From: Fibrobacteria bacterium
Lineage (GTDB): Bacteria > Fibrobacterota > Chitinivibrionia > Chitinivibrionales > FEN-1185
Assembly: GCA_037447435.1 (NCBI GenBank)
Contig: JBBIGR010000033.1
Location: 1 to 58,154, forward strand
Direction: 5' to 3'
DNA: 58,154 bases
Numbering within the stretch: position 1 is the first letter of the stretch; each line of letters begins with the position of its first letter. The position numbers and the translations under genes are program-made. This document shows, piece after piece, positions 1 to 58,154 of this stretch. The notes under the pieces are model-generated. The model saw only the letters and a list, made by a program, of their open reading frames with translations, ran no database searches and was not told where the DNA came from.

Positions 1-52
1 CAATACACACAATTAAAAACAAAAAACTGTAAACATTTTTTAGGACTTGACC
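1..52 (-). mobile_element. Probable IS256-family terminal inverted repeat at the contig edge
   Basis: The minus strand from 52 reads GGTCAAGTCCTAAAAAATGTTTACAG, which resembles the IS256 IR as I recall it (GATAAAGTCCGTATAATTGTGTAAAA). The sequence turns abruptly AT-rich and interrupts an ORF. Confidence 0.45.
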
Positions 53-382
53 GGCAGCCCGCCCCTCGACGAACCAGGTACCCAACGGCTTTATCCTGTT
101 GGTTGGCCCTATGATTTTTTCACACAGGTATACATTTTTAAAAACCTTCGGATAATTGACAAAATCAAGGGTCACAGCGCTCATTTCGGGAACCGACGAC
201 GCGAAATTCCAGACGCCCCATGCCTTGCACACGATGGGTGTGTCGCTATACTGCCTGAAATCGACATAATTTCTGCAACCCTCCGAAAGTTGCTTTTCGA
301 TAAACGAATAATCGAAGGGTTTGCTTGCACAAAACCCCAGGGCGGCTATGGTAAAAAGAATTGCACCTATCAGTCGCAACAT
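53..382 (-). pseudogene. Secreted SRPBCC/START-like protein, N-terminal part, interrupted by the IS end (not in the ORF track)
   Basis: ATG at 382 with a GAGGA RBS. Signal-like MLRLIGAILFTIAALGFCAS, then a START-like segment VTLDFVNYPKVFKNVYLCE. The frame stays open to the window edge. Confidence 0.55.
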
Positions 383-568
383 CGTTGAGTCCTCTTCATC
401 GTGTGGGCTATCATGGTTGAAAATAGTTTGTTTGCAGATACAATGACCTATACGGTTGATAGAAATGTAAGGAGTGAGTTTGAAAAAGCGGAATTTTATA
501 GCGTGACCGTTGAAACCGTTATGAAAGCCGGATTTGACACATACTATGTTTGCGCAAGGAAATAATTT

Positions 569-600
569 CAAGGGGCCCTAAAAGGCCCCTTGCTTTTTTA
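569..600. terminator. Stem-loop / intrinsic terminator
   Basis: CAAGGGGCC-ctaaaa-GGCCCCTTG followed by a T-run on +, just beyond the radical SAM stop codon. Confidence 0.6.
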
Positions 601-605
601 TAAAA

Positions 606-1955
606 TTATGCCGGTACTGCTGCGGGAATAAGCGGCAGCGGGACAACGGGTTCAACATCGAACAAATCCTTCATAAGAACCGGTAGCCTCGCAGAATCGA
701 TTTTAACGCTGCTTCGGGTACCGATATTCATTGCCAGATATAAAAGCGGATGCGATAAATTAAATGGAAGGTTTTTTAGTATCGTCGGAATTTTTGTAAA
801 CTCACGTTTTACCCATAATACGCCTTCCTGTAATTCATAGGGAGTCATATTTTTCGGTTTAAATACGACGGTGGAATGGTCGTAATAACGCCAATCGTTG
901 GAAAGCAATCGCCCTTCTTCCTTGAATTGCCGGTATATTTTCGTACCGGGATACGGCGTAAGAATATTATATGAAGCGGTGCAGATTTTATTTTTCTGCA
1001 TGAATTCGAGCGTATCGGCAAAAATTGCCGTTGTATCGGAATCGAAGCCGAATACGAAAGAAGCGTGAAAATGAATACCGAGCCCTTTGACCGTTTTGAC
1101 AGCCTCGCCCATTTTTTCGATATCTTTGATCGATTTCCTCATGGTTTTGAGTTGGGCCATTGAAACGCTTTCCAATCCGAAGAACAATGCGGCGCAACCG
1201 CTGTCGGCGGCCAATTTCATGAGTTCGATGTCGTGGACAAACGATACCGACGCCTGGCCGACCCATTTTATCTTATACGGTTTGATGGCTTCGAAAAGTT
1301 TTTTTGCATATGCCGGTTCGCCGATGATATTATCATCGAGAAATATAAAAACCTTGTGACCGGATTCACGGATATCGCGCACAACATTTTCGATAGGTGC
1401 ATGCCGGATTTTTTTTCCGTACAAATCGGAAACGCAACAGAAATCGCAGCTGTAGGGGCAACCGCGGGTGGTCATGATCGGCACAACGTCGAACAGCCGT
1501 TTTTTAACGGTTTTACGGTGGTCCATTTGTATGTATCTGTCAAGAGACAGAACAGGCTGCTTATACAACGGCTTAAGTGCGTTGTTTTCCAAATCCTCCA
1601 AAACCATTTCCCAGGTACTTTCCGCCTCGCCGGCAACCACCGCATCCGCATATTGCATTGCCTCGTCGGGTAGGATGGTCGGGTGTACTCCGCCGATAAT
1701 GACTTTTTTTCCGCGTTTTTTAAATTCTTTCGCAAGCACATAGGCTCGCGGAGCATTCGCCGTCATGCAACTCAAGCCCACGACATCACAATCTTCATCC
1801 ATATCGATGGTCTGGGTTTCTTCTTCGATCAGTTTCACCGTGTGCTTCGCAGGAGTAAGTCCTTTGAGAATATGGAGGGCTAGCTGCGGAATCATGAGGC
1901 CCGAAGGTGTTTTTGAATCCGGATGAACACTAGGACTGATTAATAATATTTTCAA
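606..1955 (-). CDS. B12-binding domain radical SAM protein (class B-like)
   Basis: N-terminal cobalamin-binding region (VIIGGVHPT, GEAE) and TRGCPYSCDFC. The likely start is TTG at 1955, after an AAGGGG RBS. Confidence 0.9.
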   Translation of the reverse strand: MKILLISPSVHPDSKTPSGLMIPQLALHILKGLTPAKHTVKLIEEETQTIDMDEDCDVVGLSCMTANAPRAYVLAKEFKKRGKKVIIGGVHPTILPDEAMQYADAVVAGEAESTWEMVLEDLENNALKPLYKQPVLSLDRYIQMDHRKTVKKRLFDVVPIMTTRGCPYSCDFCCVSDLYGKKIRHAPIENVVRDIRESGHKVFIFLDDNIIGEPAYAKKLFEAIKPYKIKWVGQASVSFVHDIELMKLAADSGCAALFFGLESVSMAQLKTMRKSIKDIEKMGEAVKTVKGLGIHFHASFVFGFDSDTTAIFADTLEFMQKNKICTASYNILTPYPGTKIYRQFKEEGRLLSNDWRYYDHSTVVFKPKNMTPYELQEGVLWVKREFTKIPTILKNLPFNLSHPLLYLAMNIGTRSSVKIDSARLPVLMKDLFDVEPVVPLPLIPAAVPA

Positions 1956-2288
1956 AGCAAGGCCCCTTTTATATTTTAAGGTGGATAAGCCTATTCCGTT
2001 GCTTATCAACTGGATAGTTTAGCTGAAATCATATCTACGCGTCCGGAGGAGATATTTTATAGATTGACACTAAGGCATCAGAAATCGGTTGGCTTAAAGG
2101 CAAAAGAATAAATTTCGATGAATGAAGCAAAAGGCCGGTAATCCGATGGAAGGCTTTTGCGAAGTGCATAAAATACAAGCTCAATATATGTTTGACTGGA
2201 ATGATAGGGTTAGATAATAAAAGGAATAGTATTTTTCGTGAAAACCCTTCAACCCGGTATTCTTGACTTTTTAGAAAAGAATTACAAC

Positions 2289-3431
2289 ATGTCACAAGGC
2301 GATATTGGCCCGGAACGGTTTACGCTTGCAGACGGCCCCAGTGGTAAATCGGGCAGAATTCTCGAGTTCAGTGGGAACAGAGAGTTTCAAATCGAGCTGC
2401 GAAAAAGGGTCGACAACTTCTTTATTGACAAAGGCACACTGAGAACCGGCGGGCTGAAAATGCATGTTAAAACCGCCTGCGCGCTTTTGTTTTTTATTAC
2501 AAATTATTACCTGCTGGTTTTTGTTGCCACGAATATGTGGCTCGGTGTCGTTCTGGCAATATCGTTTGGATTGGCCATGGCAGGAATCGGGTTCAATATC
2601 CAGCATGACGCAGGGCACAATGCCTATTCACAATCACGAAGAATCAATAAACTCATGGCATTGACCCTCGACCTGATCGGCGCAAGTTCATATGTGTGGC
2701 ATTACAAGCATTCGGTGATACATCATACCTATGTCAATATTGCAGGGTACGATACCGATATTGATGTGAGTATTTTCGGCAGACTGTCACCGCATCATCC
2801 CCGGTATTGGTTTCACCGTTGGCAACATCTTTACTTATGGTTTCTTTACGGTATTTTGGCGATAAAATGGCAATTCTTCGACGATTTTAAGTACTTGATA
2901 AGCGGCGGCATCGGAAAACACCATTTGCCGCGCCCGAATCGCGGGGACCTGGTACGCTTCATTTTAGGAAAAGCTCTTTTTTACTCTTGGGTGCTTGCCA
3001 TTCCCCTTATTTTCCATCCGGTAGGCATTGTCTTTTTTTACTTTTCCATCGCCCTGGTGGTGTGCGGCATCGCCATCAGCGTCGTATTCCAACTCCCCCA
3101 TTGCGTTGGTGAATCGGAATTTCCCATACCGGATCCCGTTACCAGGAAAATCGCAAGACCATGGGCAGAGCATCAGGCACGTGTCACGCTTGATTTCGAT
3201 AAAAGCAACCGCATCCTGACCTGGTTTTTCGGCGGACTCAACTATCATGCTGAACATCATCTATTTCCCATGATTTGTCATACGCATTATCCCGCCATTT
3301 CACCCATTATCGAGCAAACATGCAAGGACTTCGGCGTACCATACTTATCGCATAAAACATTCTGGACAGGTATAAAATCGCATTATTTGTGGTTGAAGGA
3401 GATGGGCAAAAAGGCCTCACCCGCCGAATGA
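2289..3431 (+). CDS. Membrane fatty acid (acyl-CoA/linoleoyl-CoA-type) desaturase
   Basis: Three His boxes (HDAGH, HSVIHH, HAEHH) and transmembrane segments. Confidence 0.9.
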   Translation: MSQGDIGPERFTLADGPSGKSGRILEFSGNREFQIELRKRVDNFFIDKGTLRTGGLKMHVKTACALLFFITNYYLLVFVATNMWLGVVLAISFGLAMAGIGFNIQHDAGHNAYSQSRRINKLMALTLDLIGASSYVWHYKHSVIHHTYVNIAGYDTDIDVSIFGRLSPHHPRYWFHRWQHLYLWFLYGILAIKWQFFDDFKYLISGGIGKHHLPRPNRGDLVRFILGKALFYSWVLAIPLIFHPVGIVFFYFSIALVVCGIAISVVFQLPHCVGESEFPIPDPVTRKIARPWAEHQARVTLDFDKSNRILTWFFGGLNYHAEHHLFPMICHTHYPAISPIIEQTCKDFGVPYLSHKTFWTGIKSHYLWLKEMGKKASPAE

Positions 3432-3463
3432 TACCGACGGTACGCCTTAACCTGACCTCGGCC

Positions 3464-3490
3464 CACCCCTCTCAGTTTGCGGAGAGGGTG
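3464..3490. repeat. REP-like hairpin
   Basis: Intergenic inverted repeat CACCCCTCTC...GAGAGGGTG. Confidence 0.45.
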
Positions 3491-3668
3491 AAATTAGAAC
3501 AGCTCCGTTTGCAAATCCATAAGCAAAAGACATTCGGCTTGATCGCACTTGCCTGGAAAAATACTGGAACAATACCATTCCCAAAGAAATCCCTTTGAAA
3601 GTTTGACTGAAGCCGGATGTATTGGTATAATGAGGCGTCATGCCATCATTTCACCGGGGAAATTATTC

Positions 3669-4793
3669 ATGCCCGATCATCCTGAAAAAATAGGCAGATA
3701 CGTCATCGAAAAACTGCTCGGCAGCGGTGCAATGGGCAAGGTTTATCTTGCGTATGATCCGATTTTAGGCCGCACGGTTGCAGTCAAGATCGTGGCCATC
3801 GACCCAAGAATTCAAACCGAGGCAAGGGGCGATTATCTTGCCCGCTTCAGCGCCGAGGCAAAGGCTTCGGCGAAGCTTAATCATCCGTCAATTGTACAGG
3901 TTTACGATGCCGGCGAGGAAAACAACGAGCCATGGATCGCATTTCAATTCGTCGAGGGTGAAACGCTTGAGAAAATCCTTTCACAACGGCTCAGGCTCAC
4001 GCTGCGCAGGGCATTGCTTTTTGCAATCGATATTGCCTCCGCTTTGCAGCAGGCGCACGGCTGGAACATCATCCATCGGGATGTAAAACCGGCGAATATT
4101 TTAATCGAACGCAAAAGCGGCATAGCCATGCTTGCCGATTTCGGCATCGCACAGGCGCAATGGAGCCTGCCGGTGAAAGACGGCACCGCCATCGGATCAC
4201 CGGGATATATGTCGCCCGAACAAATAGACGGAAAAGAAGTTGATCAACGCTCGGACCTTTTTTCCCTGGGCATCGTATTGTATCAAATGGTAAGCGGCGA
4301 AAACCCGTTTTTACGAAATACGATCGAGGCAACCATGGACGCGACCTGTCGCGGCAATTATAAACCGCTGCATGAAATACTTCCAGAAATCCCCAAACAG
4401 GTGGATGCTGCGGTGCGGCGATGCCTTTTTACAAACATCAAGATGCGGATGCGCTCGGCAGCGGAACTTGCCGACCTGCTCAGACCGCTTGTTCCGGAAG
4501 AAAACACATTGGGTACGGCGAAAAACAAACCGACGGCGACAACGCAGGTCATCGTGGAAAGCAGGGCGAGCAAACAAGGAGCCGGCGCATCGACGAAAAT
4601 GAGCAAGGTTTTTTACCGGCTAAAAATCATGCGGTGGTATGTTACGGTTTCCGATGCCCTGAAAAAAATGTTTGCAGACATTGTAGGCCGCAAGGAATTA
4701 TTTAAAGGAGAGGCGTTTGAAGAATTTACCGGCAAGGGAAGCTCATTGATAAAACGATCGGTCCTTTGGGTAAAAGCCAAATTCGAAAAATAA
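3669..4793 (+). CDS. Hanks-type Ser/Thr protein kinase
   Basis: LGSGAMGKVY, VAVK, HRDVKPAN, DFG and GSPGYMSPEQ motifs. Likely start ATG 3669. Confidence 0.93.
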   Translation: MPDHPEKIGRYVIEKLLGSGAMGKVYLAYDPILGRTVAVKIVAIDPRIQTEARGDYLARFSAEAKASAKLNHPSIVQVYDAGEENNEPWIAFQFVEGETLEKILSQRLRLTLRRALLFAIDIASALQQAHGWNIIHRDVKPANILIERKSGIAMLADFGIAQAQWSLPVKDGTAIGSPGYMSPEQIDGKEVDQRSDLFSLGIVLYQMVSGENPFLRNTIEATMDATCRGNYKPLHEILPEIPKQVDAAVRRCLFTNIKMRMRSAAELADLLRPLVPEENTLGTAKNKPTATTQVIVESRASKQGAGASTKMSKVFYRLKIMRWYVTVSDALKKMFADIVGRKELFKGEAFEEFTGKGSSLIKRSVLWVKAKFEK

Positions 4794-4832
4794 CAGCGCT
4801 CCCCTTTTTGCCATCAAAGGTTTTTACAACGA

Positions 4833-5639
4833 ATGAATAATAAAACCAATGTCTGCGTATTGGCAAGTACAAGCTCGGGCAATTGCACGGTCATCTGGAA
4901 CGATTCGGTCTCGATATTGGTCGATTGCGGAACGCGGGTTTCCTATACGGAAGAGGAACTCGCGAAGCTCGGCTTGTCGATCCGCGATCTTTCGGCGGTT
5001 TTTATTACCCATTGTCACGGCGACCATGCAAACCCCTATACCGTGAAACGACTGGTTGAACACAAGGTCCCAATTTACTGTAATGTCAAGGTAGCAAAAG
5101 AATTAAAAAAGATCCATCCCGTTTTAGCCGCCAAAGACAGTCCGCTGGTTCCCTATACAAAAGATAATGGGGATTGCGAAGGGTTTGAGTACGAAGCATT
5201 CAACGTGCCGCACGATTCGAAAGGCGGCTGCTTCGGCTATTCTTTTTTTCTGAATACCCATAAAGTCAGCATTGCAACCGATATCGGGTTTATCGAACCG
5301 GACCATATAGAAAAATTCGCCGATTCGAATATCATTATCATTGAATCGAATCACGACGTGACAATGCTTGCCGAATCGAAGCGCCCCCAATGGCTCAAGG
5401 ACCGCATCGTCAAAACCGGCCACTTGTCGAATGATCAATCCGGCGATTTCATACGGGATGTTCTTTCCGCATCAAAAAGCATTCCCAGCGCAATAGTGCT
5501 CGCGCATATCAGCCAGGAATGCAATACTAATGCCCATGCAAAAAACCGCATGCGGGATTCGCTTGCCTGTGCGGGGAAACATCACGTTGAAGTCATCGAA
5601 ACGTACAAGGAAAAACCGAGCAGCATCGTATCGGTTTAA
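4833..5639 (+). CDS. MBL-fold metallo-hydrolase (YycJ/WalJ-like)
   Basis: LASTSSGN, THCHGDH, ESNHD, GHLSN and LAHIS motifs. Confidence 0.88.
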   Translation: MNNKTNVCVLASTSSGNCTVIWNDSVSILVDCGTRVSYTEEELAKLGLSIRDLSAVFITHCHGDHANPYTVKRLVEHKVPIYCNVKVAKELKKIHPVLAAKDSPLVPYTKDNGDCEGFEYEAFNVPHDSKGGCFGYSFFLNTHKVSIATDIGFIEPDHIEKFADSNIIIIESNHDVTMLAESKRPQWLKDRIVKTGHLSNDQSGDFIRDVLSASKSIPSAIVLAHISQECNTNAHAKNRMRDSLACAGKHHVEVIETYKEKPSSIVSV

Positions 5640-5669
5640 TCGCCTTTTCACAGAGATTCATCGATTCAT

Positions 5670-8591
5670 TCAATTTCGCACGATACCGCTTTTTGCTATT
5701 TCGTAAAGAAGCCGTACCGCTATTTGCGGATCCGATTTTTTAGAATATCTTTGCCACAACTCCATGACCACATCGTTTTTCCGTTCGTAAATGGCGCATA
5801 GCATCGCCAGGGGCAGAAAGAAGCTTTCGTGCTCGGCAATGTCGCTTGTTTGAGCAAGGTAATACGATGCGATCGAATAACAGGTCGCGTAGTCTCTCCC
5901 GTTTATCGCGGTATACAATTCTAAAGATCGCCTAACATCCGGGATTTGACTTCCCGGCCCCGCGTTCGCTCCGGCAAAGGCGATAATATCGGCTATTTCG
6001 TCGCAGGACAAAACCGGAAGGCATATGGACATGATTCCGTTCAGGGCAGTTATCCACCGGACGGCATTGTCCACGATTGTATTGCTGTCCAACCCGATTG
6101 GTTGCTGCAAGACAAAAAGCAGGTTACCGTCGGCACTATTTGCCGCTTGGAGCCGACCGTCCTTTGCAATGCAGAAATCGTGAATTGCCGTTGCACGCGC
6201 GCCTGATTGCGAGCCTTTGGCATACAGGGATTTTCCGTATATTCGGCGGTTTTCGAGCATGTTTATTATCGGCAGCCGCATAAACCGCAGACTATACAGT
6301 TTTTCGAAGCAATCGTTTTTCCCGGTAATTGCCGACTCGAAAGCCCGTTGGTCGAGCACCGGGAAATAATCGGAATTGGGCGCGATGTCATAGGAATGAA
6401 AAAGCGGATCCAAAGACTTCCTACCGCCGAGATAATGAAAACGAAAATCGGAAATGGCATCGATGGAGTTTTCATGAAGAAAATAGGATGGCCCGGGCCT
6501 GGAAAAAACAGAGTCGTTTATTTTTTCCAAACTCACGTCGTTTCCCGCAACAATGATCATGAATTGGCCGGAATAATAAATTGCATAGTCGGAAAAGCTT
6601 TCGGACAATGCGGTAATAATTGATGCCAAAAGCGGCATACTTGTCGAATGCATCCACTGGACAAAGACGCCGTTTTGCAAAATATGGGAACGCATCATGG
6701 CATAAAATTCTTTTGAAAATAGCCCGGCAACGCCGCTCACCCATACATAACTTATGTCGGCAACGACTATGTCGTATTGCTTATTTTTCCACGCGAAAAA
6801 CGAACGGGCGTCCTCGACGTACGGGTGAACGCGTTTATCATTGTAAACTCCTTGTACCCAGCCGCCCAAAAACAACGATCCCTCGTACATCCGCTTTTCG
6901 ATTTCGATAATGTCTACGCTGCGTATCGAAGTGTCGGACAAAAAGACCCGCGCATTATAGCCGGTCCCCACACCGAAGGTGGCAATGGATTTGGGGGCGA
7001 TTGTCATTGCCATCGGGATGGTCGCCAAAAGGGTTGCATTTTGGGAAATGACATTCGGAACAACGCCGAGGGTCCCGACATTCATGCCGTTTGTGCAGAT
7101 GCCGTTTGTATTGTCTTTTGCGTAATGCACCACATCGACGGTTGCGGTTTTTCCGTCTTTATGAAAAATCACTTTATTCATTGTGTCCCAAGGTCCTTCG
7201 GTGAAAACCTGGTTTGCCATTTTTGCGGTATCGAGTTTAATGCCGAACACGCAAAACGCAATTGCCGCCAGCGAACATACTGCTAAAACGAAAAAGGCTT
7301 TTTCTCTTTGCCTTAACAGGAAAAGGCCCAAAGCGATATCGATTCCTGCACCAATAATAATGAGGTTTTTAAGCCCGAAAACGGGAAGTATGAATTGCAC
7401 GGCAATAAGTATTCCGAGAATGGCGCCTATGGTGTTTGCGGCATACACCGAACCTATCGATTTTTCGCCGGCATTATTTTCGAGCAAGTGAAACGTGATA
7501 AGCGGCAAGGTCATTCCGGCGCAAATCGTTGCGGGAAGCATGACGAAATACGCCACGGCCTGGCTTGACAATTGCAACACCAGGAAGCGGTGCGGCGCAT
7601 TCCCGACGGCACCCAGCAACGCCTGCATCATATCGAAAGTGTTATTATAGAACACGATAGTTACAAGAGAGAATAACCCCATCAGCAATTGCACAATACT
7701 CAGGACAAACGGCGTGTTCGAAATAGTGTCGATTTTGAATCGGATGAAAAAGCTGCCCACTGCAAGGCCAAATATAAACGCGCTCAGCATGAGTTCGAAT
7801 GCATGGGTGTAGGAACCCAATACAAGCCCGAGCATGCGGATCCACCCTATTTCGTACATGAACGAGGAAGCACCCGTGAGAGCGGAAACGAGTAAAAACG
7901 CCCGTATCGGTTTCTGAGGTCCGATAGTATTCGAAAGCGAGTTCTGGGGCACGGCATATTGTTGTAATTCGCCTTTTCTCCCGATTAAAATCCAAACGCC
8001 GAACGCAATGGCGATATTGAGCGCCCCGGCAATGGCGATGGTACCGGGATATCCGGCTATGCCAATAAGAAAATAGCCGCTCATTAAAACGCCGATTGCG
8101 CCGCCGAAGCTGTTTGTAAAGTACAGCCCGGCCAAAGACTCTCCGGGTTTACATGGAAATTTCCGCAACACGCCGCCGCTCATGAGAGGAAATGTGGCGC
8201 CGAGCAAAACGGATTGCGGCACTATGAGGATCGCGGATAGAAGCCATTTGTAAATATGCAGGCCGGATTCAAAAGAAACATGAGGAATTATCGTTTGGTA
8301 GGAGACCTTTACAAGACCGGTAAAAACCGGATGAAAAACAAAAGCGAGGACTCCGATTCCCGCTTCACAAACTGCATACCAAAAAAGAGGATTTTTAAGG
8401 CCGGGACCGAGTTTTGAAACAGCATACGCACCGATCGCCATTCCGCCCATGTAAATCATGAGCACCAGTGTTTGGGCGTAGGCGGCATGGCCTAAAAAAA
8501 GCTTGAGATAATGGCTCCAAACCGATTCGTAAATTAACCCCGAAAAACCGGAGACCGCAAACAGGATGAAGTATATAAGCCTTTTATTCAT
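5670..8591 (-). CDS. Fused MFS-like membrane / spermidine synthase-like protein
   Basis: SGFSGLIYE and GATFPL repeated membrane halves, followed by a SAM-binding domain (GVGTG, IEIE, EDAR, LFSKEFY). Confidence 0.85.
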   Translation of the reverse strand: MNKRLIYFILFAVSGFSGLIYESVWSHYLKLFLGHAAYAQTLVLMIYMGGMAIGAYAVSKLGPGLKNPLFWYAVCEAGIGVLAFVFHPVFTGLVKVSYQTIIPHVSFESGLHIYKWLLSAILIVPQSVLLGATFPLMSGGVLRKFPCKPGESLAGLYFTNSFGGAIGVLMSGYFLIGIAGYPGTIAIAGALNIAIAFGVWILIGRKGELQQYAVPQNSLSNTIGPQKPIRAFLLVSALTGASSFMYEIGWIRMLGLVLGSYTHAFELMLSAFIFGLAVGSFFIRFKIDTISNTPFVLSIVQLLMGLFSLVTIVFYNNTFDMMQALLGAVGNAPHRFLVLQLSSQAVAYFVMLPATICAGMTLPLITFHLLENNAGEKSIGSVYAANTIGAILGILIAVQFILPVFGLKNLIIIGAGIDIALGLFLLRQREKAFFVLAVCSLAAIAFCVFGIKLDTAKMANQVFTEGPWDTMNKVIFHKDGKTATVDVVHYAKDNTNGICTNGMNVGTLGVVPNVISQNATLLATIPMAMTIAPKSIATFGVGTGYNARVFLSDTSIRSVDIIEIEKRMYEGSLFLGGWVQGVYNDKRVHPYVEDARSFFAWKNKQYDIVVADISYVWVSGVAGLFSKEFYAMMRSHILQNGVFVQWMHSTSMPLLASIITALSESFSDYAIYYSGQFMIIVAGNDVSLEKINDSVFSRPGPSYFLHENSIDAISDFRFHYLGGRKSLDPLFHSYDIAPNSDYFPVLDQRAFESAITGKNDCFEKLYSLRFMRLPIINMLENRRIYGKSLYAKGSQSGARATAIHDFCIAKDGRLQAANSADGNLLFVLQQPIGLDSNTIVDNAVRWITALNGIMSICLPVLSCDEIADIIAFAGANAGPGSQIPDVRRSLELYTAINGRDYATCYSIASYYLAQTSDIAEHESFFLPLAMLCAIYERKNDVVMELWQRYSKKSDPQIAVRLLYEIAKSGIVRN

Positions 8592-8631
8592 CCTGGAAAA
8601 TTATTTTATTCAAGTTGGCAACCGGTAGGTA

Positions 8632-9735
8632 TTATCGCAGGTTCTGAAAAACGCGGTTGCAGGAAAAGGTTTCACCCTTCACCTGAACGATAAACAGGCC
8701 TTTGGACAAATTCGAAGGCATTTGCAAAACATGAATTCCTTTTGCAAGAACGACGTTAGAGCTCGCCCGATCGATTATTTGACCGGCCGCCGTGTACAGT
8801 GCAATGGAAACCTCCCCGCCACGCGCCAGGCATAGCGCGATCTTATTATCATGGGTAAATGAAATCGCCTGCAGTTGAGATTGTCTGCCGCCCAAACCGT
8901 GCAAAGCTTCGGTTGTCGATCTTTTGATGTCCACATCAATCGCGGCTTCGCTGTTTTTATAACTGAATATTGTTGAAGCAATGACGGTAACAACGGAATC
9001 CATTTTATTGGTCACCGCGACGCCAGCAAATTTCGTTTTGGCACTTTTGCCCGGCAAAAGGGAATCCAGAGCAATAAGCGCCGCACATACCCTGTTTTGT
9101 CCAAGCGCAAAAAACGTGTCGGCCCGTATGCCGATCATTTTCAAATCAAATTGACATCCAGGAGTATACGGATAAGGAATTGAATGCGTGCTTTTATTTT
9201 GTACGGTATAGGATGCAAAAATACTGTCCCCGACCGAATAGTTTTTTTTATCGGTTGAAACCGTGAACGAAAGACTGTCGTTTGAAGTTATTGCGGTGTT
9301 TGAAAAAGAGATTTCAAGATTAAAATCGACCATGCTTGCCTGTGCATCGGCAAGGACGATATCCTGCAAGTCAGAAGCGGCATATTCGGGGTGCAATGAC
9401 GATTTTATGGAAAAAGTGTCGCGGTCATTTGCGAGCGGCACACTGTCGAATGAATAATGCCCGTTTTTATCGGATACGGCCTGATAGCGGAAAATCGTTT
9501 TGCTTTTATCCGGAAGCCCGAGCGGACCGGCAAGGCTTAACGTACAATTAGGCAACGGCGCAAGCAACCCGGTGCAAAGCGGTTTACCGTTAAGATACAG
9601 GCAATTTCCATGAGAATAAACGGTACCTTTGACCTGTGAAACCGGTCCGGCGAAAACAGCAGAAAAGATACACAACTTTGAAAGGATTATAACGGCAACG
9701 GTTGCCGCCAGTCGTTGATAGTTTGTATATTCCAC
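8632..9735 (-). CDS. Secreted protein with Ig-like (BsuPI-like) domains and a T9SS-type C-terminal domain
   Basis: GTG start after GGAGG, signal peptide, STDKKNYSVGD...GCQFDL Ig-like domain, C-terminal LSKGLFIVQV. Confidence 0.7.
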   Translation of the reverse strand: MEYTNYQRLAATVAVIILSKLCIFSAVFAGPVSQVKGTVYSHGNCLYLNGKPLCTGLLAPLPNCTLSLAGPLGLPDKSKTIFRYQAVSDKNGHYSFDSVPLANDRDTFSIKSSLHPEYAASDLQDIVLADAQASMVDFNLEISFSNTAITSNDSLSFTVSTDKKNYSVGDSIFASYTVQNKSTHSIPYPYTPGCQFDLKMIGIRADTFFALGQNRVCAALIALDSLLPGKSAKTKFAGVAVTNKMDSVVTVIASTIFSYKNSEAAIDVDIKRSTTEALHGLGGRQSQLQAISFTHDNKIALCLARGGEVSIALYTAAGQIIDRASSNVVLAKGIHVLQMPSNLSKGLFIVQVKGETFSCNRVFQNLR

Positions 9736-9755
9736 GACAATACCTCCGGTCATTA

Positions 9756-10148
9756 TCATTTCGTAATTTCGTTCCCCGCATAAATCCATTCCCTGATTCC
9801 GCCTTTAATATTGTAAACGTTTTTAAAACCGTGGCGGATAAGAACGCGCGATGCTATCAGGCTTCGGTTTCCGGTATGGCAATATACGACAATGGGCGAT
9901 TCCTTGTATTTGGCAATGACATTCAAACTATCGGCAAGGTCTTGAGAAGGAAGCAGCAATGCATTGGGAATATGGCCTTCGTTGAATTCGAGAGTAGTCC
10001 GGACATCGAGAATAAGCGGTTTTTCGGTATCGATGATTTCCTTTGCCTTTGCCGCAGAAACGGTTTTGAATCCCGAATTTCCGCAGGAAACCGATACAAT
10101 CAGGCATGACACGACAAAGGCTTTGAGAATGAGACTGATAGCTTTCAT
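9756..10148 (-). CDS. Rhodanese-like domain lipoprotein
   Basis: LDVRT, GHIPNA, active-site YCHTGNRS, and lipobox VSC. Confidence 0.9.
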   Translation of the reverse strand: MKAISLILKAFVVSCLIVSVSCGNSGFKTVSAAKAKEIIDTEKPLILDVRTTLEFNEGHIPNALLLPSQDLADSLNVIAKYKESPIVVYCHTGNRSLIASRVLIRHGFKNVYNIKGGIREWIYAGNEITK

Positions 10149-10243
10149 ACGACTTACCCCCTAAATAGGTTATTTGAGACAGTTAGTCGGTATTCCAACC
10201 ACGGAAGTTCATTTTTATTGGGGATGCTTACGAATACAATATA

Positions 10244-11068
10244 CTAATTACGCGCTTCGCTGCGGGATAATCCGGGAAATGCCTCCGACAGTTCGCCGTC
10301 GCTGAGATGGCAATAGCCGCTGGGCTGCAGATTTCCCAAAGTGAGTCCGCCGAATGCGACGCGTTTTAAGCGTGTCACTTCGTGGCCTACGGCCTTGCAC
10401 AACCGGCGGATTTCGCGATTTTTCCCTTGAGTCAAAGTCAACACGAGATGCGACTCACGGCCGCTTGCCTTACGAACAATAACGGTACTTGCCTGCAAGG
10501 TTTCATCGTCGTCGACAATACCGTTCCGCATTTTTTCAGCATCCTGCTCGGTCATTTTACCGCGCACGGTGACCGTATAAACACGCGGAACATTGTTTTT
10601 TGGGTCGGTGAGCCAGGAGGAAATCGCGGTATTGTTTGTCAAGAGCAAAAGTCCCGATGTGGCAAAATCGAGCCGCCCCACGCAATGGTAGGATTGATAA
10701 ATCGGCGGCAAAAGCGAGTATACCGTGGGTCGGTCTTTTTCGTCTTTGCGGCTCGTTATCACGCCTTTAGGTTTGTAAAGCATGACAACCGCTGCATCCG
10801 CCTGGAAAAGTTCTTTCCCTTTGTGGCAAATGATTGAACCGGGACTCACAGTCATATCGGGATCGCGAATGACCGTACCATCGACACTGATTTCGCCCCT
10901 TATGATCAGTTCCTGCGCTTGCGTACGGGAGGCAAAACCGAGCTTGGACAAAGCCCGGCACAACGATAATGAGGGATTGCTGTTTTTCGAATTCACAGAG
11001 AAAAAATAGGTTTTATGACGCAGCGGGGCGACATTTTTTTTCAACAAACGCGATATACGCCCTAGCAT
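10244..11068 (-). CDS. rRNA pseudouridine synthase (RsuA/RluB family)
   Basis: S4 domain, YKPKG, catalytic GRLD, GKNREIRR. The true start may be about 70 nt downstream. Confidence 0.92.
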   Translation of the reverse strand: MLGRISRLLKKNVAPLRHKTYFFSVNSKNSNPSLSLCRALSKLGFASRTQAQELIIRGEISVDGTVIRDPDMTVSPGSIICHKGKELFQADAAVVMLYKPKGVITSRKDEKDRPTVYSLLPPIYQSYHCVGRLDFATSGLLLLTNNTAISSWLTDPKNNVPRVYTVTVRGKMTEQDAEKMRNGIVDDDETLQASTVIVRKASGRESHLVLTLTQGKNREIRRLCKAVGHEVTRLKRVAFGGLTLGNLQPSGYCHLSDGELSEAFPGLSRSEARN

Positions 11069-11130
11069 TGTCCCTGATCATGTATGTTACTTCCACAGGG
11101 CTAAGTTCTTTTTCATTCCCGGAGGAAATT

Positions 11131-11364
11131 ATGGGTCGAAATGATTCTGCACAAACAAGAACGTTCAACATTGTTGAGCGAAGCAATTTTTCGGATGACG
11201 ATTTGACATGGATCAAATCATTGATCCATGTCAATGTAGTCACCCTGCAAAAAAAATCCATACGGGTTTTTACCGAGACCGAAGACGCCATTTTCGGCAT
11301 TATCACTGCCATCAATAAAAAATACTGCAATAGCGCCAAACCGAAACTGAGCCCGTTGTTTTAG
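11131..11364 (+). CDS. Small hypothetical protein (77 aa)
   Basis: GGAGG RBS before ATG 11131; it fills the intergenic gap. Confidence 0.55.
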   Translation: MGRNDSAQTRTFNIVERSNFSDDDLTWIKSLIHVNVVTLQKKSIRVFTETEDAIFGIITAINKKYCNSAKPKLSPLF

Positions 11365-11444
11365 TTTTAGCCGTGATTGAATCTACCCTTTTCGCATAGA
11401 CCATGGTTCCGAAGTTTACCGTGCGTATGATTTTTATTGAGTGA

Positions 11445-12035
11445 CTAAACACCTTCTTCCATTTCCCAAAGTACCGCAGGGGCGTCTTTTGCAAGAAACA
11501 ATCCACCCCCAAGGGTACGGAAATGGCGGGACAATTCCTTCCGGTACCATTTTCCTGTCCGTAAATGTATTGCGTCGTCGGTGGCGGACCGGTCGCAATG
11601 ATGGTGCCAGTCTTTTTCGGTAACCACTTCGAGATATAGCGCCCCGCGGCAATGCCGCGCGAGGTTTTCGATCGCTTTTTCGGCATCCGCATCGTCGAGA
11701 TATTGCAGGACACTTTGACAAACAACCAAATCGAATTTTTTCCCAAGGGAAAAATCGATTACCGACCCTTTTTGCCATCCGAACTTTTTGCAAAGATAAT
11801 CGCTATATTCCACTCCGCAAAAACGCGCCTTCGGATACCGCGACGCGAGCGCGTTTTTCCATTCGCCGAGCCCGCAACCGACATCGAGGATACTTCTCAT
11901 CGGCAAACCAAGATGCCGCAGATATCCGAAAATGAAATCCGCCAACGCGGGAATGTTTTTTTTATCGCGTATCCTGGTATTGACGTTCAGATAAAACCGA
12001 TCGTAATACTCCCGATTGAAATATTCCTTATCCAT
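11445..12035 (-). CDS. Class I SAM-dependent methyltransferase
   Basis: ILDVGCGLG and FDLVVCQSVLQY motifs. Confidence 0.88.
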   Translation of the reverse strand: MDKEYFNREYYDRFYLNVNTRIRDKKNIPALADFIFGYLRHLGLPMRSILDVGCGLGEWKNALASRYPKARFCGVEYSDYLCKKFGWQKGSVIDFSLGKKFDLVVCQSVLQYLDDADAEKAIENLARHCRGALYLEVVTEKDWHHHCDRSATDDAIHLRTGKWYRKELSRHFRTLGGGLFLAKDAPAVLWEMEEGV

Positions 12036-12230
12036 AGTACACCGCCACCATTGTTTTTTTTGTCCTTTAGCCGAAACGGATACGGCCCCGTTTACGCTAT
12101 TGGATCATTGCGGAAAAACCAATGCCTCGTCCACAGGTATAAAATCGTACATACGCCGAATGATTGCACTGTTTTTTTTCACGGTATATATATTTGACAA
12201 ACGCGGAACCGCAACCGTATATTAAAAGAA

Positions 12231-14390
12231 ATGATTCCACCACATAAAAAACAGTTTAATCCGGACCGTTTTCCGACGGTCTGCCTGCTGATCCTATCCG
12301 TATTTCTCATGGCCGCAAGCAATGATATTTCCTGGCCCGTTTCTCCGATTATAATGGGGTTCGGTTCCAACGGCACACTCCCCGTCGTTACCGACAGCGT
12401 AAAGAGTCCGCTGTGGCGCGGGAAATCCGTTTATATCTTTCACCCCGCCGGCCCGGAAAAAAGATATCCGCTTGTCCTTTTTTGCCACGGTTTTGGGGCG
12501 AATGACCCTGACGTGTATCGCCCGCTTATCGACAACATCGTAAGCCGGGGAAACGTCCTTGTTTTTTCTCCGTATAAGACCTTCGCATTCGATCCTTCAC
12601 AAAAAAAGAAATACCGGATGATGATGAAAGGATTCGAAGCGGCAGTGACCGGGTTTTCTTCCGTTATCGATACGACGCGGTTGGGCATCATCGGCCATTC
12701 GTACGGCGGCGGCGCAACGCCGGCCATCGGCTGGCATTGTCTTATCGAAAAGCAATGGGGGGCAAGCGGGTCCTTTCTTTTTATTATGGCCCCGTGGTAT
12801 TCGCATTTTTTGACCCAAGAAGAACTTGAAGCGTTTCCGCAATCCACCCACCTGATCATGGAAACTTTCGGCAACGACAATGTCAATGATCCCCGAATGG
12901 CAATTGATATCTATAACAATATGGCCCTTCCCGATAGCCAAAAAATGTTCGTCCAGCTGCAAAGCGACTCGATTCCCGGATATCGGCTCATAGCCGACCA
13001 TTCGGTCCCTACCGGGCCGAACGATAACCACGGCCGTACCGATGCGCTTGATTATTACGGGGTGTTCAAATTCGTCGACGCACTTGCCGATTACGTTTTT
13101 ACGGGCGATACTTTGGCGCGCGGCATTGCGATGGGCAACGGGACCCCGGGGCAAACTTACATGGGCAAATGGCCCGACGGACGGGCTATTACCCCGTGCA
13201 TCGTGACCCGCTCGCCGGCATTATCGAATATTTCCAAACAATATATGAACGTATGGGAAAGCGTTGTCAATCCCCGTCGGTTCGATTCCCCTTCATTTTT
13301 GCCCGAAAACAAAAAGAACCGGTTTTATTTTGGCCGTAAAGCATTCCGCAATTATTGGGACTTCGCACTGCAACGATTCAAGTCAAGGTTTACCGAAAAG
13401 CAATTACCCGACCCATCGGGTTGTTCGATTCCGCCGATTACCGAAGGGTTCGGTGCCCACGGTCCTTATTCCATGAAATGGGACAGCATTCCGCATCCGA
13501 CCTGGAAACATCATGTCGTTTCGGTGTTTTATCCCGAATCAATTTCATTTCCCCGGCCCGTTGTATTTTTCTGCCACGGGTATTCGAAATCGAATCCGCT
13601 GAATTACCTTCCGCTCATCATGCATATGGTTAGTAAAGGCTTTATCGTCGTCTTTTCGCCTTATCAAAATGTTGCATTTGACCCAAAAGGCGTAAAAAAA
13701 TATTCGACGATGATGGCCGGATTTGATGCCGCCGTGGCAAAGTACGGGGGTAAAATGGATACTTCCCGCATCGCATATGTGGGACATTCGTATGGAGCCG
13801 GTGCCATTCCCGCAGTCGCGCTTGACGGAATCGTCAACCGCAAATGGGGTGAAAACGGCGCGTTCCTGTTTCTTATGGCGCCCTTTTACAGCTATGAAAT
13901 GGATGAAATCAAGCTCAAGCTCTTTCCGAAATCGGTCATCATGGTTATTGAAGTCTATGACCAGGACAGGTTGCTTGACCACCGCATGGCAATATCGCTG
14001 TTCAATCAGATCGGCATTCCAAAGGACAACAAGAATTTCCTTTTTGTCTATAGCGATTCCTGCAACAACGTCGTATTACGGGCAGACCATAACACGCCAA
14101 AGGGCCCGTTCGATCCTCACAGTGAGGAGGACGCGCTCGACCAGTACGGCATTTACCGTATTTTCGACGCGCTCGCTGCCGCGGCATTCGATAGAAAGAC
14201 CCATGGCCGGGAAGTCGCGCTCGGCTCGGGGGCTTTGACAACGTATATGGGAAAATGGGCAAACGGCAAGCCGGTTATCCCATTGTATGCAACAAAAAAC
14301 CCCGTACCCAACCATCCGCAGGATTATTATGCATTCCATTGGGGTTCCCGGCTGAACCCGCTCAGAAGACAGATTTTCCTGGAAAAATAA
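12231..14390 (+). CDS. Secreted tandem alpha/beta hydrolase (two chlorophyllase/cutinase-like domains)
   Basis: N-terminal hydrophobic signal and two repeats, each with FCHG, GHSYG, an Asp motif and ADH. Confidence 0.85.
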   Translation: MIPPHKKQFNPDRFPTVCLLILSVFLMAASNDISWPVSPIIMGFGSNGTLPVVTDSVKSPLWRGKSVYIFHPAGPEKRYPLVLFCHGFGANDPDVYRPLIDNIVSRGNVLVFSPYKTFAFDPSQKKKYRMMMKGFEAAVTGFSSVIDTTRLGIIGHSYGGGATPAIGWHCLIEKQWGASGSFLFIMAPWYSHFLTQEELEAFPQSTHLIMETFGNDNVNDPRMAIDIYNNMALPDSQKMFVQLQSDSIPGYRLIADHSVPTGPNDNHGRTDALDYYGVFKFVDALADYVFTGDTLARGIAMGNGTPGQTYMGKWPDGRAITPCIVTRSPALSNISKQYMNVWESVVNPRRFDSPSFLPENKKNRFYFGRKAFRNYWDFALQRFKSRFTEKQLPDPSGCSIPPITEGFGAHGPYSMKWDSIPHPTWKHHVVSVFYPESISFPRPVVFFCHGYSKSNPLNYLPLIMHMVSKGFIVVFSPYQNVAFDPKGVKKYSTMMAGFDAAVAKYGGKMDTSRIAYVGHSYGAGAIPAVALDGIVNRKWGENGAFLFLMAPFYSYEMDEIKLKLFPKSVIMVIEVYDQDRLLDHRMAISLFNQIGIPKDNKNFLFVYSDSCNNVVLRADHNTPKGPFDPHSEEDALDQYGIYRIFDALAAAAFDRKTHGREVALGSGALTTYMGKWANGKPVIPLYATKNPVPNHPQDYYAFHWGSRLNPLRRQIFLEK

Positions 14391-14401
14391 AACCCTGCCG
14401 C

Positions 14402-15190
14402 CTACATTTCTTCGGCGCGAATCGTCCAGATATCGTCGGAAAGATTTCTATTGTCAAGATACGCATACGGCATGGTGAAATATCCTTTTTGTCCCCAATC
14501 TTCACCCCAGGAATTCCGGACCAAAAATCTCTTGTCGGCATCGGTATAGCCCACGGCCAAAACCGCATGACCGCCCATCATCTTTTCGCCGTGCTTCGGC
14601 ATGGACAAAACACCCGACCTTGCCACGGCTTGCGACTCGAAACTTTCGTACACGGTAAACCCGAAAACAAACGGGAAACCGGCGGCAAGACAGGATCGCA
14701 TTTGGTCGAGACTTTCGATTCGCTGATACGAGGTCACCTGGTAGTTGAGCCCTTCTTTATAGCACGCCGGACCGGGTTTGACTGTAAATTGGGCGATGTT
14801 GTAGGGCCAGCGTTGTTCGGTGCAGGCGCCTTGCTTAACAAGAGTTTTAATCCCGTCGCGAATTTGAGCGCCGCTGTCATGATTCACCGACTTTTCAATG
14901 ACCCGTTCGTTGTAATACACAAAAAGCCTGCTCATGTCCACGACCGATTTATTGCTTTTAATCTGAAGGGCTTCCAACGCGCCTACAAGGGCATTTGCCG
15001 TGCAACTGCCGAGTTGCCCCTGATCCTCGACTTTTGAGCATATTGACCGTAAATCAACCGACGGCGGGAGCTTTTTAGGAATTTTGTATACGGCGCTAAA
15101 AGGAATGTCGCGATGATCGGGCAAATCGGGTTTCCAACCATAACTTCGTTTCGCGGCTTTTTTACCAGAGGATTTTTTTGTTGAAGGCAT
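14402..15190 (-). CDS. C1 (papain-family) cysteine peptidase
   Basis: QGQLGSCT, GHAVLAVGY and RNSWG motifs, plus a YGWKPDLPD pro-region. Likely start 15190. Confidence 0.92.
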   Translation of the reverse strand: MPSTKKSSGKKAAKRSYGWKPDLPDHRDIPFSAVYKIPKKLPPSVDLRSICSKVEDQGQLGSCTANALVGALEALQIKSNKSVVDMSRLFVYYNERVIEKSVNHDSGAQIRDGIKTLVKQGACTEQRWPYNIAQFTVKPGPACYKEGLNYQVTSYQRIESLDQMRSCLAAGFPFVFGFTVYESFESQAVARSGVLSMPKHGEKMMGGHAVLAVGYTDADKRFLVRNSWGEDWGQKGYFTMPYAYLDNRNLSDDIWTIRAEEM

Positions 15191-15376
15191 AAAGAATCCT
15201 TTGAAAAAGAGTTGATGGATTTTTTTATATAACGATAATATAAAAACGCGCAACGACAGGAACAATAAAAATCCCGGAAGAAAACGGATGCAGTTATATG
15301 AGGCCGAAAGGATTGCAACTATTTCAATGCAGCGGGCAGCAGTACAAAAGATCCTCGATATATATTACTTGTAAAT

Positions 15377-16378
15377 TTACATCGCGAGCGGTATTTTAAG
15401 AGTGAATTGGGCTCCGCCGAGGGATGAATTATCTAAAAGCACATCGCCGTGAAGCAAATCCATACTCATTTTCACGCCGGCAAGCCCAAGGCCGCTGCCG
15501 TGTTCTTTATCGGTGACATATGCTTCAAAAACGGTTCTCCATTTATGTAACGGCACGCCGGGCCCGTCGTCATGCACCTCGACGAATGCGAAACCGTCTT
15601 TCGCGGTCAGCCGGACCTCGATGACGCCTTCCTGTTTTACCGCATCGGCAGCGTTGATGATCAAATTGATAAGGCATTGTTCGAGCACTGCCGCATTTGA
15701 CTTAACCAATATTTTCTGAAACGGTTCGATATGGATGTCGCAGGTGCTGACCCGTTTATGGTTGCGCGTGAGTTCGACCGTGTCCCTCACCAGTTTTCCC
15801 AGCTCAAAAACAGAGACATCGTAATTTATTTCCTTTTTCCCGATTTCTCGCAATGTCTTTGCACTTGTTTCCATTCGTTGCATCGAGGAGTCGAGGTAAT
15901 TAAGGAATTTCAAACTCCCGGACGACGAAGGAAGTCGTTCCTTTAGTTCGGATATCGAATGAAAACAAATGGTGAGGAGATTATTGATGTCGTGAGCGAT
16001 GCTTGCCGCATAAATCCCTGCCAGTGCACGGCGTTCATAATCGGAAACGATTTTACGGTGTTCGTTAATGGTTTCCGATTGCTTTTGTATAACCGTCTCT
16101 TTTTGTCCGATTGTTTCGCGCTGAAGGTTAATCGTCGTTTTCTGTGTGGTGATTTTATTCAATTGAACGAGCATGTAAATGAAGAGCAGGATCCCGGTAG
16201 AAAGGATAAAAGCTATACCTTTGACAAGCTCAATATGGGCCAGAAGTTCGACATTTGCGGTACTGAGCCGCGCGATACGACCCGAGAGCCAAATATATAA
16301 AGAACAGAAAACTATATACCCGAGGGAAAAATACAACGCCCGTTTTAAATTCTTACCGGCTGAAGGCTTCATGACCAA
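15377..16378 (-). CDS. Membrane sensor histidine kinase
   Basis: Two TM helices, HDINN, NAADA, DDGPG, GSGLGL. Confidence 0.9.
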   Translation of the reverse strand: MVMKPSAGKNLKRALYFSLGYIVFCSLYIWLSGRIARLSTANVELLAHIELVKGIAFILSTGILLFIYMLVQLNKITTQKTTINLQRETIGQKETVIQKQSETINEHRKIVSDYERRALAGIYAASIAHDINNLLTICFHSISELKERLPSSSGSLKFLNYLDSSMQRMETSAKTLREIGKKEINYDVSVFELGKLVRDTVELTRNHKRVSTCDIHIEPFQKILVKSNAAVLEQCLINLIINAADAVKQEGVIEVRLTAKDGFAFVEVHDDGPGVPLHKWRTVFEAYVTDKEHGSGLGLAGVKMSMDLLHGDVLLDNSSLGGAQFTLKIPLAM

Positions 16379-16393
16379 CGATCCTATGCAAAT

Positions 16394-17515
16394 TTATTTT
16401 GGTAAAAGAAATGTAAAGACGGTACCCTGTTGGGGGCTGGAGATAAACGTCATTTTCCCCTTAAGTAACTCTTCCCCAAACAGTTTCATGGAATAGGTGC
16501 CTATTCCTTTCCCGCCGCCGTTTTTCGTGCTGAAATTCCGCTGAAAGATGCGGTGTTGGATTTCGGGCGGAATTACGCCGCTGTTATGCACTGAAAAAGC
16601 GGTATGCTGCTGCGTTTGCGAAATAGTTAATTCGACGGTATCGTGGGCGTGCGAAGCTTCAAACGCATTTGTTATCATGTTCACGAGAATTCGATATAAA
16701 AGAGAATAGTCGGCAGTGACGAACGAATTTTCAAATCCTTGCGGCAAGACCAGCGTTTTATCCTTTGAAAATTCGGATGCGGCATGGAAACCGTGCAATT
16801 CCTTAATAAAATGGCCAAGATTGATTTCCTCGAAGTTCGGTTCGTAATGGCTTGCTTTGTTAGAAAACAACATACGCTGCATTTCGATTTCTTTACTCAT
16901 TCGCATCACTAACCGATTGAGACGTTTAACGTTTTTGCTTTCCGGCTCATCGGAGACCAACAATTCGGACAAACCTTCGAGGCCCGTCAGTAAATTGCCT
17001 ATATCATGAAAGAAAACGCGCTCGATGGAGGCCCATTTTTGGTCTTGCGTCATGTCGGTGAGGAAAACGATCATGAAATCATGGGAATTCAGCGTAACGG
17101 GAACGACACGGACCTTAAAATATAAATCGACATTTTCACCATTGGCAACGGCTTCTATGCAACACTTTTGATCGGCGGGTTTGCGGTCGGCCTGACAGAT
17201 CATCATTGCTATCGCAGCGCCACAGGTTTGACAGAATTTCGTCGTACCGCAGCCGGCAGGCTCTTCCTTTGAATGCCGGCATTCAACGATTTCTCCGAGA
17301 CGAAGTCCGAACAATTCCGAAGCATCGGTAAACCCGAATGTCCTTAAAAGATCGGCGTTGACCGTTATGACTTGCCGATTTTTATTGAGTACCGCCAGGA
17401 CACCGGCAACCGAACGAAGCAGCGTGTTGATGACGGGATGAAGGCTGACAAAACGGATTTCAGCCTGCAACTCTTCTAAGCTGCTTTTTTGAGCCGGAGC
17501 GAAATTGGTGTCCAT
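16394..17515 (-). CDS. Cytoplasmic histidine kinase with a Cys-rich PAS-like sensor
   Basis: FFHDIGN, NAFEA, FSTK, GIGTY. Sensor motif CRH-x6-GCGTTKFCQTC. Confidence 0.88.
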   Translation of the reverse strand: MDTNFAPAQKSSLEELQAEIRFVSLHPVINTLLRSVAGVLAVLNKNRQVITVNADLLRTFGFTDASELFGLRLGEIVECRHSKEEPAGCGTTKFCQTCGAAIAMMICQADRKPADQKCCIEAVANGENVDLYFKVRVVPVTLNSHDFMIVFLTDMTQDQKWASIERVFFHDIGNLLTGLEGLSELLVSDEPESKNVKRLNRLVMRMSKEIEMQRMLFSNKASHYEPNFEEINLGHFIKELHGFHAASEFSKDKTLVLPQGFENSFVTADYSLLYRILVNMITNAFEASHAHDTVELTISQTQQHTAFSVHNSGVIPPEIQHRIFQRNFSTKNGGGKGIGTYSMKLFGEELLKGKMTFISSPQQGTVFTFLLPK

Positions 17516-17635
17516 ACCTTTTCCCCATTTGTTACTATTCTTATTAGCAATATATTAATTAAAACGGGGCAATTGCAACGATATTGGGAATTTTCGTAGA
17601 CATAAGGAAGCGGCTGAGCCGAAGGGAGCGATATT

Positions 17636-17667
17636 CCGTTACGCAAGATATCGATCCGGCGTAACGG
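17636..17667. terminator. Stem-loop downstream of the DUF4398-like gene
   Basis: CCGTTACGC...GCGTAACGG inverted repeat; no clear U-tract. Confidence 0.4.
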
Positions 17668-17674
17668 TACTAAA

Positions 17675-18286
17675 TTACTTTTTTGACTTTTTGGGTGCGG
17701 CTTTTCCTATTATTGTTGTCAATTCCTCCTTGATAGAATCCAGTTTTGCAACGGTTCCATTTATTTGAAAAATAGCCTTGGGATAATTCTCTATCGATTT
17801 GGCCTGAACCGCATCGGCACGTGATGCATCGATGGTTGCTATTTCATTTTCGATTGTCCCCAGCGATGCTTTTGCATCTTTGCCTTTTGGAACCTTGGTA
17901 AGCAGCTGTTTGGTTTCGGCCATCAAAGCATCTTCTTTGGAAAGGGACGAATCCACCGCCGTCTTCATTCTCTGCTTTTCTTCCAGGGCTTTGGTTTGTG
18001 CATTATGCGCCAGAACCGTTGCCGTAACCAACAACGCTTTGGCTTTATCGTAATTGCGGCCAAGAAGTCCGGTTTTTTGTTTCTCAATTTCGGCGACGGC
18101 GGCTTTTAACGAGTCGTTTGCAGCAGAGAATTCAACCGCAACATATTTATCGGCCCCAAAAGCAAGCGCGGAATCCAAAGAAGCTTTCGCATTGCTCAAT
18201 TCGGATTCGGGAATTTTCGCGCAACCGGACAAAACAACGATCATACCAGAAACCGCTACGCATGCAACACAACCAAACACTCTCAT
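17675..18286 (-). CDS. DUF4398-like helical lipoprotein
   Basis: Lipobox LSGC, GADKY motif, Ala/Lys-rich helices. Confidence 0.75.
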   Translation of the reverse strand: MRVFGCVACVAVSGMIVVLSGCAKIPESELSNAKASLDSALAFGADKYVAVEFSAANDSLKAAVAEIEKQKTGLLGRNYDKAKALLVTATVLAHNAQTKALEEKQRMKTAVDSSLSKEDALMAETKQLLTKVPKGKDAKASLGTIENEIATIDASRADAVQAKSIENYPKAIFQINGTVAKLDSIKEELTTIIGKAAPKKSKK

Positions 18287-18369
18287 GATACAACTCCTTA
18301 TAAATTAAAAGATTTTTTAAAAAAACAGGTCGCGATCATTTTTTAAATAATTTCCATTTTGCTAAAAAC

Positions 18370-18386
18370 AGCAACACGGTCGCCGA
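18370..18386 (-). promoter_or_regulatory. Possible sigma54 promoter for the lipoprotein gene
   Basis: TCGGCGACCGTGTTGCT fits GG-N10-GC. Confidence 0.4.
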
Positions 18387-18460
18387 CACAACCACCATTC
18401 CTATTATTACGATTTTTTTCAAGATAGTCTCCTTTGTATAACTACTTTTCAAGGCAGTAC

Positions 18461-18652
18461 TTATGCATTTCGTTTGAAAAAGCCGCGAACGCTGTAAATC
18501 TTCTTTTTTCCTCCTTGCATGGTTACTACGATTTCCTCACCATTCAGTTCGGCATTCATTGCTCCGGCGCAAATAACCCGTTCCCGTTCCCCGTTTGCAC
18601 CGAAAACCCTCACGATACCGTCAACGACTTTTACCTTGTGCGATTCGGCCAT
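18461..18652 (-). CDS. Small hypothetical protein (63 aa, two beta-hairpin-like repeats)
   Basis: GAGG RBS; internally similar halves VVDGIVRVF..NG and MQGGKKKIY..RG. Confidence 0.65.
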   Translation of the reverse strand: MAESHKVKVVDGIVRVFGANGERERVICAGAMNAELNGEEIVVTMQGGKKKIYSVRGFFKRNA

Positions 18653-18705
18653 AGTGTTCCTCAGCAGTTTTAATTGATAGTATCCCCATGCCGTTTATTC
18701 AAGCA

Positions 18706-19425
18706 TTATGAGACCGCATAATTTTCAAAGGCGTCTCGTAATTCCTGATCCTTTGGTTTTATGCATAAATCAATATCCTGCGAATCGAATTGAATGATTT
18801 CCCCAAACAAAGGATTTTTTTCGCACGCCGCTTCCCATTTTCCGCAAAATTCCGAAAGCCATTGACATAAAGATTCCATTGCGACCTTTCGTTCGAACGC
18901 ATTGTTTTGCGAGGATCTTTTCAGGCTTTCGAGGCGCTGGATGACTGCATTGCAAATATCGATTTCCTCGCTTGCCGAGGTGATTTGAACTTCTCCAAAG
19001 CCCGATCCTGCCAAATAAGCGACCAGATGCGGGTGTTCGCATATCTTTGCAAAGGAATTTTTTGCCTTTTCAAACGAAGCCCACCGCGATCGCGGCAAAG
19101 TCGCACCCATTCCGAGCATAGACAGGGAATCTTTTCCAAAACTTATTTTAGCGGCCTGCACGAATTCGAGATACCGTGCCGCAATACTTTTTTGCAAACC
19201 GATAATCCGGGAATCCAATGCATTGATTTCCTCATCGTCCGACATTTCCGCCCCAACGGCTATCGTTGCTTTATCGTAAAGCTGCCGTCCCAATTCAAAC
19301 CGCGTTTTCGGAAACCCGTCGCTTTCCATACAAGACGCCGCTGTTTCATGGAACGGTACGCTTGTAAGGACCGAATGAGCATAACGCAATATTTTTGTTA
19401 TTTTCGACCTTTGTACCTTCAGCAT
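18706..19425 (-). CDS. Helical hypothetical protein
   Basis: 239-aa ORF with an AAGGA RBS, overlapping the upstream radical SAM stop. Confidence 0.7.
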   Translation of the reverse strand: MLKVQRSKITKILRYAHSVLTSVPFHETAASCMESDGFPKTRFELGRQLYDKATIAVGAEMSDDEEINALDSRIIGLQKSIAARYLEFVQAAKISFGKDSLSMLGMGATLPRSRWASFEKAKNSFAKICEHPHLVAYLAGSGFGEVQITSASEEIDICNAVIQRLESLKRSSQNNAFERKVAMESLCQWLSEFCGKWEAACEKNPLFGEIIQFDSQDIDLCIKPKDQELRDAFENYAVS

Positions 19426-20255
19426 AAGTTTTCCTTTCGCACGGACTTGGTTTGACGCACACCATTCTCGGCCGCACCATGGTTTACAACACGAACTTTG
19501 GGGCCAAAATATGAAGCAAGATATTGCAACCGGACGATATCGGCCGAAACTGTTTTTAAGCCGCGATCGGCCGGTACGAAGGTTCGGACCATAATCTGTT
19601 TAGGGGCGAGGTTTTTGACCATTGCTGCCAAAGCCGCAACATGCGATTCATGAGAATTTATTCCGTCGACAAGGCTCACATTCACAGTGAATTCGCCCCT
19701 GAAACGCGATCGAAACTCGAAAAGTCCATTTACAAATCGCAAGTAAGGTATTTGCACCTGATACTGATTTATGGCGTGAAAAACATTTTTGTCTGCAGCA
19801 TCGATATTCGCGGAAACACTATCGGCGTTTTGAAGGTCTTGCTGTACCCCTTTCATCCATAACAATCCGCCGCACGATGCGACGGTTACGGGAACCGCGG
19901 TAGTTTTTTTTATGCCGCTTATAATTGCCCTGAGGTCGGAATGAAGAGTCGCTTCTCCGGGCCCGCAGATCACAATGTTTTGAACTGGACCGTTCCGACA
20001 CAATCTGCGTTCAAGATCATGGATGATCTTCTCTGTTAAGAAAAAGCATTCCCTGTTAATCGTCGCACGACTTGTCGGACCATAAGGGCAGTACGGGCAA
20101 TTGCCCGGGCAAACTTTATCGGGAACAGCATGTATTTCCAGGCAGTGTTTCCTGTCGAATCCGGTATTCCACACCAAGCCCTTTGCAATACAAGAGTCGT
20201 CGTTCTCCCCGGCAATCGAGCTCGCTTGCGGGAATATGATTGTTTTGGGATTCAT
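19419..20255 (-). CDS. Divergent radical SAM / Fe-S oxidoreductase (COG0731-like)
   Basis: CPGNCPYC, GPGEATL and GIN motifs; AGGAG RBS. Confidence 0.78.
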   Translation of the reverse strand: MNPKTIIFPQASSIAGENDDSCIAKGLVWNTGFDRKHCLEIHAVPDKVCPGNCPYCPYGPTSRATINRECFFLTEKIIHDLERRLCRNGPVQNIVICGPGEATLHSDLRAIISGIKKTTAVPVTVASCGGLLWMKGVQQDLQNADSVSANIDAADKNVFHAINQYQVQIPYLRFVNGLFEFRSRFRGEFTVNVSLVDGINSHESHVAALAAMVKNLAPKQIMVRTFVPADRGLKTVSADIVRLQYLASYFGPKVRVVNHGAAENGVRQTKSVRKENLC

Positions 20256-20326
20256 AAAAAGACTCCTGATATCAATTAAATGACACTTTTATTCCGCAAA
20301 GGTTCATTGAGCCTCATTACCTAACC

Positions 20327-20342
20327 GCAGATATTGTGCCAA
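20327..20342 (-). promoter_or_regulatory. Sigma54 (-24/-12) promoter
   Basis: TTGGCAC-AATAT-CTGC, about 70 nt upstream of the 20255 start and divergent from a sigma54 activator. Confidence 0.8.
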
Positions 20343-20356
20343 ACATTACTCTTTTG

Positions 20357-20369
20357 CAACTATTTGATT
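20357..20369 (-). promoter_or_regulatory. IHF-binding site
   Basis: AATCAAATAGTTG matches WATCAANNNNTTR exactly. Confidence 0.65.
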
Positions 20370-20405
20370 TATATAAATAATGAAACTATATTATTATATT
20401 TACAG

Positions 20406-20438
20406 GTCATTTTGACTGAATTTCACTGTCTTTTTGAC
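20406..20438. promoter_or_regulatory. Tandem palindromic upstream activator sequences
   Basis: GTCATTTTGAC (20406) and GTCTTTTTGAC (20428), with starts 22 bp apart. Confidence 0.65.
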
Positions 20439-20447
20439 AGAGGTATC

Positions 20448-22061
20448 ATGAAAGCTGCAAATCTCTCCATAAGCGAACTCATACAGTTTTCTCCCGGTTT
20501 TGTCGGACTTCAGGGCAGACGGCTACTTATTCACGATCTCTCGTCGCTTGGCCAATTCCGAAAGGATTTGATCGAGACCATCGGTGAAGATATGGCCCGG
20601 CGAATTCTTACCCGAAAAGGATTATTTTGGGGACAGGCGGATTGCGCGGGTATGCAAAGGCTGTTTACGTGGGACAGCAAAGAGGAATTGATCAAGGCCG
20701 TCGCGGAGCTCATTAAAATCATCGGGTTCGGCTATGCCGAAATAATCGAGATCTCACTTGAGGAATCATCGAACGCATTAACCATGCAATTGCGTTGTGC
20801 CGATTCGGCCGAAGTCGAACAACACCGTAATGAATTCGGTAAGGCTTTGGCACCGATCTGCTGGGTGATCGTCGGATATTTGAGCGGGTATGTTTCGTAT
20901 TGCCTTGGTAAAAACGTTTATTTTTCGGAAACCAAATGCCAGGGTGCCGAAGCGTCAAATTGCATTTTCATCGGAAAAGACATTGACACATGGGGAAACG
21001 AATTCGATACCCAATTGCCCTTTTTCCTCGCCGCCGACATACAGAAAAGGGTGCAACGGCTGTCTATGAGGATTCGCGAACAACAGCGGGCATTAAACGT
21101 GCATCGCAAACAATTGCAGGCTTCGCAAGTGCCGGCATTACTTTCCGGAGTGGAAACGAAAAGCAAGGCTTTTATGAACGTGCTGGCACTCTCGGACAGG
21201 GTCGCCTCCTTCGACACGACCATCCTCATTACCGGTGAAACCGGCACGGGCAAGGAATTGCTGGCCCGTCATATCCATGGAATATCGGCACGAAAACACC
21301 ATCCGTTTTTGGCAGTCAATTGCTCGGCCCTCCCCGAGTCCCTTCTTGAGAACGAACTTTTCGGCCACAAAGCGGGTTCCTTTACCGGCGCTCACAGCAG
21401 TGAAATAGGTCTTTTTGAAGCTGCGGAAAAGGGCACGATATTTCTTGATGAAATCGGAGATATTTCACTCTCCACACAGGCGAAACTTTTGCGCGTTTTA
21501 CAATCCAAGGAAATAAGACCCGTAGGCCAGATGAAGCCCCAGCACATAGACGTCAGGGTGATTTCGGCGACGAACCGCGATCTTGACAAATTGGTCAGCG
21601 AAGGATTGTTCCGGGAAGATTTGCTGTATCGCTTGCGGGTCCTGAACATTGTTGTTCCTCCATTGCGCGAACGGACCGAAGACATACTGCCGCTCGCACG
21701 GTTTTTCGTATCGAAGCTCGCAAAAAAATATGCCATTTTGAATCTACGGCTCGATCCGCAAACCGTCGATGTTCTCACCCGTTATTTTTGGCCGGGAAAT
21801 GTGCGACAGCTTGAGAATGCGCTTGAACATGCCGCGGTATTGTGCAACGACGGCGTATTAACCCCGGAAACGTTACCCGCGGCCATAAACGGCGCCGATG
21901 GCACCCCCATCAACGCCGTAAAAGTAATCCCCCTTGAGGAAATCGAAACGCAACACATACGGTCGATTCTAAAATTGACCGGTGGAAACAGAGCGGAAAC
22001 GGCCAAGGTGCTGGGAATTAGCGAATCGACATTATATCGCAGGCTGCGAATTTCGAAATAG
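20448..22061 (+). CDS. Sigma54-dependent activator, XylR/DmpR type (XylR_N + V4R + AAA+ + Fis HTH)
   Basis: V4R Cys residues (PIC..ETKC..C), GETGTGKE, GSFTGA, FLDEIG, WPGNVRQL and a C-terminal HTH. Confidence 0.92.
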   Translation: MKAANLSISELIQFSPGFVGLQGRRLLIHDLSSLGQFRKDLIETIGEDMARRILTRKGLFWGQADCAGMQRLFTWDSKEELIKAVAELIKIIGFGYAEIIEISLEESSNALTMQLRCADSAEVEQHRNEFGKALAPICWVIVGYLSGYVSYCLGKNVYFSETKCQGAEASNCIFIGKDIDTWGNEFDTQLPFFLAADIQKRVQRLSMRIREQQRALNVHRKQLQASQVPALLSGVETKSKAFMNVLALSDRVASFDTTILITGETGTGKELLARHIHGISARKHHPFLAVNCSALPESLLENELFGHKAGSFTGAHSSEIGLFEAAEKGTIFLDEIGDISLSTQAKLLRVLQSKEIRPVGQMKPQHIDVRVISATNRDLDKLVSEGLFREDLLYRLRVLNIVVPPLRERTEDILPLARFFVSKLAKKYAILNLRLDPQTVDVLTRYFWPGNVRQLENALEHAAVLCNDGVLTPETLPAAINGADGTPINAVKVIPLEEIETQHIRSILKLTGGNRAETAKVLGISESTLYRRLRISK

Positions 22062-22436
22062 CTATTCTTTTTCGACAGGGGTTTTCGGCAACGGGACTTT
22101 TTCGCCCCGTTCGTTAAGCGCGACAAACGTAACGTGTGTCGACAACACCAAATACTCGTTTTTCGACGTCTGATCGGCAGCGAAAACCTCGATATAATAG
22201 GTTACCGAGGTATTGCCCACTTTGTACGGTTGAATGCAAAACCTGAGAATAGAACCGTTACTCACCCGCTTGTTGAACTGGATATTGTCCATTGCGCGTG
22301 TGACAAGAATCGTTCCGGGATAATCCCTTGCCGCGGCAAGCCAAGCATATTCATCCATCCATTTCAACAATTGACCGCCGAAAAGGAAACCATGATGATT
22401 TAAATGTTCGGGCCGGACAAAACTAAATGTTTCCAT
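22062..22436 (-). CDS. Acyl-CoA thioesterase (hotdog fold)
   Basis: HLNHHGFLFGGQLLKWMDE and TFVAL motifs. Confidence 0.9.
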   Translation of the reverse strand: METFSFVRPEHLNHHGFLFGGQLLKWMDEYAWLAAARDYPGTILVTRAMDNIQFNKRVSNGSILRFCIQPYKVGNTSVTYYIEVFAADQTSKNEYLVLSTHVTFVALNERGEKVPLPKTPVEKE

Positions 22437-22521
22437 TATATTATACCTTGTTCGTTGCACCGCAACCGGATAGTTTTAATGAGGCGATTTTGCCAATAAA
22501 AAGACAATCTGTAATAACCCT

Positions 22522-23589
22522 ATGAAATTTACTATCTGCTCAATGACCCTCGATGAACTAAGCGCCGACCTTAAAAAGCATTACGGCAAAGGCGTTTTTC
22601 ATGCAACCGCATTGTACCGGGAGTATTTCCGAAAAGGAAATACTTTATTTGCAACCATGCCCGAGTTTGCCAATTCGCCCGGATTGTTGCAAAAGCTTGC
22701 AGAAGACATCGGCTTTCCGGTTTTTAAAATAAGCAGCAAACAGGAAAATGAGGTTGTTAAATTCGCCACAACGTTTTCCGATGAAGCAGCAATAGAATCC
22801 GTTATTATACCGGCAAAAAACCGCAATACGCTGTGCGTATCGAGCCAGGCGGGCTGTAAAATGAATTGCGCATTCTGCGCAACCGGCGCAAACGGGTTTG
22901 CGCGCAACCTTTCGGTAGAGGAAATCGTGGTACAGGTATGGGCCGCCATTTTTTCGTTTGGTAAACACATCGACAACGTCGTATTCATGGGAATGGGCGA
23001 ACCGCTTGACAATATCAAAAACGTTGTCCAGGCGATACGGGTGATGACCGATGTCCACGGACTCAATATTCCCCAGAAAAGCATCACGATTTCGACGGCG
23101 GGCAATGCGGACCGCATCCGCGACCTCGGCTTATACGGCATTCCTCATGTCAGGCTCGCAATTTCATTGAATGCCCCGAACAACACGCTCCGCGACAAGC
23201 TCATGCCGATTAACCGCCAATTTTCCCTTAAAACTTTGAAAGAAAGCCTGATCAACTTCCCGCTCGGTAAAAAAGGCGTTTTCCTTATCGAATACGTATT
23301 ACTCGCAGGAGTCAACGACAGCCGCGAAATGGCCGAAGAGCTCGCCGATTATCTCACCGGCCTTCCGGTACGCGTCAACCTCATCGCATTCAACGAATAT
23401 CCGTCTTGTAAATTCACAACGCCGAGCAATGCGGCTGTCAGGCAATTCGCATCGTGGCTTGTGGAACGGAAATTGTTCGTACGGGTACGCAATTCGTCCG
23501 GGGCGGGAATATCTGCGGCATGCGGACAACTTACTTCGGCAAGCCGTCTTCGATATGCCACAAATAATATTCACGAAGCATCGGATTGA
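22522..23589 (+). CDS. rlmN: RlmN-family radical SAM RNA methyltransferase
   Basis: CVSSQAGCKMNCAFC, FMGMGEP, ISLNA and AACGQL motifs. Confidence 0.88.
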   Translation: MKFTICSMTLDELSADLKKHYGKGVFHATALYREYFRKGNTLFATMPEFANSPGLLQKLAEDIGFPVFKISSKQENEVVKFATTFSDEAAIESVIIPAKNRNTLCVSSQAGCKMNCAFCATGANGFARNLSVEEIVVQVWAAIFSFGKHIDNVVFMGMGEPLDNIKNVVQAIRVMTDVHGLNIPQKSITISTAGNADRIRDLGLYGIPHVRLAISLNAPNNTLRDKLMPINRQFSLKTLKESLINFPLGKKGVFLIEYVLLAGVNDSREMAEELADYLTGLPVRVNLIAFNEYPSCKFTTPSNAAVRQFASWLVERKLFVRVRNSSGAGISAACGQLTSASRLRYATNNIHEASD

Positions 23590-24862
23590 TACCGGACGAA
23601 CAGAGGATATGAATGGTTTGTTCTCTTTCGTGCAGATAGCGACGCACTTCCATTTTCCGAAGACCTGTAAGCATTGTTCTTTTTTTCATATCGAGCTCGT
23701 ATTTTTGAGCCGCGGTTTCAAGAAACATCGGATAAAAAGAGAAACTCGGGTGTATTGATCCGCATTGAGGAATATGTTCGCCAGTAAGGACCGTATCGAT
23801 TGCCGCGCATTGCATTTTCACCAGATTCGCATATGTTTTCAAAATAAAATTACTCGTATCGAATCGGCTCATTTGCGGTACTGCCGATTCGACCAGGCGT
23901 TTCTGATAGACCATCTGTCGGTGAAACGAGAAGCCTTCGTCCAATTCCTGAAATACATAATACGGGTTGCCTGGAAAATTCGACTGCAGGGTTTTGAATA
24001 TTTCTTGCTTTTCGTCACTCTGACTCGGGATTTGGGGTGAAAGGAATTGAATGAGATATTCCTGCGCACCTTCTTTCGTGTACATCGCTTCCTTGGAACA
24101 AATGCGTAAATAGGCGAGTCCGGTATCGAGGTTGACATGCAGACCGCTGAACAGATGCATCGCAAGTTGAATGATACCCGGTTCATTGGCGAGAGCGCAT
24201 TGGGCTATGCCCAACCCGAGATACACGTCGGCCATGGAGGGGGCCAGCGCATGAGCGGTGTCGAGCAATTTGACCGACGATAATCCGCTGATCATCGCCG
24301 TCACCGGTTGCGTCCGAATTTTAAGCGTCGCATTGAATCCGTTGATACCCCCTTCCAAAAAAAGGCGGGTTGGCCGAGACACTTGCGAAAAATGCTGCGT
24401 ATGAAGAATTCGAAGGCATTCGGCGCGCAAAGGATCGAGCTCTTTGAGCATGGCCTCGCTTTGAGCCTTATTTTCGCATTCGTCGTTTAAGATTCGCCAG
24501 GTCCGCATGGCAAATCGCAGCAGGTAACTGAGCGGTACTGCTCCGCTGTCACGCTCTATTTTTTTCATAACGCAACACAGCGATTCGGCATCCTGCCAAT
24601 GGCATGCGAAGAAATCATGCATAGCCAGCACCGCGCATGCGTGTTGACTCTGAATAATCCCCGGATACAGCATGCCGTCATTTTTTTCGGCATGAGCAGG
24701 AAGGAACAAAACCATAAAATACAGAATAGCAGCCCCGATAACGCGGCTAAGCCCCGCGACGCTTCTTTTCACCCGACAGGATGCGGTAGAAAACGGTTTA
24801 ATTTTCCCCGGTACAATCGGGCGCCTGTGTTGCGTGCGCAGTAGATAAAATGCATTGGTCAT
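23531..24862 (-). CDS. Hypothetical helical/TPR-like exported protein
   Basis: Long ORF with a signal-like segment and TPR-like DVYLGLG. The start is uncertain. Confidence 0.7.
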   Translation of the reverse strand: MTNAFYLLRTQHRRPIVPGKIKPFSTASCRVKRSVAGLSRVIGAAILYFMVLFLPAHAEKNDGMLYPGIIQSQHACAVLAMHDFFACHWQDAESLCCVMKKIERDSGAVPLSYLLRFAMRTWRILNDECENKAQSEAMLKELDPLRAECLRILHTQHFSQVSRPTRLFLEGGINGFNATLKIRTQPVTAMISGLSSVKLLDTAHALAPSMADVYLGLGIAQCALANEPGIIQLAMHLFSGLHVNLDTGLAYLRICSKEAMYTKEGAQEYLIQFLSPQIPSQSDEKQEIFKTLQSNFPGNPYYVFQELDEGFSFHRQMVYQKRLVESAVPQMSRFDTSNFILKTYANLVKMQCAAIDTVLTGEHIPQCGSIHPSFSFYPMFLETAAQKYELDMKKRTMLTGLRKMEVRRYLHEREQTIHILCSSGINPMLREYYLWHIEDGLPK

Positions 24863-24992
24863 AGCTGCGAAAATGTTTTATGCCAAAGACTTTGCGGATA
24901 AAGCCATGATAAAGCTATATTTTGTTTTTATATTCTTCACTCCCTTTTCAGGGGCATTTACCTTTTGCTTAACTTTTAAAAGGAGTTTTGCC

Positions 24993-25181
24993 ATGGCAAA
25001 AAATTGCGACATGAAAGTTGAAAACAATATTCTGACCATCAAAGTCGACTTGACTCAGGATTTTGGAAAATCGGCATCGGGTAAAACGAATATTATAGCC
25101 ACCACCGAAGGAAATATAGCCGTGCCTGGGAATGAAGCAATCAAAATCGGCTTGAATGTGTATAAGAAACCTACTGCATAA
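24993..25181 (+). CDS. Small conserved hypothetical protein (62 aa)
   Basis: AAGGAG RBS; motif GKSASGKT..IATTEGN..IGLNVY. Confidence 0.8.
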   Translation: MAKNCDMKVENNILTIKVDLTQDFGKSASGKTNIIATTEGNIAVPGNEAIKIGLNVYKKPTA

Positions 25182-25210
25182 AAAGAATTGATTCTCACTA
25201 ATTTTATAGA

Positions 25211-25236
25211 GTAGAGACGTAGCAGCGCGTCTCTAC
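25211..25236. repeat. GTAG-type REP-like palindrome
   Basis: GTAGAGACG-N8-CGTCTCTAC. Confidence 0.6.
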
Positions 25237-25273
25237 AAAATTACTATTGTGCATAAACAGCAACCACTATGCC

Positions 25274-26281
25274 ATGAAAACATCACTTTTTCACCTTCTG
25301 CTGTTGCTTTTAGGAGCATGTGCAAACGGAAATCAATTGCACGAGCCGTTTGACACGGCCGCGATCAGACATTCAATAAAACCCTTATCATTTTCAAATA
25401 CCGAAAACTATTCCAAAGAAATTTTAGATTATTTCGACTATTACGGTTTAAATCACGCATCCGTTCCCCACTTTTTCGGAACATTTATTTCCGGATCATA
25501 CACCTGTGCGGCCCATATTTATAAACCGGAAAAAACATTCGGCACGGTATTTCTTGTCCACGGTTATTACGACCATACCGGCATAGTATCAAGTCTAATA
25601 TCGCTATTTCTTAAAGAGCATTATTCTGTCGCGGTTTTCGATTTACCGGGACACGGGTTTTCGAGCGGCCCGCGGGTTTCGATCGATTCATTCCCACAAT
25701 ACACCAAGGCGCTCCGAGATTTTTTTGCCCAAACAAAACGATATTTGCCAAAACCTTATATAGCATGCGGGCATAGCACCGGCTGTTCGGTGATATTGGA
25801 TTACTGTTTCAGAGAGAGAGCCGCAGAATTCCGCGATATCATCCTCATTGCACCTTTGATACGCTCCGAATATTGGCATATGTCGAAATTATCCTATTTC
25901 TTCGCAAGTCCCTTTACATCGACAATTCACAGATGGCTGCGCAATGCGACATCCGACACGGCGTACCTGGCCTGGTTTGCCCGCGACCCTCTTCAAGTCC
26001 ATACATTCCCTTTGGAATGGGGAAAGGCATTGTTTTCATGGGAGAAATGGATGCGGAAAGCGAAGCCGCGGCCATTGCCCGTGACCATTATCCAGGGCAT
26101 TGAAGACCATACCGTCGACTGGCGATACAATATCCCGTTTTTGGAAAAAAAGATCCCGGGATGCAGTGTTGTCTTTATCAATCATGGCGAGCATCAACTC
26201 ATGAATGAGGCTGAGCCGATGAAAAGCCAGACGTTGGAGAGCATCGGGAAGGTTTTAAGGAAAAACAACAATGCTTTTTAG
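25274..26281 (+). CDS. Lysophospholipase-like alpha/beta hydrolase lipoprotein
   Basis: Lipobox LGAC, VHGYYDH, DLPGHG, GHSTG, EHQLMNE. Confidence 0.88.
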   Translation: MKTSLFHLLLLLLGACANGNQLHEPFDTAAIRHSIKPLSFSNTENYSKEILDYFDYYGLNHASVPHFFGTFISGSYTCAAHIYKPEKTFGTVFLVHGYYDHTGIVSSLISLFLKEHYSVAVFDLPGHGFSSGPRVSIDSFPQYTKALRDFFAQTKRYLPKPYIACGHSTGCSVILDYCFRERAAEFRDIILIAPLIRSEYWHMSKLSYFFASPFTSTIHRWLRNATSDTAYLAWFARDPLQVHTFPLEWGKALFSWEKWMRKAKPRPLPVTIIQGIEDHTVDWRYNIPFLEKKIPGCSVVFINHGEHQLMNEAEPMKSQTLESIGKVLRKNNNAF

Positions 26282-26647
26282 ATATATAAACCCAAAGCGC
26301 AATGCTTTGCTATAATGCTAAAATGCTTATCGTTTGAAAACAATCGCAGTTTCCCTTGGATGGCATTTTGAGCAATGATAAAGTCGGGAATACCAATACC
26401 GTTTACGCCACTTGCCAAACAAATGGATGATTTCATCCCACTGTATGGAAAGCGTTTGCCGTTTAATTTCCCGAAGCAATGAGATGAGATGTTTTTCCTT
26501 GCGAACAAGAAGAGGCGGAACCAATTCTGCAAGTATCAAGTCGTTTACGACAATGAGATTTTCCTCAATGAGCAATTCGAGCGCATCCGCATTGCCCTTT
26601 CCACGAAAATAATCAACCCATATTGATGAATCGACCAAAACGCTCAT
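26278..26647 (-). pseudogene. vapC: VapC PIN-domain toxin, frameshifted
   Basis: The N-half (LVDSSIW...LAEL...WDEIIH) and C-half (CLASGVNGIGIPDFIIAQ...SNDKHF) lie in different frames, with the junction near 26420. Confidence 0.85.
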
Positions 26648-26838
26648 GAACGATTCCGAAGTTTATTCAGGTCGACAGTGATATCTACTTGCCCTCGAAA
26701 TTTTTTTAACCCCTGAATCCTGTTTTTCCTGACAAATTCTTCAAGAGCATTTACAATCATCGCCGTTTTCGTTTTTTGATGAGACAATTTCATAGCATCC
26801 TGAACAAGCAATTCAGGAAGATCCAGTGTCGTTCTCAT
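26644..26838 (-). CDS. vapB: VapB-type RHH antitoxin
   Basis: MRTTLDLPE...TKTAMI..ALEE, GGAGG RBS, ATGA overlap with vapC. Confidence 0.88.
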   Translation of the reverse strand: MRTTLDLPELLVQDAMKLSHQKTKTAMIVNALEEFVRKNRIQGLKKFRGQVDITVDLNKLRNRS

Positions 26839-26847
26839 AACACCTCC

Positions 26848-26877
26848 ATATGCATAATATATACTTTTTATGCATAT
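26848..26877. promoter_or_regulatory. vapBC operator palindrome
   Basis: ATATGCATAA-N10-TTATGCATAT directly upstream of the vapB RBS. Confidence 0.6.
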
Positions 26878-26987
26878 ATTATACATCATTTTTCTGAATA
26901 AATTCATATAAATAATCGATGAACTATTTAGAGAATCTCACCGCGAGTTCACGATGCGGCCCTAGGCCAAACGTCCTCCCCTCGCCG

Positions 26988-27233
26988 CTATTTAGTTCCT
27001 GACCAGGCCGGCAGCTTGGACATCATTTCCCGTGCCGATTCCCGCGCAACCTGCTGGACCAGACCTTGCGTGCGAATGATAAACGAAGTCAGGGATTTCA
27101 ATTTTTCCTCGTAATTCTGCATGCTGCCGTCGGGCCGAGCGCAATACCGGCAATAGTTTTTCGACGTATCCTGTTTTGCAAAGTCTTCGCTTTTTTCCAT
27201 TGGCATTCCGCATGCAATGCATTGTGTCGCCAT
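26988..27233 (-). CDS. Zinc-ribbon domain protein
   Basis: CIACGMPM...YCRYC...LPAW. Confidence 0.85.
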   Translation of the reverse strand: MATQCIACGMPMEKSEDFAKQDTSKNYCRYCARPDGSMQNYEEKLKSLTSFIIRTQGLVQQVARESAREMMSKLPAWSGTK

Positions 27234-27234
27234 T

Positions 27235-27834
27235 TTAGGCCTCCCGTGTTTTAATGGTGATAAGTTTCATGAAATGATCGAGCAATTTCCCGCCGTGTTT
27301 TTCCATGACGGAACCCGACACGACGAACAGTTGCTTATTTGTCAAATAATAATGTAAAAGCGCCATCCAGGTATTGAAAAGCAAATCGTCGGCAATGGCC
27401 ATTATTTTTCCTTTTTTTATTTCTTTGTGCGCAGCCTTGCCGATATGGTGAGAAACTGCGGATTGTATGGCAATTGTTTGTACGATGGCCTCCCGGGGTA
27501 AAACAGTATTGTCCCGAAGCAACTGCGTATAGAACGATTCGTTTTCCTTAATAATATCCACATGCGCCCGGAGCACTGTTTTCAGGGAATGGTTCGCTTC
27601 TTCCAAAACATGCACGCGCGCGGCAATTTTTTCACCGAACCGCATTATAACGGCAATAATCAAGTCGCTTCGGGTTGGAAAATGAACGAAAATGCATCCA
27701 TGCGAAACTTCCGCCTCCACCGAAATATCATGCGTATTCACTGTCGCAAATCCATTTGCGGCAAACAACCGGTGCGCGGCGAGCAGAATCTTTTCCCTTG
27801 TTTGTTCCTTTTGAAGAGAGCGCTTATTCATCAA
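27235..27834 (-). CDS. TetR/AcrR family regulator
   Basis: TREKILLAAHRLFAANGF...EVSHGCIFVHF HTH. Confidence 0.9.
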   Translation of the reverse strand: MMNKRSLQKEQTREKILLAAHRLFAANGFATVNTHDISVEAEVSHGCIFVHFPTRSDLIIAVIMRFGEKIAARVHVLEEANHSLKTVLRAHVDIIKENESFYTQLLRDNTVLPREAIVQTIAIQSAVSHHIGKAAHKEIKKGKIMAIADDLLFNTWMALLHYYLTNKQLFVVSGSVMEKHGGKLLDHFMKLITIKTREA

Positions 27835-27846
27835 AAACCTTTTTTA

Positions 27847-27875
27847 TGAGTTATTACTCAATGAGCATATACTCA
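27847..27875. promoter_or_regulatory. Tandem TetR operator
   Basis: Two adjacent TGAG-N6-CTCA palindromes just upstream of tetR. Confidence 0.7.
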
Positions 27876-28020
27876 ATATACAAAAAAAAGGGAAAAATGT
27901 CAATAAAAAATAATCACCCCGAAAAGATTTAAACAGACGCAGTATTGTTTTAAACAAATAAATAGTTGCAAATGTGCGACTCTGCGCCGCAAAATTCATT
28001 CAAATTCCCCAGTTTTTATA

Positions 28021-28036
28021 CGGCATAGCGATTGCA
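28021..28036 (+). promoter_or_regulatory. Sigma54 promoter for the radical SAM gene at 28102
   Basis: CGGCAT-AGCGA-TTGCA fits GG-N10-GC. Confidence 0.65.
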
Positions 28037-28101
28037 TTATTCCTAAGTCGGAAAAACACGACGAACTGCAATACACTTTTTAGAAAGGCGATGGTAGCGA
28101 T

Positions 28102-29166
28102 ATGGTTGAAAATTATAGAAAAGAAATAAACAAAATATTGGGTGACATGATAAAAAAAGCATTTTGGATTTCAATGACAAATCCCGGTTTTGCCTTTACA
28201 ATGTTGCGATTTGCGAAACACTTCGGAACGGCCAACAAAATCAGGGAATCTTACGAAAATCAAGGGATAATGGTACCGCCTTTCATCATTATGAGCATTA
28301 CGCATCAATGCAACTTGTACTGCACCGGATGTTATGCAAAGGAACTTCACCCGCCAAAGGGTGAAGAATTAAATAAAATCGAATGGGAACGCATATTGGA
28401 AGAAGCAGAAGCATTAGGCGTATCTTTTGTGGTGGTTTTAGGAGGTGAACCGTTTTGCAGAAAGGATTTTTTCGACATTACGGGAAAATTTCCAAACCTT
28501 ATATTCATGGTATTTACAAATGGAACATTGCTCGACGAAGAAAAAGTGATGTTGATAAAAAACAGGAAAAATATAGTGCCCATGCTCAGTGTAGAGGGAA
28601 AAGAGCTTGATACCGATGCCAGGCGCGGGTCGGGAGTATTTATGAAATGCAATAAAGCCGCATCACTTTTTAAAAAGCACGGCGTTTTTTACGGGGCATC
28701 AATAACTGCTTGTAAGACGAATTACGATGCTTCCACAGACCCGCAATTTATCGAAGAACTATACGCTATGAAATGCAAAGTTTTTTTCTATATAGAATAT
28801 TTACCGGCGCAATGCGGGACGGAATCGTTGGCTCTCGATAAAACTCAAAAACAAGCATTGAAACAATTCGTTGGAACGATGCGGAAAAAGCACAACGCAA
28901 TATTTTTCGACTTTCCCGGTGATGAATACGATCTCGGCATTTGCCTTTCGGCCGGAAGAGGGTTTGTGCATATCAGTGCAGAGGGAGATGTTGAACCGTG
29001 TCCTTTTTCCCCTTTTTCCGATTGCAATCTTAGGGACAAATCATTTTTAGCAAGCTTGAAGTCGAACCTTTTCGACAAAATCCGAAAAATGCCAAAAGAC
29101 CGCTGCAATACCAAAGGGAATTGCGCCCTTTTTGAGAACCGAACATGGGTTGCGGCTCAAGTATGA
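28102..29166 (+). CDS. Radical SAM protein with a Twitch/SPASM-like C-terminus
   Basis: CNLYCTGC, GGEP, FTNG, CLSAG...GDVEPCPF. Confidence 0.9.
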   Translation: MVENYRKEINKILGDMIKKAFWISMTNPGFAFTMLRFAKHFGTANKIRESYENQGIMVPPFIIMSITHQCNLYCTGCYAKELHPPKGEELNKIEWERILEEAEALGVSFVVVLGGEPFCRKDFFDITGKFPNLIFMVFTNGTLLDEEKVMLIKNRKNIVPMLSVEGKELDTDARRGSGVFMKCNKAASLFKKHGVFYGASITACKTNYDASTDPQFIEELYAMKCKVFFYIEYLPAQCGTESLALDKTQKQALKQFVGTMRKKHNAIFFDFPGDEYDLGICLSAGRGFVHISAEGDVEPCPFSPFSDCNLRDKSFLASLKSNLFDKIRKMPKDRCNTKGNCALFENRTWVAAQV

Positions 29167-29248
29167 GAGTTTCTTGCCGGTAAAAGGATCGCAGGCAAAA
29201 GGGTTTCCTTTGAAAATTTTCATTCGCACCGTAGGAGGACGGAGCACA

Positions 29249-30289
29249 TTATTGCTTATTGTGCAAAAACCCGTTCGGATAATGGTTTTCCATAAATTCC
29301 GAAAGGTCCTCATTGTTGCTTTTTAATAAATCGGGATTTGCTTTCAGGGCTTTTGGAAAATTGGTGAGCAGTAATTTTTCCGGTTCCCCGGAATACAGAA
29401 CCCTGATTTTTGTCACGGCATTGATGGGGTTGCCCATGCCGTCAAATACCGTTATCGCAAAAAAATGGCCCCATATCGATACGACAGCAAGGATAACGAG
29501 GACGCTTAAATTCAAACGGGAATAGGGCTTGCGAAAGGAACGATACAAAACGGCAAATGCGACGGGAACAAATCCGAGCAGAAACACAAGCAGCGACCGT
29601 CCCGGTCTGGAAGAATCGATTATGCCGAAGGGAATCACGGGATTGACAATAGGCGGTATCGGCCTGAGAACCAAGGTGCTTGTTGACGGATCGCTACTGG
29701 AGACGGCATTTGGCGACAGCAGCTTGGGCCCGGTTTTTGTAAATGACCGGGCATCGGTAAGAAAAACAACGACGGAACCGACTGAGAAAATACAGAAAAA
29801 CACCAATGTCCATTTTGCAAAGAACCGCATATCGAACGAATAGCGGCTTTTCACAGCCCGAAATACGAGTGCTGCAAGCAAAAGCATGTACATGATAAAA
29901 GCCGCTCTCACACACCATTTTCGTAACGCAATCTTGAAATATTCCTGCAGACGATACCCGACAGGAGTGGAATTTTTCAATGCCGGGTCCGTTTTTGCAG
30001 CTTTTTTATACCAAAAATGCCATTGTTCCGCCTGGCGCACATGGTCGATGTCGTAATAAGTGTCGCCGATCCGTTTGTAAAGGACTGCGCGCATTGTTGC
30101 ATTTGGAAATTTTTTATTTACCCGTTCGCAGGTTTTTGCATATGCAAGCAAATCGCTTGCGCCGGAGCCGGGATTTGCTTCAAGGCATTTAGAAACCGCG
30201 CTATCGCCGTTTTCGATCGATGCCGGTGCTGCAATCGAATTTGATGTGAGGATTGCCGCCGCAAAGACGAGTGAAAAAAGCGATTTCAT
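29249..30289 (-). CDS. Hypothetical membrane protein (signal peptide, TPR-like domain, about 4 TM helices)
   Basis: 346-aa ORF; its ATG overlaps the stop of the small upstream ORF (ATGA). Confidence 0.75.
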   Translation of the reverse strand: MKSLFSLVFAAAILTSNSIAAPASIENGDSAVSKCLEANPGSGASDLLAYAKTCERVNKKFPNATMRAVLYKRIGDTYYDIDHVRQAEQWHFWYKKAAKTDPALKNSTPVGYRLQEYFKIALRKWCVRAAFIMYMLLLAALVFRAVKSRYSFDMRFFAKWTLVFFCIFSVGSVVVFLTDARSFTKTGPKLLSPNAVSSSDPSTSTLVLRPIPPIVNPVIPFGIIDSSRPGRSLLVFLLGFVPVAFAVLYRSFRKPYSRLNLSVLVILAVVSIWGHFFAITVFDGMGNPINAVTKIRVLYSGEPEKLLLTNFPKALKANPDLLKSNNEDLSEFMENHYPNGFLHNKQ

Positions 30290-30465
30290 TTTTCATCTTT
30301 TGCCTTTCCTTTAATAAGCGCTGCGCAAAGTGCGATGATCGCGCCGAGAGCGATAAAGGCAAGAGGAAAGGAATACAATACCGTGCCGATGCTGCTTGAA
30401 TTCGGATTGTAACCCTTTTTGATTTTAAGAACCCCGCGGGGAAATCTGATCGCTTTTTGGTTCAT
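30286..30465 (-). CDS. Small membrane-anchored peptide with a GYNPNSSS motif; candidate radical SAM substrate
   Basis: AAAGGTGA RBS; basic N-region, GYNPNSSSIG, one TM helix and a Lys-rich tail. Confidence 0.75.
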   Translation of the reverse strand: MNQKAIRFPRGVLKIKKGYNPNSSSIGTVLYSFPLAFIALGAIIALCAALIKGKAKDEK

Positions 30466-30507
30466 GTCGTCACCTTTTGACAAAGTGAATATCGAACAGC
30501 AAATTGA

Positions 30508-31734
30508 TTATATCGACCTCTTGGAAATCGACTGCCGATGCGTATAATCGAACACGAACGGGCATTCCGGATCCGGTGCAAAGAAATCGTTTGTATAGAA
30601 GCCTGCCGTTGCACGGCACCCGCAGCGGCACAAAGACAGATACCGACAAGACCGGCACGGTTTTTGTGCGGAAGCGACCAATTGACGGAAACGATTCAGG
30701 TGACGCGAAGCGCTCCATTGCTCGCCGATCTTCGACACCTGATCGTTATCGCTATTATCAACAAACGAACAGCCGGCAAAGACGCCGTCGCTTTTGACCG
30801 AAAGCAGCATATTGCCGGCGTCGCAACCGCTTACCGCGCATTTTTCGAGATCGCTTTTTTCCGGTTTATGATACAGTACTGCGGGAACAAACGAGCAATC
30901 GATTTTAAGTTCCAATGAATCGGGGCGATTGAAACGCATGAGCATCGGATAAAACGCCCGTATCATTTCCTGAGTGAGCGCGTTTGCGGCATACCATTGC
31001 TTCGCCCGTCCCGATGGTTTGATTTTAAGAAATTCAACTTCATTCAATCCTTCACGCGCCGCAAACTCGACGATTTTTTCGAGGAAGTAAAAATTATTCC
31101 GCGACACCACGCAGTTGATGCCGACCGATACCGCCGCATGTTTGAGCGCCCGGATTGCGTTTTCGATTTGTTCGAAGGATCCGTTCCTGCCGTTGACGGA
31201 GAAATCCTTCCCAACGGCGTCGCATGAGATATTCACTTGCCCCATGAGCTTGCAAATTTCAATTTCATGTTTTCCAATTGACAATCCGTTTGTCGTCAGG
31301 TTCGGAACCAGCCCGATTTCGCGGGAATACAGGACAATTTCATGCAAGTCGCTTCTTGTAAACGCTTCCCCGCCTCCCAGCGCGACATGAAACACTCCCA
31401 GATCGCGCAACGATTTCAATGAAGCCTTAAGCGCATCGGTGGAAAGTTCGGCGCATTCGGACGGTTGCGAGTCTTTATAACAGCCTAAGCATCCGTTGGA
31501 ACATCGATTGGTCACTGCCCAATGTACTTCGGTGGGGGCCGAAAGGAATGCCTCGCCCTGTCGGGCAATGCCTTTTTTCTCCCATAATGGGGACGCACAA
31601 TACCCGAGTTTGCGCATGAAGCCTTTATCGACCCATGCAAGAAACGGCGGATCTATCGACGAAATGATGCCGCCGAAAGACTCATAACGAACACGGTGTA
31701 TCGACGGTTCGGAAGTAGTATCGTTTTTTTTCAT
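30508..31734 (-). CDS. Radical SAM/SPASM maturase (PqqE/MftC-like) with an RRE-like N-terminus
   Basis: RYESFGG N-terminus, CSNGCLGC, and a full SPASM motif C-x12-G-x4-C...CxxC-x5-C-x3-C...DPEC. Confidence 0.9.
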   Translation of the reverse strand: MKKNDTTSEPSIHRVRYESFGGIISSIDPPFLAWVDKGFMRKLGYCASPLWEKKGIARQGEAFLSAPTEVHWAVTNRCSNGCLGCYKDSQPSECAELSTDALKASLKSLRDLGVFHVALGGGEAFTRSDLHEIVLYSREIGLVPNLTTNGLSIGKHEIEICKLMGQVNISCDAVGKDFSVNGRNGSFEQIENAIRALKHAAVSVGINCVVSRNNFYFLEKIVEFAAREGLNEVEFLKIKPSGRAKQWYAANALTQEMIRAFYPMLMRFNRPDSLELKIDCSFVPAVLYHKPEKSDLEKCAVSGCDAGNMLLSVKSDGVFAGCSFVDNSDNDQVSKIGEQWSASRHLNRFRQLVASAQKPCRSCRYLSLCRCGCRATAGFYTNDFFAPDPECPFVFDYTHRQSISKRSI

Positions 31735-31760
31735 ACTACAAAACCAATGCTTCGCAACAA

Positions 31761-32888
31761 TTACTCCACAAGAACAATTTTTTGAAGTGCATTCCGGTCG
31801 CGTGCCGCCCATTTGACGATGTACAGGCCTTTCATCAGGCCTGAGAGATCCAAGCGCATTTGTGCCGATGTCGATATGCCGCTCACAGCAACCTTTCCGT
31901 TGACATCTACGATCATATAGCGAGCGCCTACGGAGCTAACAATGGTAAACGTGTTCTTTCCCGGACCGTACGGTCCGTTTTTTTCCGCATTTTGAATTTT
32001 TTCTTTCACGTCGTTGGCTATCGGATTGATAATTGTGACAGCATCGACTATGGTTCCGTTGTTGTTTTTTGCAGTAAAAAGCAACGTGTCTTTCCGGGCG
32101 TCTATGATCGTATAATTATAGATCCCCCCATTATACCCTACCCACCATTTGCTTGCTACCGAATACAACGGAGCACCGGCACCGCCGGTTACCACATAAA
32201 TAGTTCCCGGAGTCTGTTTGATATTATAGGTGGTACCGCTGCCTACGGCAGCACCATTGAAAATCAATTTGCTCCGCTCATATTCATGGTCGTGCCCGGC
32301 AAAGCACATAGTGACATGGTATTGATCGCACAGACTACGGTACTGCGTAACGGCAGCTCCGCTCGATGTCGTTCCATCGGCGCCATGCCCCGACCCCGAA
32401 CTATAAATCGGATAATGATTGAATATAAAACGCCACGTAGCGGCCTGGGATGCCGCGGAACTCAACTGTTGACTGAGCCAGGCGTATCCGCCGTTCGCGC
32501 TGGGGTCCATTCCGCAGGAAACAAAAAAACAATTACCTTGTGTAAATGAATATTCTTCGCTGTTATTCCGGACAACGCTCGGGGAAAGTGCGGACAGCGA
32601 ACTGAAACTTTCGTGATTACCGCGCGAAACCAGATATTTATTCGCAGAAAGCAATCCATTGGTAACCGAGTTTGCTTTTATCGCATTCAGCCACGACGAG
32701 GCCGATGCCGAGCCCCAGCAATCGCCGACATGCAAGACCACCTCGGGATTTTCGGCACCGACTTTATTAGTGATCGAGGTAAAAGTATTCATGTCGTCCC
32801 TACTGTCGCCATAAGCGACGAATTTTGTCGAAAATGCGCTTTTTGCCATGAATAACACCAATATGCTTACGACAAATATCGAACGCAT
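31761..32888 (-). CDS. Secreted metallophosphoesterase (purple acid phosphatase-like) with a T9SS-type CTD
   Basis: YGD, GD, GNHE, GHDHEYERS, GGAGA motifs; C-terminal LMKGLYIVK. Confidence 0.88.
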   Translation of the reverse strand: MRSIFVVSILVLFMAKSAFSTKFVAYGDSRDDMNTFTSITNKVGAENPEVVLHVGDCWGSASASSWLNAIKANSVTNGLLSANKYLVSRGNHESFSSLSALSPSVVRNNSEEYSFTQGNCFFVSCGMDPSANGGYAWLSQQLSSAASQAATWRFIFNHYPIYSSGSGHGADGTTSSGAAVTQYRSLCDQYHVTMCFAGHDHEYERSKLIFNGAAVGSGTTYNIKQTPGTIYVVTGGAGAPLYSVASKWWVGYNGGIYNYTIIDARKDTLLFTAKNNNGTIVDAVTIINPIANDVKEKIQNAEKNGPYGPGKNTFTIVSSVGARYMIVDVNGKVAVSGISTSAQMRLDLSGLMKGLYIVKWAARDRNALQKIVLVE

Positions 32889-33167
32889 AAAACCTCCTTG
32901 ACCCATTAAGGTATAGTATTGTACCTAGTATACCACCGTTATTTCAATTATTCCCGTTTATTTCAAAAACTGCCGCGATTATTTATTAAAAACAATAAAA
33001 GGTGTATACATGTTTAATAGCTTTCACCTATTAATATAATCAATCAAATTTTAATATCAATTATAATTTCATTTTTTTTGTATACACTTGAACTGTGAAG
33101 AAATGCTCTGAAAAAACATTGGAACAGGAAAATCCCAGGTCGTACAAAGCGCGGATGAGGTTATTCC

Positions 33168-34004
33168 TTAAACTCCTTCTTGGGATAGTGGAAACAGCTG
33201 AATATTGATCTGCGCAACTCTGTCGGCAGCGTCATCAGTATCAACAATTTGCAGCAGTTCTTCGCGGAATTCCTGGATACGCCGTTTTAACGTATCGAAC
33301 CCTTTGCCCGACACCTTGACCGTGCATGCGGAAAATTCACGTTTTTCGGGAGGAAACGTATCAAGGGATTTCCGGGCAAGCTCAATCATTGCGCAATGAT
33401 ATTTTTTGACCACAAAGGAATTCAATTCATCGGGCGTATTTATCAGGGAAGCGGACTGGCGATACCGCTTATGGGAATCGATGCTCAGCAATCCGATTCG
33501 CGTAAGCGTGTTCAATGCTTTTTTCACCTGTTTGGGAAGCACCGGCGGAATGATTTTTTTTGCCAATTCCCGGTGATCCAAGGTAGATGCGATTTTCCCT
33601 TCAACCATTTCCCGGACGACTATAGTATACCAGTCGTTATAATATTCATATTGGCTCGGCTGAATCGTGGCAACAAGCTTTGCCGCTCGAAGCGAGGTTA
33701 TGAGGCCGAAATAATAGTTTTTGTCTAGTATCGTCTTTGCTTTTCTGAAAAATACGAGATACGAGAAATACCGGGCTTCGTTCTTTTTTAATCCAACGCC
33801 CTCGATTACTTTTTTAACACTGTTTTTTCCGATTTCCCTCTCGCCGTCGATGACCAATTTAAGAAAATTGGGTGAGGTAAAACCCATACTCCTTGCCATG
33901 GTTCGAAAGGAAAACTCCGGGTCTGCATCTTTAAACGTTCGATAATAATCGGCAAGAAAGGTGCGATAATCGGTATACGCGTAAATATCGGGTATGCGTT
34001 TCAT
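33168..34004 (-). CDS. TIGR02147 family protein (DUF4423; putative regulator)
   Basis: YTDYRTFLADYY, FSFR...GFTS, WY..VVRE, QINIQLFPLS. Confidence 0.88.
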   Translation of the reverse strand: MKRIPDIYAYTDYRTFLADYYRTFKDADPEFSFRTMARSMGFTSPNFLKLVIDGEREIGKNSVKKVIEGVGLKKNEARYFSYLVFFRKAKTILDKNYYFGLITSLRAAKLVATIQPSQYEYYNDWYTIVVREMVEGKIASTLDHRELAKKIIPPVLPKQVKKALNTLTRIGLLSIDSHKRYRQSASLINTPDELNSFVVKKYHCAMIELARKSLDTFPPEKREFSACTVKVSGKGFDTLKRRIQEFREELLQIVDTDDAADRVAQINIQLFPLSQEGV

Positions 34005-34139
34005 TTTTTGATTTTTGCTCCTGCGCTTGAAAAAGTATACGTCATTTTAGACGATTTTTCAACGCATTTTTAAACTATTTCGTATACGATACGCACTCGA
34101 TGACGAGTATAAAAGAAGAGCGGTTTAACCAAATGCCTG

Positions 34140-34753
34140 TTACGGCGCGGATGTGCCATTGCCCGCACAACGGGTATATTGTTTTTCAGCCTCGGCGATT
34201 CGATTGCGGCGCAACAATGCATTTGTAATCATTGCCCGTACGGACCGCGCAATACGAACCGATTGACAGAAATAAAAAGAGTGCCATAAGCGACTCGCTT
34301 CTGAACGAAACGCAGCCTGCAGGGACAGCAGCGAGCGGCTGAACGCCAAAGAGTAATACAACGCTCCACCGTTCCAAACGCGAAAGCGGCAAGAAACAAT
34401 TTAGAAAAAACGGTGCCGCAAATGCTGCGGCGCAAAAAATAGCGAGATTGGTACAATGGTATCCAGGCGCCCAGGAGTTGTAGATAGCGGCGTCGAGGCT
34501 ATGAAAAAAGCGTTACCGCCGGACGATAGAATCCACTCGATGCGAAAGGGGTTAAAAAGGCGTGCATCCATTGCGACAGCGGAACAAGGGCGCGCCCGTC
34601 TTCGATGTCGCCGTGATCGAGCCAAATAAAACCGTTTGCCATATACGTGCAGTGCGCGGCAATGAGAACCGCCACGCACGAAACAGCCAAGACAGCGTCG
34701 GGTTTTATTCTCTTTAAGAAAGACCGTATGTCGTACTTGTTGATTTTAGGCAC
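34140..34753 (-). pseudogene. TMTC/PMT-like TPR glycosyltransferase remnant
   Basis: FIWLD...FYRP, frameshift at the A6 tract 34504-34509, then SLD...GYH.TN and LFGVQP...SFRSE, then a jump to a TPR-like tail. Confidence 0.7.
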
Positions 34754-35014
34754 ATGGATCCTTACAAACAAGGAACGCCGAACAGTGAAAATAATCCGCG
34801 GCATTGCTTATTGCTAACTAAGAATTTAATTTCGGCAAAATGCGTTTGCGCGCAGAAACGGTTCATTTGCCCTTGCAAGGCATTTTATGAAGATAGTATG
34901 TTTTTTCGGAATAATGCGAACGCGGGAACCTATTTTAATACTCGTAACGGCAGCATTGCAAATTCGTGCTATAGCAGCCAAAAAAATCACATTCAGTTTC
35001 AAGGGAGCGTTTCA

Positions 35015-35326
35015 ATGGGAAATAAGTTGTATGTTGGAAATTTGGCCTATAGTATGGGTGATGCAGACATCAAAGCATTGTTTGAACCGTACGGCTCGGT
35101 TGCTTCTGCAACCGTGATCATGGATCGTGAAACAGGCCGTTCAAAAGGCTTCGGATTTATTGAAATGGGATCCGACCAGGAAGCCCAGGCCGCGATCGCT
35201 GCCTGCAATGGCAAAGAAATCGAAGGCCGTGCTTTGACCGTTAATGAAGCCCGTCCGAAGACCGAAGGCGGAAGCCGCGGCGGAAGAAGCGGTGGCGGTT
35301 ACGGTGGCGGCGGCAAGCGCTGGTAA
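35015..35326 (+). CDS. RRM RNA-binding protein with a Gly-rich tail
   Basis: KLYVGNL (RNP2), KGFGFIEM (RNP1), VNEARP. Confidence 0.95.
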   Translation: MGNKLYVGNLAYSMGDADIKALFEPYGSVASATVIMDRETGRSKGFGFIEMGSDQEAQAAIAACNGKEIEGRALTVNEARPKTEGGSRGGRSGGGYGGGGKRW

Positions 35327-35389
35327 TTTATCCATCTGTAAATAAAATTGATTTAGGCTAATCGCCTTAATTGATTTAGGATCAATACG

Positions 35390-35425
35390 AAAGCCCCGTT
35401 TCTTGCAAAAGAAACGGGGCTTTTT
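35390..35425. terminator. Intrinsic terminator between convergent genes
   Basis: AAAGCCCCGTTTCTT-gcaa-AAGAAACGGGGCTTTTT. Confidence 0.85.
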
Positions 35426-35466
35426 ATTTCTATACCGACCAACTTCTTCATCATTGCCCTCCGCTG

Positions 35467-37266
35467 CTATTGAATAACCATCGGAAGCGCATGCCGCGCT
35501 CCTTTTACAGTTGCTCGCACGACGTATACTCCTGCAGGTAAAACGTTTTTTTTCACGTTTTTTAACTCGACCCTATTATTCCCTTTATTACCCCGCATGC
35601 CCATAGTTTCAATACATTTTCCATTTGCCGAAAAAATGCCGACATCAATGTCTTGTGCCTGACTCAACGAGAATAAAAGCGTTGTTCCGAAAATGCCGAA
35701 GAACGGTGCGGAATATGAGGCCACCGATACCGCTGGCCGGCTTATGCCGACCATGTTTGCATAGCCGATATTGACAAGCGCCTGGGGGCCGAGACGTTCC
35801 TGCAGTTGTGCAAGATACAGACTTTTTGGCGCGACCGTCGCGTTAAAATGATCGTAAATTCCGTCGGAGTCGCCCCCGTTCGAAGTTTTTGTTCCATGTC
35901 CGCCGATGGCCCAGTTAATACTGCCGGGAGCATTTGACACAAGAAAATATGGCGTTTCGACATTCCAGGCAACCGACCAACCTGTTGTCCAACCATGCCC
36001 CGACCCCATTATGCCGCGGTTCCGAAACGAAATTCCTTGAGCATTTGAAGGCGCACTTGGCAATGAGTCGCAATCCGCTAGAATGCCGGTCGTCCATCGC
36101 ATATGCGGCGAGATACCGGTATTCTGGGTGGATCTGAAATTCAGTACGACAACAGGCCCTGTACCGACTGATCCCGTAGACCAGCTCCAGGATCCTTTGC
36201 CGTTTGCCTGGCATTTGTCAAAAAGAATTTGTGTTCCAACGCAGCGAAAGTCCATTGGGAGAGCAGGGTTGGTTGAAACAACAGTGTGGTTGACGGCTAC
36301 ATTTTCAATAGTCAACCGCCTGGTATTTTTTTCCACATAAAAACAATTGACGCCATCCTGAATGACTATATTCTTTACCCAGCAATCGATGGCGGCATTA
36401 ACGTCGAATGAGGAAAACGAACCAGTATCTGCGGGTGCCACTATTTTAAGGTCTTCAACACCGGTTTGAGAGATTCTTCCGGAATAGGTATACTTTGCAA
36501 CGGTCCCCACCGGACTTCCAAGATATTGGGAATCAAAAGCATCGGATAGCGGCGCATCAAATGAAATTTTATTGCCATTGATCGCAACGATCGTGCGGTC
36601 GGTGGTGATTTTCGTTCCAACGGCGAGCCATGTCTGATTCGCGCTGTCGCGGACAAGGCTGTCCATTCCCACATAATGAACCCAGGCAGCCGTTACTGTT
36701 TTTGAAATGAGAACATTGTCGCCTACGGTAAACCCCGCTGCGCTGCTCACGTCGACAGACATTGCGCCGCTCGCAACAAAAGCGTCGGTAATATTCACGG
36801 TGTTGCTTGCCGAATAAGACCCTGATCCAGCAATATTGAAAAGCGAACCGCCGGTTGCGTTTATGATAGTACCTGCTGTGCCGCTTCCGCTGCCGCGGAC
36901 AACAACGCCGCTCGCATTTATCATCACCGGTCCGCTTGTTTTGAACGTGCCTGCGGACAAAATCACGGCACCTCGGAACCCGTTTTCCAGCGGCATGGCC
37001 GCTACTTGATTTATGGCATTCTGTATTGCGGTTTTATCGTCCCCGCCGGAAGGGGTTACCGTCACTTTTGCCGGAACATCGGGAAGTGCCACGCCGCCTG
37101 CCATATAGCCGGCAGTGGAAAAATCCATGATGCGATTGCCTTTTGCATCTGCTTTGTAAACGAGCTTGCCGTCGCTACCGAAATGCACCCAATCTGCTTG
37201 GGCAAAACAAATGCTTTTGGAAAAAACAATAATAAATGGCAGTAGTAGCGTAAAACCTTTGATCAT
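35467..37266 (-). CDS. Secreted pectate-lyase-like beta-helix protein with a T9SS-type CTD
   Basis: MDFSTAGY, DDKTAIQNAI, PHMRWTTG, GSGHGW, SLYLAQL; C-terminal LPAGVYVVR. Confidence 0.8.
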   Translation of the reverse strand: MIKGFTLLLPFIIVFSKSICFAQADWVHFGSDGKLVYKADAKGNRIMDFSTAGYMAGGVALPDVPAKVTVTPSGGDDKTAIQNAINQVAAMPLENGFRGAVILSAGTFKTSGPVMINASGVVVRGSGSGTAGTIINATGGSLFNIAGSGSYSASNTVNITDAFVASGAMSVDVSSAAGFTVGDNVLISKTVTAAWVHYVGMDSLVRDSANQTWLAVGTKITTDRTIVAINGNKISFDAPLSDAFDSQYLGSPVGTVAKYTYSGRISQTGVEDLKIVAPADTGSFSSFDVNAAIDCWVKNIVIQDGVNCFYVEKNTRRLTIENVAVNHTVVSTNPALPMDFRCVGTQILFDKCQANGKGSWSWSTGSVGTGPVVVLNFRSTQNTGISPHMRWTTGILADCDSLPSAPSNAQGISFRNRGIMGSGHGWTTGWSVAWNVETPYFLVSNAPGSINWAIGGHGTKTSNGGDSDGIYDHFNATVAPKSLYLAQLQERLGPQALVNIGYANMVGISRPAVSVASYSAPFFGIFGTTLLFSLSQAQDIDVGIFSANGKCIETMGMRGNKGNNRVELKNVKKNVLPAGVYVVRATVKGARHALPMVIQ

Positions 37267-37342
37267 AGTCCCCTCCATGATTACCGGTATGCCGTATTTT
37301 AATTATACAACGGTTCTTGGGAAATCACAAGATACCATACGA

Positions 37343-40300
37343 TTATCTTGCCAAAATCATGATTTTGGATTTTGAAAACTGCGGCGTTCCAATGCGGTAA
37401 ATATAGGGGCCTGAGGCAACACTTTGATTGCGAGCGTCTTTTGCGTCCCAGCCGATACGGTAAAAGCCGACGTCTTGTTTTTGGGCATTGACAAGCTTTC
37501 GGATCAAACGGCCTTGCAGGGTATATACGTATAAATCGACTTTGGTTTTGACCGGTAACGCATAGCGGATCATTGTGGCAAGACGAAACGGGTTTGGGTA
37601 ATTGCCGCTCAGCTCGAAAACAAGCGGCACGGCGCGGCGAGGAAGTGCCTCGGCATAGTCCTTGTACAACGAGGTGTTTTGCGTATAGTCTATCGCTTCG
37701 ATTTTATATTCGTATCGGATATCGTTTAACACACGATAATCGACAAACGAATAGTTTCGGGGTCCTACGGACTTTCCTTGCGCAGCACCCCGGATTATTC
37801 CGCCGGAATTCACCGCAACCCACCCGGTATCTTCCTGTTTTACAAATCCCTTGCGCAAATAGGAAATGACGGGGTCCGACGTATCGGCCTTCGACGAGGC
37901 GTTGCTTGCAATCGCCGAATCCAAAAACGCGGGCTTTATGCGCCGGTAAAGATTAAACCCGAGGTTTTGCAATTCGCTTTCTGTGCGCCAACGCAACGTG
38001 TCGTTGCGATCGCCCGGAAACGCAATAAACCGGTCCATGGTAACGGCCAAGGTCTTGTCGTACGATATATACACATTGGTATTTGTGCAAAACGTTTGAT
38101 TGAGCTGCACTATGACTTCCTGCCTGGTTTTGTTTAAATAAACGTTATATCCGTAATTTTTGGCGAGAAGTTTTTCGGATCCCGATGGTCCGACAAGCAC
38201 ATATTGCGGTTCGGTTGCCGATGTATAATTGGTTATTCGAAATGCGGGATTATACCGGCACGAAGTATCGGCCGCGCTTGCAAGCACCGTAAATTGCACC
38301 GTGTTGTTGGTCGCCGAAATGATATAGGCCCCCTCGCCTTCCGAAAAGCCGTTGGTATCGAGATCACCCCAGGTATGTTTTTGCAACACGCCGTTGCCGT
38401 TCAGTATTGTCAATGCCGGGTTCTGGAAATGCTGCACCGAACAACCGATGGAATCGATGCGGCCGCTGGTCACGTTGGTTTGTTGAAGGTCGGCATACAA
38501 TGCAAATTGCACCGGAACATTTCCCCACATGGTGTCCGGATTCGTCGTTGCGTCATAAAATTCAACACCGAGTCTGCCGTTGTTGGCAATTGACCGAAGC
38601 GTATCGGCAACCCACGGTTGCGCCCATATGCCGCGGCTGTTTCTAAATCCCGTTTTTGCAGAGACAAAATCGGGCATTGTCGTCGAATGAAAACCGCCGC
38701 GCAATTTTGAATGCGGCGTCGGAAGCGTTATGGTCGGCAAATTCAGCGAGTCTTCGTAAAAACCGGTCCAGACGCTTTTAACCGCACCGCTTAAATAAGA
38801 TATGCTATCCCATCTCCAGATTTGACCGGTCGGGTATATTGCCCACCGGGTATCGATATGGAAGGAATCGGTTGAATTTTTTACTTTGCGCGTGTAAAGG
38901 TCCAGCAACACTCTGACGCTTGAACTCTCGGCAATCGAATAGGTAAATGCCGAATCCACGTCTTTATTGGACGTGGGAGTGTTTGAGTTTGCCAATCTGA
39001 TGCCGATCTGACCGAACGAGCCGCTGTAGCCGGCATTATACCCAGGGACGCAATTGATGTTTGCATTCGTATCGAGAAGCGCGCTGGGATTGGTGACCGA
39101 CGAGGAATAATACCACATTTCGCCGTTTTTCGTATTTGTCGCATTACCGTATGTCATTTTCCAATCGAAGAAGAAATTATTGGTCGCCGACGTGCCGAAG
39201 TAATTCCCGGAAAAGTTTTTCACCCATACATGGTTTGCGGTCCCGACCGTTGCCTGGCCCCACAGCATTTGCGGCATCGTCGTCATTGCGGATTGGCCTA
39301 TCGCGCTGTTGCCGACGAAAATCGTCGAGTTGGCATTGATTGTCCGGTTGAACCCGACCGTGAGGGTACGGACGCTTTGGTCGAGGGCGGTAAAGTAATC
39401 GGTCCCGTTTGACAATAATTGCGAATCGACATACACGTTCGTCGGCGGATTGTTGCTCGACCAATAATTTGCGATTTGAAATACCGGCAGGATCCTGTTG
39501 CTGTTAACGCCGTGCATCAGGCATTGCATTTGTCCGTTATTGTCGGCGCGGACGCTGTACATGCCGAGATCGGGTGAATAGCCCTTTAAATAAATTGCCT
39601 TGATTTCCTGATCGGTCAGGTTATATTGATAAAATCGCATGTCGTCAAGAACGCCGTTGAACGATGCGCCCATGGTCACCGAATCCGTACTGCCTGCCGG
39701 GTATCCGGAGCCGAGGGTTTTCATAGTATCGAGATTACCGTTAATGAATAGTTTCATCGTATCTTGCTGCCAGGTCTCTTCCGCCGCAACATGATACCAT
39801 TGTCCCGGATCAAGAACCGTTACTCCGGGTAAAGTCCGTGTCGACGAACCGTTGCCAACCGCAAAAGCGGCTGCACCGCCTGCGTATCCGGACAGATTAT
39901 ACCCTGTTGTCGAATTTCTTTGCCGGAAAAGCATGGTCGCGGCGGTCATGGGTACGGCGGGCTTTACCCAACCCATTATTGTAAACCCGCGCGAAGCATT
40001 GTTGAAATTCGCGGAAGCGCCCGGCCATACCCGGATACTGTCGGTACCGTCCAAACTGTCGCCGTTACCCCACATGCCGCTTGTCCATTTGCCGCCTCCG
40101 CGGATAGTGCCGGCATAGCCGTTTCCCGAAATACTTGCACTGGCGTCGAAAGCCGTGTCCCCGGATTTTTCGTCCATTTTCCAATGTCCTACAAGATATT
40201 TCTCCCAGGCTTTTTCGCACAGCGCAGTGCCGGCAAACCAGCCCAGTGTGTCCGAATTGCGGTAATCGTTGATGTATTTCCACGCGGCGGCGCTGTCGTG

Positions 40301-43300
40301 CAATGACTTATGGGAAAAATCGATCATGAAATTCCAGGTCCTGCGCATCCCGGCGTTGGCGGTCCAGGCGTTCGCGTCGATACCCGCGTATTTCGAGGTT
40401 GCCGTGACCGTGGTGGCCTGCGGCCACAGGTCGAACGGTACCATAAGTAAATCATATTTTCTGGAACCGGAATCAACATGCATCACGGCCTGGCAGGCAG
40501 CGGCAGTGGGACCGTATTGGATATTGTCGTAATTGGCCGTGGCATTGTTTGCAATACGGAATTCCAAACCGCCGCTCACTGCGGCCGCGGCATAGGTGGT
40601 CACGCGGGCGAACAATTTCCCCGAGCCAAGGACGGTATAATCTATTGTCCAGGGTTGGCCCGCCATCGTTTTGGACTGACGGACCCGCGCAAAAACGATG
40701 CTGCTGTCGAGCATGGTAATCGTGCCGGTCCCGGTGTCGCTTTCGCTGCCGTTGTTCAAAAGGTAAAACATGTTTTTGTCAAGTTGATTCGCGGAGGCCG
40801 AATCCTGCGCGAGGAATTTGATGCCGCCTCCTGCGTTCTTGGCAAATTTTATTGCCCAGCGCGTTGTACCGATGTAAATGGAATCCGCTCCGCCATTGTA
40901 CCGTTTTATTGACAAAGGCCGATAGGCGTCGCTGCTGTCGAGCGTGGTTATGGTCGACCCCGTAACCTGATTGCCGTAACACAACTTTATCCAGTCTGCG
41001 GAACGGACCGTGTCTTCCACACGAAGTTCGTTTACCGTGCCGTTGAAATAGCCGTTTGCGTTGGGCAAATACCTGGCGATGTCGAACTCTCCTGATCCTG
41101 CAAAACTTGCCGTTGCGTTCCGCGTGATATTCTGGGCGCCGTTGAGATACAGGATTTGGGCCTTTGTCGACGCATTATACGTCGCGACCCAGTTATACCA
41201 TGTCGCAGTCGACGTGTAGGTCCCTGCGGTCGGCAGATCGTCGTTCCAGAATCCGAAGGAAAACGTATTACCGCTTGTATAGTTGAACTGAAGGCAGTTA
41301 TCGTTTGCCGCGGTTCCTTGAGATGCGATCCATTGATTAAGGCCCGATGCGCCCAGCTTTGCCCAAGCAGAAACCGTTATATTCTTGCCCGAAAGATTGA
41401 TTCCCGACGCAATGCTGAGATATTTGCTCGATCCGTTGAACACTTGTCCTTTTGCGATTACCGACGTGACCGTGTCCGTGACCGCCATGCTGTGCCCCGT
41501 GGCGTTAAAACCGTTGGCCGTAGCATCCTTATAGCCGGTAGTGACGTTGACATCATTTAAATGATACACTGACACAAACCCGTTTGCCGTATCGAAAACC
41601 GAAGCGCCGTTGGAAGTATTGGATGCCGCGGTATTGCCCCAATACATCTTGATATATTGCTGGGCACTGTCCTTGAATATCGTATCGACCTTTACCCACA
41701 TTTCGGCAAGCTGATTGGCCCGGTCCCAGCGCTCGATCTCGTACTGCAAATGCGTACCGTTTGCTTTTGAGAATCTGATGTCCTGGCCGTTTCCCAATGC
41801 CTGACTGAAATTGAAATTAGACGAAGTCAGACGAACCAAATACGGAAACTTGAGAACGGGACCGGACAGCGACAGTCCGTTGGTATTGATAACGATGTTT
41901 TTGGAACATATCCACTTTGAATAATCGTCCGCATCGACAAGCACCTGGTTCGGCTTCTGGTTCTGATAGCAAAGCTTTATCCAGTCGGCCGAACGGGCGA
42001 CCTTTTCCAGCCGGATCTCGTCGAGAAGCCCGTTGATTCGCTCGGCCGGCGTGGAATCGTTTGCCCCGATGGTCGTGAGCGTGGATTTTGAATCGATAGC
42101 ACCGGTTGCGGCAGACGTCGCTTCGGAAAGGCCGTTAAAATAAACATTGAGGGCCGACCCATTATAGGTGCCGGTCAGATACGTCCATTGATTTAATGGA
42201 ATAGTAGAAAGTGATTGGACGCCTTTTATCGCCCCGCCTACGGATATTTTCATGTATGCGTTCGGCGGATTGGTCGCGGTAAAATGCAGCGAGTATACCT
42301 GATAGGGCGAGACATTGGTGGACCATTGCTTTCCGATTATCCTGCCGTAATTCGCGTACGCGACCGGGTTTACCCATCCGCTGAGCGTGAGATTTCCCGT
42401 AATGGAAATATTCGAGCAATCGAGGTATTTTGTGCCGGTAATACTGTCGGCATTACCGATCACGCCCGCGGTACTTTCGTTACCGGTATAATTGTGCGTA
42501 TTGCCGCTATACCCGAGCGGCGCATAATTAAACCTTGACCCGGCGCCGGATTCTCCCAAATGCCAGACGCCGACAAACCCGTTGGCAGTATCGAACACCA
42601 CGTCGCTGTTGTCCATTGCCGTTGCACCGCTGTTTCCCCAGAACATGGAAACGTATTGGGTACCGTTGTTTCCGTACACCGTGTCGATTTTCACCCATAC
42701 GGATGCGTTTTGGTTCACCCTATCCCATTCGTCAATTACATAGGCGCAATGATCGCCGTTTGGCTTCGCAAACCGGATATCGCTGCCGTCGTCTTTTGCC
42801 TGGGAAAAATTGAAATTGCTGCCCGTCAACTTTACCAACAAAGGAAACGCAACGACGTTATTTGGAACATCGGCCCCGTTTACGGTCGTATTAATGTTCA
42901 AATTCTTCGAATAATTCCATCGTGAATAATCTTCCAAATCGACGAACGTCTGATTCGCTTTCTGGTTTTGATAGCAGAGCTTTATCCAATCCGCGGAGCG
43001 CACGACATTGGAAACGACGATTTCGTCCATGTCACCGTCGAACCGATCGCCGGTCGCCGGAGAATGGCCGATGAAAAACGGACCGGTTCCGACATAATTT
43101 CCCGTCGCAGTTCTCGAATTATCCAGAGCGCCGTCCGCAAAAAGACTTTGCAGCTTGGTTGACGTGCTAAACGTGCCGGCAAAATAATGCCAGCCCGTGC
43201 CGCCATTGTACGCGCTTGCCTGGTCTAAATCGTCGCTATAGAATGCGAACGTATATTTCCCGCTTGTTTGCCTAAATCCGAAGTGTAAACCGTTATCGGC

Positions 43301-45844
43301 CGTACCGGTCCCCTGACCGATGATATATCGGCTGTAGCTGGGAACCGCTTCCACGAATTTTGACCAGGCCGAAATGGTAAAGCTCTGGTTTGCAAGGTTC
43401 ACCCCGCTCGGAACACTGTCGTATTGGTTAATACCTGCGTTTACCGAATCGTATCCGCAAATGATTCCGATCGGATTGTAGGTCGCACCGACGCATGAGG
43501 CGCTGTCGTTATTTGCCGTTGCATCGGCACGTTTCTGGGTTCCCGTACCGTTTAAATGCCACACCCCGACAAATCCGTTCGACGTATCGAATACCGCCGC
43601 GCCATTGCTTTTACTTGCGACCGTACTGTTTCCCCAGTACATGTTTATATATTGCGTACTGTTATTTCCCAGAACCGTGTCGACGCGCACCCAAATTGCC
43701 GCAGTCTTATTTGCCTTGTCCCAGGTGTCGACTTGATATACAAGATGCGAACCGTCGGCCTTGGAAAACCGTATGTCCTGGCCGCTGTCTTGGGCTTGGC
43801 TGAAATCGAACGACGTATTTGACAAGCGTATGAGCACCGGAAACGATTGTTGGGGGGTGGCAACATCGGCGCCCGTCGAATAGGTGTTCAGTTTAATTTT
43901 CCTGGTATAATTCCATTGGGAATAGTCGTCCATATCAACCAACGTTTGATTCGCCTGTTGGTTCTGAAAACATAATTTCATCCAATCCGCAGACCTGACG
44001 ACATTTGAAACCACGACTTCGTCTATATTTCCGTCGAAAACGGCTCCTTGTGGGTTTCTTCCTATCAAAAATGCCCCTGTTCCGGAGTAATTTGCAGTCG
44101 CAGTCCTTGAATTATCTAATAATCCATCGACATACAGAGATTGCACCTTGCCTGTTGTGTTGTATGTTGCCGAAAGGAAATGCCATATTGTACCGCCGGA
44201 ATATGTATTGGTCTGATTGAGCCCATCTGTATAAAAATCTATAGACAGTTTTGATGCTGATTGCCGGTATTCCATATGCAATCCATTATCGGCACTGGCA
44301 ATTCCCTGGCCGATTACCGGACGATCGGACCCCGGAGCTGCAACCGCAAGCTTGAACCATACCGAAACAGAAAAGCTGCCGCCGGCAAGACTAACCCCGC
44401 TGGCGACACTGTCGTATTGGTTGTTTGCGGCGATAAAGGTATCGCATCCGGCAATCAAGCCTCCTGCGGTATACGATGCTCCGCCTTTTACTTTTGCGCT
44501 ATCGTTATTTGCCGTGGCGTCCGGGCGCTTTCCCGTACCCGAAGTGTTCAAATGCCATACGCCGACAAACCCGTTGGCCGTATCGAACACCTTGCCGCCG
44601 TTGGAACTGTCGGCCGCAGCGATGTTTCCCCAGTACATTTTAAACGACTGGCTCTTGTCGTTTCCCTTTACCGTGGGAATGAGGACCCATATTTCGGCAG
44701 TATCGTTGTTTCCCGCATTATTTACCCAGCGTTCTATTTGATAGGGCAAATGCGTTCCATCGGTCTTTGAAAACCGTATGTCGCCGCCCCCCGTATTCGT
44801 ATTTGCAAACCCGTTGAAATTTCCCGGATTCAGGCGTAACAGCACGGGAAAATTGGAGACATCGTTCGATACGCCGGCCCCGCTTACCGTGGTCCGCAGG
44901 GTTATGTTTTTAGAAAATGTCCAATTGGCATAATTATCCGTTGCAGCGCTGGCCTGTGTTGTAAAGCTCCATATCGACGAGTAACCGCTGGTACCGGCGC
45001 TGTTTGTCGCGTTTACCCGCCAATAGTATACGGTTGAACCGAGAAGCGCCGGAGTTACCAATTGTGAAGTAGCGACGACACCGCTTACATCGTACGTCGG
45101 CGACGAGCAATCCGAATGCGTGGAAACCTGAACCCGATACGATGTCGCGCCCGTTGCCAAATTCCATTGCATCGTAGGTGTCAACGATTGCCCGGCGCTG
45201 CTGTTTGCAGGAAACGATAATGTCGGCGCCGAAGGCGCCTCGGTCCAGGTGCATTTGTCGTAACGGGTCCAACTATTTCCCTGGTTTGCCGCCAAGCCGA
45301 CCTGGCCGGATGAATGGGACGCATTTGTGACCGAGCCGACGTTTGACCCATTGATATAAAAGGTAAATGTCGTGCCCGCTATATTTATAAGCAATGTTAC
45401 GTTTCGCGTTGCAATTGTCAGGCCGTTGGCAACCACCGTGCCTCCGGACGAACCCAGGTTATCGACATAGAAATTCACCGATCCCGATCCGGCACCGGGA
45501 ACAATCGAAACGAAATAATATGATGAAGTGTTGGAATAGCGAAAAACCACGCCGCCGTTTAGCGGATTGAAACTGGGGGAATTTCCCACACTGTCGAATA
45601 TGACCGTATATTGGCCGTCGCTAGTCAACGTATTGTTATTAATCAGGTATCCGGCGCCGTTCCAACCCGTGGACTGATAGCAATAAGCCCCATTTGAGGT
45701 GTATGCAACAGCGGCACCCGACTGCGTCCAACCGCTCGGCGGTGTTCCGCCGCCGGTAAAATCGTCGCTGAAACTAGTGGAAAAAGCTTCCGCAAAGAGG
45801 ATAAAAACAAGTAAAAAAGCAATATTTAATTGGCGAAAATGCAT
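37343..45844 (-). CDS. Giant secreted protein: ConA-like + FN3 + 4x(DUF2341-LamG) + LamG + FlgD/T9SS-like CTD
   Basis: Four repeats of FP.L.RL...DIRF...W...YWGN...VWHL...RSADW.KLC.; C-terminal NYPNPF...WDAKD...ASGPY. Confidence 0.9.
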   Translation of the reverse strand: MHFRQLNIAFLLVFILFAEAFSTSFSDDFTGGGTPPSGWTQSGAAVAYTSNGAYCYQSTGWNGAGYLINNNTLTSDGQYTVIFDSVGNSPSFNPLNGGVVFRYSNTSSYYFVSIVPGAGSGSVNFYVDNLGSSGGTVVANGLTIATRNVTLLINIAGTTFTFYINGSNVGSVTNASHSSGQVGLAANQGNSWTRYDKCTWTEAPSAPTLSFPANSSAGQSLTPTMQWNLATGATSYRVQVSTHSDCSSPTYDVSGVVATSQLVTPALLGSTVYYWRVNATNSAGTSGYSSIWSFTTQASAATDNYANWTFSKNITLRTTVSGAGVSNDVSNFPVLLRLNPGNFNGFANTNTGGGDIRFSKTDGTHLPYQIERWVNNAGNNDTAEIWVLIPTVKGNDKSQSFKMYWGNIAAADSSNGGKVFDTANGFVGVWHLNTSGTGKRPDATANNDSAKVKGGASYTAGGLIAGCDTFIAANNQYDSVASGVSLAGGSFSVSVWFKLAVAAPGSDRPVIGQGIASADNGLHMEYRQSASKLSIDFYTDGLNQTNTYSGGTIWHFLSATYNTTGKVQSLYVDGLLDNSRTATANYSGTGAFLIGRNPQGAVFDGNIDEVVVSNVVRSADWMKLCFQNQQANQTLVDMDDYSQWNYTRKIKLNTYSTGADVATPQQSFPVLIRLSNTSFDFSQAQDSGQDIRFSKADGSHLVYQVDTWDKANKTAAIWVRVDTVLGNNSTQYINMYWGNSTVASKSNGAAVFDTSNGFVGVWHLNGTGTQKRADATANNDSASCVGATYNPIGIICGYDSVNAGINQYDSVPSGVNLANQSFTISAWSKFVEAVPSYSRYIIGQGTGTADNGLHFGFRQTSGKYTFAFYSDDLDQASAYNGGTGWHYFAGTFSTSTKLQSLFADGALDNSRTATGNYVGTGPFFIGHSPATGDRFDGDMDEIVVSNVVRSADWIKLCYQNQKANQTFVDLEDYSRWNYSKNLNINTTVNGADVPNNVVAFPLLVKLTGSNFNFSQAKDDGSDIRFAKPNGDHCAYVIDEWDRVNQNASVWVKIDTVYGNNGTQYVSMFWGNSGATAMDNSDVVFDTANGFVGVWHLGESGAGSRFNYAPLGYSGNTHNYTGNESTAGVIGNADSITGTKYLDCSNISITGNLTLSGWVNPVAYANYGRIIGKQWSTNVSPYQVYSLHFTATNPPNAYMKISVGGAIKGVQSLSTIPLNQWTYLTGTYNGSALNVYFNGLSEATSAATGAIDSKSTLTTIGANDSTPAERINGLLDEIRLEKVARSADWIKLCYQNQKPNQVLVDADDYSKWICSKNIVINTNGLSLSGPVLKFPYLVRLTSSNFNFSQALGNGQDIRFSKANGTHLQYEIERWDRANQLAEMWVKVDTIFKDSAQQYIKMYWGNTAASNTSNGASVFDTANGFVSVYHLNDVNVTTGYKDATANGFNATGHSMAVTDTVTSVIAKGQVFNGSSKYLSIASGINLSGKNITVSAWAKLGASGLNQWIASQGTAANDNCLQFNYTSGNTFSFGFWNDDLPTAGTYTSTATWYNWVATYNASTKAQILYLNGAQNITRNATASFAGSGEFDIARYLPNANGYFNGTVNELRVEDTVRSADWIKLCYGNQVTGSTITTLDSSDAYRPLSIKRYNGGADSIYIGTTRWAIKFAKNAGGGIKFLAQDSASANQLDKNMFYLLNNGSESDTGTGTITMLDSSIVFARVRQSKTMAGQPWTIDYTVLGSGKLFARVTTYAAAAVSGGLEFRIANNATANYDNIQYGPTAAACQAVMHVDSGSRKYDLLMVPFDLWPQATTVTATSKYAGIDANAWTANAGMRRTWNFMIDFSHKSLHDSAAAWKYINDYRNSDTLGWFAGTALCEKAWEKYLVGHWKMDEKSGDTAFDASASISGNGYAGTIRGGGKWTSGMWGNGDSLDGTDSIRVWPGASANFNNASRGFTIMGWVKPAVPMTAATMLFRQRNSTTGYNLSGYAGGAAAFAVGNGSSTRTLPGVTVLDPGQWYHVAAEETWQQDTMKLFINGNLDTMKTLGSGYPAGSTDSVTMGASFNGVLDDMRFYQYNLTDQEIKAIYLKGYSPDLGMYSVRADNNGQMQCLMHGVNSNRILPVFQIANYWSSNNPPTNVYVDSQLLSNGTDYFTALDQSVRTLTVGFNRTINANSTIFVGNSAIGQSAMTTMPQMLWGQATVGTANHVWVKNFSGNYFGTSATNNFFFDWKMTYGNATNTKNGEMWYYSSSVTNPSALLDTNANINCVPGYNAGYSGSFGQIGIRLANSNTPTSNKDVDSAFTYSIAESSSVRVLLDLYTRKVKNSTDSFHIDTRWAIYPTGQIWRWDSISYLSGAVKSVWTGFYEDSLNLPTITLPTPHSKLRGGFHSTTMPDFVSAKTGFRNSRGIWAQPWVADTLRSIANNGRLGVEFYDATTNPDTMWGNVPVQFALYADLQQTNVTSGRIDSIGCSVQHFQNPALTILNGNGVLQKHTWGDLDTNGFSEGEGAYIISATNNTVQFTVLASAADTSCRYNPAFRITNYTSATEPQYVLVGPSGSEKLLAKNYGYNVYLNKTRQEVIVQLNQTFCTNTNVYISYDKTLAVTMDRFIAFPGDRNDTLRWRTESELQNLGFNLYRRIKPAFLDSAIASNASSKADTSDPVISYLRKGFVKQEDTGWVAVNSGGIIRGAAQGKSVGPRNYSFVDYRVLNDIRYEYKIEAIDYTQNTSLYKDYAEALPRRAVPLVFELSGNYPNPFRLATMIRYALPVKTKVDLYVYTLQGRLIRKLVNAQKQDVGFYRIGWDAKDARNQSVASGPYIYRIGTPQFSKSKIMILAR

Positions 45845-46094
45845 ACTATTACGGCTATTTGGAAACTAAAATCACCATCCAAATAAAGTGGCTTACTATG
45901 TATTCACATTGCTACCCCGTAACCCGATTCCTTGCACCCGCTAATTCATAGGAGCAAAAGAACTCTTTAGCAGTATACACCTAAAAGATCCAAGTTTCAA
46001 TACTTTTTAATACATAGTTATTACACCTTTTATACATATTTTTCCAATTTGAACGCATAAATACAATTCTATTTTGCATATTTTCAAAATAGAC

Positions 46095-46135
46095 AATAAA
46101 AAAGCCCCAGCATCCTCTCCTTGACTGCTGAGGCC
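46095..46135 (-). terminator. Intrinsic terminator with a purine/GGA-rich loop
   Basis: Minus strand GCCTCAGCA-gtcaaggagagga-TGCTGGGGC-TTTTTTATT. Confidence 0.65.
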
Positions 46136-46206
46136 AAACAGCCTTGACAATGTTACTTATCGCAGCGTTTTTTATGTATTCGATCGAAACATACGGCTAC
46201 CAGAAT

Positions 46207-46470
46207 CTAATTTCCGTTTGAGCGTTCATGTTTTACATATGAGTGTTCCCGCCCGCTGCGGTCGCCTGCTTGCATGGCAGGAAACACATCCCCGATAACC
46301 AATTCGCATCTCAAACACTTTTTTAAAACTATAAAAGCGGGATTTTGTCCTCCCGCGACAAGAAAAAAAGCACCGCCATTTTCGCAAATCCACTTGCCTT
46401 TTTCGTTCTTTATCAGACCATGGGTATGCGAACAATTTTGGGGACAACAATAAACCGCAGCATCAATCAT
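46207..46470 (-). CDS. Possible small Cys-rich protein
   Basis: CCPQNC.H...C...CLRC; lies upstream of a same-strand terminator. Confidence 0.35.
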   Translation of the reverse strand: MIDAAVYCCPQNCSHTHGLIKNEKGKWICENGGAFFLVAGGQNPAFIVLKKCLRCELVIGDVFPAMQAGDRSGREHSYVKHERSNGN

Positions 46471-46782
46471 ATCGACCATCCTAGCCCGACGCAAATAAAA
46501 TTCCATTTCCTTGTATTGCGCATCGCAATATGTTGCCCAATTAATCTAAACTATCGAACAATAAATTAATATTATTTTTTTAAATATCATAATTATATAT
46601 TTGTTTTTAATTCATTTTATTTTTTAATGTTGCCAGCTTTTATAGTATTTATTACATTATTAAATTTTCGGAAGGTAACGATCGATGCGAGGGTGCGGTT
46701 ACGGAATATTTACTCACAAGCAAGATTGGCCATTGCAATACGGTTGGAGTTTTGCGGAAAAACGGGATGGTCGACTATCGAT

Positions 46783-48522
46783 TTACCGTGCGGTTTCCAG
46801 GATCGGCAGATATACCGAGAAAGCAGTACCCTGTCCGGGTTTGCTATTGACAGACACGCTTCCTTTGTGGCTTTTTACTATACCGTAAACCGCAGATAAA
46901 CCGAGGCCGGTCCCTTTGCCTTTTTCCTTAGTCGTAAAAAACGGTTCGAATATCCGTTTTTGTACCTGCGGAGTCATTCCTGTTCCTGTGTCAACAACGC
47001 TTAAGGCTATATAATTCCCGGGTACCAAATCGAACGACGAATCGGTGCAGGATTCCTGATCCAGCGTCAGGTTGTCGGTACAAATGGTCAATTTCCCGCC
47101 CCCGGGCATTGCATCACGTGCGTTGAGGCTGAGGTTGATTATGATATTTTGCAGCAATGCCGATTCTCCATGGACGACCGATGAAGAGGCTTTCAGATCG
47201 AGAACGACCTCGATTTGTTTTCCGATGCTGTGATCGAGGATGTTCTTTGCATTGCCGATACATGCGTGCAAGTCAACAGGTTCGGCCTGTATTTTCGTCT
47301 TATGCGCAAACGCCAATAAGTTGCGTACCAATTCGGTTGCGGAATCGGTAATGGTAAGAATTGTTTTCGAGGATTTGGCAATATATGTCAGATCGCCGTT
47401 CATTTTCAGCATCATTTGCGCGTTACCGGCTATCCCGGTCATCATATTATTCAAATCGTGAGCAATACCGCTGGCAAGCTGACCAAGGGACTCCATTTTT
47501 TGCGTTTGCCGAAGTTCCTCTTCCATTTTAAGCTGCTCAGTCACATCCCTGATCACCAGCACGACGCCGATAATCGATGCGTCGAGCTTGCGTATAGGCA
47601 AACCGCTGTAATTCACCTGATGTTCGGACCCATCCTTGTCGATAAAACTGATATGTTTCAATGAATTGCTTGCCTGGCCGTAAAGCAAAATCGTTTTAAA
47701 CGAACTTTCCATTTTCTTAAGTTCGGCGACATTATTAATGCCCAGAACTTTGAACACTGAAACCGAAGCCGCCTCGCGCGCGGTCCACCCCGTCATTTTC
47801 TCGGCTACCGAATTCATTTGCGTGACATGTCCCGCCGTATCGGTGGCAATAACCGCATCGCCGATAGAATTCAGAATGATGCGAATATCCTCATTTTCTG
47901 TTTCCCGCAGTGCAAGATTTTGTTTCAATTCAATATTTTTCAAAACCAATTCTTTTGTGCGTTCCTGCACCATTTTTTCGAGTATCTCATTTTGATATTT
48001 CAAACATTTATTTGACGTTTCTATTGCAGCTTTTGCCTGCTGCAATTCCTCTTCGGTGCGCTTTCGTTCGGTAATGTCGCGATTCATACCGACCAATCCG
48101 ACAATATTCCCTTTGTGGTCTTTTAAGGGGACTTTTGTGGTAGACTTCCATCGTATTTCCCCTAAAGGGTTGATGGAAGTTTCTTCTTTGTTAATCAAGG
48201 GTTTGCCGGATTTGATAATTTCCTGCTCGTCGGCGAAAAAAACGGATGCTATTTCTTTAGGATAAAATTCAAAATCCGTTTTTCCGACAAGTTGATCCGG
48301 GCTTGCCGCTTTCATATAGCGCGCGATCGCATTGTTGCCGAGGATAAAGCGGCTTTTGGTATCTTTGATATAAATATTATCGGGCAAGGTGTCTATGAGG
48401 GTACGCAGAAGATTTTGGTCCAAACCTCGATCGAGGCCTTGCGCAGCCGATTCTTTATTGCCGGTATCTACGGCGGAAAGACCGGCACCCCCTTGTCTGT
48501 TGTTGTTATCCGTGTCATTCAT
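46783..48522 (-). CDS. Cytoplasmic two-PAS histidine kinase (no receiver domain)
   Basis: Two PAS/PAC domains (RDITERK, RDVTE), HDLNN, NARDA, FEPFFTTK, GTGLGL. Confidence 0.92.
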   Translation of the reverse strand: MNDTDNNNRQGGAGLSAVDTGNKESAAQGLDRGLDQNLLRTLIDTLPDNIYIKDTKSRFILGNNAIARYMKAASPDQLVGKTDFEFYPKEIASVFFADEQEIIKSGKPLINKEETSINPLGEIRWKSTTKVPLKDHKGNIVGLVGMNRDITERKRTEEELQQAKAAIETSNKCLKYQNEILEKMVQERTKELVLKNIELKQNLALRETENEDIRIILNSIGDAVIATDTAGHVTQMNSVAEKMTGWTAREAASVSVFKVLGINNVAELKKMESSFKTILLYGQASNSLKHISFIDKDGSEHQVNYSGLPIRKLDASIIGVVLVIRDVTEQLKMEEELRQTQKMESLGQLASGIAHDLNNMMTGIAGNAQMMLKMNGDLTYIAKSSKTILTITDSATELVRNLLAFAHKTKIQAEPVDLHACIGNAKNILDHSIGKQIEVVLDLKASSSVVHGESALLQNIIINLSLNARDAMPGGGKLTICTDNLTLDQESCTDSSFDLVPGNYIALSVVDTGTGMTPQVQKRIFEPFFTTKEKGKGTGLGLSAVYGIVKSHKGSVSVNSKPGQGTAFSVYLPILETAR

Positions 48523-48725
48523 ACCGTACGCTCATGAAACCGATTTTTTTGTCGTGGGAAATTCATTGCATGTAGCGACTATTCAAAAACTGTTGGAAAC
48601 GTCCTCGCAATTCATGCGTAAGCGAAGCAACACTTTATAGTGTACCGTGCTCACCATATTTTGTCAATACCGGAGTCGAGCCAAACGTTTCGATCTGTAA
48701 CAAAATAAATATTGATTAAAATCAT

Positions 48726-48753
48726 TAAACTTTTTTTTACCGAAACCCGATAG
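48726..48753 (+). promoter_or_regulatory. Sigma28 (FliA) promoter
   Basis: TAAA-N16-CCCGATAG upstream of flagellin. Confidence 0.75.
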
Positions 48754-48782
48754 TATACAATGAGGGTAAACGCTACTCTCAA

Positions 48783-48845
48783 TGGCAAGGACGCCAAAGT
48801 CACCGAATGATGCCAACCGCACGGCCATCATTCCAACAAGGAGGT
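48783..48845 (+). promoter_or_regulatory. CsrA-type sites in the flagellin leader
   Basis: Hairpin TGGC-AAGGAC-GCCA, and a second AAGGA overlapping the SD. Confidence 0.65.
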
Positions 48846-48851
48846 TTTCGT

Positions 48852-49724
48852 ATGCGTATTAATCATAACATAGCCGCGATGGTCACACAAACATCTCTTT
48901 ACACAGTTGGAAAAGAGATGTCTAAATCATTGGAAAAATTATCCACAGGTTTGCGCATCAACAGGGCAAGCGACGATGCCGCAGGACTTGGCGTGTCGGA
49001 AAACCTTCGTACTCAGATCAACGGTACCGCGCAGGCAAACAGAAACGCCCAGGACGGAATTGCCGCATTGACAATCGCAGAAGGCGCCGCCAACGAAGTG
49101 TCTTCCATTCTGCAACGTATGCGTGAACTTGCGGTTCAGACTTCCAACGATACGTTTACCTCGGTGGAACGTGCCTATAGCGAATCGGAATTTCAGGCTC
49201 TCAACAGTGAAATAGACCGTATCGCCAATGTGACGAATTACAACAAACAGCAATTATTGTCCACAACGGCAGGCCGTTTTGGCGCGGTGAATGCTGGAGC
49301 TACGCAATCGACATTGTGGATTGACGCGAATTCCCGCAGCGGCATCGACAGTATTACAATCAGCATTTCGACATTAAACGCGCAGAGTCTTGGAATCGGC
49401 GGCGCACCAAATTCCGCAACGCTGCAGCATCTTACCAGCCAAAACGCCTCGGTAACCGCAATAAGCAGCCTTGACGGCGCTATCGACAGCGTCAACAGAA
49501 TGCGGTCGGACATAGGAGCGTATATCAACAGACTCGAACATGCCATCAATAACCTGAACATATCCAATACGAACCAGCAATCGGCGGAATCGCTCATCCG
49601 CGACGTGGACTTTGCCTCGGAAACCGCGAAATTCACCAGGAACCAAATTCTTACGCAATCCGGTACCGCAATGCTTTCCCAGGCAAATTCCGTTCCGCAA
49701 AGCGTTCTCTCTTTGCTTAAGTAA
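48852..49724 (+). CDS. fliC: Flagellin
   Basis: MRINHN, LSTGLRINRASDDAAG, LQRMRELAVQ, NRLEH, IRDVDFA, QANSVPQSVLSLL. Confidence 0.97.
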   Translation: MRINHNIAAMVTQTSLYTVGKEMSKSLEKLSTGLRINRASDDAAGLGVSENLRTQINGTAQANRNAQDGIAALTIAEGAANEVSSILQRMRELAVQTSNDTFTSVERAYSESEFQALNSEIDRIANVTNYNKQQLLSTTAGRFGAVNAGATQSTLWIDANSRSGIDSITISISTLNAQSLGIGGAPNSATLQHLTSQNASVTAISSLDGAIDSVNRMRSDIGAYINRLEHAINNLNISNTNQQSAESLIRDVDFASETAKFTRNQILTQSGTAMLSQANSVPQSVLSLLK

Positions 49725-49749
49725 TAAAAAAAAGACCTGTTATAAAAAA

Positions 49750-49780
49750 CAAAAAAGAGGCCCCAAAGGCCTCTTTTTTG
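49750..49780 (+). terminator. Flagellin terminator
   Basis: CAAAAAAGAGGCC-ccaaa-GGCCTCTTTTTTG. Confidence 0.88.
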
Positions 49781-49951
49781 CGTTTATCCGTTATTCCCCT
49801 TCGATCTTGCCATTTTTGTTTGGAATACCGCTGTAAGCGATGCGGGGCCTTGCGATCGACTCACAACAACAAATGTTTTACCTGCGACACGGTGACGAAA
49901 TTGGCGGAAAAAAGTCCCGTTCCGTACGGTTAATTGCGAAGAGACAAACCG

Positions 49952-49993
49952 TTTGCAATACTAATGGTCGCTTTTGCAATACTTTTGGTCACT
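49952..49993 (+). promoter_or_regulatory. 21-bp tandem direct repeat (putative activator site)
   Basis: TTTGCAATACTAATGGTCGCT / TTTGCAATACTTTTGGTCACT. Confidence 0.55.
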
Positions 49994-50075
49994 ATTACAA
50001 TCCCGGTTTTGAATATTATTTCTTACATTACTGAAAAGAGGTATTTGTTGCTGCCTAAATAAGGAGTAAAAACAT

Positions 50076-51221
50076 ATGCGGATTTTTCAAAACAAGCGTG
50101 GAACCCTGTCGTGTCGTGTGTTTATTTTTCTGGCCATCCTCAATCCGCTCGTTTTTGCCGATTTTACCTTCGGAGTAATCCCCGACACGCAACATTACTC
50201 GCAAACCGACCAGGGCCTTGCGCTGTGGAACGCGGAGATGCAATGGTTTGTCGCACAGAAAGACGCGCTTAATATCGTATTTGTGTCCCACCTCGGCGAT
50301 ATGACAAACGACTGGGCAACAGCCGGCGAATGGACAAGGGCAAAGCAGGCAATGAATATCCTGAAAACCGGCGGCTTGCGTTACAGCGTATGCCAGGGCA
50401 ATCACGACGACATCACCTCGTTGCGCGGTCAGTTTCCGGTAAGCGACTGGCAGGGTAAAGCATGGTTCGGCGGCTATTTTGGCGGAATGGAAAATGCATA
50501 TTATCTTTTTTCCGAAGCGGGAATGGATTTTATCATCGTGGTAATTCAAACCCATGACCAGTTTATCGGTACCTATGACCAGGCATCCATTACTTGGGCC
50601 AACAATCTTTTCAATCAATATTCCAACAGGCGGGCCATCTTTGTCACCCATGACTTTTATGAAAAGAAGAATTTAATCACCGATGTCGTAAAGAAACATG
50701 ATAATATTTTTCTTGCGGTTTGCGGACACTCCTGCGGCAGGGAAGCTAATTGGACCGAAACTTCACCAAGCGGAAACACTATAAACTGCATCATGACCGA
50801 TTACCAGTGCGACGCTCCCGAAACCGGCATTCTCAGATACTACACATTCAAGCCCGCATCGAACCAAATCTGCGCCTATACCTATTCCGCAGGAAACAAG
50901 GCATACGAAACGGATGCGAATTCCCAATTTACCTTTACTTACAAGATGGCAACTACCGGCGCTATGACGCCGACGGCAAAATCTTCCGATACCAGGGAAA
51001 ACGAGTTTTCGGCCGTGGTATCGGGCAATCAGATACTTTTTAGCCATTCCGATTCGATCGAAAGCGTTTCACTTTTTTCCATGAACGGGAAAATGCTTTT
51101 TGACAAGGTGCGATTACACGGAAACGCCCTGACCGCAAATAGGCTGCCCAAAGGAGTCTATACCATCTCCATACAAGACCGACTCGGGCATGTTTCACGG
51201 AACAAAATAGCATCATTTTAG
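50076..51221 (+). CDS. Secreted metallophosphoesterase with a T9SS-type CTD
   Basis: PDTQ, HLGD, GNHD, TH and CGH motifs; C-terminal LPKGVYTI. Confidence 0.88.
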   Translation: MRIFQNKRGTLSCRVFIFLAILNPLVFADFTFGVIPDTQHYSQTDQGLALWNAEMQWFVAQKDALNIVFVSHLGDMTNDWATAGEWTRAKQAMNILKTGGLRYSVCQGNHDDITSLRGQFPVSDWQGKAWFGGYFGGMENAYYLFSEAGMDFIIVVIQTHDQFIGTYDQASITWANNLFNQYSNRRAIFVTHDFYEKKNLITDVVKKHDNIFLAVCGHSCGREANWTETSPSGNTINCIMTDYQCDAPETGILRYYTFKPASNQICAYTYSAGNKAYETDANSQFTFTYKMATTGAMTPTAKSSDTRENEFSAVVSGNQILFSHSDSIESVSLFSMNGKMLFDKVRLHGNALTANRLPKGVYTISIQDRLGHVSRNKIASF

Positions 51222-51401
51222 CATGTCTGGCTGTTGCGGTCGTTGTTTTGGCAAAATCGTGTCCCTGCCCTTGCGCGCCTTCCGCCGGATTACCACTGCG
51301 CCTGGACTAATGAATTAATTTATAGGAAAGACAAGAAAGGCTTATTTTACAGTATATCCGTCTTGCCCATAAACATGATCTGTAAAATGAAATGGAGGCG
51401 T

Positions 51402-52076
51402 ATGGTAAAGGCGCAATTCTTTGTCAAAAGTACGGTCGGCACATTATTCTTTCTCGCAATTTTGTTTATAAGCGCGGGCCGAATGGATTATTTCCCAGGG
51501 TGGATTTATGTATCAATGAGCCTTTTGGGTTTGTTGATGAATTTGATTGCAATTAAAGGAAATACCGACCTGATGAATGAGCGTTCGAAACCGGGAAAAG
51601 ATATTAAGCAGTGGGACAAGGCGCTATTAGGATTATCCGCTCTGATGACCATAGCCATGTATATCGTGGCAGGGCTGGATTCGGGACGGTTTCAATGGTC
51701 GCCGCATTTTAAATGGTATTATTGTATTCTGGGAATAATCATTATGTTTACAGGACAACTTCTTTTTTTAATAGCAAAGAGCCAAAACGCATTTTTTTCC
51801 AGCGTTGCGCGCATTCAAAGCGAAAGGGAACACACTGTTTGCCGGACCGGCCTTTACGCATTCATTCGCCATCCGGGCTATTTAGGGTTGCTGCTTTCTT
51901 TAGCCGGTTTTCCGTTGCTTATCGGGTCGCTTTGGAGTATTATTCCAACGGTTATTGCCGTTGTTTTGCTCATTGAAAGAACCTATCTTGAAGATAAAAT
52001 GCTCGTCACGGAATTGACAGGATATAACGAGTACGCTCAAAAAACACAGTATCGGTTAGTACCGAACATTTGGTAA
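51402..52076 (+). CDS. Isoprenylcysteine carboxyl methyltransferase (PEMT/ICMT) family membrane protein
   Basis: NAFFS, TGLYAFIRHPGY, ED..L..EL.GY.EY...YRLVP; GGAGG RBS. Confidence 0.88.
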   Translation: MVKAQFFVKSTVGTLFFLAILFISAGRMDYFPGWIYVSMSLLGLLMNLIAIKGNTDLMNERSKPGKDIKQWDKALLGLSALMTIAMYIVAGLDSGRFQWSPHFKWYYCILGIIIMFTGQLLFLIAKSQNAFFSSVARIQSEREHTVCRTGLYAFIRHPGYLGLLLSLAGFPLLIGSLWSIIPTVIAVVLLIERTYLEDKMLVTELTGYNEYAQKTQYRLVPNIW

Positions 52077-52112
52077 CGACCGCAAAAAGCGGCCGCAAAA
52101 AAAGGATTAACC

Positions 52113-52541
52113 ATGAAAAAGAATTTCCTGATGTTTATTGTGTTTATCGCAATCGCCTCGTCGTCTTCTAAAGAGAATAATATAAAATGTTTTCCGTTCA
52201 AATTGAAACCCGGCGACACATTGACGATTTCAATGACGGTCCCGCATGAAAAAGAATTGGCGATCACCGATCCGGACGGTACCTGTTTCCTGTTATCGTA
52301 CAATCCGGAATTCAAAACATTGCACAGTCTGCAATTTCCAATTCTCGATTACGACCATTTCGACACGGTAAAAACAGTTGCCTTGGACGTCAACACCGTC
52401 GAAGGATCGCCGTACGCATCCGGAAAAAAGAGTAACGGGAAGATATTTGTTAAGCCGGGAAGATATAAAATATTACTGAGCTCCAATTTTCATTCTGAAG
52501 ATATAAAAGTTTATGAACGCAGCGTTGAATTTGTCAAATAA
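52113..52541 (+). CDS. Hypothetical secreted protein
   Basis: AAGGA RBS and a signal peptide. Confidence 0.7.
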   Translation: MKKNFLMFIVFIAIASSSSKENNIKCFPFKLKPGDTLTISMTVPHEKELAITDPDGTCFLLSYNPEFKTLHSLQFPILDYDHFDTVKTVALDVNTVEGSPYASGKKSNGKIFVKPGRYKILLSSNFHSEDIKVYERSVEFVK

Positions 52542-52586
52542 TTCCGGCGCAATGCACTCATTAAATCGATACCTCCGAGGAAACCC

Positions 52587-52931
52587 ATGTTTCATAAATC
52601 GAACGAAAACGGCTATTCGCAGATTTTGCCCGGCATACGGATTAAAACATTGACGTACGGCAATTCGACGCTGTGTACGGAGTTTAAAATGGAAAAAGGA
52701 AGCGTGTTGCCGAAGCATTCGCATGTCCACGAACAAACGGGATATTTAATAAAAGGAAACGTCGTCCTTACCGTAGGAAACCAAGAATATACGGTAACCC
52801 CGGGAGACAGCTGGTGCATTCCAAGCAAGGTGGAACATTGCGCCCATATTCATTCATATTCCGTGGCTATCGAAGTATTCGCGCCGGTCCGTGAGGATTA
52901 TTTGAAATTTGTACAAGAGAATCCCGTATGA
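52587..52931 (+). CDS. Cupin domain protein
   Basis: PKHSHVHEQ, GDSWCIP..VEH, FAPVREDY. Confidence 0.9.
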   Translation: MFHKSNENGYSQILPGIRIKTLTYGNSTLCTEFKMEKGSVLPKHSHVHEQTGYLIKGNVVLTVGNQEYTVTPGDSWCIPSKVEHCAHIHSYSVAIEVFAPVREDYLKFVQENPV

Positions 52932-52967
52932 TAAATCACGGTTTCACACTCCTCCCCTGCGCTCATT

Positions 52968-53399
52968 ATGGACAAAGATGAATCGGACATAGATGCCGTT
53001 GTCCGGCATCTGCAAACCCAAGTCACCAAACTTATCGACTGTACGAAATGCGCGAATTGCTGTAAAGAAATGGGCCCTCGCCTATCGAAACCGGAAATTA
53101 AGGCAATAGCGGGCTATTTAGGCATTACGCAAAAAAAAGTCATTGCACACTATCTGAAAGAGCGTAAGGACAAAGCGGGAGAATACATGGTGGCAAGAAT
53201 CCCTTGCCCATTCCTGAAAAAGGACCGGTGCGTTATTTACGACGTGCGGCCTCAGAGCTGTCGATCATATCCGAACATCAGAACGGAATTCATCAAACGT
53301 ATTGTCGGCTTTGTCGGAAACTATCCGGTTTGCCCCATCGTTGTTAACGTGTACGATCAATTGAAAACGAAATTTAAGTTCAACGAATTTGTTCAATAG
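52968..53399 (+). CDS. YkgJ-family cysteine cluster protein
   Basis: CTKCANCC, PCPFL, CVIY..RP..CRSYP. Confidence 0.88.
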   Translation: MDKDESDIDAVVRHLQTQVTKLIDCTKCANCCKEMGPRLSKPEIKAIAGYLGITQKKVIAHYLKERKDKAGEYMVARIPCPFLKKDRCVIYDVRPQSCRSYPNIRTEFIKRIVGFVGNYPVCPIVVNVYDQLKTKFKFNEFVQ

Positions 53400-53427
53400 A
53401 AAAACCGTCTAAAGAGGAGCATATTGC

Positions 53428-53991
53428 ATGGCTGGAGAGAAAACGTCGTGGATCAGGGTAATCGTGACGACATTTTTTGGCGCAACAGGCGCGATCCTGA
53501 TCGGCCTGTTGTTTTACCATTTTAAAATGTTTCATTATCATAATGCGGGCTTTTTCATCATTGTCTACGGGATTTCCTTTTCATTTCTATATGCTCATTT
53601 GGAAAGTAATATCAAGCTGAATTACCTTGTTTCGGCGCTGATCGTTTTCATCGCAAACGTCATCGTTTTCAGGCTGCATACCTTTAACTCGATAAGCAGG
53701 GAGTTCGTGTATTTATCGTTATTATCGGGATCGGTTTTTATAATTCATTCAATCGTTTCGGGCAGCTTAAAGGGGAATGCGCTTTTTCGTATTGCCCTTT
53801 GGGGAATTCTCTTCGGAATCGGCTATGCGCTGGCCGCGCCGGTGTTGGCTTTTATTCATCACCATGCGATAGTAAAGCGGGCAATCTTGATCTATTTGCA
53901 GCACGGACTGATACTCGGCACGGGAATAGGTTCGGGACTGGAATTACAAGCGCTTTTAACGACAAAGAATAGTAACAAGAAGTCCAAATAG
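53428..53991 (+). CDS. Hypothetical membrane protein
   Basis: GAGGAG RBS and about 6 hydrophobic segments. Confidence 0.72.
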   Translation: MAGEKTSWIRVIVTTFFGATGAILIGLLFYHFKMFHYHNAGFFIIVYGISFSFLYAHLESNIKLNYLVSALIVFIANVIVFRLHTFNSISREFVYLSLLSGSVFIIHSIVSGSLKGNALFRIALWGILFGIGYALAAPVLAFIHHHAIVKRAILIYLQHGLILGTGIGSGLELQALLTTKNSNKKSK

Positions 53992-53995
53992 AAAC

Positions 53996-54030
53996 AAAAA
54001 AGCCCCGATCGGACGATCGGGGCTTTTTTT
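53996..54030. terminator. Bidirectional intrinsic terminator
   Basis: A6-GCCCCGATCG-ga-CGATCGGGGC-T7 between convergent genes. Confidence 0.88.
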
Positions 54031-54047
54031 TCTGCTATTTACACGGG

Positions 54048-54179
54048 TTATTTCTTACCCTTTTTAGCGACCTTTTTCTTTGCAGGTGCTTTTTTCGCAG
54101 GTGCCTTTTTAGCAACTGTTTTTTTCGCTATAGCCTTTTTCGCGACCTTCTTCTTCGCAACTTTTTTCTTTGCAGCCAT
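54048..54179 (-). CDS. Histone H1-like basic protein (43 aa; not in the ORF track)
   Basis: MAAKKKVAKKKVAKKAIAKKTVAKKAPAKKAPAKKKVAKKGKK, AAGGGG RBS, followed by a terminator. Confidence 0.85.
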   Translation of the reverse strand: MAAKKKVAKKKVAKKAIAKKTVAKKAPAKKAPAKKKVAKKGKK

Positions 54180-54460
54180 TAAGTACCCCTTGTAAATGTG
54201 ATTTGAAACATTGATTAACTTAGTATTAATAATACAGTTTTATAACGGCATTGGCAAGATAAAATTTAAATTATTGTTAAGTTTTTTTATTTTCTCTGTT
54301 TTTTATGCTCTTTAAAATCCCAAAACGACCAAAGGAAGGAAGCGTAAAGGCTCCGCATAAAGACTTTGAAATAGCAGGATGTAAATCACGGTAATTTTTA
54401 GCACGGTGTAAATTAACCGATTCCGCTAATTCATTGGTAATTTTTTTTCTTTCTAAATTT

Positions 54461-54584
54461 CGCATACGAAACACATTTAAGACACGTCGCCGTGGGTCAC
54501 TACAAAAAATTGTGCGGACTGAATTCATAATGAATCGCATTTTATTTTGAGCTTCGCCATTTGTCTTAAGGGGCACTATTGGGT
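54461..54584 (-). other. Degenerate attC-like long imperfect palindrome
   Basis: ACCCAAT...TTAAGACA...central ATTCAT/ATGAAT...TGTCTTAA...GTATGCG, overlapping the upstream gene's stop codon. Confidence 0.4.
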
Positions 54585-54955
54585 TTAATTCTTAGTTTAT
54601 CTTTATTAAACAATATTCTGTCGCGGTAATACACCCTTACTTTAAAACACAGGGAATCCATTGATTTAATCGTAACAGTACCCTTGTCGACAAGATTTTT
54701 GGAGAGATTATTAACTTCGGGTTTAGACCAACTTGAATCTTGGCCGATTAAAAGGTCGCGGTTCGAATACGGAATAGATTGGCCGGTTCCGTTTTTAATT
54801 GTCATTGTGCCAATTAATTTCATCGCCTTTGATTTTGGTATATTGAGTCTTAAACCAATCGACAAACCGTTATGGTTATAGTTAATTGTCGAGACATCAA
54901 AGGAGGAACAAGAGAACAAAAGGGTGATTAACAATAAAAGCGATGCTTTCTTCAC
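54566..54955 (-). CDS. Hypothetical lipoprotein
   Basis: GTG start and lipobox LFSC. Confidence 0.65.
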   Translation of the reverse strand: MKKASLLLLITLLFSCSSFDVSTINYNHNGLSIGLRLNIPKSKAMKLIGTMTIKNGTGQSIPYSNRDLLIGQDSSWSKPEVNNLSKNLVDKGTVTIKSMDSLCFKVRVYYRDRILFNKDKLRIKPNSAP

Positions 54956-54957
54956 AC

Positions 54958-55173
54958 TTACATTTCCTTATCCTGCTCCAAGTACTTTCTCGCTTCAATT
55001 CTCAGTTTGAAATATGAAAAGATAAAGAATATCATGAAAACGATCAGAAGAATCCTGAAATACCCGGGAAGCGGATATTTAATGAAATACCTGTTTGCCA
55101 AAAGTAGCGCGACGACAATCCCGTAAAAACCGAATAATAACCGGATGAACATTTTGATGGTGCTTAATTTCAT
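54958..55173 (-). CDS. Small two-TM membrane protein
   Basis: GAGGA RBS and two hydrophobic helices. Confidence 0.6.
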   Translation of the reverse strand: MKLSTIKMFIRLLFGFYGIVVALLLANRYFIKYPLPGYFRILLIVFMIFFIFSYFKLRIEARKYLEQDKEM

Positions 55174-55385
55174 GACATTCCTCATTGAAACAGTGTTGAA
55201 GGCTAAAAATCCGCTCGCATGATCATGCGGGTAAAATACATCCCTCGGAATTATTTGCAGGGCTATTCACGAGTAAAGATACTTGAAACGCTTTTAACAG
55301 GTTAGAATCGCAGGGCTTTAATAGGTCGATTATTTTTGCCCCACACAAGACCGTCACCTCTATTGTAAAATTGTTTTCGGCATGT

Positions 55386-55952
55386 TTATTTGGATTGGGC
55401 GCCATTCTTGATCATTGCCCGATTTATCATTTCATTGAATTCGGTCTGTAGCTTTTTAGCGGCAATTACACATTCTTGCCTGAAATTCACCCGGTCTTTT
55501 TCGGTAAGATTTTTTTTAACGATAGTGTGGATATCAAAGTACCCGATTTTCATTTTTTTGTCTTGTTTCCTCATTCTAAAACCAATGAGCACGGAATCCT
55601 TTTTCGAAGTAGTAAGCTTATAGATTAACGTATCGCCTATTTCCTGGTGGTTCCAAAATGAAGAATCGGCAGTCGATAGGGTAACCGACATCAATATGCA
55701 GCTATCACACATGGTGAAAGCATTCGCTTTTGTAATTTTTCCCCAGCGATTGTACAATTCGGCGTAAAAGGCCGCTATGATCAGGGAGTCCTGGTTATGA
55801 CTTGCGGTATCTTGATTTTCAGGATATCGATACAGCCCGGCTATGCCCCCGAAATTCTTTGCGTTGAAATATTTTACGAAATTATCCTTAAGCCCGGTTT
55901 GCGAAAAAATGGCGGTTGTAATAAGTATGACAAGGAGAATCGGTTTTACCAT
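55386..55952 (-). CDS. Hypothetical secreted protein
   Basis: Likely start MVKPILLVILITTAIFS (signal peptide). Confidence 0.65.
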   Translation of the reverse strand: MVKPILLVILITTAIFSQTGLKDNFVKYFNAKNFGGIAGLYRYPENQDTASHNQDSLIIAAFYAELYNRWGKITKANAFTMCDSCILMSVTLSTADSSFWNHQEIGDTLIYKLTTSKKDSVLIGFRMRKQDKKMKIGYFDIHTIVKKNLTEKDRVNFRQECVIAAKKLQTEFNEMINRAMIKNGAQSK

Positions 55953-55986
55953 TATTTTTTTCTCTCTTTTAGTACATTTTGTAAAG

Positions 55987-56460
55987 TTAGTATTTTTGTC
56001 CATTTTTATGATAGCATACCCATTTACCGTTCTCTTGCGCGAGCACCAAATCATCGTCGGGGTATGTAACGCCCTCTTCGGGCGTGTTATCGCCTGCTTC
56101 CAAATAAATAACATCTTCCGCAGTATTATTAACGAGGCAATGCGCGTCTTGGGATCCTGCTTTGAAACCCGCGCACATACCCGGCGACAATTGGGTAAAC
56201 CCTTTATTCGTATGAAGCGTCGGGTTCCCTTGCACTATGTAAACGAATTCGTCCTGTTTGGCATGAGCGTGTCTTAGCGCCGAAACCGAATTGGGCAATA
56301 TTCGCGTCAGATTGACGGTGATATTGGTCAGTCCAAAAACACCGCTCAATTGCTTTTTCTCCCGGCCCTTCATCATTGACGCAAAAGGTTCGGGATATAC
56401 CGACGGAGCGGTCCTGATCGGAACATTGTCTGCCACGACGGCGATTTCACTATTGTTCAT
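55987..56460 (-). CDS. Cupin domain protein (COG3837-like)
   Basis: SVYPEPF, SALRHAHAKQDEF, AHCLVN, YPDDDL. Confidence 0.88.
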   Translation of the reverse strand: MNNSEIAVVADNVPIRTAPSVYPEPFASMMKGREKKQLSGVFGLTNITVNLTRILPNSVSALRHAHAKQDEFVYIVQGNPTLHTNKGFTQLSPGMCAGFKAGSQDAHCLVNNTAEDVIYLEAGDNTPEEGVTYPDDDLVLAQENGKWVCYHKNGQKY

Positions 56461-56514
56461 GTTACCTCTCCTTTTATTGATTCAGTATCCAATGAAGTAT
56501 AGCTGAAATAGTTG

Positions 56515-56799
56515 CTAGTTGGTGTTTTTTTGTAATGGTGAAACGGGATTAAACATTGAAAACCCGAAAAAGTAAATCGGCGCGATGACGGTTTCGCATA
56601 AAACAATACCCCAAATAATATTTCCCCAACACGGCTCATACTGTATGCTATCGGAGTAAGTGCTTTTGAAAAGGTTTCTTGGAACGTATTTCGTTGCCAG
56701 GCCGACGGGTTTACGTTCGATTCCATTAATAACCTTTGACTGGCCGCAACCGACAAAAAGCAACAGAGCAACAATTAACAATCCTGAAACAATACGCAT
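56515..56799 (-). CDS. Small membrane lipoprotein (phage-like family)
   Basis: Lipobox VGC; GNIIWGIVLCETVIAPIYFFGF. Confidence 0.65.
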   Translation of the reverse strand: MRIVSGLLIVALLLFVGCGQSKVINGIERKPVGLATKYVPRNLFKSTYSDSIQYEPCWGNIIWGIVLCETVIAPIYFFGFSMFNPVSPLQKNTN

Positions 56800-56835
56800 A
56801 TCACCCTCTTTTGGTTAAAGCTACGGAACCAAATA

Positions 56836-57240
56836 CTATACATTTGCGTTGCCTATTCTTATTTCCAATTTCATAGTATGTAATTGATCAATTAATTTGC
56901 TATCCAAACCTATTGATGCTGCCTCTTTGGTATGGATAACACAATCCAGGATGCAAAAATAGTTCCGTTTATTGAATTTTGCTAAAATTGATTTCTTCGG
57001 CGATAAATTGTCAATCCAATATTTAATCTGCTTTTCCAAATTTTCATTTTCATATTCTTTTTCTATGAATTTTTTCCAGCCGCTCCATTTGTATTTACTT
57101 GTTTTGGTTCCAATTTTCTTAGCCTGGCCTTGTTTCCAAATTTGATCCGGTTTTAAGCCAAGTTCTTGTGTAATTGAATCGGGATCAAAACGTTCCCCCA
57201 GAACCATGAACGTTACATTGCATGAATATTCTTTTTTCAT
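56836..57240 (-). CDS. DUF4279-like protein
   Basis: FDPDSITQELGLKP..WKQG motif; AGGAG RBS. Confidence 0.75.
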   Translation of the reverse strand: MKKEYSCNVTFMVLGERFDPDSITQELGLKPDQIWKQGQAKKIGTKTSKYKWSGWKKFIEKEYENENLEKQIKYWIDNLSPKKSILAKFNKRNYFCILDCVIHTKEAASIGLDSKLIDQLHTMKLEIRIGNANV

Positions 57241-57805
57241 TTTCTCCTATTTTCCCAATTACACATGTTGTCTTATTTTAAAGCCACAGCAATCTTCCAA
57301 GGCGAAATATCTTATCGTCCGATTATTGAAAAAATCCCACACCATAGTACTTCTATAAAATATAAATATGTACAGTCGGTATATCTTGTAGGAATTGTTA
57401 GAACCCGTTTATTTTTCACAAGAATTTTGCACTCGGCTTTTATATCGATATTTTCAGAACATTCTTTATAAAAACGTACTCCGATCGTTACTTTAGCGCG
57501 AATGGCTCCGACGCCGGGCATATCGGTTCAATTAAAATCGGAATCCTTTTTTCCATGAAAACTGAGGCATTGAACAAATAAGTTTTTCAATCCAATGCAC
57601 GTGAAGAATATTGCCTAAGCCGATCGATCTTTACAATATTCCTTTAACTCTCCAAAATCGCTTTACCCATACCACATAAACCTTGCCATTTTTGAGTGGA
57701 ACACCTAATTTATTTAAGGTAGCCTCTTTGCAATTTATTTTTTAGAACAAGTTCGGTAACTAATAAATAGTATTACCCATAGTTAATTCTTAAAAGGAAA
57801 TAAAA

Positions 57806-58099
57806 ATGAAACAAGCCTTATTTTTTGCTGCATTCCTTGTTTGTTGTTCTCCAAATTCAAATGTGGAAAACAATTTAATAGGAAAATGGAATAATTCTTC
57901 TGTTATATTTGCAACAAAAATAGATGCAACAAATCATTATAATGTTTTTACATGGGACACGGTAAATTTTGTGCAGGAAATCCAATTTAATGCAACACAG
58001 TTTACTTTGTCTTATACAGAAGATTACAAAACCAATAAAAATTACAATCTCAATTATGCTATCACCTGTAAGTATACAAAGTCTAACGATACTTTAAAC
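57806..58099 (+). pseudogene. Lipocalin-like lipoprotein truncated by an IS end
   Basis: Lipobox, LIGKW and NDTL motifs. The AT-rich frame switches to unrelated sequence at 58100. Confidence 0.55.
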
Positions 58100-58154
58100 G
58101 GGGCATCGCGCGTTTCTGTGGGTAGCCCCAACAGGTTGTGTTTAGAGTCATAAT
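58100..58154. mobile_element. Probable ISL3-family terminal inverted repeat at the contig edge
   Basis: GGGGCATCGCGCGTTTCTGTGGG resembles IS1001-type ends as I recall them (GGTTCATCGCGC...). It is preceded by the AT-rich 8-mer CTTTAAAC. Confidence 0.4.

Follow-up and report, generated by a model that had tools for sequence, protein, structure and literature searches.

A radical SAM/SPASM enzyme conserved with a membrane-anchored N-P-N-S-S-S peptide and a TPR/4-TM protein, with likely relatives linked to Asn-Ser-Ser-Ser tags in phages and plasmids

Genes for a radical SAM (rSAM)/SPASM enzyme, a 59-aa membrane peptide and a TPR/4-TM protein are conserved together, usually near a gene for an exported metallophosphoesterase. 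On balance, the genomic and modelled data favour an enzyme that is directed by a tag and would oxidise the N-S-S region of a membrane-retained peptide, with the TPR/4-TM protein as partner, in an envelope phosphoester-scavenging module.

Layout of the locus

The window, a 58,154-nt stretch of contig JBBIGR010000033.1 from a Fibrobacteria bacterium (assembly GCA_037447435.1), contains the following features.

29249..30289, minus strand: 346-aa protein with a signal peptide, a TPR-like domain placed outside and four TM segments (ORF 30289-29249)
30286..30465, minus strand: 59-aa membrane peptide, putative substrate (ORF 30465-30286)
30313..30369, minus strand: hydrophobic membrane helix of the peptide, residues 33-51 (hydropathy 2.64)
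30385..30435, minus strand: peptide head, residues 11-27, G-[KR]-[IV]-L-[RK]-[VIL]-K-x-G-[YF]-N-P-N-S-S-S-[MILV]-G (position frequencies in 170 homologues)
30508..31734, minus strand: radical SAM/SPASM enzyme of an unnamed clade, 408 aa (ORF 31734-30508)
30562..30897, minus strand: eight auxiliary-cluster Cys, C280, 304, 322, 360, 363, 369, 373 and 391 (invariant, 44/44)
31480..31503, minus strand: CxxxCxxC SAM-cluster motif, C78/C82/C85 (invariant in 44/44 aligned homologues)
31579..31695, minus strand: short RRE-like N-terminal domain of the rSAM, residues 14-52 (three strands, two short helices)
31761..32888, minus strand: exported metallophosphoesterase with a T9SS-type C-terminal domain, probable operon gene 1
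32918..32947, minus strand: sigma-70-like promoter match 5' of the phosphoesterase, 10 of 12 (consensus match only)

A sequence-only reading had described three of these ORFs, and all three were found where it placed them: the rSAM, the peptide starting 42 nt after the rSAM stop, and the membrane protein, whose ORF overlaps that of the peptide by ATGA. All three lie on the minus strand, and the TPR/4-TM gene is translationally coupled to the peptide. The phosphoesterase gene lies upstream on the same strand, with a 26-nt gap between its end and the rSAM ATG, and is probably the first gene of the operon. Its start was assigned to the ATG at 32888, which has an AGGAGG site; the longest ORF begins at 32906. 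A TIGR02147 match was also seen near the locus.

A large family of membrane peptides

The window peptide, with ribosome site AAGGTG, consists of a basic leader, a GYNPNSSS core, a single hydrophobic TM helix (residues 33-51) and a basic tail. A phmmer search of 1.84 billion representatives (50 % identity) returned 63 matches. A profile of 61 of these plus the window peptide, omitting one truncated match and one repeat false positive, then found matches in 1981 of the 8000 candidates that were scored (90 % clustering). These numbers indicate that the family is not a product of chance and, judged by sequence, it is both real and large. Names among the 120 peptide matches listed were those of Planctomycetota, Kiritimatiellae and one deltaproteobacterial symbiont.

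The pattern G-x-N-x-N-S-S was present in 170 of 172 peptide sequences and absent from two. In these 170 peptides, with the core Gly as position 0, Pro+3, Ser+7 and Gly+9, positions that had not been filtered for, were invariant (170/170) and Lys-2 was present in 99 %. Position +1 was Tyr in 94 %, Phe in 5 % and Thr in 2 % (three sequences), and Cys occurred in the core region of only two peptides. The 15 residues N-terminal to the core had a mean net charge of +4.4. On the C-terminal side, the core is followed by an uncharged stretch (median 31 residues across the family), and this TM segment is conserved in both length and sequence. Core codons differed synonymously across 94 distinct DNA copies, with a switch between TCN and AGY at two of the serines, which indicates that selection acts on the protein.

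The rSAM enzyme lies outside the named families tested

The enzyme has no TM segment and carries RYESFGG at residues 16-22 ahead of CxxxCxxC at C78/C82/C85. It had been read as having a full seven-Cys SPASM motif. The SPASM assignment held, with a TIGR04085 score of 42.4 bits vs a cut-off of 27, and the Pfam SPASM model gave no match to the enzyme. The Cys count was revised to eight with the addition of C280; all eight are invariant (44/44 aligned homologues) and make up two auxiliary-cluster sets. By analogy with SuiB and anSME (PMC6231123), we infer that both auxiliary clusters are fully Cys-ligated.

The top six fold entries matching the enzyme model were peptide maturases, led by SuiB and then SkfB, with whole-chain alignments that spanned the N-termini of both; the best PDB match by sequence was PqqE (E 2e-29). 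The proposed resemblance of the N-terminus to MftB or an RRE stood in part: the model has an RRE-like fold that aligns with SuiB and SkfB, but the domain is short, with three strands and two short helices where a full RRE has three and three, and HMM comparison with MftB or PqqD gave no match.

Scores against named families fell well below their cut-offs for MftC (TIGR03962, 118.9 vs 265 bits), PqqE (TIGR02109, 97.1 vs 381), GeoRSP rSAM (TIGR04303, 121.8 vs 400) and dynobactin maturase (NF041298, 55.3 vs 450). The same was true of the NirJ/AhbC/AhbD heme enzymes (TIGR04051/04054/04055/04545/04546, 85-116 bits vs cut-offs of 500-650), among which the sequence-only reading had named AhbC/NirJ as the non-peptide family to be weighed against its own proposal. 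By these scores the enzyme belongs to none of the families tested. MftC was the nearest named relative in one tree (80/88), and also a top NCBIfam match and a top plasmid tblastn match.

The TPR/4-TM protein

The 346-aa protein has a signal-like segment at residues 3-21 and TM segments at 125-143, 160-178, 230-248 and 263-281. A Pfam scan of the window protein assigned no family; TPR matches, several of them weak, were obtained for five of six type-A homologues scanned. The TPR part would lie outside the membrane, because the short loops joining TM1-2 and TM3-4 are basic. The protein evolves fast, with 13-42 % identity across 35 homologues and no invariant polar residue, and was therefore read as a scaffold or sensor.

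Gene linkage and distribution

The proposal that the peptide would be conserved beside rSAM homologues was borne out. Every one of the 24 metagenome loci with sufficient flank contained the rSAM, peptide and TPR/TM genes together; the loci were chosen by motif pattern and include near-duplicates. Among the best 80 of 372 confirmed metagenome matches, the rSAM was found in 59 and the TPR/TM gene in 73. Across 296 Fibrobacterota genomes, the peptide was present in 11 and the enzyme in 10, all within those 11, and 285 had neither; in the eleventh, the adjoining enzyme gene has a large internal deletion. Five genomes of the same genus lack both peptide and enzyme, which indicates that the system is accessory.

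Decayed and partial loci were also found. A second copy in the window's own genome (contig C48) has an intact TM gene, 5' of which lie fragments of the enzyme C-terminus and a peptide remnant without the core; this survival of the TM gene weighs against the tag-directed reading. In one further genome (G242), a peptide-TM pair adjoins phosphoesterase genes, and the enzyme is absent within 15 kb.

The phosphoesterase and the larger cluster

The sequence-only reading overlooked both the upstream phosphoesterase and a recurring nine-gene form of the cluster. The phosphoesterase matches Metallophos (E 3.8e-12) and Por_Secre_tail in Pfam, contains the motifs GDS/GD/GNHE/H/GHDH, and was the sole ORF scoring at least 40 bits against a profile of cluster phosphoesterases in the 5.05-Mb genome. 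A phosphoesterase lay within 5 kb in 15 of 22 loci with sufficient flank; in this genome, 0.2 % of randomly chosen positions had one as close. The profile used had been trained on cluster members, but four of the 15 are low-scoring non-orthologues.

The region contained 14 sigma-70-like sites, and shuffled sequences 8.9 ± 2.3. An 11-bp-spaced direct repeat of the Pho type lies upstream of pstS in the same genome (contig C38). Under the single repeat rule applied, none was found in the 262 bp upstream of the operon, and phosphate regulation is therefore not supported here.

The nine-gene form begins with a long TPR/FN3/4-TM gene, a helical exported protein (weak FEA1-like match) and a peptide termed B. 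These are followed by a TlpA/ResA-like thioredoxin, a fusion of phosphoesterase, thioredoxin-like and CcdA/ArsG-like membrane domains, and a peptide termed A, and then by the TPR/4-TM gene, the rSAM and a DUF2950-like gene. We take the fused membrane domain to be CcdA-like from a two-Cys pattern recognised by eye and a sub-cut-off ArsG match. TlpA, CcdA-like and cytochrome c proteins occur among cluster neighbours; PhoD, DSP-type and HAD phosphatases, TonB receptors and metal/anion ABC genes appeared sporadically among the 63 of 113 neighbours scanned. One-off peptidases do occur, but no peptidase, exporter or additional tailoring enzyme is conserved among the recurring neighbours, in agreement with the earlier remark that no protease or ABC exporter is adjacent. 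Fifteen loci carry two peptides; eight of these have both TM types, and seven of the eight have one enzyme.

A probable sister system in phages and plasmids

The sequence-only reading had stated that K-I-x-x-G-F-x-x-NSSS proteins recur beside rSAM genes. Such proteins exist and probably represent a sister system. The DNA pattern R-x-G-F-V-[ST]-N-S-S-S matched 88 viral stretches, and the 80 examined encode 188 distinct proteins, often in arrays, with the N-terminus MK[IT]RxGFVSNSSSSSF. An rSAM gene lay within 3 kb of tagged proteins in 27 of the 80. Beyond the tag, 156 complete phage proteins fell into 55 sequence clusters, and none has a TM segment. Seventeen of the phage rSAMs form one twitch-type family, and 72 of 79 loci of the phage enzyme family had a tag-like match within 5 kb vs 17 of 79 reversed-sequence controls, a test that is not fully independent because the query was built from tag-linked enzymes. 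The cultured phage GAP161 encodes the enzyme (AFC22265.1) together with a pair of tagged proteins at a distance of about 20-24 kb from it. In plasmids, tblastn with the window enzyme found MftC, PqqE and unnamed rSAMs of Rhizobium and Agrobacterium; both of the Rhizobium/Agrobacterium loci that were opened have the rSAM directly after an MK(I/L)KMDFVSNSSS protein. A soluble pair of this kind, from Rhizobium sophoriradicis, comprises WP_183600147.1 and WP_183600145.1.

In a pairwise hhalign comparison, the peptide head and the phage MKIRNGFVSNSSSS tag lined up in register (E 3.3e-4, probability 38 %). N-S-S(-S) is common to the window, phage and plasmid branches, and so is an aromatic +1 residue, apart from three sequences with Thr. 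Asn+2, Pro+3 and Gly0 are not common to all of them, the plasmid pairs having Asp in place of Gly0.

A phage rSAM profile scored all 44 window-clade enzymes at 49-97 bits vs a maximum of 39 for the 72 other rSAMs scored; its best match among solved rSAMs was BtrN at 22 bits, below every window-clade enzyme. Against kinship, the window-clade profile scored MftC (185 bits) above the NSSS-linked plasmid enzymes (109-112) and the phage enzymes (49-82). In trees whose outgroups were mostly Fibrobacterota rSAMs, the window clade joined the phage/plasmid enzymes with support of 96/95 after five long branches were dropped, 97/93 under a mixture model with 25 rows, and 96/92 with a careful alignment, a mixture model and 23 rows that included MftC and PqqE. 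Support was only 78/28 when MftC and PqqE were added to an automatic alignment, and a 37-row quick tree left the window/phage grouping unresolved. Six motifs, chosen by eye after both families had been seen, were present in 41-44 of 44 window-clade enzymes, 17-18 of 18 phage and 2 of 2 plasmid enzymes, and in 0-5 of 40 outgroups. From these comparisons, the window clade is likely akin to the tag-linked enzymes of phages and plasmids. In a model of one tagged phage family, residues 1-10 project with low confidence from a domain that folds from residue 13, as would be expected of an accessible substrate.

Comparison with known systems

One close parallel is mycofactocin, in which MftC likewise pairs a SPASM enzyme with an adjoining short conserved peptide (MftA), and the F-G-[GA] strand turn of MftB resembles that of the window enzyme. 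The RRE-like part is fused and short in the window enzyme, unlike the MftC/MftA/MftB arrangement, and the MftA core is a C-terminal Val-Tyr, whereas the window core is an internal N-P-N-S-S-S followed by a TM helix and a basic tail. No other mft gene was found among the recurring neighbours. PqqE/PqqA/PqqD differ in that the window system has neither a Glu-x-x-x-Tyr core nor pqq genes. The sulfatase substrate motif of anSME/AtsB, which convert Ser or Cys to formylglycine, is S/C-x-P-x-R; the window peptide reads N-P-N-S-S-S instead and is not a sulfatase, and the window enzyme differs in its N-terminal RRE-like domain. SuiB, which forms the streptide-type Lys-Trp cross-link in SuiA (PDB 5V1S/5V1T), is 16 % identical to the window rSAM, and the window substrate has a membrane anchor and no Lys-Trp core.

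Sactipeptide or ranthipeptide chemistry was rejected: a donor Cys is needed, and only 2 of 170 peptides have a core-region Cys. The dynobactin maturase, described in PMC11002830 as linking Trp i to Asn i+3 through a C-C bond, shares the spacing of aromatic i and Asn i+3, seen here as Y-N-P-N and in phages as F-V-S-N, with Tyr or Phe in 167 of 170 peptides and Thr in three. The window peptide differs in lacking Trp, in the replacement of the aromatic by Thr in 3/170 and in a product that is apparently not released. A literature search, conducted outside subscription journals, found no relevant paper on the motif. By analogy, the system may operate as RRE-SPASM peptide maturases do, or as anSME does on an internal protein motif, and there is a real chance that it is a general tag-and-modify system.

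Proposed mechanism and alternative explanations

The cytoplasmic enzyme would use its short RRE-like sheet to bind the basic, strand-like leader (L-K-I-K-K) and would form a 5'-deoxyadenosyl radical, which would abstract H from the invariant N22-S23-S24-S25 stretch, two electrons then leaving through the fully Cys-ligated auxiliary clusters. If the enzyme is directed by the tag in this way, oxidation at Ser C-beta, giving a dehydro or formylglycine-like product and perhaps leading on to cleavage of the backbone, has close to an even chance; AtsB oxidises Ser by abstracting the C-beta H (PMC10114670). Under the same premise, another cross-link or epimerisation is a possible minority outcome, and a Tyr/Phe-to-Asn(i+3) cross-link is rather doubtful. 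The last has the dynobactin aromatic(i)-Asn(i+3) link as a precedent (PMC11002830) and is impossible in the Thr variants. Two features make it most likely that the peptide remains in the membrane with its tag facing inward: the basic head and the lack of an export signal on the enzyme. The product would stay anchored by its helix, with the tag on the cytoplasmic side, and would not be released. The modified peptide would pair with the TPR/4-TM protein, TPR outward, and the complex may serve phosphoester scavenging or metal/redox support of the phosphoesterase, the weakest step of the proposal. The sister enzymes of phages and plasmids would apply the same tag chemistry to soluble proteins.

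The NSSS motif could instead be a docking tag, through which the peptide tethers the rSAM to a membrane complex while the enzyme's true target is a different protein, a lipid or a small molecule, a phosphoesterase product for instance; in phages, the tag would gather partner proteins on the enzyme. We consider this unlikely, since Asn and Ser are invariant in both branches and Ser is kept through codon-box changes, which in our judgement is stricter than docking alone would demand, and since peptide maturases make up all of the six best fold entries. A conventional RiPP or cofactor precursor, on the model of mycofactocin or PQQ, is less probable still: an unlinked protease would excise the modified core, perhaps by a cut after K-x-G, and free it as a small redox cofactor or metal binder. 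The position of MftC as nearest named relative in one tree and as a top NCBIfam and plasmid match favours this, as do TlpA, CcdA-like and cytochrome c neighbours, which suggest redox work, and the resemblance of K-x-G-[YF] to a prepilin cleavage site. However, the residues after G-Y are polar, unlike those of prepilins, the recurring neighbours provide no conserved peptidase, exporter or added tailoring enzyme, and the TM segment is conserved in length and sequence. The tags of the sister enzymes, moreover, sit on folded domains whose C-termini are conserved.

The peptide might also have a structural part in an envelope complex with the TPR/4-TM protein and the phosphoesterase, the enzyme maturing some other cluster protein. 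Peptide number does follow TPR/4-TM number more than enzyme number in the two-peptide loci, and the G242 pair stands beside phosphoesterases with the enzyme absent within 15 kb. Against this, the other cluster proteins are exported or have no invariant motif, the enzyme is cytoplasmic, and the phage and plasmid branches share the tag and not the TM partner, so that we regard this explanation as very improbable.

Tag-directed oxidation of a membrane-retained peptide would add an uncharacterised branch of peptide-modifying rSAM chemistry, with a Cys-free Ser/Asn core, and would be relevant to some two thousand bacterial mini-proteins as well as to phage gene arrays of unassigned function. A wider interpretation is offered tentatively and with well under even confidence: a widespread, undescribed rSAM group may mark a portable N-terminal Asn-Ser-Ser-Ser tag, carried in anaerobes by a membrane mini-protein and in phages by arrays of up to about nine proteins, as a general tag-and-modify system and not a RiPP pathway. 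The mark could then be a reactive aldehyde, or cleavage could generate a carbonyl at the N-terminus, and the mini-protein would connect phosphoesterases and an outward-facing TPR sensor with the cytoplasm. Protein labelling would benefit from a short, portable tag of this kind, which an enzyme makes reactive. Compared with the membrane peptide of an uncultured anaerobe, soluble tagged proteins, such as the two in GAP161, would be far easier substrates if the phage/plasmid link holds.

Tagged proteins in phages and plasmids

Arrays of diverse acidic proteins, up to about nine in number, adjoin a twitch-type rSAM family in the viral loci L109–L188 and L239–L317, and an N-terminal tag, MKIRxGFVSNSSSSSF, is common to the array proteins. 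This twitch-type rSAM is present in 173 annotated phage records. In phage GAP161 (loci L237 and L238), two tagged proteins are encoded at ~66.4 and ~70.4 kb, ~20–24 kb away from the rSAM gene, indicating that the pairing of tag and enzyme can act in trans.

On Rhizobium and Agrobacterium plasmids (L227:599-5050 and L230:1-3990), a SMEK-domain NTPase and a small conserved gene precede the tag protein/rSAM pair. The Rhizobium NTPase gave weak Avs2-like PADLOC matches, and the whole set is possibly a defence-linked cassette.

Variant and decayed clusters

Four loci (L054, L082, L085 and L090) represent a GC-rich subgroup with GFNPNSSSVGTT peptides, in which the gene after the rSAM encodes a cytochrome c protein whose helical flanking regions are probably FTR1/PbrT-like. 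Three peptide homologues (P0008, P0011 and P0014) carry Thr at position +1 instead of Tyr/Phe and are natural probes of any reaction at the aromatic residue. One locus held an additional enzyme:

L089:3-1136, second enzyme of the clade of the window rSAM, upstream of the nine-gene cluster

In genome G069 (L025/L034), the peptide is intact and large internal deletions affect its two partners, the rSAM (161 aa) and the TM protein (152 aa), through either decay or an assembly artefact.

A decayed second copy of the system lies on contig C48 of the window's own genome (~19270–20686, equivalent to L108:9271-10687). Its rSAM is reduced to frameshifted C-terminal fragments, and a core-less peptide remnant continues, in the same reading frame, into a TPR/4-TM paralogue that is intact and 36 % identical. 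This copy is followed by a gene for a 593-aa membrane/TPR protein, the start of which is resembled by short ORFs in the window, apparently a broken gene:

~34070–34804, (-), short ORFs with 73 % DNA identity over 119 bp

Other genes and a Pho-type repeat

Two further window genes were recorded, of which the rSAM is unrelated to the cluster:

28102–29166, (+), second rSAM, convergent, with a weak SPASM/twitch match
37343–45844, (-), putative exported protein of 2833 aa, apparently containing repeats of beta-sandwich-like segments

Elsewhere in this genome, a TTTAACA-N4-TCTAACA direct repeat with 11-bp spacing was located upstream of pstS (contig C38, ~4400) and is likely to be a Pho box for this lineage.
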